Positions 1-64,000 of a stretch of 64,000 nt of DNA are shown piece after piece (within the stretch, counting starts at the first letter, position 1; every line of letters begins with the position of its first letter). Position numbers and translations under genes: made by a program. The stretch is from Auanema rhodensis (lineage: Eukaryota; Animalia; Nematoda), in the NCBI GenBank assembly GCA_964057225.1, contig OZ059897.1:12028001-12092000 (forward strand), in the 5' to 3' direction. Below the pieces are notes generated by a model. That model was not told the DNA's origin. It made no database searches and saw only the letters and a list, made by a program, of their open reading frames with translations.

Positions 1-736
1 CCCGAAGGTTAGGGAAAGGGGGATCACATTGTGATACAGATAACTATAAATTTATAATATTTTAAAAAGATTAAATAATAATTATTAATCTTTTTTAATT
101 TGTAGTTTGTATTCTCTATCTTATTTCTTATTTTATTTACAACAAAACACGTGTTTATACAGTCATATTTTCGAATAAACAAAAAAGTAATTCAATTGTC
201 CTCTGTATATTTGGCTTTCGAAGCACAGTATTTGATTTAGAGTATGGTTTCATGCGTCTAGCTATGTTTGATACAATCTATTGTATTTCTTTCACTGTTT
301 CTTCTTTCCCTCATTGCTTGTTAAGCTTCTTTATTGAATCTCTCTCCCACCCTCTCCCTCTCTCTCTTTATCTTTTCTCTCTATCGCTATCTTCTCTCTC
401 TCTATCTTTTTATCATCACGTCCTTTATTATCTCACAGTGTGTTCTTCCTATTCTTAATGAAAACAGATCAAAGTACGAGAGGTCTTTTTCTGGTTAGAA
501 TGCTAAAAATATGTTTTCTATCGTCCAAAATGTTCACTAATGCAACATGACAATTTTTTTATTACGATTATGGTAACCTAATTTTAAATTTGAACGAAAA
601 GTACTTTGAAAATATTAATTATATGGCTTTTGATCAAAACCTTCAAAAATGAGCAATGATATTGTGTGTTAAAATGAATAATATGCAAATAAATTTAATA
701 GTTTATCCATAATCTATCATGTGATTCAACTGATAA

Positions 737-2287
<1,551 letters not shown>

Positions 2288-2598
2288 TAATTAAAACTTT
2301 TATGGAAGTCAATTAAGTATACGATGATTTATAGATTTTATTGAATATTCTTGAATTTGACTTTTCTTGGAAATTTCAAATTTTATTTTTCCACAAAAAA
2401 AAACTTTATCTTTAGCATTTAACATAATGGGAATATATCTGTATATAGACTTTATTATTAAAAAATATTTTTTAATTTATTAGCCTCTTCATATAAACTA
2501 TTAATAAAAAAATTATAAATGTATATAGTTTTCTTATTTTACTATATTTTTCATCTTCAGTTAGTATATATACCACCTCATCATTCCCCCAGTTCACG

Positions 2599-4499
2599 CT
2601 AATTCGGTATTGATGAAGTTTCATCTAATGGTGGGGCTGATGCTTTTTTTGTCTTTGATAAGCATTCATATACTTTACGTGTTAATCGGTTACAAGTGAA
2701 AACATGTTCTCCTGCACCAGCTTTCATAGCATTGGTTAAGTATGCAATGACAAGCTTGTTTTCTGGATCCATTTTTACAATTTGGCCTCCGACACCACTG
2801 TGACCGATTTGCCACGTTTTCTGAAATAATAGAAAGATTGAAGATATTAAAACTGGCTAGATATCACCTTTGGACTAAATGTATACATAAAGCCATAAGA
2901 TTTACTTTGTTCTTCACCTATAGTATGATCAAACTGTTTTGGATATAAAGGATCACTAAGCCTCTAAATGCTTGAATTGTACTTAAGTTCCTGTATTTAG
3001 CATCTTACAGCAAATGTTTGTGGAGATATAATAGTATTATCCATGAATAATTGATGAAGCTCCGCTAACGATCTAGCAGTTGCTACTCCATTAACAGCAG
3101 GTTGGCCAGCAATTCGAAGCTCGGGATTATTATAACTAAGGAAATTCTGAAATCATCCAACTATTTCTTCATAATATTAATAAAATTTAAAAAGAAAAAT
3201 AGAATATTAATTAAAGAACACATGTTGTTTTCACTAATAATTCAATATGGTCATTGAAGTTAAGAGTTAAATTTTTCTATTTTCTGGACCTCCAAAACAG
3301 TCACATGCTGTATTTGAATTACTTCATGGCCTAGCTAGTTCGATTTTAACTTCCAAAAACAAAATTTAATAAATCCGTAAACAGTCTACCTTTCCAAAAC
3401 TTTTCATATTAAGAATTGCCTTAGTAAAATAACCTCTAGGGTTATAATAGTAGCTACCAATCTTAGCAATGGCCTTGTCATAAGCAACTTCTCTGAAAGT
3501 AAAATATAACAATTTTCGAGAATACAATTTGAAGTATTGAAAACCTCAATGACAATGGTTTGTATATATCGGTTAGTCGTGCTATTCGGCCTTCTTCTGA
3601 AGCACAATCACCAATATGGATATCCAAATGATATTTGTCAGCAATTTCTTCTTTAAAAAATACTCCAATATTTCTCTTATTTTCATCAATTCGTCGAAAT
3701 ATCTAAGTTTTTAAATAAATATATTTTAATTTTAAATTATGTTGAACGTTACTTGGTCAGTTAACCATCCAAATGTTAATGGTTGATATGCTGTTTTTGA
3801 ATTAGGCTCAAAAACAAGTTCACATTCTTCAATAATTTTTGACATTTTGTCATTATCAGTCAATTCTGCTAAGCTCAGTACTTTATTTCCAAAAAAGGGT
3901 AACCCTGCCTGAAAAACATAGACAATTGTTTTTAAATCATTATTAATATAACAAATACATACTTTATGTGATAATACCATTTGTATAGTGATATTTTCTT
4001 TTCCATGTTGTCCAAATTCAGGCCAAAATTTGGTCACTTTATCTTCATAATCACATAGACCACGATCAATAAGTCGAGCAAAACATATAGTTGCTATACT
4101 CTGGATTAATTAATATTATTTTATTATTTAAAAAAATATAAATCAAACCTTAGTACAACTGAAAATAGTTGTTAAAGTATCTTCTCTCCATAAACGATTA
4201 CATTCACGATCAGCATAACCTCCCCAAATATCAATGACCTTCTTGCCTTCATGAAAAACAGCAAAACAAGCACCACCACGTTCCCATCCTTCTTGAAAAT
4301 TATTTCTTAAAACAAATTATTACATTTAAAAATATAAATATAAATAAGAAAATATAAATTTTTGAATAAAAAAATATAAATAGAAGCTAATAATTGAATT
4401 TCTAAAACTAATAAAACTAATAACAAACCTGAATGAAGTTTCTACATCTTCGAATCCTGGACTGCAAGTTCCTTCAATATGATATTCCTTCTTCCTCAT
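2599..4499 (-). CDS. Beta-lactamase-related serine hydrolase (nematode lact family)
   Basis: Spliced translation contains WERGGACFAVFHEGKKVIDIWGGYAD, catalytic IFSCTK (SxxK), WPEFGQHGKENITIQMVLSH, AYQPLTFGWL, GNPAVNGVATARSLA and GHSGVGGQ...YLTN. Confidence 0.88.
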
Positions 4500-4996
4500 A
4501 TCATAAACTCAAAAATCTTGAACAGATAGCAAAACTTTTGAGATGATTATACTGAACATAAGATGAGACAAGGAGGGGCTAGATAAAGGTAGATAGGCCA
4601 AGGTCGTCTTCACAACGATGGGACGATACGAGACATAAGTCACTCAAGAAAACATGTACGACGATTGAAATTTTGAAAAATTGTTTGAATTAAAGTAACC
4701 AATATACGTATATATCAGAAGTACATACGGAATTTCAGAAACTATAAGTATAACACTAACTTCTTTATCGTTCCATCTGATTTACCATAAATGATCGTTA
4801 AAATAGAATTCTTCTTCTTAACTTCCAAATATAACAATAGATTTTGGTGTACTTTTAGTTTATAAAGTTTTAGAAAAATGAACATTGGTTTATAAAGTTG
4901 ATCATTTTAGGTGAACATGAATTTTTAATTTTATTTATTTATACATTTATACATTTATATTTGTTTTTTTTTTAACAATAACGTTGAATAAATAAG

Positions 4997-6954
4997 CTAT
5001 TTTCCCATTGGTGGATCAGGTATAGCATCAACTGAAGCTTGTGGAGGTAATACAAATCCAGGAGGAAAGATTGTTCTCGTTTTTTCCACAGTAATTGTCT
5101 CAACTGGCATGCCTGGCAGGCCGTGAGGAGAACCAGCATGTGAAGGAATCTGAAATTGTTTTTATTTTTCTATGAAATATTGAAGGAAGACTAACCTCTT
5201 CGTAATGATCGCTCTGAGGGGGACCTATAGGCTGGTTGTTTGGTTGATTATTGAAAGGTGGATTCATTGGGGCAGGAACATCAGATGGTTTCATGGATTT
5301 TTGAGCGTCATAATCAGTTACATGAATTAATGGAACATTAATTATTTTAGGGCCATTATAATTTGAATTGGAATCTGGAGCTGATCCATAGCTTGAAGGA
5401 GCTACTGGTGCTCCATAATCAGATTTCGGATGACCATAGTCAGATACAGGCTCAGGAGGATGTGGAGGTTCCATTGGTGGTGGTGAATAGTCAGATTTTG
5501 GATGATCATAGTCAGATACAGGCTCAGATGGATGTGGAGGTTCCATTGGTGGAGGTGAATAGTCAGATTTTGGTGGACCGTAATTTGAGATTGGAGCAGG
5601 CATGCGTGAACTAACTATGGTAGTATCGTAATCCGAAATGGACCCTGGAGCGCCAGAATGAGCTTCTGATGCTCCATAATCAGATTTCGGATGACCATAG
5701 TCAGATACAGGCTCAGGTGGATGGGGAGGTTCCATTGGTGGTGGTGAATAGTCAGATTGGGGAGGACCGTAATTTGAGGTTGGACCTGAAGCATCTGGTT
5801 GCATCCTTGGTGCCCCATAGTCAGATTTTGGATGATCATAGTCAGATACAGGCTCAGATGGATGTGGAGGTTCCATTGGTGGTGGTGAATAGTCAGATTT
5901 TGGTGGACCATAATCTGAGATTGGAGCAGGCATGCGTGAACTAACTATGGTAGAATCGTAATCCGAAATCGATCCTGGGGCGCCAGAATGAGCAACTGGT
6001 GCTCCATAGTCGGATTTTGGATGACCATAGTCAGATACAGGCTCAGGTGGATGTGGAGGTTCCATTGGTGGAGGTGAATAGTCAGATTTTGGTGGACCAT
6101 AATCTGAGATTGGAGCAGGCATGCGTGAACTAACTATGGTAGATTCGTAATCCGAAATCGATCCTGGGGCGCCAGAATGAGCTACTGGTGCTCCATAGTC
6201 GGATTTTGGATGACCATAGTCAGATACAGGCTCAGGTGGATGTGGAGGTTCCATTGGTGGTGGTGAATAGTCAGATTGTGGAGGACCGTAATTTGAGATT
6301 GGAGCAGGCATGCGTGAACTAACTATGGTAGAATCGTAATCCGAAATGGACCCTGGTGCGCCAGAATGAGCTACTGGTGCTCCATAGTCGGATTTTGGAT
6401 GACCATAGCCGGATTCAGATTGAGGCTGCATAGGAGGTGAATAGTCAGACTGAGTAGGACCGTAGTGTGAGATTTGACTAGAAGAAACTGAAGACATGAC
6501 TGGAGCACCATAGCTAGATTGATGTGGCGAATAATTAGAGATAGAACCTGAGAAAGATCCGTAGTTAGAGAAGCCAGGTGAAAATTGACTTATTTTTTCG
6601 ATTGTTATAGTTCTTTGTTGATTTTTATATGAATTTTGATATCCGCTATTTATATCGGAGTTCATAGAATTTCGATAATCGTCTCTGTTATCATCATTGA
6701 AACTATTCCAATGATTTCGCCATAATCTGTGATTCCATCTAGGTGATATTGGACGATTAAGATACGAATTTTCTTGTTGAATATACGATTGCCCATCTAA
6801 ATTTGAATCGAAATTATTAAAGTTAGGTCGTCCATATCCGCCTCGTTTAACTCTAAATAAATAATAAATCAACAATCATCAAATATTAAATTTACCTTAA
6901 TGCTGTACACAAACTGCATAAAATTAGGAATAGGTATGAATATTGTAAGCGCAT
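4997..6954 (-). CDS. Secreted Pro/Ser/Tyr-rich tandem-repeat protein (probable cuticle or eggshell structural protein)
   Basis: Exon 1 MRLQYSYLFLILCSLCTAL is a signal peptide, followed by an RVKR furin site. The large exon (ORF 5100-6875) carries repeated SDYGAP/SDYSPPP/SDYGHP units. After a short intron the last exon ends ...PDPPMGK* (TAG 4997-4999). Confidence 0.8.
5395..6430. repeat. Coding tandem repeat, ~180 bp (60 aa) unit with internal sub-repeats, about 5-6 copies
   Basis: Blocks such as 'gaccatagtcagatacaggctcag' and 'gagcaggcatgcgtgaactaactatggtag' recur at 180 bp spacing (e.g. ~5925, 6105, 6285). Confidence 0.92.
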
Positions 6955-7525
6955 TTCTATGAAGTTCGAAAGGTTCGTTTGATAAATAAATAGTTTTCCT
7001 AACTATCTCTATACCTTTTAGAACAAACTAGTTTGAAACATAAAAGAAAATTCCAAAAAAGCTATAACAATTATAGAATATATTACACATTTCAATGTTG
7101 AATGAAAATTTGATCTTAAAAAAACTATTTCTATTCATTCGTCATTCAGTTTCAGTGACGGCTTCCTTGTCAGATTTCAAGCCAAAAAAGCATTATAGTT
7201 CTTCTAATAGCTGTCATTGTTCAGCGAAAAGTTTTGATTATGAAGAAGAAATCCTTTTCAATTGTTCTCTATTTGTTAAATAAAAATACTTTTATATACA
7301 TAAATATTTGAATGTATTAGTCAACAGATATTAAATATCAAATTTAAAACATTTAAGATTATTCATCAAATAATCTTAACTTCTTCTTCTTTTTTTTTAT
7401 TGTTCTGACTTATCGTTCTAATTTAATTTTTCTAGAATTTTCATTTTTCTTTAAATATAGTAAAAATTATTTTAAATTAATGTTTTTCTTTGTTTTTCAT
7501 ATGTATATTTTATTTTTAATTTTAG

Positions 7526-8175
7526 ACTCTTTTCAGAATATGTTAAATCAAGCAACATTATACTCCATCAAGATACGTTGACAACAATGGCATGTTCCTC
7601 GAAATTCCTTCCGTCAGACATTTTTTCTTCTCTCTCTATTTCCAAAATGTAAGTATATTCTATATTTCTATTTCATATCTTTGCTCTTTCATCAATAATT
7701 TTATAGAGTTCAGAAAAGATCGTTTTTTTCCTATGTAAATCTATCAATAAAGAGAAATACTCGTAAACTTTGCAATTTCCCAAAGCTAAGTAAATCTAAT
7801 TAGATTTTAGTTTGTCAGAAACTTTCATTATATTGTATTATGTTAACTATGGCTTTTCTCTCTCTTACAAGCTTCATTTCAACCTTTTTTTCAAATATAC
7901 TCTCAGTGTTTTTATTGATGTATAAAGAATATATAAGAGAATCAACTTGTTCAAAATGTGGGAATGGCCTTGAAAGTAGAAATATCCATAGAACTATTAT
8001 AATGGACGGAAAAAAACAAAATTGCACATTCTCATGTAACCTACATCCAGCTTTATTCCAACTTTTAGAACTTAAGTTTGCTTTACATGGAATATTTCCT
8101 TCAGTTCTTGTAAATCCATCAAACTTTATTAAGAAAATGCATATATTTTACATTGATATTCTAAAAAAAAGTTAA
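7526..8175 (+). other. Possible degenerate multi-exon gene or pseudogene with a TSP1-like Cys motif
   Basis: Exon-like segments are bounded by AG/GT (7526-7648, 7707 onward) and ORF 7840-8175 contains STCSKCGNGLESR...CNL. No complete model could be built. Confidence 0.22.
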
Positions 8176-8611
8176 TGTTCATGTAAACTACCCTATTATC
8201 CTGTTTTTCTTTATATTTTACTTGGAAATAGTCAACGGTTCTTAATGCATCCTTATGCACTTTTTGACCTAAGTGTGCATCGTTTCATAAAATAATCGGG
8301 AAGTCAAAAGATGCATAAAGTGAAAGCTACAAGTAGAGGAAGTGACATGAAAGTATTGTTCGATCGTCTTAATGGATTAGTTTTGTTGAATTTATTCATT
8401 GCTTCTATTTTTATTGATATTAGAAATAGATTAAATTACTTTCTTCTGCATAAGAAATGGCATTGCTGAGTGTGGGAAGGACAGTCTTATTTCAGATGCA
8501 TTTTCCTCTTTTCTTGTTCCTTGTATATATCTTCAATGTTTTCTTTATTTGTATCTCTATTTTCAAATGCTTCTCCTTACTATATAGTATTCCATTTCAG
8601 CTGGTAGTTAC

Positions 8612-9538
8612 ATGTTTCTATGCTGTACTACTTATTTTTTCTTAACAGCTTATGGGGTTAGTTTTGAAGCATTTCAAACTCTCTTTATAATGTATAAAAT
8701 TTGCAGTTCAATCTTTGTTAGCAGATATTATATGCTATTCATGCGTGTCCTTAAATCACAGGTTTGTAAGGATAATTTTAGTTAATATTACACTTTTCTC
8801 AAAAACTTAGAGCTAACAATCGCGAGAAAAGTATATCACTTCATCAATTTCCTGAGAGCGATATCACAGATTTATATTATTCCATGGGAAAGGTAGTCTT
8901 TGAATATGTTGTGTTAAAGTCGAAAGAATGTTTCAGAGTGGATTAAATATTCCAGAATATTCGGATACTTGCTCGGATGTGCCTGCGTCAGTACAGCCAT
9001 TATTTTTAAATACTCCTATTGCTGTATGTAGACCTTCTGCAGGAACTGAGGCGCAGTGCGCCAAATTGAGCTTTAGTTTCAAAGGTTTCACGTCTTATTA
9101 CAATAAATTATTCAGTAATTTTTTTAGGAGAAAGAGTCGTTGTACGACAATGTATGAACGAAATTTTTATAGATGAGAATATTCAAAAAACCTTCCAAGA
9201 TACATGCCATTCTAGTCTTACTAAAAGGGAGGTTTCAACATTGGTTAATTTTAATTATGTGAACAACATTTCAAACAGTTATTTAAAAAATCGTGAACGG
9301 TTGAGATTTATTTTTTTTTTGGAACATATTTATCACTTTTACTTTTTTTTCAAACGATACTTCTAAAATCATAAAAATTATTTGATTATTTTCGAAATAT
9401 TTTATGTTTAGAACAATCTTCCACTTAAAAAATGTAACTTTGTGTGGATGCGAGAAGTCTCTGTGCAATATATCGTCGACTTTTTACAATACTTACCTGT
9501 GGATTGCTTTTTCAATTATATATTACTATATTATGTAA
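8612..9538 (+). CDS. Ly6/three-finger GPI-anchored protein, ODR-2/HOT-like
   Basis: A tttcag acceptor precedes MFLCCTTYFFLTAYGVQSLLADIICYSCVS. Internal Cys are spaced as expected (YSDTC, AVC, QCAKL, VVRQC), and the terminal LCGCEKSLCN is followed by a hydrophobic tail. Confidence 0.75.
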
Positions 9539-9818
9539 TTACTTAAAAATAGATGTAAACTGACAAAAAATTCTGTATGATAATATATAAAATATAAAAT
9601 GTTTTTTTTTGTTAGTTTGAAAGTAGGATGAAGACTTTCGCTATACCAATCAAAATATTGTTTATTGAAATTTGATCGCAATTCATGTCATATAATCAAT
9701 ATTTATCTAGCTTTATTTTCAAATAACCAATTATCGAAATACAACATTACTGTACAACAATATTACCTATAATATCCTTCCTTCAGGCTTGTTGTATATA
9801 ATCAATTAGTTAAGTACC

Positions 9819-12800
9819 ATGTCGGACTCAGCACAAAACGGGATATTTATTCGTACAAATCATGACCTTAAGCGTGATATTCAGTCTGATATGCGGTAAT
9901 AAAATAAAATAAAAATAGCTAAAAAAGATTAACTTCAGGACTTCAAGCAGCAACCAAGTTCATACAGTACGAGTATGTAATCAAACAATGCTTGTAGCGG
10001 TTCAAAATAAGACAATTGTTTGTCGATCATTGTCTAGTTCTAATAAGCCTACGGGTTTGTTCGAAAATATTATAACAATGAGGAAAAGTGTTTTTTTTCT
10101 AGAAATAGTAGTTCCAATATCAAATTCTGATAGTATTCAATATTTACATATGTCACCGACTGGATTTCATGCTTTTGTATCAAGTTTAGCAGGCGATAAC
10201 TTTTACATTAATATTAAGAACAATTCCGTAGCACCAATCAAAAAATTGAAGGTTTCATATTAACTGCAATTCTGTTAACTAATGTACTCTAATAGGATCA
10301 AATTAGTGCTGTAGGTTGGAATCCTGAATATCTAAAAGAAACTGAGACAGGACCAATTCTGCTTGGATCAACGCATGGTACAATCGTAATCTTGAAAATG
10401 ACAAACATGTTTTTCTAGGAGCTATATACGAAACAAATTTATCATCTAGTGGAAACTTAACTTATTTCAAGGAACATTGTAATAGATTTGGTAGAGAAAG
10501 AGTGTCTGAACAAAAGATTTGTGAGCTTCGGTTTTTCGTTATCAATGATGATGACCCCAAAGCTGCTAAGTAGGTTTTACAATTTAGTTAAATATTTTAT
10601 TTAACTTTAAGATGGGTTTTATTTGTATTGCAACCTGGAAGATTGCATTCGATATATGCTTTAGTTGGTGCTCCCCCAGCTATGAGATCGAATTATCTTA
10701 GTAGTGCTAGCCTACAAACTTTTGTGCCTCTACCTGACGTTCCCCAACACATATTCCATCCTTTCTTTGCTCCTAAAGGTTTCAATTTTTATTATTAGTA
10801 CCTTATAAAATAAAAAATATTATTAGTACTTTATAATTTAAGATTCTCAACAAACTACGCTTTGTATGCCAGCCTCTGACAACGCTCCAACTAATCTCAC
10901 AGATATGCTTGCATTTTATCCCGGAAGAGAAGATGTGTCACAGCCTTTTCGGTTTTTGTGGCTAGGATCATCCGGATATACCGTTGGAAAAGTCATTAGT
11001 ATTTCGTTATTGTCCTCTGAATAACCTATTGTATTTAGGTTAATCTAATGGCGGACAAAGCTCGAGATATCGTGGAAGAAGAAAAGCATACCGAGTAATT
11101 ATAGAGCTTTTTAAAGAAATATTACTTTTTTGATTTTAGACATCGCCGTGTAGAAGGATTAATACAATGTCCTATAGGAATATCTTTAACAGAATTTCAT
11201 ATGATATTAGCTTATCAAACTCGTTTAGTAGCAATATCTCTGTTTAATCATGCTGTTGTATATGAAGATATATGGCCATCGGTATGGAGTGATTCAGACT
11301 AATTTTTTTAGTTTTATGTTTTTAGGAATATGGTAACTGTATTGGTTTAACTTTCGATAATTTAGCAGAATATCATTGGCTTTTTACTCCCACAACTACT
11401 CTAAGATATAGACCTAATGATGAGGGACGGTATGTTTTTCTATGGCAACAATAAGTTAGATTTTAATTCTTTCAGATATGTTTGGCGATATTTTTTGGAC
11501 AATCGCGATTATGCTCAAGCACTTTCAGTAGCTCGTGATCGTTTAAGTGTAGATCCTGATGCGTATCAACTTGTTTTAAAAAAACAAGCTGAGAAGTTTA
11601 TTGCAGAGCAGAAGTAAATATTTTTTCTGCTACATTTTACAAACATGTCTTTAGTTACTCTGCTGCTGCGGAAATTTTATGTCAATCAACTGAGCCTTTT
11701 GAGACTGTTGTTCTTAAGCTTCTGTCTGCAGACGATGATAGGCATCTTGGCTTGAAAACACTGTTAGAGAAGAAATTAGAAAGGCTAACTGGAGCTGATG
11801 TTTCATTGAAGAAATAATATATTATTACCCTTCCCTTTTTTCAGGATAGAATGAAAAGAGATGCTTTGGTTATATGGCTTCTCGAAGTTCAGCTGAGTGA
11901 GTTAGCTAAGTTCAGGCGCGAGCCGTCTAATTCTGACGTGGTAGCAGAATTAGAGTTGCAACTTCAAAGGTTTTTAACTAAAAAAGTTGTATATGTGAGT
12001 AAATCTTTTGAAAATATATTGATAATGAACAAATTTAGGAATCTGTATCAGTTAATCAAGAAGCTGTTTATCGTTTAATGGTTTCTCATGCAGATTTTAG
12101 CTCTCAACTGTATTTAGCTAAACAACTAAAAGGTATGATGTTCTTTAGATCATGTAATATCCTCATCCTTAGATTATCCAACTGCAATCAATATTCATAT
12201 CCTACAAGAGCAATACAAGGAAGTACTTGATATTCTAGTTCAATTGGTATGGTATACTTCAACTTGTTTTTTCAGACTTTTTTTTCAGAACTCACCAGAA
12301 GCGTTTTACGAATACAGTCCCCGACTTGTGGAACATATACCTTTTGAGTTATTCCATCACTTAATTGATAATGAGTCTATCAAACCTTCAAGAATGATTA
12401 CTACACTATGTAAATGCCAAAAAGTAGTGAAAGTTGTATGTTTTACCTAGTTAAGATTTCAAAAGTTTATGAAATTATTTTGCAGGCTAAACAATGTATT
12501 CGTTATATTGAATGGGCTATTACTCTACCAAATTATTCTCATGATCTTACTTTAAATAATCTTTTAATACTTCTTTATGCTCAGTATAGTACAACTAAGT
12601 GAATATTTAGAAAATTTTATATATTAAAAATGGTTTGATTTCAGATTACACGAATACTTTGTAGATAATGGAAGAGATAAAACATGCTTGCCATATGATT
12701 TAGAATTTGCTATCAGAACCTGTGAACAATACGGTATGTTACATTACTTCTACTTATTCTCATTTTGAAAACTTTCAGGGCACGATAAGTCTCTCATATA

Positions 12801-13941
12801 TTTGTATTGTGTTTCGGAACTATTTAATGAAGCTGTTGATAAGGCTTTAGAGGTTGAAATTATCTATACTTCGAGAATAGGATGTCGTGATTTAGATTAA
12901 ATTAGACTTAGCAAAAGACTGTGCTAGGTTGATGGACGCTGATGTTGATGATATAGTATTAGGATTAGAACCTAAATATTCAAAAGAAGATAGAAAACGT
13001 ATTTGGTTAAAAATAGGTATTTTCCTACGTTAATTATATTATTTCTATCAATTTGTTTCCAGCAAAAAATGTTATTGAAAAGGAAAAAGATGCTGCGAAG
13101 TGTATCGATCTTCTTAAAGAATCAAATAATGCTATTTCTATCCAAGATATATTTCCATATTTCCCGGATTTTACAAAGATAGAACATTTCAAAGATGCTT
13201 TGTGTGACTGTTTAAAAGATCACTCGAAAAGCATTTTGGTATAAAGTTTTCAGTTGATTCCATAAACCTTATGAATTTTCAGGAAATTCAGCAATCACTT
13301 AAAGAAGCTACTCAAGTTGCTCAAGAAATACGAGAAAGAACTGATCGATTAAAGAACAGGTTTATATGATAATTATGTCTTCTATCTTATACCGTATTTG
13401 AATTAAGGGTAACTATAGTGAAAGCTGGTGATGTATGTGCTGTTTGTAAGCACTCATTAGCTGGCAGACCGTTTTATCCATTTAATTGTCGTCATTTCTT
13501 CCACAGAGAATGCTTAGAAGAATCAGCGAATGTATTTTTATCTTTGGTATGTCGTAGTTGTCTTAGCTTATGATGTATGCTTGTAATATCTTAAAGGAAG
13601 ACCGTCAAAAATTAGCGGACTTGATCATTCGAGAAAAACGAGTTCTTGGGCAGATTGAAATTGAAGAGCGGTCACCTGGTAAAGGAAGTGCTCTTGCTGG
13701 TTTGAAAAATATTCATTTCTCGCAATATAATTCACGTTACAGAAAGAGAAGCTCGATTTCGGCAGATTGTTGGTGAAATTGATGACATATTAGGCACTGA
13801 TTGTCCTTTGTGTGGAATGATGGCAATTGAGTGAGTGCTTTGAATATTTACAATATTAAAAAACATTTTTTCAGTTTGATTGATACACCGCTTTTCACAG
13901 ACGTAGACTATGCTGATGATCTAGATTCCTGGCGAATTTGA
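9819..13941 (+). CDS. vps-18: Vacuolar protein sorting 18 (HOPS/CORVET core subunit)
   Basis: HMSPTGFHAF, ISAVGWN...TGPILLGS, LTEFH, DEGRYVWRYFLD, LVIWLLEVQLSEL, IQDIFPYFPDFTKIEHFKDALCDCL and a C-terminal RING (CAVC...FNCRHFFHREC...DCPLCG). Stop TGA at 13939-13941. Confidence 0.95.
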
Positions 13942-14097
13942 AAAAATACAATAATTTTTAAACATTTTTTTTGAATTTCTGGTCAGAAATATGTGATATA
14001 TACATATTAAATTATTTTTTAATTTTATGTGTTCAAGGTTTTCCTTAGCATACTGCAATATATCACTACACAATATAGTAGGCCCTTTTTTCAGTCG

Positions 14098-16355
14098 ATG
14101 TCTAACGAGCATTGGAAGTTTGTTTGGCCTTCCGCACCAGCTTTAGGTTTCTAACCTCTGCAGATTATTTCAAGATTATCTTTTTTTCTCAGCAAACTTC
14201 CTCGCATTAAATCGACAAATTTTCGAGAATTCAACAATAGTAGAACTAGGGGCTGGCTGTACGGGTTTGGTTGGTTTATCAGCTCTGAAATTAGGCGCGA
14301 AGAAAGTTATTTTAACTGAGTATTCTGGACATTTAGAAGTATATATTGTCTAATAATATATTCCAAAGACTATTACTTAAGGCATTAAATATTCTAAATC
14401 AAAATGTTTCAAGAATCAAAGATAGCTTAAGCTCCGGTCAAGAAGTTGAAGTTGTGGTAGGAATTTTAGTTCTTGTTGCTAACATGAATTCCTTAACAGG
14501 GATTAGATTGGTTAACCTCATTAGAACCTCATTACAATGATCCTGGAAATATCAAGGAATTTCTCTCTACTCTCGAAGACTGTGATTTCATATTAGCTTC
14601 TGATGTTTTTTATGAACCTTCCCTGTATAGATCACTGATGCGGACACTAGCCATGTTCATCGAAAAATTCCCTCGACTTAAAATTTATTTTTCATATCAT
14701 TTGAGAGAGTTCGTTTCTTCTTAATTTATCACATGCGTTTAATCGATTTATGAACAAACCTGATAACGAAACACATTGTTTTAAATATTTCAGTGAGAAT
14801 CATTCTATAGAACATTTACTATATATTGAAAATTTGGAGTGTCATCTCATAAGAACCGTGGAAGAAGCCGGTACAATCCAGATAGGTGTCATTTATCGAA
14901 AACTTGATTCAAGCATGTCTATCCATGGCGGAATCGAAGGGTATTTTATTTATTTCATTTATATATATTTTTTCTTATTTGTAGAGGAGCAACTCATTCC
15001 AAGTTAGTGCTCTTTCATCGAGATGGTAAACGTTCTGAAGATATACCTGGTCCTGGTACCAATATGCTTCTGAATGGTCAGTTTAGTTTGCAAAATGTAT
15101 TTCTTACTAATTGCTTATTAGGGTTGGAAATTACGGCAGATAGCATTGCTTCGTGGGTTCGAACTGCTAGCAGCGAACATTCTATTTCACTTCCTTTAGA
15201 GACATTGGTTTGCACTTCTTGATCTGTTTTTCATAGTTTTTTTTCTAAAGGGGTTAGGCCTTTCTGGAGCTGAAGATGATCTTTTGAATGAAAAATTTGT
15301 TCAATATTTAACTGAAAACCATGGAGATATTGCGAAACACTTTTCTTTGTGTTCCGATTCTATTGGTACCATTCAGGCAGCTTTTGATAAAGGTATGGAA
15401 TTCAGTAGTTATTATGTCCGGTTACTGAAAAAATTGCAGAAGGAGTTGTTATTATTGCTGGTACAGGATCCAGTGTGAGAATGCTTCGCGAAGATGGATC
15501 TGCTCATGGAGTCGGCGGTTGGGGCCATATGATTGGTGATGGAGGCAGTGGTTTTTGGATTGCTCAAAGGTTCGTGTTTTGATCTAAATAAGTTTTTTAA
15601 AATCGTTATTTTAGAGCTATTAGGGTTATTTTTGATCATGAGGATGGATTAGAAGAATCTGCAGAAGACATTACTCTATTGAAAAAATGTTTCTTCGAAG
15701 TAAATATATTTGACATTAATAATTACATCTCATACTTTCAGTATTTCAAACTTCAAGATAAAGTTGGTATTCTTGATCACCTGTACTCGAACTTTGAAAA
15801 GCCAAAGGTAGCTGCATTCACTTCCGTGCTTGCGAAAAGTGAGACATTTTTAACATTTTTGAGATTATATTATAGTGTGGAAAACGTGGCATTTCCTTTT
15901 CTGATAACGAATTCTATTTATAAAGTATTACAGATTCTCATGATCCCGCTATTCAAAAGATTTTTTATGATGCTGGTTTCATTTTGGGAAAACAACTAGC
16001 TTCACTATCTCATAAAATGAGCGAGGTTTTCTATATTATTGTATATTTTACGATTTCTGTGTTAAATATAGAAAATGAAATCATGTTGTGATATTGTTAC
16101 TGTGGGTTCTGTATTTGGATCTTGGAGTATCTTGAAACCTGGTATGCTATATCATGCAGTTTTGACATTGTTTTGGTTTTTTTAGGGTTTGTAGATGCTG
16201 TCAAGATATCTGATATCAAGAAAATTCGGCTGTTTACTTGTGATGAAGGTGTTTCAATAGGTGCTGGTTTATTGGCCATCAAGAAAGCTGGAGAAACTGT
16301 AGAGTTTGAGAGAAAAACTACAGTATATGAAGAATTATATTTTGATAAAAACTAG
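14098..16355 (+). CDS. Fusion: METTL23-like (Methyltransf_16) methyltransferase plus N-acetylglucosamine kinase (NAGK)
   Basis: N-terminal part: FVWPSA, IVELGAGCTGLVGL, GLDW, DFILASDVFYEP. The exon 14794-14940 continues without a stop into MSIHGGIEGGATHS, then GLGLSG, SDSIG, AGTGS and GGWGHMIGDGGSGFWIA (NAGK). Stop at 16353-16355. Confidence 0.85.
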
Positions 16356-16555
16356 TTGAATTGCATTATTTTATATAAAAAATTTTTTGAAACACTATTA
16401 AGTTATTTATTAATTCTCAATTTAAAGAGACAGCTGTATAAATACATCTCATAACATCTATACAACAAAAATTATTTTTGCCACAATCCCGAGATATTTT
16501 GTTAGAATAAGAAATGCACTTGTCGATGAGAAGTTGTAAGCGATGGGCGTATCAT

Positions 16556-18238
16556 TTAACACCTGTAGCTACTTTTAGTGTTGCAAAATACAAAGGCTGA
16601 AAGCATTGTAGAGAGCAGAATGGAAAGCGTTAAGAAGAAAGAGAAGTAGAGGGGGGATAAGCAGAATCCCATTGGCTCAGGAACTGAAGTAAGAGCAGCA
16701 GGAGTTTGAAGGTTTGGTTGCTCTTCCTGAAATGATTAATTATTGAAAAAAATTACATTTTCATGCAAGCAGCATACCCCGTCCAAGATTTCAAGAGTAG
16801 TCAATTCAGCTCTAACGTCTAATACAGCTTCATTGTCAACAGCTCTCTTCTTGAGTAAACGAATGTTAGCTGAGGCTGCAGAAGTTGTAGCAGCTGGAGG
16901 TGCTGCGGCAGGACCTGCAGCAGCTGGAGCAGCGTTGGCAACAGGAGCTGGAAATAGTTTTATTTAATAATTTAAAATTTCTATTCTTGGAACTATGCTG
17001 ATAATACTAACCACCACCGTGCTTAATAGCTCCAAATCCTTGTGGTTCAGTGCATTGTGGTCTTGGGCATTCAGTGTTGGGATCCTGTTAAGATAAATAT
17101 TGAAATAGTTAAACTTTATCATTAAAAATACCTTGATTGTAATACTGATTTGACATTGATAGAATAATTGTGATCTATAATGGATTGATTAATTCGCTGA
17201 TTTATAGTATAGAAACGTACCTATCCGCATATTTGTAAACGTGAGCTTCTTGCCCAGCCATCAAATCAGTAGGATATTCCAAGTTGTTGAGCAAGAACTT
17301 ATCAAGAGCGCAACCATCCTCGTTCAAGATTTGAACAGTATCACCATTTCCATCATCAACCGTGCAAGAATGTACAACAGCGCAGAAGGTGTCAGTGGTT
17401 TCGGAATCGCAGGTCCACTTGTGATAAACCTGTTGACCGATGGTAGCAAACTGAACTGGTTGTCCAGTTGGTCCACCTTCGAGAATCTCGTATTTACAGA
17501 TTGGCATAGGTACAACCTGAGATTATTGTTTACAGATCTATGATATCCATCAGCAAACTTACTTGTGTTTGGAAAGCTGTGGTAAGCTCAGATACTTCGA
17601 TTTGAGTTGAGACTGTCTTGTCGGACTCCATGTAGAAGCATTGGATACGGTAAGCTCTGAGGTGTTGTTGATAAACTTGAAAGGATTATCTCTCCTACCT
17701 GTCAACCTTGGTAACAAATTGAGGATGGAAAGAGATAACAACAGTAGTTGTCACAAAGATTCCTCTTGGATTGAGAGAACGAGTACGAGCAGTGTTACAA
17801 CTATCAAATGGAACTTCCATACCAGCAACCTGGACACAATTAGTTCGATATTATATCAAAGAAGTTGCGTAGAATTACCTGTCGTCCACCTTCATCACTA
17901 CGACATTCTTGGTGATCAAATAAGCCTTTAACATACACATGTCCTTCAAAAGGATTTCTAGTATTGAAGTTCACAGTAATTGAGCTAGGTCCACATTCAA
18001 CCTGAATACGTTTATAGTATACTGAATGTTTATCATTTCGGATAATTAGTTCAGTTTGTGTTTAGTTTTAATAGGTCAAAACACATAAATAAAGAAAACA
18101 TTAAAAGAAATAAGAATATGTTTAAGCATATTAAAGTAATATCAACTATGCTTATACCTCAGGTTCTCCTTCAACTCCGTTATCTACAGGAATACCATAA
18201 AGAGGAATAACAAGAGATAGAAAAATGAACAATCGCAT
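16556..18238 (-). CDS. cut-1: ZP-domain cuticlin (cut-1/cut-3 type)
   Basis: Signal peptide plus [66 protein letters not shown], Ala-rich AAPAAA repeats, an LLKKR furin site and a C-terminal TM segment. cut-1 versus cut-3 orthology is uncertain. Confidence 0.88.
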
Positions 18239-19293
18239 CTGAAATTAAGCTGTTAAGCGTTAATAGGATAATACATAAAATAAGGTAATTTAAATATATT
18301 TAACACGCAATAAGGAGCAATAAGAAGCTAATTTGTTTATTTTCTTAATGACTTCGCTCATTATATGGGATGACGGTGGTGGATTGTGTGAAGGAGAGAA
18401 TGATGGGGTTTGGCTTTATAGAGTAGATGGACAGCCCTATATGGTAATGATTGAAAAACGAGTTGCTCTTCCTCTTATGCTGGTTAGGCGGATAGCCAAC
18501 AGTATTTGGCCAGTTTATTTCTGTTACTTTTCTCTAATTCTCTTATAGTTCTGAATGATATTGTTGATTATAGAGTGTTTTCAACAAGAAAAATGGCGGA
18601 TAAGACAATGAAAGACTAATAGAGAAATAGCCGAGAGAAAGAGAAACAATGAGAGACAGAAAGCGAAAAAGAGAATAGTAATCATCTCGGGTTATCATAG
18701 AAAATCTACTTTGAACATCACTGTCAGTGAGGAGATTCTGGTCGTTCATTCACCAAGTTTCAATCCATCATCTCACGTATTTCTGGCTCTTTCATGAATG
18801 AAATTCCTCGTTTAGCTACTAGAGGAAAAATAGATGAACAATAGCAATTACAAGTACAGATCATCATCACTTGTCAGTTTTGAGTGGTCAAGTTTTCTTT
18901 TAAGCAAATTCCTTAGATGTAAGAGTAACAGCTTTACTTGATTATGATGATGAAGTGTTGTTATAGCAGATAATACCAATAACTTGCAAATTATGAACGT
19001 TTGTAGATGGTTTGTTAGTTAAAAGGTATAATTGTCTTATAAAAGAGAAACAGGTAAGAGAAATATTTTATTATTATTATTATTATTATTATCATTATTA
19101 TTAAAATATATTGTTATATTACAAAGAAAAAAGTTTGATTCATAAATATGTAACATAATATCTTAACATCTCGTACATCATTCTTTTACAAATAAAAACA
19201 AAACGAATTATCATAAAGCTGTTAACGTTAGAGTAGAGACAGCCTAACCATCATCATGATCATCGTTGTCGTCGTCAGAATGGGGTCGCATGC

Positions 19294-20983
19294 TTACTGC
19301 TTATGTTTTATTCGATTTGACATAAATGAAGATATAATAATCAGAATTATCAAAAGGAACCATGCCGACACCATGATTGAGAATATCACTGGTGATAGAC
19401 AAACACCTTAATCCGTTTGTTTTTATGATTTTGGTAAGTGATCAAAACTAACCTTCTCGAACAGATATCTCGGATGTTACTAAAGGAGCTGGTGTTGGAA
19501 CAATATTCTGGGGGAAATATATAAGGTTAGTTATATGTTATATCTCAAAACACTAAGTACCTGATCGTCTAAAAGAATATCTTGTGTTATAAGCTCTGTT
19601 CTTACATCTAATATCTCATAATGAATATCACGTTTCTTCAATAATCGTTTGAATATATTGGAACGTGTAGAATTTCTTTTAACAATTTTGGCAATAGGCT
19701 CTAACTGAAAACATCAACTAATTTTCAAGCAAAATTTTTGAAATACTATAACCTTTGGTGCGCCAAATCCTTTTGGTTCAGTACATTCAGGACGAGGACA
19801 TTCAACCTGGGGTTCCTTGATTGAAATACTGATTTGGCATTGATAAAATAGTTGCGATCTCAAATTAAAGTCTGAAGTTAGACACAAACATTGTTGTTAC
19901 CTATCCGCATATTTGTAAACGTGAGCTTCTTGCCCAGCCATCAAATCAGTAGGATATTCCAAGTTGTTGAGCAAGAACTTATCAAGAGCGCAACCTTCTT
20001 CATTTAGAATCTAAATTAAACGATCAGATTTATTTTTGCTTCGAATCCATTACCTGCACTAAGTCACCATTTCCATCATCCACTGTACATGAGTGAACAA
20101 CGGCACAGAATATATCTGTTGTCTCGGAGTCACAAGTCCACTTGTGATAAACCTGTTGACCAATTTTTGCAAATTGAACTGGTTGCCCAGTTGGTCCGCC
20201 ATCAAGAATCTCGTATTTACAGATTGGCATAGGTACAACCTGAGATTATTGTTTTCAGATCTATGATATGAGAAACTCACTTGTGTCTGGAAAGCTGTGG
20301 TAAGCTCAGATACTTCGATGTTCGTAGACACAGTTTTGTCAGCCTCCATGTAGAAGCATTGGATACGGTAAGCTCTGAGGTGTTGTTGATAAACTTGAAA
20401 GGATTATCTCTCCTACCTGTCAACCTTGGTAACAAATTGAGGATGGAAAGAGATAACAACAGTAGTTGTCACAAAGATTCCTCTTGGATTGAGAGAACGA
20501 GTACGAGCAGTGTTACAACTATCAAATGGAACTTCTATTCCAGCAACCTAACATTGTAGTTCAAATGTAATATATCCAAAAACTGTATTACCTGTCGTCC
20601 ACCTTCATCATTTCTACATTCATCGTGATCAAATAAACCTTTTATATAGACATGTCCCTCAAAATCATTTCGAGTATTGAAGTTCACAGTAATTGAGTTG
20701 GATCCACATTCAATCTATTTCAAAATTACATTAAAATTAAAACAAAAAATGAAGCTGTTTATATTTTGATTTCATATTGAAAGATAGAATTTGATTCAAA
20801 AAGGTTGGTTTGATATATTTTTTTATAATAATAATATAACAATACAATAATCATTATTTATAATATTTTCAATACCTCAGGTTCTCCTTCAACACCATTA
20901 TCTACAGGTATAGCATTTACTAGATGTAGTAAATAAAGAATATGTAAAATAGAAAACACTGATGATAAACACAATACGTACAT
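19294..20983 (-). CDS. Second ZP-domain cuticlin, tandem paralog
   Basis: MYVLCLSS...[13 protein letters not shown] and the same ZP motifs, RLLKKR and a C-terminal TM segment; lacks the Ala-rich repeat. Confidence 0.88.
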
Positions 20984-21345
20984 TTAATATATTTTGTATT
21001 AATATGAATATAAATAGATATTATAACTGAAAGAAGTAAACTCGCAAGCAAGACGATTCCCAATAGATTTCGTCCTCTTACGTAACCGAGGGATGAGGTG
21101 AGAAAGACAACTTTCTTGCTTGATTAAAAGCTTCGTTTTCACGAGATAATATAGAAATATCTTGAGCTTTTCAAATCTTTATGCGTATGTTTGCGTGTAT
21201 GTCGTACAAGATATTTCAAGATATTTTGAAGAAGGATAATTGAAGAATTATTGAATCAAATAGTCAAGAGGTTTTTGAATAGCCGTAACTGCGAACATCC
21301 TAATTCCTTCTTGTCTCTTATATCACTTTCTCTTTTAATGCCTTG

Positions 21346-21360
21346 AGGTCATCCAGGTCA
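21346..21360. promoter_or_regulatory. Nuclear-receptor half-site direct repeat AGGTCA-tcc-AGGTCA (DR3)
   Basis: Two perfect AGGTCA half sites, with an overlapping TCAAGGC on the minus strand, ~360 bp upstream of the second cuticlin start. Confidence 0.35.
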
Positions 21361-21905
21361 GGCCCTACTAACTAATAAGTTGAATCAGCTATATTGATGA
21401 TCATCGTTCATGGCTTGTTTTCATTTTCATTTTATCGTTGACTGACTGGTATTGCTTGGTGTAGTAAAACATATTTGGTCAAATCTTTTTCCTTTTAATG
21501 GGAAATTAACCCCGCACTTTCACTTCCTTTCGGTTTCTTCCAAATAGTGACAAATTATAAAAATGAAAATAAACTTTTATATATATTTAAAAGTTACTAT
21601 TATTGCAAAAAAGATACAAAAAAATACAAATGAAGAACTGAAAATCATGCGTATGTATTCATGGGAAAATATACTTTAATTTCTCACCACTTGCTCCAGA
21701 CATGCTATGCAATATTGCACACGAGCCAACTAAACAATTTCAGATTTACATTTTAGTTTGTCTCAAGTATAAGAAAAACTATTCTCTGATTTCTTTGCTC
21801 GTGATTTAAAGTTTTTGATTGAAAACTCAATGTTGAGAAAGAACACACCTCCTGCTTTCATTTGATATTTGGGGCGTGCTCAGTTCTCATTCACAAATTA
21901 GAACG

Positions 21906-23091
21906 ATGGACGTGCCACTGAGCAAAATCACAGACTGGACGCTAAATATTATTGTAGCTTTATTAAATCTAGCTGTTATTATAAATATATGTTATACATT
22001 TAAATCATCTAAGTCTGTATTACTCATATTTGTATTGTGCTGTGTAATGAACGAGTTCGCTCGTTTTCTCTTGGTTGTACCTCATGATATCATAACTTTT
22101 TTTGACGAGCAAGCTATTTACCCAGAAGGTATAAACAATCTCATTCAATTAATATTTATATCAAATCTTTTTAGATTCATTTCAGTATATGCTATCTGTA
22201 TTAATTCAGAGTGTTTGCTGGTTTTCAAATTTGTTGTTTCTACCCGTCTTTTCTTTATTACATTTTCTGGCCATCTATTTTCCACTTTTTTTTCGTAAAC
22301 TATATACGAAAACATACGTTTTCATGATCTTAGTTGTTTATATCGTTTCATTGGTATTAGCAGGTGAATTGAATTTAAAGAATAAGATCAGTGATTAAAA
22401 TATTTCAGGTCCGTTATTCACCTCTTGTTGTGGATATTCATATTTTAAAAATCAAAGAACTTGGTATTTCGATTTCAATAAGCCATATACATATATTTAT
22501 GCTATTTTGAATAATATTTTACAAGTAAATTTTTTATTCAATTAGGGTTTTAAGAAATAATTCTGGTATTTCTAGTTGTTCTGTGTCATTTTTATGATTG
22601 CATGTAACATTGTAATAATTGGAAAATTAATTAAAATCAAGAAATATAGAGTAACTAAGCTAACTGTTAGTCCTATATCTGAAACGGGTCAAACTTCAAA
22701 TAAAAAAATTATCAAAGTGAGATAAGCTTTAAAACAAGTTTACATATGTTATTTCAGAATAACAAATATTCAAAGCTACGTAACTGGTCACAAGAGGCAA
22801 ATTTGGCCGTAAGGTTTTTCATTTTGAGCGGATGTTTTATGATCGGTACTATGAGTTTTAACTTCTTTCCAAAGTTTGTCAATCTTTTTTTAACATGCTT
22901 AATTCAAATTTTTCAGTGGAGAATTAGGTGCTTATGCCAGTTTTGTATGTGAAGCTCTGAACAAAGCTAAATGGATTTTCTATTGGATGTAATGTTCAAA
23001 TTCAAAACTGATTTAATATTGAATTTAGGCTTTCAGTGTTTCAAAAAAGATGATTATTAGTAATAAGAGTGGTAGCAGAAGTTTTCAATGA
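21906..23091 (+). CDS. 7TM chemoreceptor, srx/srxa-like
   Basis: Multiple hydrophobic helices; motifs HFLAIYFPLFFRKLYT, PLFTSCCGYSY, TWYFDFNKPYT and EANLAVRFF; the short introns keep the frame. Confidence 0.72.
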
Positions 23092-23501
23092 TCGTACGGA
23101 TTATTATTATGTTTTCACACGTATATCTATCTACTTTCAAGAGTCATAAACCAACATGTCTTAGGATCAAATATAATTTTGATTTTCTTGAGAAAATATC
23201 AAGAATTGAAAAATCATTATCATTATTTCATATTAAATGTTAAGAAATTCATGATCTCTTTCCGCCCTTCTCAGTGACTACATCATATATCAAAATATGA
23301 AGATTTTATATTAAAACTTGAGTAGTTTCAGTTTATAAACTTGTTTGATTAGTTAATATGAATTGTGATGATCTGTAATAATAAAGGATAAATGAAAAGG
23401 AAATAGACAGACATTGAAGAATGAATTTCACTTTTTCAAATATCTCTTACCATGCTATATGATCGAGGTCAAACATACAACAATACAATCTTACTAACAA
23501 A

Positions 23502-25179
23502 ATGCGAAGAAAACATATAATTTTCTTTTTTTGTTTATCTTTTATTCTTAGTTTTATTTTCTTTTTATTAATATCAGGTAAACAATTCTTCATCTATGAG
23601 GGTAATATATAAAATCATTTTTGAACTAATTAAATTAATACTTTTTAGATAATATCTCTTTATCAAACTCACAGCATTCCCATAGATATTCGAAAAATCA
23701 TCGAACCCGTATTCTTGGCAAATCTGTGTTAATTAAAAATTCAAACACAGATGATCTCAATGTCTTTTCTGCCTTTTCAGTTAATTCAGGAGACATAACG
23801 GTTGTTCTTTCATCTTATGGGTATTTCACGTAAGTATTTCCCAAGTACTTCTGAACATATGCAGTTTATATTGCAGACAACGTGTATTTTGTCGATATTT
23901 CAATAATTCTGGAAAAGAACTTATGGATGCTGAGTTATCCAAAGTTTTTCCTGATTTTGTGATTAACTGTCCCTTTAACTCGGATGCTAAATACATTTCA
24001 ATATCAATTAATGAGCAAGATATAATATCAAAAGAAAATATTGTTGAAATTAAAAGAAGAACAAGTAAGATGGATATTGGTTTTCATATGAAAAAATCAT
24101 TCATTCCTAATTTGTTTTAGAAAATGAACATTTTTTCTCGATATGCTTAGCTCCATTGTTTGGAAATGATCCCAAATGGTTGTTACTAATAGAATTTATC
24201 GAGTATTATAAACTTCAGGTGTGAATGATATCGAACTTTCTATAATTAAGATTTATTTCCCAGGGCGCTACTCATTTTTATATTTATAAATTGGAATCTG
24301 ACAAATTTATCGATGAGATATTAAGTTATTATATAGATAAAGGGCTGATAGAGTTAATTGAACTACCCTCTAGCACTAAATGTATGGAAAGACATCGGTG
24401 TCGTCATGAAATGCAGTTACAGGTTTGATACATTTCAAAATATTGTTGTTATAAAATATAATTTGAAGGAATGTGTGGTAAGAAGTAGGGATCATTCATC
24501 TTGGATAGCAATGATAGATCTTGATGAAAGACTCCATGTTTTGAATGAGGATACGACATTAGAACAATGGATTAGGTATGTTCTTGAGAACATTTTAATA
24601 TAAATAAAGATTAATAGATATAACCAAAGAGATGAAATTGCTGAATTTCGCTTCAGGTGTTCATGGGTATTACGGTATGAAAATATACCTTCATATCAGG
24701 TTATTTTTTTCCTTTCTAGTCTCTCATTAAATATGAATATAGAAAACAAGAATGCTTGAACAACAATTGATTCATGAGTTGCCTATTTTGAAATATCATA
24801 ATACAAGTCATGTGGCTCCAGTGAATCATACTACAAAGGGAATAGTTAATCCAAAATTAGTTAGCAATACTTAATTTCATTTTTAACAATTCTCTCTAGG
24901 TTAACAGTCAAGGAGTTCATCAAGTTTTAAGTTTCCGAAATGGAGGGCAATTATACATGGTTCCTCCTGAAACAGCTTTAGTCAGGTTCTGTTATATATG
25001 TTGTTTGATGCATTATATGAATCGGTTCTAGGCATTTCCGTTTGCAAAAAGGATGGAGCTTCTTTTTGAAAGAGGCGGAAAGTTTCGGAGAATTTCAGAA
25101 TACATCATTTCCTGCTAACTTCGAAAATAGATTAATAAATGCTGTCATGGTGACTATTCATGAACTCATCGCAAGATAA
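23502..25179 (+). CDS. Glycosyltransferase family 92 (DUF23), type II membrane protein
   Basis: N-terminal TM, VFCRYF, SICLAPLFGNDPKWLLLIEFIEYYKLQGATHFYIY, WIAMIDLDERL (DxD), TTKGIVNP...QGVH, LVRHFR. Confidence 0.87.
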
Positions 25180-25328
25180 ATTTATTTTTTGATTTATTGC
25201 TTTTTTAATAAAGATAAAACACATATGAGATTAAAGTAATGAGATATAATAACAAGTTAAAGATGGACTTGTTCACCTGGAGCATGTTCATGTAACAATA
25301 GAAAAAAAACAATGAAATCATTGAAACA

Positions 25329-28100
25329 TTAACACTTAACTTGGGGGGCATCACATTCGTCGGGAAATACATCAGGCATGGGAAGTAATGAAAACGTTGC
25401 GGAGATATCAGATCGTACTACCCGTGGAGGTGCCAATTTTCTCATTTCTTCTCGAAGTTTTTCGAGAACGGCATGGTTTGGTGCATTTTTGGCTCCCTTA
25501 TTTTGCAATCTTACTACCTAAAATTAAATTTAAAAAATTTTATCTCGATATAACTTGCTGTTGATACCTCCTTATGATTTTTTTGGGTTACTAATTTGTC
25601 GGTTTTTTCTTGTACACTTGCATATAAGCGAAGAATAGATCCAAAATTGAGAAGCTGCAATACTCGTATATTAAAGTATACTATAGAAAGGTTTCACCTC
25701 AGGATGAAGTTGCTTTAGAATTCCCTGAGCTGCTCTTTGCTTGCCACCTTTAGCACCAATCGATTTGACCTTTAAAAAATTGATAAAATCGTTGTCTAAA
25801 TATGAATTCGTACCGTGAAGCTATAGGTGCCTACTGTAACAGTAACTTCGGAATGCTGGTGATCAATAGTTCGATTAACCACATTTGGTTGACTGCCATG
25901 CAATTTCATAGACCTATTACAAGCTTCCTAAGGCAAAAGAAAAAAATTTAGAACGAAGATTAAATAATCTCATACCTTCAAGATTACCATAGGTTTAGGC
26001 TGGCCGGTTTTTACGCATAATTCCGAAACCCTAGGATCGTCAATTGCTAAGTGATCGAACAGTTCGATTGCCTGATCATATATTAGCTAACTACATATTC
26101 AAATTTTAAACACTTACTCGAACATCATATGGCTCATCAGCACAAGCTTGATTAGCAATTGAAGCAATATGTTCTTCATTAAATCGTAGATTAGGCATTA
26201 ATATCTACATGAAAGTAACCACTAAAAATCAAAAATTAAAAATCGAACCTTCAAAGCCATTTCGGCTGCAACCATTTTTCCAGCTCTTTTACTTGTACCT
26301 TGCCCTATTCCCATGACTATGGTGTCTGGAAACAACAAAATAAGTACAAACAAAACTTTAATTAAAAAAGAAAAACCTTCGTCTTCTTTTGCGCCATCAA
26401 CTAAATATGGAACTTTAGTTCTTTCTCGGTCTTGAAGTAAAGCTAATTTCTCTCTAACAGTAGGAGCTGCCTGTATTCGTATACTTTTCTTAATGTACAA
26501 AACTGCTCTAACATTATAAGCGTTCCTAAGCAAAAAAAAAACAAAAAATTAAAAATAGTATACAAAATTACTTTGCTTCATCGATATCATATACAATACG
26601 ACCTCTCAACGCTCTTTGAACATATTCATGTAAAATCATTAAAGATGAACGTCCTGCAGGATTCATAACAAAATTTTTCTTATGAAAACGATTATCTGTA
26701 GTAGGGATGTTGATCAATGCTATCTAAATTACAATTGAGCTACAATCAAAAACAATAACTACTTACACCACTTGGAGTTACGATAGCTTCTTCTGAATCT
26801 TTAATATCATCTGTAGTTAACCCTTAAAGATATTAATATAAATATAATAGTACTATGAAGTTTTAAACCTGCTTCTCGTAGAGTTTCTTCAAATCTTGCG
26901 TGATTTCTTTTTCGTTTACGCTCTTCAAAGCTCATGTAGTGAGACACCTATTTGAAATTTTTACAAAAGAAAAGTAAAACTACAAGAGACCTGTATTTTT
27001 TTAAAACGGAATATGGAATTAGCATAGTCGGTGAGTTCGCTAGCGCCAAGTTGATAATCGGTGGATTTCTAAATTTTAACTCAAATGTATCTCAAGATAA
27101 AAAAAAATCAACCTCAATGCGAATTTGAGGGGCTGGTAATTTCTCTAAAAGTTTTGAACCAAATTCATCAATTTCTCTATTTGACTCTTGCGAATCCGCT
27201 TCTTCCTTTTCCTAAGATATTGTTTGTCAATTTAAGAAAGCTGAAAGAAACTCGCTTTTTTAGAATTGAGACGTTTCTGATGAAGGCATGGTACAGCTGT
27301 TAAAGGAACTTTATGATTGCGCACCGAGTCGGTTCCGATGAAATAAGGTCTAGACATAGTACACACTCGTGTAGCTCTGTTCTAAATTATGAAAAAAATA
27401 GTTTGCTTATAAAAAGTAAAAGCCAAACCAGATAAATAGGTAAGCCACAACTGTGGGTCATCCTACACCAACCTTCAGGGAGCGGATCAAAATGGTCATT
27501 TTCCATATTTTCTAGAACCATTTTCCATCGAAAATCACTAAAGATACAAATTACAACAATAAACACGAAGGAAGTACGTTTTCGAATTGTCCTGATTTCC
27601 CTCTGCTTCTTCTAGTAAATTTTCTACTTGGTCTGGATCTATCTTGGTTGATGTAGATTGGATGTCAGATCGAGAACGACTGAAAAAACAGGGTTTGAAA
27701 CAAGATGAAGAAGAGCATCTTCACTTTGGTTGATCACCACTATCTGTACTAGAAACTGAACTACAAATAGGAAGATAATTCGCATTTTTTATATCATGTT
27801 CATCTAAATTTCAATATTAATATCTCATTATGTATTAAATGAAGGCACCCGAGATTGATCCTTCGGGAGAGGCACAAAATTTTGGGCTGAATTTATCTAT
27901 TCTATGGCTATCGGGTGATGAAGAATTTTCAGAACGATTTTCTAGTTTTATTTTCTTCTTCGGGCATTCTTGCACTCAAACAAAAATATTATTCCGTTTA
28001 TAATAATTATCAGCCTACCTCCTTCTTCTTCTACCTCCCGTAACTGAGCTAACAAAAGTCTTCGTCTCTCCTCAAGATCAGTAATATCATCGGATTCCAT
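25329..28100 (-). CDS. pash-1: Pasha/DGCR8 Microprocessor subunit
   Basis: WW domain FDPLPEGWCRMTHSCGLPIYL, the heme-ligand region VRNHKVPLTAVPCLHQK, dsRBD1 ILHEYVQR...GQGTSKRAGKMVAAEMALK, DHLAIDDPRVSELC, and dsRBD2 GKQRAAQGILKQLHP...WIYSSLIC region. Confidence 0.93.
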
Positions 28101-28999
28101 AACTGAAGAGTAGCAAATGAATTCACCGATCGAGAACCAACAAAAAAATATTGTTCATTGAATATTCATTCGATAATTTCGTTGCTATTGGCTGGTCGTT
28201 TCTTGAACATTGATGATGGAGAGAGAGCAATGCGAACAAAGTCAAGTTTGTAGACAACTCATTTTCCATACTAATGAACTTTACTTTTAAGTGTAAACCA
28301 AATGTTAACACCACAGTAGATTCAGTGAAGAGCGACGTACGACGTACTATTATAAACAGTAGAACTACTGATAGTAAATTTATTTTTCTGGAAAAGGTAG
28401 TTTCACTACACTCAGATATCAGCTTGTAAAATATTCAGCTGATAATGGATATATCGTACATGGTAAACAATGATCAAACGAAAAGATTTAAACTAAACTT
28501 TTGTTTAGAAAAAGAGGTTTAGATTTATTAATTCCTCTTAGTTTTTTTCATTGTTTAGAAGAATGGAACACCCAAGTTATCAATTCAAATTATCAAAACG
28601 CAATTATTTTCGACTAAGGCTTAGCCCAACACCAGCAACATTAACGGTGATATTGAATACAATAAGCTTTCTTGTTCATATTCAAAATTTCTACGATAAT
28701 ATAAAATCGAATTTTTAAATATAACTGATCTGAATATCTACAGGCAAATGTCTTATTTCAATAATTTATACAGGAAACTTTTTAAATTAATCATTTTTGT
28801 AAAGGTCGAACATAAACGAATGTGAAAATTAAAAGTAACCCTTCTTACGTATATTGAACTTTTAAGCATTAGGCTCAGGTACCAGCTTTTACTTATATAT
28901 TTAATTTTTATGTTTAAATGGATTTGAATAAGAGAATTTTAATTTGAATAATTACCCAATTTTATAGATTGTTGTCTGTTTTATCTCGTAACTGGAGTA

Positions 29000-31900
29000 A
29001 TGACATCTTTGACGAAGCAGTTGCAAGCACTGCGCACATCTACATCCAAACAATTAACTGTTGAGAAACAACATGTTTCTTTATTATTCGATAAAAAAGA
29101 AGCTCAGACAATTGATCGAGAAACAGCTTATAAAATAGGTTTGAAAATGTTGCAATTCTTCTTAGGTGAAATATTTTTTCTAGGTTGTACGGGCCTCGAT
29201 CAACTTAGAAAACTAGATCCAGTCTTTCATGGTGATATTGAATTTTTTGATGAATCTGCTATCAATTTTCAACGAACAATGATAACACAAGTGATTGGAT
29301 ATATTTTTATTTTATTGAAATCTCATGGTTTAGGAAGAGAATGAAGCTTTAGATCGCAGACTCGAAAAGTTTATGTTCCAATTAATGCCATATATGCAAC
29401 ATTTCGCATGTCATCAAGTGTTAGAATGGTTAATTTATAAATATCAGGTAGGTGAATGTGTATTATTGCTTAACTAAGCGTATCTTCCTAGATATGTTCT
29501 TATAACGCTGAAATGATAATGGCCATTTTTCTACCTTTCCACGAGACTAATGTTTACGGGAGATTACTTTCAATAGTAGATTTCAATTTTTCTACTTCCA
29601 AAGATTGGGGATTTTTGGAACTTTTCCATAAAAGCTCTATGCACGTTCCTTTCAATGTGGTATGTATGCGTTAAAGAAATTTTATAATCACTTTTTTTTA
29701 GCTAGTGAAGCATGGTTTATCAAGTGGTCATTCTCTTATTAGCAGAGTTTCGCGTCTCATCGAACAAGGAATTCAGGTAAAAAATAGTCCTATTTCTCTT
29801 GTAATCCGGCCATTTAGTTGGTTGGAGATTTGTTCTTGGAATCTAAGGGACAGTTGTTGTTTACTTTCTATGCCAAACTCATGATTGGCATGCTAAAGGA
29901 CAATTCGAAAATCGATGATGGCTTACTTTCTAAGCTAACTCCCCTTGTTGGTTCAGGGTTAAAGTAGTTTTTTAAAAAAGGAAACATGATGACGGAAAAT
30001 TTCTTTAGGAGTTCGATTTTATCGTTCCGTTACGCTTCTTTGATGGTTATTTGCCAACTTTCGGTAACTGTGAAACTTGCTTCCAGCATCGTTGAATCCA
30101 TTGTCAAGATTTTACTGATTGTAATTTTAATATTGTTCATCACTGAAAGTTTCGTTTTTTTTAGAAAATGAAAGAGTCCTCAATTGATAGTTATCTATCT
30201 GCTCTGGTTGTTATCTGCCAGCAGCAAGGGGTACAACAGTTCTCAACCAAGTATAATTTTTATCATTCTTGTTTTATGTATATGTTTTTCTAGAGCTGTT
30301 GTGAAAGTTCTTCGTAAGGAAGAATCTTTGGGATTTTGGACGGCTATTCGAAACTTAAGCTCTACTACCGATCTTCTTTCATTTCTTAAACCTTTATGGA
30401 ACACCTTGTTTCATATAGTAAGATCAGAAGAAGGTATGGACGAAGATAAAGAAACAGCTCTCCAAGGACTTCTACAAACATCGTCATCCGATGTCCTTTC
30501 TGGAGAACAGGCTTCGGCTTATCTGATGAAGGTAAAACTAGAATGTCATGTGCTTGTTCATGCTACTGCTTCAGGTTATTGAGGAGAAAGCAAACGGCTT
30601 TGTAATAAGCTCAGGATTTAAGAAAAATATTTATGCTCTTTGTACCAGGTTTTTTCTTATATAATAATTTATTTAATTTTTCGATCGTTTTAGATACTCT
30701 AATGAATTTAATGCTATTGTTGTCGAATGGACAACAAGAGATGAGAAACTGGTCAAAAATTTCTTGGATTACTGTGAGCTTAATCAGCTACTTGTGGTTT
30801 GTTCAGATAGTTTTATTACATAATAGTTGTACGTATCAGATGTTTGCTAAAGATAATTCTCAAAAGAAAAGAACAAGAAAACGATCAGGCTCTATTAGAA
30901 AGAGCAGTGAAGAGGATAAACTTGAGGTTTTTACAGTCAATTAAATGCATTATTGTATTTATAAACTTAGGCATCCAAAACAGCTTATGAAAAGGCTGAA
31001 GAAATGGCGAACAGTTCCGAGTTTGCCAGAAGACAAGTATTTTCCGGTGATCCTTTGAAAAAGGCTATGAAATGGCTGAAGCAAGGCGATTTCGAAAATG
31101 TTAGTTCAGTTTAGCTTCTTTTTTTTCGTTTTAGCTTTCTATATTTTAGTATGGTTGGTGTTTTTCTTTCAGGTATATTGGGCACTCGATGAAATGGCAT
31201 CCCGAAAACATTATTTTGATAATAGGTCTCAAGAAGAAGTAGAAGATTTCACTGTGGACATCATTAAAACTTGTATTTCTCGCACTGATGGTGTTTTATG
31301 TGATAAAGTTAAATCTGCATTATCCCAAGCGAAGATTTCCGAATCTTATTATGTTGGGCTTTTGAGTAGATTTGATGAAGCTGATGTTCCGAAAAAAAAA
31401 GCCAAGGTTTCAAACTCTGAAGTGTCACATTTTCAAAAGGTAGTTCATCATGTATAGTTATTGAAAACATTTTTTTTTTTCAGGCGTTTGAAGGTGAAAC
31501 TAAAAAGAAATTCGAAAAGAGGCAGCAATTTGTCTTGGAACTTATTAATATCTCAAATCGCCTACCGATTGGGTCTAAAATCATTTCAGCGTTATTTGAA
31601 GTTGTTAAAGAGTATAATCCCCGTGTTTGTGAATTCACTCAACTCTCATCATTCAGAGTGGATGCTGCCCCTGATGGTCAACAACAATTTTTCAGTCAAC
31701 AATTGGCTATAGGAATCCTCGCCAAAATTTTATCCGATCCTGGTACACATTGAAATTTTTGTTAAAATTCTATTTTTTTTTTTAGGAACTTATAAGGTAA
31801 CCCTAGCTGATCTTCAGATGGAATGTGTTGTTGACATTATGCGCAACACGCATAGTCACCATATTCTTCGCGATTCATTGAAATTGTTAACTGCTGCTGT

Positions 31901-34900
31901 GAAATTAGATCCAGTACATAGTTTTTTGTTTTTTTGTGTTGATTTTTTTATTTTCAGTGTTCCGTTACTTCTCATGTGATGGCCGTTTTCACATTCATGG
32001 GAAGCGGCTTATTGCGAAAAGATAATGAACTCACTTTGAGCATAATTGAAAACACTTTAGAAGCCTTATTCATTGCTGTCATTTCTTCCAAAAAAAATAA
32101 TAGAGTAGGCTTCTGAATAGTTTCGGTTGATTCATACCAGTTGCAGGATGCTGTTGTTACTCAACTAATCGGTGTCACTAGAATTTTTGCCTCGTCTGCC
32201 TGTGATATACCTGCTCATCGCCGTGGTCGCATGGCTAAAGCTATTTCAAGAGCAATTGGCATGGAAAATACATGGATTGTGGCAAGTGTTCTCCTCGAAG
32301 GGTAAAAATATCAAGAATTTGGAAAATGGTTTCAATTTACTTAAGATTGTGCGCAAAATGGCAAAGGGCAGCAGCCGATGCCAGTAAAAAGGCAGCTGAT
32401 CAGGATGCATTCGAAGACATTGCTCTCGAGCTATGCGTGAATATGGGTCCCTGTGAACAGGTTTTTTTCTTTGCTTATATGATAATAATTTTTCATTTTA
32501 AGCTTACTGCAATTTTCGATTTGATGCAGTTTGTTATTCGCCTCTCTGGTGATAAGGAATTGAAAAAGGATTTAGGCGCTTTGGATTCATCAATCTTTGA
32601 TAGGTTTTTATCAAATTCTTTATTAGAAAATAAGTTATTATTTTAGGAAAAAATATTCTCTTCCCAAGTTAAGACACTTCCGTTTTGTAATAATCGGACT
32701 TGTAGTAAAAGTTTTAAGCAATCGTAATCTTTTTGAAATGGTTTGTGCATTAGTACTACTGAACTTTATAAATATTTTTTAGCTTGCTAAAAATGATAAT
32801 GAGACTCTTTTCTCAACTCTTCTTCCTATTAGCAAACGATTGATGATAACTTCGGTGGATTTAGATGCTTTCATTCAAAAGGTCTTGTTTTTAAATTCCT
32901 TGATGAAAAAACTTCTAAATTTGTTTTAGGAATGTTCCGCTATAGAACAAGCTGGTGAGCCACAGTCTCTGCGCTATTGGGTTGCTATTCAAACTAAAGC
33001 TGAAATCATTTCTGATAAAGTATATCAATAAATATGCTAAAATTATTATTTTTTTTATTTTAGCTGAGACATCTTCTACCCGGAGGTGTGGCTGCTCGTC
33101 TTATCTCTGATATTCTTCAAGATGAGAAAACTGATGCCCAGATGCGAGACAAAGCTCTCCAACTGGCCAATCTTAAACTCATGCAGGATGGATATTTCTA
33201 TTCCGAAGGAGGAATCAATGAAGAGCATCTTATTCAGTTGGCAGATGTTCTTAATAATTGGATCGCCCCCCACAGATCAGAAGCTGATTCAGTAAGTATT
33301 TAATAGTTTACAAATTTTAAAAAAGTATATTAGGTACTGCTCTGTCAAAACGCCGCCTTCAGTCTCAAACTTATCGCTAAAAGGTTACCTATTCAAACTG
33401 AATCCACCGTCCTCTCTACAAGTATGCAAAAATGTGTCGAAACCGTATGTTTAGAACAATGAGTTTTTTTATTATTTTTATTGTTTAGGCTGCGTTATGG
33501 CAGACGCTTGATGAATATATGGTTGGCAATATTCTGCTTTTGGCTGGAGAACTTATTCGGTAAGCTATTTCTCACGAGCAAGAATATTTGATGTTTTCAG
33601 ATCCCATAATATGAGATCTACGATGTTATCTGCTGAACCACTTCTCAAACTTTGCGTGGAAATTCTTACCGAATGTATAACTAATACTAACAAAGAACAA
33701 GCTGTCGAAGAGGATAATAATTTAAACAAACGTCAACGTGTGAGACAACAATCGTTAGGCGGAAGGAAGCATGGAAGCGATACTTTGCTGGTATATTTAC
33801 CTTTTCTTTTTTGAAGCTGAAATTGAAAGCTTTAGATCTGTTCTCTAACATGCATGCAACGTATTCTTGACCGTTATGCTGCTTTCGTAACTGGTCATCT
33901 GGGGGCTATTCTAATCAATTTCTCCCGTTTATGCGCTCGGTAATTAATTTTTTTTTGTCTTTTAAGTTCGAATAAATATAGGTTTTGGGATGCCGATGGA
34001 GATGGTGGAATATCGGTTGTTTCTGTTAATAACAAGAATAACTCTTCAAACAACAACAAAGGGAGTGTTCATCATCGCCTGTTCCTAGTTCGCTCGGCAT
34101 TGCAACAAATTGAGCCACGTGTCCTCCCAGCTCAATTTGCTAGAGCTGTATCCGATTTGGTTAAAGAAGAGGTATTTCGTGTTTCCTTTCTATTGGTCAT
34201 TAAACATGTTTTACAGAAATCGCTTAGTGCACTATTCTCCGTTCTCAGTGGCTACTTCACAATGAAAAATAGGCTGATCATCAGTCAAATTCGCGTACCT
34301 CTCGTTACAGATGTATTCTTAAAGGCTTTGGAATACCGATCTATCGATCGCAAACCAGAGGTGATTTTATGAGACAATCAAGAAACACATGTAATTCCCT
34401 TTCAGTCCTTTGAAAATGTATGCAATGTTGAGCGCTCTATATTTGCCGCTCTCTTAAAAATGCTCGATATATTGACAGAGGTTGAAATCAGACCGATTAT
34501 CAATTCGATTGTTCAATGGGCAGAGCCAGGACTAAGTTCTAATGATATGAGTATGAAAGTTAGAATTATATCCGTCTACTGCTTTGCTAATCAGTAGGTC
34601 ATTATTTACTTACTAATGTATAAGTTCTGCTTTAGATTTTATAATTCCTTCAACTCTCTTGCACTGCCTTATTTCGGAAAACTGATTGAAATGAGTAGCA
34701 AAATTCTCCGGCGTTGTAATGCCTCTGTGGTCATGGACACCACTGAGTTATTACTAAATGGAAAGAAACATACAACAGAGGGAGTTGAGGTTGATTTTCT
34801 TATTACTCAAATTCTTGACTTTGTTTCTAACTGTGGAAGACATAAGGAATTCCTTACTCAGTAAGTTAATTCTGTATAATACTATTGCTTAACATACTCT

Positions 34901-35436
34901 TTAAAGAGATCGGGCTGAAACTCTTGTTGAAGCATTGGTTGAAGAATTGGTTAATACCAAGGTTGCTGGCCATGAAAAGAGATGTGTTCCTCATTTGGCG
35001 GAAGCTTTGTACAGGTATTATCTATTGATTAACTGATAGTGGCATGTACATTAATTTTGCAGAGTATCTGAAGCTGCTTCAGAAGTATTTCCTGTTGTAT
35101 TAAACAAGGTTTTGTTGAAAACTAGAAGCAATAAGCCCAAGGTAGGTTTTCTAAACTTAATTTCTCATATAGTTTTGTCTGTTTCAAGATTCGTTACCGT
35201 ACTTTGCTTGTCATTGAAGCTATGTTTGATAAGATCAATGACGGTATCGTGCCCCACTTGCCCACTATTATGCCGTTCTTATCCGAATTATTAGAAGGTA
35301 TGCGAATATTGTTAAATTCAATCAATTTTTTATTTAATTTACAGATGAAAATGTTAATGTGGAAGATCAATGTAGTAAAGTTGTTCAATTGCTACAAAAT
35401 AAATTTGGTGAAAACATTGCTGAAGGTTTTGCTTAA
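29000..35436 (+). CDS. toe-1: HEATR1/UTP10 U3 snoRNP (SSU processome) protein
   Basis: MTSLTKQLQAL...HVSLLFDKKEA, VLEWLIYKYQI, FLPFHET, DIPAHRR, and the C-terminal LPTIMPFLSELLEDENVNVEDQC; many short introns. Confidence 0.93.
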
Positions 35437-35718
35437 TAGACTTGAATTGTTATTTGTTGTTATGCTTTTCTTGTTGTTGATTTTTGTTGGATCATCATTT
35501 TATATTAAAGATAACTTAGTATCAAGGTATTAGTATGTAATAGGTTGCGACCTTTAATATCGTTTTCTACTTTCATCTCATTATTTGTATTTGAATCAAC
35601 GATGTAAACGAAATCCGTTTACATAGACATTTTAGTCAATTTTATCATCAACGTATTTTTTAGCCTCCTATTCCAAAACATTTTATTTAGTATTTTTAAT
35701 GTTTCTCCGTTTTTAGCC

Positions 35719-36205
35719 ATGTTACCAAGACGAGTACTTGTCAACTCATTTGGACTTTTCCGTGTGTCCTCTTGTCGTGTTTCCAATACTCCAACTACAA
35801 CTGGCTCAGGAGGTTCAGCTGTTCAAAAAAGCAAGGATAGTGATATGCTCGAAACAATTGACATCGAAGATCTTCCAAGAGCGCAAAAACGTTTTGCTAA
35901 GCAATTTGAACAGGTTTTCAAATAAATGCGGTGCTTTTTTATTTCTATTTTCAGGTCAATGAGCAAAGAATTAAAGAGATTTTTGCCAAAAATTATAAAA
36001 ATCATGCAGCTCTCACTGTTCTTCTATTATTAGTGGTTTGTAATATGTATTCTGAATATTTCAAATGGTTTTATACCATCAGGTTGGAATTTATTACTAT
36101 ACAATTCATGCTGTCAAGCAAGAAACATTCCTGGAAGAAATTGATGATGAAATGGCTGCTGAACATCCTAAAACTCACGGTCATCTAGCCAACAAGTCTG
36201 CTTAG
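35719..36205 (+). CDS. coa-3: Cytochrome c oxidase assembly factor 3 (COA3/CCDC56)
   Basis: Arg/Ser-rich mitochondrial presequence, a single TM, and GIYYYTIHAVKQETFLEEID matching the Coiled-coil_56 signature; 3 coding exons. Confidence 0.82.
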
Positions 36206-36398
36206 GTTAGTGCATGTATTAGAATCATCACTTAATTTAATATTCTTTCAGTTACTTTATGCGATTGGAATATTTATTATTAGATTTTTTTTAGATTAGG
36301 ATCATATTTGTTTTTTTTTTGCTGTTATCGTTTTATTACTGTCTTTTCATAATATGTATGATTTAATAATAAGAAAAAAAAATGAAAGATTTTAGGCC

Positions 36399-39311
36399 AT
36401 GGATTCAGAAGGGGGTGGTTCTCAAGATGGTATCGAAGTTACGAAAGCCATTGAATCTATGAAAGATGTCACAATAGATACGGCCTCAGTATGATCAAGT
36501 CTATCGCAACTTTTTATTATCACTATTTCAGGACATCGTTCGCACGTCACCTAACTCGTCAACATCTTCAGCTACTCACACTAGTACTCCAACTAAACTT
36601 CCTTTATCGCCACCGCCGAAAACATTTGATAAGTCACCTTTATCTCCTGCTCCCATTCCACCAGCTCGTTCTAAGAAGCGTGTCGTAAGTTTCCTGTTAT
36701 GTCATAATATTTCATCTTTCAATTTGAGGTTGCTGAATTAAAATGTCGTGAAATAAGATGGTTTTATAGACGAAGTGAAGCAGAGAAGTGGCTTTATTTC
36801 AATGGTGAGTTTTTAAATATATTTCTTTCTTATACAAAAGTTTAGGCCGCGACTCAATTATGTTGGAAATGAAGTATAGGTTAACTCATAATATTCAATT
36901 GGATGATCAAGCAGAAGAATTATGTGAAGAAATAGAGCTTAGAAAACGGCAAATGGTTGTTGTTTTAGAAGGTTTATACAGGTAAGCTAATGATAATAAA
37001 AATACGATTTATCGTTGTAACAATATAGATTGACCGAAGATGAGCGAACAATTGAAGCAATTTATTGGAAGGATGACTCTTGTGAAGTTCGACGTGGTAC
37101 TTGGTTTACTTCTGTATGTTTCATTCTCTTTTTTTCATAAATCATATCTATTTTAGGATTGGCAACCCATGGACTCTTCCTTAGCAGACTCTATTGATAG
37201 ACACCATTTGCAGTATTTTAGAGGGCAAGCTATTCCAGAAGGTCTGACAGTGTTCTCTTCAAAAGAAGCCAGCAACAAGCCTCGTATGTATAATGACAAT
37301 TAGTAAAGTAAAATACTTATTACCAGAATTAACTGAGCTACACTTGGAATCTATGGAGATTAAGTGGAGTTCGGTTATTGATATTTATCTTACTGCTAAG
37401 CGAGGGGCGTTTATGAGGTTTCCAAACTTTTCATAAATTTCAGTACTTTTTGACTATTTAGATATCTGTCTTGGGGAAAAAGCCAAGCTTTGCGTAGAGG
37501 TTTTGAAAAGGAAGCTGAATGGAACGATTCACCTGCAGAAATTACTCACCTAGTATTGGTAGTCCATGGAATTGGTCAAAAAGGATATGAAAATTTAATT
37601 GCTCAAAATGCTCAACAGTTCGTATTTTTTTATCATTCTGTTATTTTGTACTTGCACTTTAGAGTCCGTGATGGGGTACTTAATGCTTTGGATAAATGCT
37701 TTAATGATGTAATGACAAGACCCATGTTCTTACCAGTGGAATGGCGGTCTGGGCTTGTCTTAGGTATAATATTCTGTTTATTTTTGCATTGTTCCTTATT
37801 CCAGATGATGGCATAACTGATCAAATTACACTTCCTAAGATGAGCAGTATGCGTAATGCTTTAAACAGCACTGCAATGGATATAATGTATTATCAAAGTC
37901 CTTTATATAGACAAGAGGTTTCATTTTAGTTGTCTGATGTTTCTATATACGAATATTCTTTAGATTATTGCTGGTGTTACACGGCAAATGAATAAAGTTT
38001 ATACTCTGTTCAAAGAGAATAATCCAACTTTTAATGGCCCTGTTTCTATATTTGCACATTCTCTTGGATCGGTTATTTCGTATGATATATTGATACATTG
38101 GTCACCTTTACTACTCTATGACAAATATGTTACTGAAGCTATTGTGAGTTCTACCAAAAATGATGATTAGCTTATTCTTCTCTCAGAATTCCCATATTTC
38201 CAAATGTGAAGATGAAAAGAGTGCTTCATCTATGAAAGCTTTCCAAACTGCTCGACACGAATTACACGAGAAACTTGATGGAGGAATGAAAGAAATCTTG
38301 CTGAACAGCGAAGAACAACTTCAATTCAAAGTTAAATATCTCTTTGCTGTCGGAAGTCCTCTTGGAGTTTTCTTAGTGATGAGAGGAGCAACTTCTGCTG
38401 ACCTACACTCCAGCCGTCTTAACGTTTGTTTTATTTTTATAACACAATTTACAATGCACTATTTTAGGTTGAAAGAGTTTTCAATATTTTCCATCCTTAT
38501 GATCCGGTAGCTTACCGCTTAGAGCCTATGTTTGCATCTGAATGGAAAAACATTCGCCCTATTAAACTTTTTGCGTCCAATGATCTGAGAGGTTAGCTAT
38601 ATAGGTTGAATTCTTAATGTATTTAACCTTTAGGGCGTAACTCGTACGATGATCTACAATTGGAAGTTTATAAAAACTATTTGAAAAAAATGAAAAATAT
38701 GAAAAATAAGAAGAATACTCCTGGCGATAGACTGAGTGGAGTGAGAAGTGGGGATGATGATTTTGATGAAGAAGATGAATGTGATTCTGACGAAGGTGGA
38801 GCTCGTAGTGGATGTGAGTTCTTATATTTTGTATAAATATTTACTTGATTTTTCACAGGCTCATCTCCACGTTCTATTACACCTCCTCCAGGAGATTCTG
38901 AAAAGCCTGCTAAAAAAGGCTGGTTCTCTTTCAGCAAGAAATCTACTGCGGCACCTCCAGAGCCTCCAGTAGAGCATGCTAAAGAAGCAGAGGTAAACCA
39001 AACTTAAATTATTCAGTTGAATGAATCTAAAATTGTAGTCGGAGTTACCAATTGCCGATCGTATTCTTGGTGCTGCTAATCGACCACCTCACAGAATCGA
39101 TTTCCAGCTTCAAGTTAGTTCTGTTTAAAATTCTGTTTTTCAAGCTTAGTTTCAGCCCGCGATTACTGACAAATCCTATTGGTCTGTCCTTAAGAGTCAC
39201 TTCAGTTATTGGACTAACAATGACTTAGCTCTTTTCATTGCAAATGTTTTATACGTTAAACCTCCTGAAACACCCCAAGAAGGCGTCCAAGAAGCGAACT
39301 TGGGAAGATAA
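36399..39311 (+). CDS. ipla-1: DDHD-domain intracellular phospholipase A1
   Basis: EVRRGTWF, THLVLVVHGIGQ, FLPVEWR, lipase motif AHSLG, FAVGSPLGVF, FNIFHPYDPVAYRLEP and SHFSYW. Confidence 0.93.
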
Positions 39312-42300
39312 GTTATTACTGGGTAATTTTTTCCCGTACCCCGTAATACCTCTGGAGTTAGATCTTGCTGTCATCGAGAGGTTATGTATATTTATTTGTT
39401 TATATCCATACTTTTGCATGCTATCCATTTGAACCTAGCGGGAAATTTAGTATCATTTTATCTCATTCCTTATTCTTCATGTAACCCCTGCAGCTGCTCG
39501 TGTCCGGTGACTCTATATTATGATTCTGACATTCTTTTTCTAGTCGTTTTGGCCTTAATCTGTATAGACCTATATATTAATATTTTAACTTAGTAAATTA
39601 AATTCATAGATTCCTTCATATTTGTGATAATGGTCGGTTTTCATACACATTAGTTTGCCAACCGCTCCTTTTATAACCTAACAGTATTGTGATATATGCT
39701 TTTAAGGTGAATCATTTAACTTTTTTTTGTAGTATACGTTTTAGATTAATCAAAATGTTTGGGTAATTGAGTTTTAATAAAGTATACATATTATGTGAGC
39801 TTCTTTTCATAAATCACAAGTCTCTATTGAATATTAATCTTAAGTATGTAAATATTACTCATAATGCATCTCTTATTAGCATTTTTTTCTCTTTGTCAGC
39901 AAAGAATTTACTTCTAAAGTCATATTATTTAGCAGTATTATCAACACTTCAGTTTGAATTGGAACCAAATATGTTTCGTAGGCACATTTTTGAAGAAATT
40001 GATGATTCCTTGTTTTTTTTGAAATTGAAAAAAGTATCCTTTTTTGTGTGAAAATAATAGTTTCTGTTGTGTGTGAGCTTTATTCATGAACTAGTTTGAT
40101 GAACGAATGAAAAGAGAAATAATTATCTTATCTCTCTAGTGAGAGAAAGAGGATATATCCAATATGCCTACGGCAATTTCTACTAAAAAGAATTATTGCT
40201 CTCTTTCATTTTGCTCAATGCTGCTTTGCTTCCGACGGAAAGTAGCTTGTCAATCATATCGTTTTCAATATATGAACTAAACGTCTCAAAATATTCAGAA
40301 AAAGATTTAAATTATATGCGACAAGAAATGTTTATTCCAATACTATTTTTGGATAGAATACTGAATTATATATATATATTTATATTAACATAGAGATATA
40401 AATAGATATGTAAATTCGAAAGAAGGTGGAGTTTTGAGGAAGGTATCTCTATAAATTGAAGCAATGAGATGGGAATTATTATAATTTCTTCCAAAAGTGT
40501 TTAGCTTGACATACTCAAAAATTTGAAGTTGTATATATAAATATTCATATTTGTATAAATATAGCTAACTCCTCTACTTATATATAGTTATATACATATA
40601 TATATATAGTTTTTCTTGTCTAGCCATCAAATATTTTATGGTTTTCATCTTATTTTTTAAAATTCTGAAGTGTTTATTTCTTTTTCATATCTCATTTTTT
40701 TATGATATCGTACATTTATTTTTCATATTCCCCTATTTATTCTATGAATTTAACCAGATTGTTAGTCTGATAACTGAATTTGTTCAAGAGAAGCCATCTA
40801 TTTCAGCAATAATCTACCCCAGTCATTAATCATCAAATAATATAATATAAATATAACATCCAAACATGATCGTGAAGCCTCATTCACACGAATTTAAAGA
40901 TCCAATATCAGGCTAGTTTGGCTTCTGATCTCGCAAGTATGAGTATATTGAATTATCTATACTTCTTTGTTATTTTTGACCTGTATTTTTGAATGTTATG
41001 GTAAATGCTTTTGATTTTGCTATTATTGACGTCAATTTGTTAATCTTTTACTAATAAGGGTAAAATCTTATGTTCTTACATGAAAAACATATACATATAT
41101 TTCATTAGCATATTGTTATTAGCTCTTTAGCTGGAACGCAAAACACTTTCAAAAATTATGAATGAAGCACCTGCATGAAACATACAACTTTTGGTATTAA
41201 CATATAATCTGTAATCAATATGCTTTGAACAAAATCTCGAAACAATCTAATAAATATATATTTATTACCTTTGGATTTATATATATATATATATATCTAA
41301 TGTCTATACAAGTATGTAATACATACATATTTCTCATAAAACATTTGAAATTTATACTTGTGTTCTATTTTTTCCGTATTACTTCTTTTTACCATAATAC
41401 TTGTAAGTAAACAATAAAACGAACATAGCTGCTAAGAAAGAACTCTTACAATCTCTGTCGTGCAAGAATAGCTATTCGTGTTTCTAACAAAGAAATCAAA
41501 ATCTCTTTGTCAGTCTAGAAATAGACTAACATCAAAAAGTAGAAATGGATAAAGTAAGAAGATAAACTTACTATCTTTTTTTCTTATTTTCACCAACATT
41601 TGTCTATTTTTTCATTTAGAATGTTTCTTGAGCCCTATCGTTAACGATGTTTTCATGAGTAGCATAACAAAGTTCGTTCTGATGCATGCCATACATTCAT
41701 TTCCCATCCTCTAATCAACACCAATTAATATTTCTCTAGTCCTCTTTTTGGAAATAATGAAAAGATATATAACTTGCCTTCAGCTGTAATGATAGTCCAT
41801 TTCAAATGATATAAGTTTGCCAAAATCTTGATATTATTGAAATTTCACTCTATCTCTATGCTCTTCTTGCCAAGATGATTGGTTTTTTAGCTGTTTTAAA
41901 AATGCTTTATTGAATCTCAAGTTGACATGAATATATCAGCACTTTCAAAATGTCTATTTCAAATTATTCAAAAACATTCCCTAAAGATATAAGCGAACAA
42001 ACAGTTCATCAACTTGCGATGTACTTTAAATCTGGAAATCCCAAACTAGTGAAATTAGTATTCCACGTTTTCTATAAACGGAAACTTTCTTAACAGAATG
42101 TGCAAAAATATATAAATCTGTTATTATCTATATGTTGAATGATAATTATAATATTTTATATTATTTTTATTCATAACTGTCAAACATATTACAGCTAGAA
42201 AATTAGATTTCAAGCAGTTTATTTCTGCGTATTTAGAGTTCAATTCAAAGCCATGTAGTATACTTGTATGTTACATATTCTTTTGAAAAAGTTGAAAAAA

Positions 42301-43418
42301 AAACTTCATAAACTATGGGTTTGGCCAATTTTCCGCCTTCTTTCCACTTCCTGTCCCTTCATTCTATTCTTTTATATTTCCATATTCTCATTACTTCTAG
42401 GTAATCGAAGTTTGCATCACTGTGTTCTTTTAGATACAGATGTGTGTATGATGTATATACGCTTATTTTCTTTTAATTTCGATTAATAAATTCTTTTTTT
42501 TTCTTTCTCAATATTTATATTCACATACATGGTTGTATGATTTCAAGTTGTTGACTGGATACATCAAACAGATGGCAAGCTTTATTTTGTTAAGAAAAAA
42601 ATTGAATGTTTCTCTTATTTTCAAATAAATACATGTATTTTTACTTCAATAGTCTTAGTACACTGTTGTCAAGAGCAGATATATGCATATATAGCTACCT
42701 CCTTTCTCTCGAAACTTATTTTCATTTCAACATATGCTCACATAGAGTTTTTAAAATTAAAAAAATTCAATATATTCGCTTCTTAATTTTTTTTTTTTGG
42801 ATGAGGAATATCTACTCTTTCTACTATTATTTTGAAGAAAACTAACAAGCAGTCAAAGCTTGGAAAAATAAACGGAACGATATCGGAAACTAAGAAAGCA
42901 AGAACAAGAGAAAGAGGGAGAAAGAGTGAATTGTATTATATATTTTGTATTCCAATTAACAATACTGTTACTATAGTTCGATACTGAGAAACTAATTGAA
43001 AACAAAAACATTCCCAAAAGTTTTAATATAGTATAAAATAATTTCTATTCATCTATTAGTCTTACTATAGTTTTCATATGATATGCATATTACTCTAAAC
43101 TTTTTTTTTCTCAACCACAAAGGTAAAATCTCTTTTGGACCCTTTCTTTTCCAACTGTACTTTTTGCAGGAGTCAAAACATGTTTGCCTTGGTATTACCT
43201 CATTAATTCTGGAATTTATTTTTCGAAGCAGTACTTTAAATTCTTAACTTATATTATATTTTTCTATTGTGCTAATATTGCCATATTCCTTGATATAGTA
43301 TGATGCTATGACTTAATAGAAGATTTTTATAAAATGCAATTTTTTCTCCGCAAAGCTTTGTATTTGATAGAATGCAAAAAGCTGCATTTCATTTTAGGAA
43401 ATTAACAGATTGAGAAAC

Positions 43419-43736
43419 ATGGCTTCGGAACAGGAAACACCGAATATGGGGTAACTCGAATATTCTTTTGCTTTTATTAAATGAAATATTTGTAGGCATC
43501 GTCATTCATTGACTATTGAAACTAATCCTTTACATTTGTTACCTTCTAACATTCGACGATTTTCTCAAGCAGATTCACTTAGACATCCCGCAGCTCCACT
43601 TCTTGCAAAACTTACAAAGAAAATGGGACAACAGATTCCAGTAAAACATTATTATATTTGTATTTTAGTTACAAATTTGATTTAGGAAGCTGAACAAGAG
43701 AGAAAATCAGAAGAAAACAAAAATAAAGAAAAATAA
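43419..43736 (+). CDS. Small (~75 aa) hydrophilic orphan protein, 3 exons
   Basis: MASEQETPNMG|HRHSLTIETNPLHLLPSNIRRFSQADSLRHPAAPLLAKLTKKMGQQIP|EAEQERKSEENKNKEK*. Two ~45 nt GT-AG introns keep the frame, and AATAAA lies at ~43778. Confidence 0.65.
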
Positions 43737-44157
43737 ATGTTTAACATTTTCTGAATTTTGTTTAAATATTCTTTTATAAATAAAGCTACTTTTTCACATT
43801 TCCGTTTCAATATAGATGTTCTCATATATTAGATAGCAATTCGGTTCCTGTAGTATTAGTTAAACATTTTAATTGTATTTCTTATTTGGTTCGTGGGAAA
43901 CAATCTTCAATTGATCCAACAGATTAAAAATTATTTTTTTCATTTCATAGCAGAAATTCACGTGAACCACGTGGAATGATTATAATTTATTTTGATGTCA
44001 AATTTAAAATGAACGGTGGGTCGCAATGTGAATGAAAAAAAAATATTTTTAAGTCTGATAATGGTTGAAATAAGGTTTATTAGTTTTTGATAAAACAGTT
44101 TTAATAATAAAAAAATAATAAATAATTGGAATTCTTAAATATAAAAACTAGAAAAAA

Positions 44158-46117
44158 TTAATTCTTCTCGTAATACTTGTTATAGTATTTGTGAATAATT
44201 TCGATCAAAACTAGAACTTTGTTCTTAATTAACTTCTTTGCCTGAAAACAGAAAATATCAAACAGTTCTCAAACAACATGATATACCAATTCAGGATCTT
44301 TTCTTTTTCCTAAAAGTAATATATAGAGCATTGAATTGCAGCCTAACATAATATGAGCACTTATAGGCAATAACTTGTAAATTGCTTCAGAAATCTACAA
44401 GAAAAAATAAATTTTGAACTCAAAAATAATCTAAAAGTTACCTGTTCGAATGTTCCAGGCATAGTCTCAGGACTACAATATTCAACTAAATAAGTATAAT
44501 ACTCTTTGACATATTTTTCGAACAGTTCTTCAAAATTTTCCGCTGGCAAAACGGAGCACAACAGTCTTGCTACATCGTGACCAAGATTACCCACATGTGA
44601 AGCCTTAAATTTATTCTTTTATATTCACTGGAAAAAAACTGATAACAGCTTTCTACTATTAATGGGAATACTATTGGAGCGCATTTAGTTTTTGAGCACT
44701 GTGTAAGAATACTTAACATCAAGAGAAATGCACCTTTTAGAATCATAAGTTTAGTTTCTTAATCACCCCAGACGGTTCATTTGAACAAAATCAAAAATTT
44801 TAATTTATTTGTTTACCTCGAAGATATTTCAATATACTCTTACTTTATATTTACAATGATTTGCTAAACGCGCTCCAAACATAATCAATTAAGAGATTAA
44901 GTCAACGGTGATAGCCGTGGTTGGATTCGAAATAATTACCTGGAAATCAATAAGAGCTCTTAAGTTTAACTGATTCTTCTCATTTTTAAGGAGTATAATA
45001 TTATTTGTCCATAGATCACCATGTAAAAACACAGGTTTCATTCCTGTCATCATAATCATAAAAAAATTTTCATAAAATTTGCTAAACCTAAAGATTCCGT
45101 TGTCTTATCCAGCATTATCAGATGCTCTTCTTCCGTAATATCAAAAAGAATTTGCTCAATGTCTGCCAGTTTCTGAAGGTGTTCCTCTCCAATCAACAAC
45201 CTGCATGAATCGTAAAAAGATCGTACGAACTGAAAATGTTCAAATGTTTATTGAAATGAAAATATACTGCATACCTTCTTCTCTAAAAGTGGACGGAAGC
45301 AATCAGAGAAAGTATTCATTTTGCACTTTTCAATTTCTTCTTCATTCATATATTTTATGGAAGCGTTAACCTTTGCAGTCGCTCTTAACACCTCAGACAT
45401 CAGACGCTCGTCAAAGAAGACATCAAGATGAATTGGCTCGACATTCTCAACATATTCCATGATTAAGAATCCTTTATTATAGTTCTCAGGTGGTGTTATT
45501 GCTTGTGAAGCATACACCTACAAATTGAAAATTAAATCATTCAAGGGTATCCAGAAATTACTTTAACTATCGGGTAGATTTCATCTTTGATTGTATTGAA
45601 ACGATTATAAGCATCTACTTCTAAGTTATGATACTGAAATGAATTAACCAAGTTTGAAAGTTTTGAATTTTGAATTTTACCCGACAAATTGGATTGACTT
45701 CAATTTCTGATTCCACCTTATCCTCAGACACGGAGAAGAAGTTTCCCTTCTCTGGGTCAATTTTTTTGGCATTCTCGTTTGCATTAGTAAGTGAGAGAAT
45801 CTAAACAGAATAATAGTCAAAAAACTCTGCTAATTATCAAATATACTTTAACAATAATCTTTTTGGGCAAGGTTTCATCAGCAAAATCTGTATGAACCAG
45901 CGTCATCTTAGAAGTAAATCCCTGTAAAAAATTGTTTTTTAATTATATTTTAAAGAAAATATAATAATAATAATACATTTATATCGGTTATATCATGAGC
46001 AATTGCATCATTTCCTAATTTAGCATTTGAACCTAATGATTTGTAAAGATGTTTTTGAATGTCTTCCCAATGTACATGAGTTTTCAAAATACCAGTTCCT
46101 TCCTCATTTAATGACAT
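44158..46117 (-). CDS. CHK kinase-like / EcKL (DUF1679) small-molecule kinase, copy 1
   Basis: MSLNEEGTGILKTHVHWEDIQ, GFTSKM, LPKKIIVKI, HNLEVDAY, NYNKGFLIMEY, FLHGDLWTNN, ALIDFQ, GNLGHDVARLL; all introns GT-AG and in frame. Confidence 0.9.
44674..44878. mobile_element. Degenerate MITE-like element in the kinase intron (copy 1)
   Basis: 15 bp terminal inverted repeats ttggagcgcatttag / ctaaacgcgctccaa (14/15 match), inside the only long intron of the gene. Confidence 0.45.
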
Positions 46118-46128
46118 CTATAAATATT

Positions 46129-46199
<71 letters not shown>

Positions 46200-47128
46200 C
46201 AAAAAGAAAAAAGAAATTATATTTAAATTTATTAAAGAAAATTCACAAAAAAGTAATCAGAATTAATATACCAGCGGTTTAAATGGACGAAAAATTGTTG
46301 GACAACATTGCACAACAGTGCGACATCAAAGATTATCGACGAGGAGGGTTCATTAAGGTCTATTTACAAGTTTGATGAATTAATTGAAATAAAGTTATGA
46401 AGAAATCAAAATGAATAAAAGCAATTTTTGATGTTTTGCTTTATTATTATTTTTATTTTAGTTTATTAACAAATTTATATGATTGAGTTACATATAATTA
46501 AATGATATTTTATGTATTTTCTTCCTTAAATACTAAATATGAAGTAATGTTTTAAATTTTTTAAAAATGAAATTTAAGAATTAATTCTAAAACCAATGTT
46601 CTTTCTCAGTGTATACGAAGGTATCAAATCTTTGAATCAATATAGTTATGCACGTTATCAGGTCACAATATACATGTGTTTGCATATTCAAGTCTTAAAT
46701 CAATAGTTCAAAACTTGAAAAAAAAAGTTTTGAAATATTATATATTTTAAAAATAAAATATATATATATATATATATTTATTTAAAACTTTTTCTTTATA
46801 GAAATATAAATGTTTTCTATTTTTCCTTATATTATTTTAATAAAATAGATCTTTTTGAGATTAAAAGGATAAAAAATGGGTTCTAAGATAAGCCTATGTA
46901 TATTGAAATTGCCCGAAGAAAAAGTGCTGAAGAAAAAGTTGAAAGAGCTGTTATGATCAAATGAGTTGGTGTTTGTGCTCTGAAATTCGCACGTCACAGA
47001 GTCGTTTAACGAAAGAAGAAACAGCTAAACGGTCAGTTTTGGCAAACCAAATACAAGATATGTCAATTAAATCCGGTTGATACCTGAACGGAAACAAGCC
47101 GTCTGACAGACGGACCAGGAGATCCGGG

Positions 47129-47137
47129 CTATATAAG
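47129..47137 (+). promoter_or_regulatory. TATA box of the Cys-rich peptide gene (mirror at ~51455-51463)
   Basis: ctatataag about 60 bp upstream of the ATG at 47191. Confidence 0.55.
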
Positions 47138-47190
47138 CTGCTGAGGATAGCTAAGAATATCGCAGTTTCAATCTAGCTAATCAACTCAAT

Positions 47191-47856
47191 ATGATTCGTT
47201 CATCAACACTCTTCTGGACTTTCAGCTCCCTCGTTGTTTTGGCTTTAGTCCAAGCTTCACCTTTACCTGTATCTCAAGATATTCCTACTGCTATAGACAC
47301 TCTTGGTGAAACTAGGTAAAAAACTATAACAGTTTCAAAAACAATTTTAAATCCAGAGTCAAAAGACAAGGTGGAGGTGGATGCGGTTGTGGGTGCGGAT
47401 GCGGCTGCTGCGGATGTGGAGGAGGAGGAGGAGGAGGATGTGGATGCTGCTGCTGTCGTCCTCGGTATTTCTTACAGTGTTTAAAAATGGTTCTTATTGT
47501 ATTTTCTTCAGATGCTGCTGTCGTCAATGCTGTACTTGCTGCACCACCCGCTGTTGTACCTGCTGCCGTACATGCTGTAGACCATGCTGCGGATGTGGTT
47601 GGTTTCGAATATCAATGGCTAGTTTTAACTTTTTCTCTGAATAGGTTGTGGATGCGGATGTGGCTGTGGAGGAGGTGGACGCAAGAGAAGATCTCTCCAG
47701 AACCTTAAAATTCAACTAGCTGATAAGGTAGAAAAGGAGATGAACGACCTTCTCCAAATCGCTGCCTCTGACGCTGTCAACCAATCCGCTGTCAATGAAG
47801 AATCTACCGCTCCCGATAGTGTATCTGCTATGAAAGAAACTGACAGCTTTCAGTAG
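47191..47856 (+). CDS. Secreted Cys/Gly-rich prepropeptide, copy 1
   Basis: 4 exons: signal peptide, RVKR, a 73 aa core QGGGGCGCGC...CCTCCRTCCRPCC...CGGGG, RKRR, and an acidic tail. Confidence 0.88.
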
Positions 47857-48818
47857 AATTTTAAATTTTAAATTTTAATAATAAGTATTTTATGTAAAAT
47901 AATTAATATAGAATCGATAAATATTTCTTATAAAGTACTTTTCTTCAATATTTTTTAAGCAACTAGACCTCAACTTTTATGGTTTTCTTCTAATTGTTCT
48001 GATGTAATTTTAGTACTACTTCTAATTTATAACATTATATAATTAATACTTAAATGAATCAATGGTATATATACTCAAGAAGCCAGATGTGTTTTCGGTC
48101 TGCTTCACAAGTGTTATTTTTGCCTAAGCTCCATAAGTAGAAACTGAAAATATTTCAAGAAATTCTTTCTATAATTCTCATTTTTCCAAATATTGTAACT
48201 TAATTTTATTAATAAAAGTAATTTTAAGTAATTTTCTTAATTAAATAAACCCAGTTATTTTTGTATTAATAGACAGTGAAATTCAAATTTGAAAATAAAC
48301 TTAAATTGACTTTGAATGGAAATTGGATTGTTAACAATAATTTGTATATTTAAGGAAGGTACAAATAAATAATAATATTTTGAAGCAGTGAACTACTAAG
48401 AATATTGTGATATATTGAAAAATAATTTCTAAGAAAAAACCTGCACATTTTTTTGTCGGTTCGACATTGATTTCGTTAATCAAGCTTCAATCAAAACATT
48501 TTTCATGCTATGCAATATTATAATACGAACGACATTATGTTATATTTGCATTTTAAACTTTTAGAAGAGAGAAAGAGAAATAATATTTTGAATTCAAAAT
48601 TTCAATCAAATTTTAAAAATATGAATTCAGAAGTTTATAGTCCAAAACTTAGCAGTTACCCTGTAGATGTTTGCACTGGAATTTGAAAATATCTCATGCT
48701 TGCAAAAAACTCTATCCGATGAATACGTCGTGATTTTCTTTGTAGAAACTTTATTAATTCATGTTTGAGTATTGTGATTAAAAAAAGATGTTTATAGTTA
48801 TAATATTTAATAATTCAA

Positions 48819-49955
48819 TTATATAAAGTATAAGTAACGTTTAATTGAACAATAATTTATAATTGCTTTTCTATATAATGGCACAGAATATACCGTTAGC
48901 AATGGTCCACACATCAGTACAACCGCCAACATTAATACAAGAAGCTCTTGAAGTTCTAAAAAAAGAAAATTCTTTTTATTTTATGATTATTTCCTAACCT
49001 GTAATATTAAACTCTATGTATGGAAGAAAAACAAAAATGAATGCTATAATAGCTGTTAGAAATAAAACAATGGCCTTAATGGTATATTTAATAAATTAAG
49101 TTCAACATCATTATTACCTGGATGAAATTAATTTTCATAAATAGTTTGTGAGAATTAATAGTTTGTTGTGACATACTTGATTTCAACTTTTTAAATTTCA
49201 GTATAATGAGTATTACTAATAAAACAATTTGCAAAGAAAACAAAAATGCAACAACCAAATTGGATATAAAAAAAATTATTATAATTGTACCAGATTTAGT
49301 ATATGATACTACTATGCTATTTTCTGATATGACATCATTGGGATCACCCAAATAAATCTAAAAACAGATTATATTGAAGTATAAGACATGAAAAACCTTT
49401 AAACAGTCATTGTTAACTTCTTCGACATTTTCTAATTTTGTTATAATAAAAAATACCATAGGAATCACAAAATATAACAAACATAATACAGAATATACCA
49501 TATAGTTAAGTTGTCGTCGTGATCGTAATTGTAAAGCTTTATATCGATGATAGAGCATCAAGATGGTTATTCCAGCATAAACTTGAAAGTTTTGAGAATA
49601 TATTCGTCAGTCGTTTTGTTACTTACAGTATACCAAAGAAATTAAGACTAATGTTACATTTGTGGGCGATACATGAAAATACATTATAAAGCCTGTATAT
49701 GAACCTCCAAAGCATGGTGCTAACAATATCGGTTTGACGCCGAGAGACAGAAAAAAAGCAAAAAATAATCCTCTTAACAAAGAAATTAATGAAATAGTTT
49801 AAGAATAAAACTTACATAATGCATTGTGAACACAGCAAAAATTTCAAGTCGTTCTCCATGTTTATAGGTGAATGATACAGAATACAAAAACAAATTAGGA
49901 ACATACAAATCAGGGATATCGTGCCACAAATATTCATACAGATCATATAAAACAT
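48819..49955 (-). CDS. 7TM chemoreceptor, srh/sri (Str superfamily)-like; single copy in the palindrome spacer
   Basis: ILYHSPINM, KPILLAPCFGGSYTG, LMLYHRYKAL, MSQQTINSHKLFMK and VPLYRKAI; the frame is preserved across 5 short introns. Confidence 0.78.
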
Positions 49956-50735
49956 ATACTTAAAATAAGATTAAAAGTGTTATTTAGTAGTAGTAAATAA
50001 TAATATTTTTGAAAATTTGTGAAGAGAAGAAGAAAATTTTTCAATAGTTGCCGTATGCTCTTCAAATTATTTCATATAACATAGCATGAAAAATGTTTTG
50101 ATTGAAGCTTGATTAACGAAATCAATGTCGAACCGACAAAAAAATGTGCAGGTTTTTTCTTAGAAATTATTTTTCAATATATCACAATATTCTTAGTAGT
50201 TCACTGCTTCAAAATATTATTATTTATTTGTACCTTCCTTAAATATACAAATTATTGTTAACAATCCAATTTCCATTCAAAGTCAATTTAAGTTTATTTT
50301 CAAATTTGAATTTCACTGTCTATTAATACAAAAATAACTGGGTTTATTTAATTAAGAAAATTACTTAAAATTACTTTTATTAATAAAATTAAGTTACAAT
50401 ATTTGGAAAAATGAGAATTATAGAAAGAATTTCTTGAAATATTTTCAGTTTCTACTTATGGAGCTTAGGCAAAAATAACACTTGTGAAGCAGACCGAAAA
50501 CACATCTGGCTTCTTGAGTATATATACCATTGATTCATTTAAGTATTAATTATATAATGTTATAAATTAGAAGTAGTACTAAAATTACATCAGAACAATT
50601 AGAAGAAAACCATAAAAGTTGAGGTCTAGTTGCTTAAAAAATATTGAAGAAAAGTACTTTATAAGAAATATTTATCGATTCTATATTAATTATTTTACAT
50701 AAAATACTTATTATTAAAATTTAAAATTTAAAATT

Positions 50736-51401
50736 CTACTGAAAGCTGTCAGTTTCTTTCATAGCAGATACACTATCGGGAGCGGTAGATTCTTCATTGA
50801 CAGCGGATTGGTTGACAGCGTCAGAGGCAGCGATTTGGAGAAGGTCGTTCATCTCCTTTTCTACCTTATCAGCTAGTTGAATTTTAAGGTTCTGGAGAGA
50901 TCTTCTCTTGCGTCCACCTCCTCCACAGCCACATCCGCATCCACAACCTATTCAGAGAAAAAGTTAAAACTAGCCATTGATATTCGAAACCAACCACATC
51001 CGCAGCATGGTCTACAGCATGTACGGCAGCAGGTACAACAGCGGGTGGTGCAGCAAGTACAGCATTGACGACAGCAGCATCTGAAGAAAATACAATAAGA
51101 ACCATTTTTAAACACTGTAAGAAATACCGAGGACGACAGCAGCAGCATCCACATCCTCCTCCTCCTCCTCCTCCACATCCGCAGCAGCCGCATCCGCACC
51201 CACAACCGCATCCACCTCCACCTTGTCTTTTGACTCTGGATTTAAAATTGTTTTTGAAACTGTTATAGTTTTTTACCTAGTTTCACCAAGAGTGTCTATA
51301 GCAGTAGGAATATCTTGAGATACAGGTAAAGGTGAAGCTTGGACTAAAGCCAAAACAACGAGGGAGCTGAAAGTCCAGAAGAGTGTTGATGAACGAATCA
51401 T
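50736..51401 (-). CDS. Secreted Cys/Gly-rich prepropeptide, copy 2
   Basis: Mirror of 47191-47856; the ORF-track translations are identical. Confidence 0.88.
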
Positions 51402-52392
51402 ATTGAGTTGATTAGCTAGATTGAAACTGCGATATTCTTAGCTATCCTCAGCAGCTTATATAGCCCGGATCTCCTGGTCCGTCTGTCAGACGGCTTGTTT
51501 CCGTTCAGGTATCAACCGGATTTAATTGACATATCTTGTATTTGGTTTGCCAAAACTGACCGTTTAGCTGTTTCTTCTTTCGTTAAACGACTCTGTGACG
51601 TGCGAATTTCAGAGCACAAACACCAACTCATTTGATCATAACAGCTCTTTCAACTTTTTCTTCAGCACTTTTTCTTCGGGCAATTTCAATATACATAGGC
51701 TTATCTTAGAACCCATTTTTTATCCTTTTAATCTCAAAAAGATCTATTTTATTAAAATAATATAAGGAAAAATAGAAAACATTTATATTTCTATAAAGAA
51801 AAAGTTTTAAATAAATATATATATATATATATATTTTATTTTTAAAATATATAATATTTCAAAACTTTTTTTTTCAAGTTTTGAACTATTGATTTAAGAC
51901 TTGAATATGCAAACACATGTATATTGTGACCTGATAACGTGCATAACTATATTGATTCAAAGATTTGATACCTTCGTATACACTGAGAAAGAACATTGGT
52001 TTTAGAATTAATTCTTAAATTTCATTTTTAAAAAATTTAAAACATTACTTCATATTTAGTATTTAAGGAAGAAAATACATAAAATATCATTTAATTATAT
52101 GTAACTCAATCATATAAATTTGTTAATAAACTAAAATAAAAATAATAATAAAGCAAAACATCAAAAATTGCTTTTATTCATTTTGATTTCTTCATAACTT
52201 TATTTCAATTAATTCATCAAACTTGTAAATAGACCTTAATGAACCCTCCTCGTCGATAATCTTTGATGTCGCACTGTTGTGCAATGTTGTCCAACAATTT
52301 TTCGTCCATTTAAACCGCTGGTATATTAATTCTGATTACTTTTTTGTGAATTTTCTTTAATAAATTTAAATATAATTTCTTTTTTCTTTTTG

Positions 52393-52463
<71 letters not shown>

Positions 52464-52474
52464 AATATTTATAG

Positions 52475-54434
52475 ATGTCATTAAATGAGGAAGGAACTGG
52501 TATTTTGAAAACTCATGTACATTGGGAAGACATTCAAAAACATCTTTACAAATCATTAGGTTCAAATGCTAAATTAGGAAATGATGCAATTGCTCATGAT
52601 ATAACCGATATAAATGTATTATTATTATTATATTTTCTTTAAAATATAATTAAAAAACAATTTTTTACAGGGATTTACTTCTAAGATGACGCTGGTTCAT
52701 ACAGATTTTGCTGATGAAACCTTGCCCAAAAAGATTATTGTTAAAGTATATTTGATAATTAGCAGAGTTTTTTGACTATTATTCTGTTTAGATTCTCTCA
52801 CTTACTAATGCAAACGAGAATGCCAAAAAAATTGACCCAGAGAAGGGAAACTTCTTCTCCGTGTCTGAGGATAAGGTGGAATCAGAAATTGAAGTCAATC
52901 CAATTTGTCGGGTAAAATTCAAAATTCAAAACTTTCAAACTTGGTTAATTCATTTCAGTATCATAACTTAGAAGTAGATGCTTATAATCGTTTCAATACA
53001 ATCAAAGATGAAATCTACCCGATAGTTAAAGTAATTTCTGGATACCCTTGAATGATTTAATTTTCAATTTGTAGGTGTATGCTTCACAAGCAATAACACC
53101 ACCTGAGAACTATAATAAAGGATTCTTAATCATGGAATATGTTGAGAATGTCGAGCCAATTCATCTTGATGTCTTCTTTGACGAGCGTCTGATGTCTGAG
53201 GTGTTAAGAGCGACTGCAAAGGTTAACGCTTCCATAAAATATATGAATGAAGAAGAAATTGAAAAGTGCAAAATGAATACTTTCTCTGATTGCTTCCGTC
53301 CACTTTTAGAGAAGAAGGTATGCAGTATATTTTCATTTCAATAAACATTTGAACATTTTCAGTTCGTACGATCTTTTTACGATTCATGCAGGTTGTTGAT
53401 TGGAGAGGAACACCTTCAGAAACTGGCAGACATTGAGCAAATTCTTTTTGATATTACGGAAGAAGAGCATCTGATAATGCTGGATAAGACAACGGAATCT
53501 TTAGGTTTAGCAAATTTTATGAAAATTTTTTTATGATTATGATGACAGGAATGAAACCTGTGTTTTTACATGGTGATCTATGGACAAATAATATTATACT
53601 CCTTAAAAATGAGAAGAATCAGTTAAACTTAAGAGCTCTTATTGATTTCCAGGTAATTATTTCGAATCCAACCACGGCTATCACCGTTGACTTAATCTCT
53701 TAATTGATTATGTTTGGAGCGCGTTTAGCAAATCATTGTAAATATAAAGTAAGAGTATATTGAAATATCTTCGAGGTAAACAAATAAATTAAAATTTTTG
53801 ATTTTGTTCAAATGAACCGTCTGGGGTGATTAAGAAACTAAACTTATGATTCTAAAAGGTGCATTTCTCTTGATGTTAAGTATTCTTACACAGTGCTCAA
53901 AAACTAAATGCGCTCCAATAGTATTCCCATTAATAGTAGAAAGCTGTTATCAGTTTTTTTCCAGTGAATATAAAAGAATAAATTTAAGGCTTCACATGTG
54001 GGTAATCTTGGTCACGATGTAGCAAGACTGTTGTGCTCCGTTTTGCCAGCGGAAAATTTTGAAGAACTGTTCGAAAAATATGTCAAAGAGTATTATACTT
54101 ATTTAGTTGAATATTGTAGTCCTGAGACTATGCCTGGAACATTCGAACAGGTAACTTTTAGATTATTTTTGAGTTCAAAATTTATTTTTTCTTGTAGATT
54201 TCTGAAGCAATTTACAAGTTATTGCCTATAAGTGCTCATATTATGTTAGGCTGCAATTCAATGCTCTATATATTACTTTTAGGAAAAAGAAAAGATCCTG
54301 AATTGGTATATCATGTTGTTTGAGAACTGTTTGATATTTTCTGTTTTCAGGCAAAGAAGTTAATTAAGAACAAAGTTCTAGTTTTGATCGAAATTATTCA
54401 CAAATACTATAACAAGTATTACGAGAAGAATTAA
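52475..54434 (+). CDS. CHK kinase-like / EcKL (DUF1679) kinase, copy 2
   Basis: Mirror of 44158-46117; HGDLWTNN and IDFQ motifs are intact. Confidence 0.9.
53714..53918. mobile_element. Degenerate MITE-like element in the kinase intron (copy 2)
   Basis: TIRs ttggagcgcgtttag ... ctaaatgcgctccaa. Confidence 0.45.
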
Positions 54435-55794
54435 TTTTTTCTAGTTTTTATATTTAAGAATTCCAATTATTTATTATTTTTTTATTATTAAAACTGTTTT
54501 ATCAAAAACTAATAAACCTTATTTCAACCATTATCAGACTTAAAAATATTTTTTTTTCATTCACATTGCGACCCACCGTTCATTTTAAATTTGACATCAA
54601 AATAAATTATAATCATTCCACGTGGTTCACGTGAATTTCTGCTGTCGTTCAGATATGCATGTCACGTTTTTTTTCATTACTGAGAAGATACATTAGGAAC
54701 TAGAGATCAAAAGTTTTTAGTGAAAATAAAAAAAAATTGATCGTAGATGAACAATTTCATTCGATCAACACTGTTTATTTTTTAGCTCAATTACTTTCCT
54801 GTTCCAGATGTTAATCATTTCTGTGTTACGCAGTTGAATTTTCGTCCGATTTTCTAGAAATGGATTAGAAACTCCCTCTCATGTGTTTTAAAATTTTTTT
54901 CGCTGAACTTAACCCTTGTATTGGAACAATTTCCTTGTTCTTTAGAGTGTATTTCTTCCTTTGTCTTGTCGTTTGTCTTTCTTGCTAATGGCGTGATATG
55001 GGAAAGTAGTGTATACGGAAGACATAAGTATAACATGAATTCAGAAGATAATCTAAAGATTGATTCAGATTTACGAGAAGTTTGTTGCACAGATTCTATT
55101 GAATAGCACGTAGACACAAGACGATGCTATTATTAAATACTGATTTGTGTCTGATCAAAATGACAAAACGGTTATGGGGTTTTCTTGTAATTTTCTTTGT
55201 TGAGTTTGTCCTTGATTTCACTCTGAATGTAAAATATTTCACAGTTTAAGTCGAACATTTGCTCTCTTTGATTTACTATGATGATAAGCTTTTCCCCTTT
55301 GTGAATTCTTGATCACGTGGAAGATGATACAAAAAAAAGCTCATTACCGGATGTTTCCTATTAAATTTTAATTTCTTACCCATCTCAAATTTCAGATTTT
55401 TTATTAGTCAATATTTGAACCATTCGGCCATAAACTTTGTGTTTTCCCAAAAAGTTGCAAAGAGCTATTAGTTCGTTAGACGATCACAATTCAATGATTT
55501 ATCAAACCATACTTCTTAATTACAATAGTGGAATCAAAGAAGAAACACACACACATATCGTAGAAATAAAATGAATCGCAGAATCAGTTTTTTTTTATTT
55601 TTAGAAAAATTCATTTGCGAATACATTTTCTTTCAATACATTTAGCAACATGCACTTAAAAAAAGACAGTTATTTTAAAATTTAATTGATAAGATAATTA
55701 GGTAAAGACGACACTTAATTTCAGTAAATTAGCAAATGATCATATTTTAAATGACAAAAAAAAAGAAAAGATTTCTAAGTGATTATATTCTCTA

Positions 55795-55795
<1 letters not shown>

Positions 55796-55843
<48 letters not shown>

Positions 55844-55987
55844 TATGTATATGTATCAAAACGAATTGATATAAATATAAATATATTTTGATACATAGAT
55901 CATTTTATGAATGATAAACGAATTAATACATCTTTCTCTTCTCCTTATCATATCATACGCTCTCTCTCTTTTTCTCCCTCCCTCTCC

Positions 55988-56027
<40 letters not shown>

Positions 56028-56038
56028 CTTCCTCTCTC
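55796..56038. repeat. (TA)n and (CT)n microsatellites
   Basis: TA run at 55796-55839 and CT run at ~55960-56038. Confidence 0.9.
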
Positions 56039-57314
56039 TATCATCCTAACCTACATCATTTGGCTATCTTCCAAACATATAGTACTCATACTGGTCAAAA
56101 AGACAAAAAAAAGGAAAGTTGAACAAATAGTCCATGCGGCACTCTTTCTTTTTTTTGTGTGAAAATACCACATATTGGTATATTGCTCGCCAAAATGTGT
56201 TTAAACTTGTTTTGTACGATCATAACCATTTTTTTACCTGAAATTACTTCTTGTTATGCTCCTCAACTTCTTATATTTTTAATAGAAAATATAATTTGAT
56301 ATATGTATCCATATCTTATGATCATCTTTCATTATCACATATTTGAAATTCTCTTCTTGAAATTATAGTTTATACAGGTTATTTGAAGAGTAATCTATCA
56401 CTGACCCAATTATATTATAAATTTTCATACAAATTCTTGCAAGTATTATAAAACAAAGATGATATTTTGAAAATGCACTATATTTTAAGAGATATGCCTG
56501 TACACCTGTATTTTTATCCATTAATAGTATTTTTTAAACTAAAAAATGAGTTTTGATTCGAATCTCAAACAAGTAATTTCAACGTCACCAGACCGTAAGA
56601 ACTGGTTTCGATCAGCAGTGAGTCGCGGGATACCTCCTCATGAGCGTCTCCTCACAACACACAAAATTGAAGAGGAGGTGAAAAGAAGAAGTGATACGAT
56701 TCGTTTGTGACACGAAAAAACAAATAACTCGCATCAGCCTAGCAATAGTTTTCGATTCGGATGACAAGAAGCAAATCATAAAGAACGTTCAATATATACT
56801 CCTCCCTCCTTCGAAACTTGGAAAACGCACGTTAGCATGATATACGGGAATCAAACAAAAATTTTTTTTTGGAAAAATGGATAAAAGTGTGCTGCTATGT
56901 TTGGACAATAACATCATATATTTATATATTTAAGCTATAATCATTCAAATACAATTTATATGTTTATAGTGATGATATTAAAATTTTGATCGGATATTTC
57001 AAATTGGGACAAATTTATAAGAAGAAAGATGGCTAACAGTAGATCTTATTGAAACAGAACACAATGTGATAAAGACAGGCAACAGAGGAATTGGTGTGAG
57101 AGACAAGAACAGAGTGAAATTGAAAAAGAAAAGTGATATTAGTGCTTGAGGGATAGATTGAGAAGTAGTTGATCATCTTAAGAAATGATCTGTTCTTGTG
57201 TCAGAGATGAATTAGTGTTAGAATTCAAACTTATGCTTATTTTGTATTCAAAAGTTGTAGTATTAAAACATTAGAGTAAATAACATTCTTATTTTATTAG
57301 TTTCTATAGGAAAA

Positions 57315-57406
57315 ACGTGAGAATGTACAAAATTGGCTACGTGCTTATCCTATCGTCTGCCTACGTGACTTTGTGAGAAAGTAGATAACAAGAGCCTGGT
57401 ATATAT
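57315..57406 (+). promoter_or_regulatory. Putative rhy-1 promoter: HRE cluster plus GATA site plus TATA-like box
   Basis: ACGTG at 57315, TACGTG at 57338 and 57362, AGATAA at 57383 and TATATAT at 57400. Confidence 0.55.
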
Positions 57407-58393
57407 GTGGAAGTTAGAACGAAAGAGTGGAAAAAAAGTTTTTCTTTCCTATTTACTTCACTGTTCTCCTTGGTATTATTAGATTATTATTTCTCTACTT
57501 GCTTATACAGTAATCATTTTTTCATTTGATTTCTTTTTTTAAATTTATCTTTTCGTTAATTCTATTACCAGTTCTTTCTATATTAATATTTGATAACGTT
57601 ATTGTAATATATGATGAACCTGTCATCTTTTATGATAGTAGTATAGTATGTTTCCTGGCAACTTTCCTTTATTTCTCCGAATTTTTTCTCAACATTCCTT
57701 TTTTTTTTTTTAATTTTGTTTTTTGATTTGATTTTTAGTCGAAAATTGTAAAACTTCAAATGTTAAAGTTCATTCAACCTTTTGTTCTGTACTTCTACGT
57801 CATATTCTTTTTTCTTATTCTGTATCCCTCCTTCTCGCTTTCTCATAAAAACGATTTACGTAGCCGTTGAAGCTTTTTGACCTCTGATGTACATTATCAT
57901 TCCAGAACTTCGTTTGTTTTTGTAATTTTTTTGAACCTTCTTCATTCAAACATTACTACATAAATTTAAATAAAACAACTTGAAATATTGTGTGATCAGA
58001 GGGCGGTACAAGCAACATAGACACAATCACTGATGATTGTCAAATAAAGCTCCACCTATTCTAAACAAATCTCAAACGATTTTCACATATTGTCTGCAAT
58101 TGCAGTGCGCTCCAACCTCCTTAACTCTTCTTCACCTTCTCGCCTAATGTCTTTTCTGTTTCTAACATAAGATACAGAGATATATGCTACATCTCAGCTG
58201 TCAGTCATCTTTCGTTCTCTCTCATCCTTCACAGTATATCTCTCTACGCTTCATGAGTTTCTTTACCTTTTATCTCTTTTATTTCTTATCTCAACTTTTT
58301 CACCTTCTGCTCTCTTCAAATTTAATGGGTTTTCTTTCATTTCTTTTCTTCTCGATTTCTGATTTTCCTTTTTCTCTAGTTGAAAGGCCGGCG

Positions 58394-60499
58394 ATGGCCT
58401 CTTGCAATTCACGCAACGTTTATGCTGATACACAAATTAAAATCAACGACTCTCTGATGATGAATTCGAGCTCGGAATATCAAATGCCCTTCCCAGCTTT
58501 AGCCCAGTTTTCTGTTGTAACGCTATGGGTTGCATATGTAAGTTTATACTTCTTCTTCTCTTCAAGCCAAGTAGTTTGATTTTTAATTCAATGTTGAATT
58601 TTGATCAAAAGTTGTAAAATATTGCACTTAAAACTTTATCACTTAACAATAACATAAGAACAAAGTCTAGTGAGTATGATTAGGATGAAAATGATTTTAT
58701 CTTGCTCTGAACGATCTTTTTCAATCTGATTGGTTTCTGACTATTCAAACATGACCATGTGTACCGTAATCTCAAAAAATGTTACGGCATGGATTACTGT
58801 AGTTTTATGATCGTTCCATGAGAGGCGCAGAAAAACTAAAATTCATTGAATTCCAATGAAGAAAAAATAAAAATCTTAATTATTTTTTTTATAAAATATA
58901 ATAATATTTGATTGTTTAGTGTATTGGATGCTCAATTTATCCTCGTTTGGGCCCTGTACAACTTCAAAAATCGATTCGACAACTTTTCCACTGTCGCCCA
59001 TCTGATATGGCTTTTTTCGACAAATACCGTGTTTTTGCTATTGTATGGGTATTAATGAACCATTTGGGAAGTGAGGGTCGAATTGATATTTTACTTCGTT
59101 TGCCATCTGGAGAGGATTTCAAAGTAATTTTGATACGCTTTTTTCAATTTTTCATGATTGTTATTTTTAGAAAAATGTACATGATCATATCATTTTTGGT
59201 CCTTTCTTAGGAAATTCCGCACTTGGTGTAGAAATCTTCTTAGTTCTTTCTGGAGTTTTGTCGGCTGTGTCATGGTTCTCCAAAGAACGTGAACCATTCT
59301 GGACCCATTACTGGTCTTTCGAGAAGAAACGCTATTTAAGATTAGCACCTAGTGTTGTCGTATTTCTATTATTAGCTGGTGGTCCACTTATGAATTATAT
59401 GTTACCAAGGTATATATATAGATTAATCTATATGACTTATAATATTCTATAATTTAGATTTAATGATTCAATGACATCTCAATGTGGCAATATTGGCTAT
59501 ATGAGTCATGTGTTCTTCTTTGCCAATGTACGTGAAGCTCCAGTATGCTTAGGATACCTTTGGTACTTGGGATTAGACTTCCAATTGTACCTGATCATTC
59601 CCATTCTCTATACCTTGATCTTCAAATCAAGAAAATTGTTCTATGGTGTCATAGCGTCAACTGTCATTCTTTCAATGATTGCTAGAGCTATTCATTGTTC
59701 ATACTATGGGGTCTGTAACAATAGTGGTGTTGATATACCTGTAAGTTTATAATATTCTATAAACAAAAACACTCATTTGTCTTTTTTTCAGTTCATATCG
59801 TTCCCAAATCAGACAGATGCTGATTTAGAAGCTATTTACGGTGGAATATATCAATTGTATGGACGTCCACATACTAAATGCGGACCTTTCCTTATTGCTG
59901 CTGCTATTGGCGTCTTCCTTGTCTTCTACAAAAAGAGCCGACAATCAAACTCGTCTACTCCAGAAATCAAATTGTCTGAAAGAGCCAGCCAGATTCTCTT
60001 TTATTCATCTTTGATGCTTGCAATTGTTACTGTCTATGCTATTCTACCAGAGTATTGGGATGTAAATGCAGGAACAAATCTATACAACGTCACATACACA
60101 GCCACATTCCGCACAGTATTTGCTATTGCATTACTCGGAATGATCTTATCAAGACTTTTGGGACCTAATAAGTAATATCTTTATAATTCTTTATCGTATC
60201 TTCTAACTTTTTGCATTTTCAGTGGACCTGTCAGTATTTGGTGGACCGTACTTGGAAAATTGAGTTTCAACGTGTATTTACTTCATATGCCAATTGTGTT
60301 TGTTTTCAACAATTTAAATTATCTTCAAGAAGCTGACGGAGCATTAGAACTACTGGTTGTATTACCATTATTAGTGATTATTAGCTTCACAGCTGCTTTT
60401 ATTTATCATATTTTCGTTGAATCACCTATAGCTGATATTATTAGATATACCCAATCTCACTTATTTGAACCAACAAAAGAACATTTGAAAATGCATTAA
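58394..60499 (+). CDS. rhy-1: Acyltransferase-3 family multipass protein RHY-1
   Basis: NHLGSEGRIDIL, GNSALGVEIFLVLSG, CLGYLWYLGLDFQLY, GVCNNSGVDIPFISFP, RPHTKCGPFL, AILPEYW...LYNVTYTATFR, YLLHMP and FVESPI. These match remembered RHY-1 motifs; there is no NRF domain. Confidence 0.87.
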
Positions 60500-60557
60500 G
60501 AACCTTAGGCGATAATTATGTATTTTTTCCTCCATTTTGTGCATCATATTTTCTACA

Positions 60558-60605
<48 letters not shown>
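60558..60605. repeat. (CT)n microsatellite in the rhy-1 3' UTR
   Basis: Directly visible CT run. Confidence 0.9.
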
Positions 60606-60614
<9 letters not shown>

Positions 60615-61372
60615 TCTGTTTTTCTCATGTTTTCTATTTTTGGTTGATTTTCGCTCATATTTGCCTATCTCCAAATTATTGTTTCCTTCTTCTCATTCTC
60701 CTTATTGAAAGCTTTTCCACAAATCTCTTTAATTTGCAACTTTACTGTAAATATTATTATTTTTTTAGTTCCAATTACGTACAGAGCTTTGTTTATTTTG
60801 TATTTAGTTTCTGATTTTGTATATAATTACCGGTGATTAATACATCGATTGAAAAGATCTTATTAATGAAATTGCATTTTATATATGAGCATGTATTATA
60901 AACAAAAAATTTAATTTAAAAGATAAAATTAAAATAATAATAAATTAATAAAAATTATTATTTTTATTTAATTTTTATAAATTTTATTATACAAATACAA
61001 AAAATCAAAATACTTACTTACTTACCCTCTCACTTAGATCTGTATGAAGTAAAGTCAGTCAGATCTCTATAGAACTGCATAATCTATCTTTATAAAAGGT
61101 TTTTGCAGATATATCGTTGAAAACTGATTATCATTGTCATTGACTGACTTCAAGAATATTGCAACAAACTTTCTTGTTTTTAAGGAAAAAAAGAAGGAAC
61201 AATGTAGTAAGTAAAACGTAATGTTAAAGTATTTCTATCCAATTAATTCATATGATTAATCAAAATTAGTGAGATATCTTGTCTAGTTAACCAATTCCTG
61301 TTATATTCAACATTCAACATTCAACAACTTTTAGCTTTTAAGCCTTTTGTATTATATTAATTTTCTATTATT

Positions 61373-61915
61373 ATGTATTATATATTATTAATATTATTAA
61401 CACTAATATATTCATCATATGGATTAAGTGCTTATGATCCAGCAAATCTCTTACTACCTCATCAGGTAAGCATTAAGTTTTATTTATTTTTCTTATTAAC
61501 TTAAAGAAAATCACATATATGTTCATATTTTGAGGAACATAATCAATTAACAGCATCTGATCACCGACCATTTATTCCAAAAGTTGCCGTCGCATATCCA
61601 AAGTACAATAGTTTTATAAAAAATTATTTTTAACTTATATTATATAGTTAAGAACAAATAATTTTCAGAAACGTTGATATAAGTAATCGATTAGTTAATA
61701 TTCCGATTTTTTCTTCAACTGAAAGATCAATACAAGTAATTTCCTTTTCTTTATTTGAATTGAAGTTAATATAATTTGTTTTCAAGACAACAACATCTCA
61801 ATCATTGATTCAAATGAAGAATATAAAAGAAATTCGTCCAAAAGAAAATTCTCTTATAATCTTTGAAAAACGAAAAAAAAATTATAGATTACATAGAATA
61901 AATAAAATAATTTAA
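61373..61915 (+). CDS. Small secreted orphan protein (~118 aa), 4 exons
   Basis: Signal-like MYYILLILLTLIYSSYG; three GT-AG introns keep the frame (…LPHQ|EHNQL…YPK|NVDIS…SIQ|TTTSQ…NKII*). Confidence 0.5.
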
Positions 61916-62822
61916 AATTTTTATTTAATGACTTAATAAAACATCTGAATTGAATATGCGTAGTATGTCTTTTACCACTACGTAATGATATCTCGCCTGG
62001 GAATTGAGATTGAAAATGACAATATTTATAATTTATTTTATGTTATAATCTATGTATATTCTATTTATATATTTATAGAATATACTCAGAATATAAAGTA
62101 AAAGAGAATCACAAAGTTCAAAGAAATGGAAAGATAGTTTATGAACATTTCAGATATAAGAAAGGTGCAAAAGGTGACTTAGAATAAAGCGAATGTCTGC
62201 TGATTTCACCGAAGTTTTTGTAAAAAAAAAAGAAAATTAAAGAAGAATAATTAAAATTGTTTGAAGAAAATATGAAAATATCAATAAAAAAACATTAATA
62301 TATATATGTATGTATATGTATATAGTTATTCATATAAGAATAACTTTCAAAAATCATATTATATTAACATTTGATTGCTGAGCACAATTAGGCACGGGCA
62401 TCACAGTTGAGAGACATCTTGGTTGTTTTGTAATGGGTAAAATTGGGAAGGATTGAAGGAAAAAACAGATAAACTTCAATAGACTAATTTAAAAGATTTG
62501 TCTTATGTAGTAGTTAAGTTATTTTCAATTCTAAACTTTAAGTTTTATAAATTTTTTTAAAATTTGATAGAAAAGAAGCTAAAGAATGGAGCTATATTTG
62601 AATTATATTGTGGGGATTGGGAGTGGAATAGGGAGGAGTTTGAGAAGTACCCAAATCTTCTAAGAGAGCTATAACCATAATTCTCTGACAGGACTACAAA
62701 TGATATAACTATATCTATACAGGAAAACAAATAAAATAATAATAATAATAATAATAAAAACAAACAAACAAAAAAAATTTTTTCACAAATTTGATTTGGA
62801 AAAAAATTCTTTTTTTTTTTTC

Positions 62823-64000
62823 TCAATTATTATTATTGTTCAGATAATTTCGAATTGATGTTTCCATTTTTTGACGATGTGCAATTCGTGTTACACCTAA
62901 TTGGGTAAAAGCTGTTCTATCAAATTTGGATAATGCACATCCAGATATACGTCGAGATCGGAATGCATCACGGTACTCTGAGAGACCAATGGCATCAAGC
63001 CATGAAATTACTTCTCCACAACTCCAATCTATCAAGTCCTTCCGCTTAAATGAACAATTGTCCGCATCTAAAAAAATATAAACATGAAAAAACTTTCAAA
63101 AATTTCATTTAAAAAGTTAAATTTTTTTAAAATTTAAAATTTTTTTATAGGTTATTATAGTTTTTAAAAGAAATATCTATTGGATTTATCAAAATTAACA
63201 TAAAAGTTCTTGTCATCTACATGGTTTTTCATGAAAAAATAGGGTGCAGGTGTGTGAAATACCCCACATTTAACACCAACAGTTGAAAGGAAAGTAGAAA
63301 GTAACCCTAAGGATAGAATGACCAATAAACCATTTTAGGAAATAATTTCAGCTAGTATAGAGGAGAAGTACTACGTGCTCACTTCTAAATTCACCGTCAG
63401 AATCTCCGGTTCCAGAATCTGGATCATCATAATCCACAGGAGGCAGTATCGGTCGTATAGCTTTGTTTGAAGCTGAATCAGCTGAACATCCGGATAGTGT
63501 TGATAGAGAAGAAGTGACAGACATCTAAATCACCATGCACCACATTATATAGTAAAAAGAGATAGAAAAAAGTGGAAAAAGAAGTTCATGCAATAGTAGG
63601 GTAGGAAGATTAGAATTTTCTTTTTTTTCTTTTATTTAAAAGAAAAAAAAATTAAAATTTAGTTTTCTTATGTTTATCATGCTGATATTAGATTAATAGT
63701 ATTTCAAATACATAACTGTTAAACTCATATCATCAAACATTCAAATCTAATTTTCTTTTAAAATATTTAACTTACATTATCAATATTTTTACGACCATAA
63801 CTATCTTCAATATGTTGAGATATTAATGTAACTTTATGTCCAGATGAATGATCTAATGAGAAATGTGGATGATGATTATCATTACTACGTTCATCACATT
63901 CAGAAGGCTCCAACGATGTTCGTGAAGATGTATACCTACAATCAGTTCAGTTTAATGAACAAAATGAAAATTTTCTAATAAATATCAAATGATGATGTCA
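62823..64000 (-). CDS. shn-1: Shank scaffold protein, 3' end (SAM domain), 5'-incomplete
   Basis: Terminal SAM domain WSCGEVISWLDAIGLSEYRDAFRSRRISGCALSKF...LGVTRIAHRQKME, preceded by the exon SVTSSLSTLS...LPPVDYDDPDSGTGDSDGE. Confidence 0.8.

Follow-up and report, generated by a model that had tools for sequence, protein, structure and literature searches.

A conserved nematode gene fusion that joins a METTL23-like family-16 methyltransferase to N-acetylglucosamine kinase

Family-16 methyltransferases are known as protein methyltransferases, and to our knowledge the substrates of METTL23 are still poorly defined. Human METTL23 is cited as a disease gene for intellectual disability, and the C. 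elegans orthologue of METTL23 has been given as F22B7.9, a different gene from the one considered here (PMC11208049). In vertebrates, arthropods, molluscs, cnidarians and sponges, and also in the dorylaimid nematodes Trichuris and Soboliphyme, N-acetylglucosamine kinase (NAGK) stands alone, with a length of about 340 aa, whereas at the locus described below it forms the C-terminal half of a longer protein. We found no paper linking METTL23 with NAGK or mentioning a fusion of the two in the searched literature, in which the methyltransferase-NAGK family appears to be undescribed.

We analyzed a stretch of 64,000 nucleotides from Auanema rhodensis (the window), which is AT-rich, with a GC content of 31.5%. 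An earlier note on this DNA had claimed that a METTL23-like methyltransferase is fused in frame to NAGK and that a single exon at 14794-14940 runs from one into the other without a stop. The exon proved to be exactly as described, its flanking introns are removed in RNA contigs, and the frame, the RNA contigs and the Pfam matches all bear out an expressed in-frame fusion. The reading that we favor, with a probability of roughly 0.9, is that one gene gives one mRNA and one protein of 529 residues, made up of a family-16 methyltransferase, a four-residue linker and a complete NAGK, and that this is a conserved nematode fusion. The features of the locus, in positions of the window, are as follows.

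13942..14094, + strand: vps-18-like 3' UTR and intercistronic spacer of about 90-115 nt, with operon-like spacing
14086..14097, + strand: predicted SL trans-splice acceptor, ttttttcag/TCG, 3 nt before the start codon
14098..16355, + strand: whole coding region of the fusion gene, 14 exons, product of 529 aa
14098-14146, 14193-14338, 14382-14456, 14500-14708, 14794-14940, 14985-15076, 15122-15207, + strand: exons 1-7 of the fusion gene
15251-15392, 15440-15569, 15615-15699, 15742-15838, 15934-16025, 16072-16141, 16186-16355, + strand: exons 8-14 of the fusion gene
14098..14903, + strand: Methyltransf_16 (METTL23-like) module, residues 1-196, exons 1-4 and the first 110 nt of exon 5
14582..14630, + strand: minor alternative intron in exon 4, 49 nt, GT..AG
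14794..14940, + strand: junction exon, 147 nt, coding for the methyltransferase C-terminus, LDSS and the first nine kinase residues (MSIHGGIEG)
14904-14915, + strand: linker LDSS, four residues, between the methyltransferase and kinase modules
14916..16355, + strand: N-acetylglucosamine kinase module (BcrAD_BadFG / ASKHA fold), residues 201-529, from M201

Fitting of GT..AG introns by reading 13800-16700 gave a single open frame from the ATG at 14098 to the stop codon at 16353-16355. All 13 introns are GT..AG and measure 42-95 nt; eleven of them fall between 42 and 47 nt, with two longer ones of 85 and 95 nt. The junction exon, which is preceded by an intron of 85 nt and followed by one of 44 nt, reads ...ENHSIEHLLYIENLECHLIRTVEEAGTIQIGVIYRKLDSSMSIHGGIEG and is free of stops; in the predicted protein, a junction peptide would span ...LDSSMSIHGGIEGGATHSK. 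The methyltransferase module ends with its last beta-strand, TIQIGVIYRK; after LDSS, MSIHGGIEGGATHSK corresponds to the kinase N-terminus and phosphate-1 loop, and the kinase then continues to the stop codon. The ATG at 14916-14918 is the retained ancestral initiator of the kinase. The six motifs that had been quoted for the two modules are all present in the 529-aa model (VWPSA at residues 9-13, ELGAG at 34-38, DVFY at 125-128, GGATHS at 209-214, AGTGS at 322-326 and GGWGHM at 341-346).

Transcription across the junction was investigated using RNA from four runs of one study (X1-X4), in which about 47% of the sampled words were present, the share expected for spliced RNA. Contigs of these runs were compared with 2901 nt around the fusion gene; being assembled, they report that a joined sequence exists in RNA, with single-molecule ends not visible and rare isoforms dropped. 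GT..AG joints were seen for each of the 13 introns. In X1, X3 and X4, contigs (1528, 1572 and 1520 nt, respectively) extend from exon 1 or 2 to exon 14, and an X2 contig of 642 nt covers exon 4 to exon 9. Contigs of all four runs cross position 14915, at the end of the linker, with well over 31 letters to either side, and we observed no letter difference, indel or loose end there. Moreover, no AATAAA-like poly(A) hexamer was found between 14384 and 15287. The earlier note had named two kinds of evidence that would refute the fusion, namely transcripts polyadenylated ahead of the kinase ATG and reads with an indel or stop in the linker; the contigs that bridge position 14915, identical to the genome in all four runs, and the lack of such a hexamer speak against both. 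Two operon genes misread as one could likewise be ruled out, since the frame is free of stops, a poly(A) signal is lacking, and the junction is both bridged by contigs and conserved. Were intron 4 retained, the methyltransferase would end at 164 residues, but the joint that removes this intron is present in all four runs. The alternative intron in exon 4 was seen in X2 only, in one low-depth contig (depth of 2.2); its removal shifts the frame, and translation then stops after 119 residues. As to annotation, 14098-16355 is settled as one gene, not two, with a checked model of 14 exons.

Large searches were performed with exon pieces and with the orthologue from Auanema sp. JU1783 (P0004) as queries, and the spliced 529-aa model was used in local BLAST and MAFFT. 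In the kinase half, exon 9 alone matches BcrAD_BadFG (PF01869) in Pfam with an E value of 2.2e-5, and the orthologue P0007 matches the same family at 1.8e-27. Residues 195-526 of the fusion protein align with vertebrate and invertebrate NAGKs at 36-39% identity, with E values down to 1e-70. Comparison of P0004:198-526, the kinase half of the Auanema orthologue, with human NAGK (2CH5/2CH6) gives an E value of 1e-45 and a match from chain residue 3-5 on, i.e., the whole chain matches from its native N-terminus, with GIEGGxT/SxS, N235, D304, GTGS and GGWGH..D kept. The motifs found in the fusion protein are G206-I-E-G-G-A-T-H-S214, D304, G323-T-G-S326, G341-G-W-G-H345 and D349, and across 38 fused sequences they are invariant or at least 90% conserved. 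From general knowledge of the ASKHA fold, we take these to be the phosphate-1 loop (GxEGGxT/SxS), the catalytic Asp, the phosphate-2 motif (GTGS) and the GGWGH..D motif.

For the methyltransferase half, exon 2 (E value of 1.4e-5) and exon 4 (7.8e-4) each match Methyltransf_16 (PF10294) singly. Exon 2 alone scores 25.3 bits, against a Pfam cut-off of 21, and orthologues reach 52.8 and 75.5 bits; the E values of P0004 and P0007 against PF10294 are 5e-14 and 5.5e-21. The features of family 16 are present, namely the SAM-binding motif I, ExGxG (E34-L-G-A-G38), an acidic post-I residue (E59) and DxxY/F (D125-V-F-Y128), and the module also shows the stretches ELGAGCTG, LTE and ASDVFYEP. Across the 38 sequences, E34-x-G36-x-G38, T58-D/E59, D93-W94 and D125-x-F127-Y/F128 are invariant or nearly so; at position 59, the fusion protein has E and 34 of the 38 sequences have D. 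Because the catalytic motifs are this constant, both halves are taken to be under purifying selection. Similarity in sequence to the solved family-16 enzymes METTL21A/C and CaM-KMT is weak (best E values of 7e-6 to 1e-4), and a word-index search with the methyltransferase domain alone (P0004:1-195) returned no match. In the ESM Atlas, the nearest clusters bear the name METTL23, whether ranked by language-model features (0.93) or by structure (TM of 0.84), with scores that barely differ from those of the EEF1AKMT3, METTL21 and EEF2KMT clusters. Thus, "METTL23-like" is a reasonable designation, based on the names of the nearest clusters together with the Pfam family. The methyltransferase of the fusion begins right at the xVWPxA motif, presumably like the short isoform of human METTL23, and it would be a complete seven-beta-strand, SAM-dependent enzyme of family 16 and METTL23 type.

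We then asked how widely the fusion occurs. A profile-free search of exon 4 against 1.8 billion representatives gave 20 matches; 10 of them were looked up or Pfam-scanned as family-16 and were all from nematodes, the others, several of which are long proteins with repeated short matches, standing outside this count. Two full-length proteins of 581 and 519 aa, matched at residues 91-158, both carry PF10294 followed by PF01869. Word-index searches with these two proteins as queries listed relatives with both domains from Rhabditina, Spirurina, Tylenchina and Plectus, about 35 named species of nematodes in all. Among the Rhabditina, these include Auanema, Mesorhabditis, eight Caenorhabditis species (C. 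briggsae CBG13487 among them), Haemonchus, Ancylostoma, Nippostrongylus, Heterorhabditis and Pristionchus. The Spirurina are represented by Ascaris, Toxocara, Anisakis, Syphacia, Wuchereria, Dirofilaria, Acanthocheilonema and Thelazia, the Tylenchina by Bursaphelenchus and Meloidogyne, and the Plectida by Plectus sambesii; the fusion is also present in Ditylenchus. C. elegans W06B4.2, which has been named NAGK (bioRxiv 10.1101/2020.03.04.977595), was absent among the matches listed by these searches. Domain order, length (about 500 to 550 aa), short linker and motifs are the same in Auanema sp. JU1783 (P0004), C. briggsae CBG13487 (P0099), Ascaris suum F1KYW5 (P0034) and Plectus sambesii A0A914WEN1 (P0051). 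Most fused proteins are labeled N-acetyl-D-glucosamine kinase by the source databases, and one cluster of the ESM Atlas consists of 61 nematode proteins and no others, about 90% of which have both domains. The fusion is thus common to Chromadorea and not peculiar to this genome; the family is old and already in public protein databases, and the copy in the window is an ordinary member of it. A species-specific or recent fusion is ruled out, since Plectus, Spirurina and Tylenchina have it too.

Residues 1-526 of the fusion protein align with fused relatives (P0004, P0024, P0026, P0034 and others) at 36-48% identity. Identity is 47.7% to the Auanema orthologue, 44-46% to Ancylostoma and C. bovis, 44% to Ascaris and 38% to Plectus, and no protein more than 50% identical was found in the searched collections. 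In a tree of the kinase domain, from which the partial or duplicate models P0028, P0032, P0033, P0037, P0041, P0044, P0048, P0052-54, P0059, P0061 and P0098 were excluded, the nematodes form one clade (99) that follows the accepted phylogeny, and the fusion protein lies inside Rhabditina as sister to Auanema (98). Only the kinase is present in Trichuris trichiura, in Soboliphyme baturini and in every non-nematode match; outside nematodes, the methyltransferase and NAGK are separate genes, as the earlier note had stated for vertebrates. The Trichuris NAGK gene is intronless and has neither a methyltransferase gene nor vps-18 among its neighbors. Chromadorean kinase-only models sit beside near-identical fused ones, such as Brugia by Wuchereria and Necator by Ancylostoma, and because of this nesting the "unfused" models look like annotation fragments. 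Stand-alone methyltransferase models from Strongylus, Ostertagia, Heligmosomoides, Necator and Angiostrongylus were also considered as unfused genes and rejected; they are short, partly on small contigs or marked partial, and some of them (P0010 and P0019) enter kinase sequence.

The AlphaFold model of the Auanema orthologue, built with a 31-row alignment, has a mean pLDDT of 91, a confident linker and a pTM of 0.83. Part of this high value may come from the shortness of the linker and not from a co-evolved interface, and the ESM Atlas model of the same protein has a pTM of 0.55. Modeling suggests that the two modules make up one compact body and not two beads on a string. The two active sites would then lie side by side on one rigid polypeptide, where the kinase half would phosphorylate GlcNAc for UDP-GlcNAc salvage and the methyltransferase half would methylate a protein substrate, and the fusion would guarantee 1:1 co-expression and proximity. 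The arrangement would best be read as two independent catalytic modules joined for obligatory co-expression, with a real chance of cis-regulation or automethylation between the halves. The couplings proposed in the earlier note, namely methylation of the kinase, sensing of GlcNAc or the making of modified sugars, are speculative, and among them methylated sugars are the least likely, because family-16 enzymes are known as protein methyltransferases.

The joining of the two modules might also be neutral: two enzymes with unrelated jobs, encoded by operon neighbors that lost a stop codon and spacer, would stay joined because re-splitting is unlikely, and no functional coupling would be involved. 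Each half has its own full set of motifs, as expected of independent enzymes, the two genes are separate in all other animals found, and the searched literature holds no link between METTL23 and NAGK. A neutral history sits less easily with the persistence of the fusion across the divergence of Plectida and Rhabditida, with a linker held to 3-10 residues in nearly all lineages and with the prediction of a single compact unit (pTM of 0.83). Moreover, no confirmed reversion to separate genes was seen, the chromadorean "unfused" models having the look of annotation fragments. On balance, we consider the absence of any coupling to be quite possible, though doubtful.

We next compared the surroundings of the fusion gene. 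The gene upstream on the + strand has Pep3_Vps18 and RING matches and a stop codon at 13939-13941; its RNA contigs end at 13981-14005, and RNA depth in 13994-14090 is 0-1.7. In X1, X2 and X3, the contigs share a start at 14093, at the AG of ttttttcag/TCGATG, and have 52 letters before the first joint. From this acceptor sequence and these contig starts, we infer trans-splicing at 14086..14097. Such a short gap, with a perfect acceptor 3 nt ahead of the ATG, is classical for nematode operons, and the fusion gene would follow vps-18 as the second cistron of an operon. On the same strand, Vps18 lies immediately upstream in the window and in Auanema, C. briggsae, C. angaria, Mesorhabditis, Pristionchus and Bursaphelenchus; it is not the upstream neighbor in Dirofilaria or Toxocara. 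The zf-RING_5 domain in models of Dirofilaria, Thelazia and Loa was considered as a trace of linkage to vps-18 and rejected, as this RING lies C-terminal to the kinase. Downstream of the fusion gene, a cuticlin-like gene lies on the minus strand, and highly covered RNA contigs at 16489-16700 were taken as its 3' end. Auanema sp. JU1783 has the same junction exon, the same upstream vps-18 and the same downstream cuticlin gene; in contrast to the fusion protein of the window, it lacks the ancestral kinase Met.

Across nearly all fused proteins, 3-10 residues separate the last methyltransferase strand from xFAGIEGGATxS, a longer insert being found only in Meloidogyne. About two-thirds of the fused orthologues keep a Met within 3-8 residues of GIEGG, and the old kinase Met has been lost in Auanema, Pristionchus, Bursaphelenchus, Meloidogyne and the Elegans group of Caenorhabditis. 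A junction exon of 49 codons with identical flanking intron positions is shared by the window, Auanema, Pristionchus pacificus and C. angaria, and Mesorhabditis belari brings the Rhabditina genes that lack a linker intron to five. In Toxocara, Dirofilaria and Bursaphelenchus, the linker is interrupted by a phase-1 intron 9-11 codons ahead of GIEGG, with its acceptor 1-3 codons ahead of the old Met position. C. briggsae has an intron of 840 nt in the same place, but in phase 2, which may be a separate gain; the window gene has neither the linker intron of Spirurina and Bursaphelenchus nor the different-phase one of C. briggsae. Shared intron positions, the vps-18 neighborhood and placement in the kinase tree argue for orthology and against convergence.

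Parsimony applied to nine gene structures points to a single origin of the fusion, no later than the common ancestor of Plectida and Rhabditida. The phase-1 linker intron of Toxocara, Dirofilaria and Bursaphelenchus suggests that the fusion arose by splicing between neighboring genes. In nematodes, an acceptor just upstream of an ATG is typically a trans-splice site. By the same parsimony, a neighboring methyltransferase gene probably captured a 3' (trans-)splice acceptor upstream of the NAGK ATG as its own cis acceptor. The linker intron would later have been lost in most Rhabditina, leaving the window, Auanema, Pristionchus pacificus and C. angaria with a seamless exon of 49 codons. The pattern of linker introns would thus offer a clean example of neighboring trans-spliced nematode genes merging by splice-site capture.

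Such a history leaves room for dual output, in which the fused mRNA would be accompanied by a stand-alone kinase, made through SL trans-splicing to the AG that lies one base ahead of the kinase ATG (ttgattcaag/cATG, 14906-14918) or through internal initiation at M201, and the fusion would still behave partly like its ancestral operon. The Met kept near GIEGG in about two-thirds of the fused orthologues would fit this, as would the real intron acceptors 1-2 codons before the Met in Toxocara and Dirofilaria and the NAGK-only gene models of Brugia, Onchocerca and Setaria. Acceptors with A at -3 (cttaag and ctaaag) are also used elsewhere in the fusion gene. However, the four runs gave no contig break, loose end or second form at 14915, and the AG there is not preceded by a U-rich tract. 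The Met has, moreover, been lost in several lineages, so that a separate kinase is not required in the family as a whole. We therefore regard a second, kinase-only product as unlikely. That two genes were joined through loss of a stop or spacer by an assembly or sequencing error is exceedingly improbable, since the RNA contigs of four samples are identical to the genome across the junction and the stop-less junction recurs in about 35 independently sequenced species.

With the locus read as one gene for one fused protein, the value of the finding rests with the family rather than with this copy, i.e., with a tight fusion kept across the divergence of Plectus and Rhabditida. A bolder extension, which we think improbable, is that the conserved partner or substrate of METTL23 is NAGK or another hexosamine-salvage protein and that methylation tunes GlcNAc salvage, or non-metabolic roles of NAGK, in animals generally. 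If this were true, nematodes would have hard-wired an interaction that occurs in trans in other animals, and the fusion would serve as a Rosetta stone for METTL23. In any case, a conserved fusion partner is a cheap and testable hint on METTL23, and the fusion is carried by tractable nematodes such as C. briggsae.

Within the fourth exon of the fused methyltransferase-NAGK gene, an alternative intron was seen in a single low-depth contig assembled from X2, one of the four RNA samples of the study.

Window 14582-14630, plus strand: alternative GT..AG intron of 49 nt within exon 4

Removal of this intron takes out the region of the DVFY motif and shifts the frame, leading to a stop after 119 residues, and the event is probably splicing noise or a target of NMD.

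The exon structure of the chromadorean fused genes (10 to 18 exons) contrasts with that of the stand-alone kinase of Trichuris trichiura, which is a single ORF. In C. briggsae, the methyltransferase and kinase parts of the fused gene are separated by a linker intron.

L001:10001-11038: T. trichiura, stand-alone NAGK, one unbroken ORF of 1038 nt
L002:9124-9975: C. briggsae, region of the linker intron (840 nt) and its acceptors, the annotated one being ataag/C
L002:4192-6482, minus strand: C. briggsae, hAT-family transposase gene (Dimer_Tnp_hAT) lying between the two ends of the vps-18 orthologue

A second candidate acceptor, TTTTTTCAG/C, which matches the consensus perfectly, lies 12 nt downstream of the annotated one and would likewise be in frame. 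Four codons of the annotated model may really be intronic, and this acceptor could also be usable for trans-splicing. The transposase gene is presumably located in an intron of the vps-18 orthologue.

Two tylenchid proteins look like gene-model errors at the same fused locus, namely, P0011 (UniRef A0A915EE77, 960 aa), in which a GPI ethanolamine-phosphate transferase is fused with the methyltransferase domain, and P0013 (Ditylenchus destructor, 323 aa), in which a long, odd linker is read through to the kinase start, where the model ends. The models of Dirofilaria immitis (L006:10001-20555), Thelazia (P0043), and Loa loa (P0054) continue for 240 to 270 residues past the kinase and carry a C-terminal zf-RING_5 domain, reflecting either an additional fusion in Spirurina or merging with a downstream gene. 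The RING of vps-18 is a different domain.

Downstream, the fusion gene converges with a cuticlin-like gene.

Window 16489-17510, minus strand: cuticlin-like gene (CUT_C / ZP-type)

Assembled RNA contigs at 16489-16700 showed very high coverage (depth up to about 3570 in sample X3) and were taken to be the 3' end of this gene. Cuticlin genes in Auanema occupy the equivalent position in the same orientation, and synteny of the fusion locus is thus kept on both sides.

Follow-up and report, generated by a model that had tools for sequence, protein, structure and literature searches.

A large gene-bearing palindrome with identical arms in the nematode Auanema rhodensis, probably a very young inverted duplication

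Introduction

Young inverted duplications are already well known in worms. In Caenorhabditis elegans, newborn duplicates are frequently inverted and adjacent (PMC2728529), more than 80% of the closest duplicates with dS <0.03 are inverted (PMC3194840), and inverted pairs form the majority of the duplicons of 1-4 kb (PMC2728738). The closest precedent for the locus described here is the C. elegans hsp16-1/hsp16-48 inverted repeat. As described in PMC3966223, two divergent genes and their shared promoter have been duplicated whole, the inverted copies are 100% identical, and they enclose a short unique spacer and lie between unrelated flanks. The same source cites Russnak and Candido (1985) as having favoured gene conversion for this repeat.

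We analysed a window of 64,000 nucleotides of Auanema rhodensis (assembly GCA_964057225.1, contig OZ059897.1, positions 12,028,001 to 12,092,000; coordinates below are those of the window), which holds a clean and large example of a probably young inverted pair. It has all the traits just listed for the hsp-16 repeat, but its arms measure 4.56 kb as against 1.9 kb, and its spacer is 1567 bp long, with an apparently whole gene, as against 416 bp (hsp-16 values from PMC3966223). The genes differ as well, heat-shock genes there, here one for an EcKL kinase and one for a secreted Cys/Gly peptide, and so does the species. The newborn inverted duplicates of C. elegans, of the class of Katju and Lynch (2003), are a second likeness: they are likewise adjacent, inverted, essentially undiverged, transposon-free and a few kb apart (PMC2728529, PMC3194840, PMC2728738). 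Within that class the palindrome stands at the large end, most inverted pairs being shorter than 4 kb and only 2 of the 8 pairs above 4 kb being inverted (PMC2728738), and it carries two complete duplicated genes, whereas partial or chimeric copies are common in C. elegans.

Two systems from mammals have a similar architecture. The fold-back inverted duplications of Hermetz et al. (2014) show the same order of copy, single-copy spacer and inverted copy, with spacers of 0.8-70 kb (median 3.4 kb), a range that includes the 1.6 kb found here (PMC3907307). These human cases are, however, megabase-scale, lie beside terminal deletions and arise via dicentric chromosomes (PMC3907307), whereas the palindrome of A. 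rhodensis has arms of 4.6 kb, is interstitial and is rejoined to its original flank, and fold-back is here something that we infer. The sex-chromosome palindromes of mammals (Rozen et al. 2003, as cited in PMC3194840 and PMC3966223) also have gene-bearing, identical or nearly identical inverted arms and a unique spacer. Their arms run from 10 kb to the megabase range, are common to several species and lie on non-recombining chromosomes. The present palindrome is set midway along a large contig of chromosome scale.

Results

Structure of the palindrome

The left arm (43949-48512, 4564 nt) is the exact inverted complement of the right arm (50080-54643, 4564 nt), and the two are separated by a unique, non-palindromic spacer of 1567 nt (48513-50079). 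An earlier note, made by eye from the sequence, had proposed these same arms and spacer, and both a repeat search and a direct base-by-base comparison returned them. The constant coordinate sum of 98592 that it reported holds, and where it had claimed no net indels and had spotted no mismatch, self-comparison gives 0 indels and 0 mismatches over the 4564 nt. The identity extends to the non-coding DNA and to a compound microsatellite of 76-80 nt; this tract, (TAAA)n(TA)n at 46119-46198, is mirrored at 52394-52473 and is indeed free of indels, as had been supposed for about 46130-46192.

All four arm edges are sharp, complementarity being random from the first base outside, at the outer and the inner edges alike. 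A sensitive blastn search found no residual similarity between the left flank (10 kb) and the right flank (9.4 kb), and the spacer shows no self-complementarity except in short AT-rich stretches. Microhomology at the outer junction is 0 bp; at the inner junction any microhomology would have been absorbed into the arms, and the derived sequence is not one from which it can be read. Ten nucleotides inside the outer edge lies a paired E-box, two CACGTG motifs 3 nt apart (43959-43973, mirrored at 54619-54633). These are its only 2 matches across the 64 kb, with 0 expected by chance.

Genes of the arms

Each arm carries two complete divergent genes and the region between their start codons, so that the whole duplication of both genes with a shared divergent promoter, claimed in the earlier note, is upheld. 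The first is a DUF1679/EcKL (CHK-like) small-molecule kinase gene, at 44170-46117 on the minus strand in the left arm and, as located by tblastn, at 52475-54422 on the plus strand in the right. It matches PF07914 and PF02958 exon by exon over profile positions 2-356, the exon pieces scoring 38.6-43.1 bits against a Pfam gathering cut-off of 24, and the catalytic-loop motif HGDLW..N is present in the exon piece 44892-45104. Compared with representative proteins, a kinase exon has one close match, P0001 (412 aa) of Auanema sp. JU1783, with 58% identity over the exon; in a tblastn alignment this protein follows the gene over its residues 1-411.

The second gene, whose four exons were delimited in the sequence by GT..AG introns, encodes a putative secreted Cys/Gly-rich peptide (47191-47856, plus strand; mirror image at 50736-51401, minus strand). 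Its predicted precursor consists, in order, of a signal peptide, a KR site, a Cys/Gly core, an RKRR site and an acidic tail. A paralogue with 69% identity is found at C5:5460045. Neither a kinase nor an srh gene adjoins the peptide gene at that locus (C5:5.46 Mb), which therefore does not identify the ancestral arm.

The divergent promoter region amounts to 1.07 kb per arm (46118-47190 on the left, 51402-52474 on the right) and includes the microsatellite on the side of the kinase gene. Scanned for GATA, HSE, MRE, SKN-1 and DAF-16 motifs, it gave all of them at background. The arm has no match to an Rfam family.

The spacer gene and the genomic surroundings

The spacer wholly contains an apparently whole gene for an srh-class serpentine chemoreceptor (48822-49970, minus strand). 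Three exon pieces match PF10318, at profile positions 5-44, 50-97 and 168-246. The piece at 49091-49357 scores 27.8 bits against a gathering cut-off of 26.3, and the two others are weak matches in the correct profile order, exons having been scored singly. The layout proposed earlier, kinase and peptide genes diverging in each arm on either side of a central G protein-coupled receptor gene, is thus borne out, the receptor being of the srh class. Apart from srh paralogues, of which those with 82% identity lie about 110 kb away, the spacer is single-copy in the genome.

Across the 181-Mb assembly the arm occurs in 2 copies, both at this locus, which is situated 12.07 Mb along a contig of 23.1 Mb. 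The left flank is unique and so is the right, except for a short (CT)n-type repeat. The interval that holds the palindrome is bounded by a DDHD gene and an acyltransferase-3 gene. No N is present in the window, and the assembly contains no haplotig with the arm, the spacer or the flanks. Within the neighbouring 200 kb sampled there are two further inverted duplicates with kb-scale spacers. The copies of the first show 1 mismatch over 1689 nt; those of the second differ by 17 substitutions and 3 indels over some 950 nt. Inverted pairs of this kind thus form often in this region, and they do decay.

Discussion

A probable recent inverted duplication

Our preferred reading, to which we give a probability of about 0.65, is that the palindrome is a real and very young segmental duplication, produced in one inverting step on a rhabditid nematode chromosome. 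The two copies lie on the same chromosome, inverted and no more than a few kb apart, their divergence is near zero even in non-coding DNA, and nothing points to a transposable-element origin; in these respects they belong with the young adjacent inverted duplications of C. elegans. The earlier note had left three options standing, a recent duplication, an older homogenised palindrome and an artefact. The evidence now favours the first and weakens the other two, because the edges are sharp, the perfect identity is longer than any conversion tract reported in Caenorhabditis, and nearby pairs do diverge.

Such a duplication would have copied once, in reverse and 1567 bp away, a 4.56-kb block made of the kinase gene, the divergent promoter and the peptide gene, and the srh gene formerly beside the block would thereby have become the spacer. 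Fold-back or template-switch repair was probably the route. One may picture a break or a stalled fork at one edge of the spacer, from which the 3' end would fold back or switch template, leaving the spacer as the loop. Synthesis would then proceed for about 4.6 kb along the complementary strand, after which a blunt join would connect the new end with the far side of the break. The 0-bp microhomology at the outer junction fits end joining and proves no mechanism. Two consequences can be predicted from this arrangement: recombination between the arms would flip the spacer, and transcription running on past either peptide gene into the other arm would yield a hairpin RNA.

Gene conversion as an alternative

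The absence of any difference cannot by itself tell newly duplicated from newly homogenised arms, and the palindrome might be older, its arms held identical through repeated arm-to-arm gene conversion, as in the sex-chromosome palindromes and as has been proposed for the hsp-16 repeat. We regard this as unlikely, although several arguments favour it. The arms are 100% identical between unrelated flanks, which is the argument that Russnak and Candido used for hsp-16, as cited in PMC3966223, and palindromes maintained by conversion are recognised by a unique spacer flanked by arms of 99.9% identity or more, as is the case here. Moreover, Ezawa et al. proposed that close inverted duplicates are preferentially homogenised, and that this explains why they are over-represented among the young pairs of C. 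elegans (PMC3194840). On the other hand, the conversion tracts reported from Caenorhabditis have a mean length near 100 bp and a maximum of 2958 bp (PMC3966223), less than the 4564 nt of the arm. Since the identity is unbroken right up to each of the four edges, microsatellite included, conversion would require many overlapping tracts reaching every edge. The inverted pairs nearby, which have similar spacers, carry substitutions and indels, and homogenisation is therefore not general in this region.

The bolder form of this explanation, namely an autosomal gene-bearing palindrome actively kept identical by conversion between its arms, a worm counterpart of the Y-chromosome palindromes, seems to us more doubtful still. 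If true, it would support Ezawa et al., and the surplus of inverted duplicates that look "young" in rhabditids would in part be an illusion created by homogenisation.

Assembly artefact and mobile element as alternatives

It is improbable that the palindrome is an artefact of assembly, in which either the second arm is absent from the animal or slightly different arms were equalised by consensus polishing. A copied consensus would give just the perfect identity that is seen across homopolymer runs and microsatellites, and a small number of genuine arm-to-arm differences could have been lost in polishing with multi-mapped reads. But a unique, gene-bearing spacer of 1567 nt is not the form that a fold-back chimera takes, the locus lies in mid-contig with no N gaps, and beyond the right arm the sequence is new and unique, instead of continuing as the left flank in reverse complement. 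Neither the arm nor the spacer nor the flanks recur on an alternative haplotig, and similar pairs close by show real differences.

A mobile element or foldback-type transposon with captured genes, whose long terminal inverted repeats would be the arms, is suggested solely by the inverted-repeat geometry and is effectively refuted, as no target-site duplication is found at the palindrome edges (an absence that the earlier note had, like that of a transposase, correctly reported), no transposase, integrase or reverse-transcriptase domain is detected by Pfam in any of the open pieces, no further copies exist in 181 Mb, and the contents are ordinary host genes.

Significance

A recent inverted duplication at this locus would exemplify a process already known to dominate among newborn gene duplicates in rhabditid nematodes. 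The locus is also a useful test case for telling newborn from homogenised pairs when inverted copies are perfect, a problem that has stood in C. elegans since the hsp-16 repeat. With both genes present in duplicate, each copy intact and with the same regulatory sequence, dosage might be doubled. The products concerned are a kinase of the detoxification type and a secreted peptide rich in cysteine, for which a change of dosage is plausible.

A perfect palindrome carrying two complete genes in each arm

The left arm (43949-48512) and the right arm (50080-54643) of the palindrome, each of 4564 nt, flank a spacer of 1567 nt (48513-50079). The earlier note had described 4.56-kb arms around a 1567 bp spacer with no net indel and no mismatch spotted by eye, and the self-alignment that it proposed, run base by base, matches this description exactly (0 mismatches and 0 indels, hence 0 differences, across 4564 nt). 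A repeat search of the window, which contains 0 N bases, returned a single dominant inverted pair at the locus, and the palindrome is the only inverted repeat of at least 150 nt in these 64 kb. All four edges are sharp: from the very first position past each of them, complementarity is no better than random. When 10 kb of the left flank was compared with the right flank in reverse, sensitive blastn detected no similarity, and it showed no self-complementarity within the spacer. The identity extends to a compound (TAAA)n(TA)n microsatellite (46119-46198), mirrored perfectly at 52394-52473.

Exons were searched one at a time, no joined spliced protein being used. The kinase gene of the left arm lies on the minus strand; its exon pieces match Pfam DUF1679 (PF07914) over profile positions 2-356, and the catalytic loop matches EcKL (PF02958). 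The best database relative is P0001, a 412-residue protein of Auanema sp. JU1783, whose residues 1-411 align both at 46117-44170 and at the mirrored position 52475-54422; the kinase gene is therefore complete in each arm, which also includes about 220 bp of its 3' flank. The peptide gene (left copy 47191-47856, plus strand; right copy 50736-51401) has four exons with GT..AG introns and encodes, as read from the sequence, a signal peptide, a propeptide with a terminal KR, a Cys/Gly-rich core, an RKRR site and an acidic tail. No Pfam family was matched by this Cys/Gly-rich secreted precursor. The kinase and peptide start codons lie 1073 bp apart within the arm, so that the shared divergent promoter was also duplicated; the earlier note had described both genes as copied whole with this promoter, and they are complete in both arms. 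Each arm has, 10 nt in from its outer edge, two CACGTG motifs separated by 3 nt (43959-43973 and 54619-54633), a paired E-box that is found nowhere else in the 64 kb.

No part of the srh chemoreceptor gene (about 49970-48822, minus strand) extends beyond the spacer: about 310 bp separate it from the left arm and about 110 bp from the right. Its matches to Pfam PF10318 follow the correct order along the profile, one exon exceeding the gathering score. Two paralogues, 82% identical and 5 kb apart, are located about 110 kb upstream (11962601-11963375 and 11967648-11968382 of contig OZ059897.1); the spacer gene is a member of a local, recently expanding cluster.

Genomic setting

The palindrome is placed mid-contig, the window covering positions 12028001-12092000 of the 23.1-Mb contig OZ059897.1 in an assembly of 181 Mb and 112 contigs. 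It occupies a gene-poor, AT-rich interval that runs from the end of a DDHD-domain gene, near 39300, to the start of an acyltransferase-3 gene, near 58900. Elsewhere, the only long ORF of the window (5100-6875, minus strand, 591 aa) shares part of its length with tandem repeats of a 189-bp family (5467-6474) and probably encodes a repetitive protein. The 181-Mb assembly holds exactly two copies of the arm, both at this locus; the sole further similarity is a 720-bp paralogue of the peptide gene, 69% identical, at 5.46 Mb of the same contig (5460045-5460764), whose neighbours include neither a kinase nor an srh gene. The left flank is unique, as are the right flank, bar a short (CT)n-type dispersed repeat, and the spacer, bar the srh paralogues. 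Searches of the assembly with arm, spacer and flanks found no alternative haplotig with any part of the locus.

Origin of the palindrome

The earlier note's reading that neither a target-site duplication nor a transposase is present stands: the bases outside the outer edges contain no such duplication, and the open pieces of arms and spacer gave no transposase, integrase or reverse transcriptase match. No Rfam family was matched either. A copy, a single-copy spacer and an inverted copy between blunt, unrelated flanks are the expected product of fold-back priming or of a double template switch. Here, a fork would have stalled, or a break would have formed, at one spacer edge, and fold-back or a strand switch, synthesis of about 4.6 kb and end joining to the other side of the break would have followed. 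The human cases that have been sequenced have a single-copy spacer that represents the fold-back loop and measures 766-70,466 bp (median 3.4 kb) (PMC3907307), a range within which the 1567-bp spacer of this palindrome falls. Microhomology amounts to 0 bp at the outer junction in either polarity; at the inner junction it is unreadable in the derived sequence, because such bases merge into the arms.

With 0 differences in 4564 nt, the 95% upper bound on divergence is about 6.6 × 10⁻⁴. The C. elegans-like mutation rate is 2-3 × 10⁻⁹ per site per generation, and if it applies here, the duplication or the last homogenisation took place less than roughly 1-2 × 10⁵ generations ago; the unchanged microsatellite suggests an age below that bound.

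Homogenisation of the arms by gene conversion is an unlikely alternative. We retain it because Russnak and Candido preferred to explain the hsp-16 repeat, a close analogue, by conversion (as cited in PMC3966223), and because Ezawa et al. suggested homogenisation to account for the surplus of young inverted pairs in C. elegans (PMC3194840). However, conversion tracts reported in Caenorhabditis have a mean of about 100 bp and a maximum of 2958 bp (PMC3966223), shorter than the perfect arms, and since identity runs over 4564 nt to all four edges, one recent event is a simpler account than many overlapping conversions. Nor is homogenisation general. A 200-kb sample of the contig (11.60-11.80 Mb) contained two further inverted pairs with kilobase-scale spacers. 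One, 470 kb from the palindrome (sampled piece L013:560-6398, contig positions 11,600,560-11,606,398), has sharp edges and about 2.46 kb of spacer between arms of about 1689 nt that differ by 1 mismatch; the other is older (L026:9102-L027:4974, positions 11,739,102-11,744,974), its arms of about 950 nt differing by 17 substitutions and 3 indels around a spacer of about 3.95 kb. Inverted pairs therefore arise frequently in A. rhodensis and visibly decay, and perfect identity is not imposed on all of them, whether by the assembler or by homogenisation. The sample also includes a tandem array (L014:678-2011, positions 11,610,678-11,612,011) whose copies recur every 135 bp or so and are 94-97% alike.

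That the palindrome is an assembly artefact is improbable: polishing could have wiped out a few real differences between the arms, but the structure shows none of the formal features by which a fold-back chimera is recognised. Its spacer is unique and gene-bearing, it lies mid-contig and is free of gaps, and the sequence past the far arm is new and unique.

Known cases and significance

Newborn duplicates in C. elegans are frequently adjacent and inverted (PMC2728529), and more than 80% of its closest pairs with dS <0.03 are inverted (PMC3194840). Inversion is seen in the majority of its duplicon pairs of 1-4 kb and in 2 of the 8 pairs that exceed 4 kb (PMC2728738). The closest single precedent is the hsp16-1/hsp16-48 locus, where two divergent genes were duplicated together with their promoter as inverted copies that are 100% identical and lie 416 bp apart (PMC3966223). 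A doubled dose of the duplicated genes is not guaranteed, because C. elegans has an siRNA pathway, ERI-6/7, that is directed at recently duplicated genes (PMC3213143). The palindrome belongs to a class that is already known, and the A. rhodensis locus is a rather large and tidy example of it.
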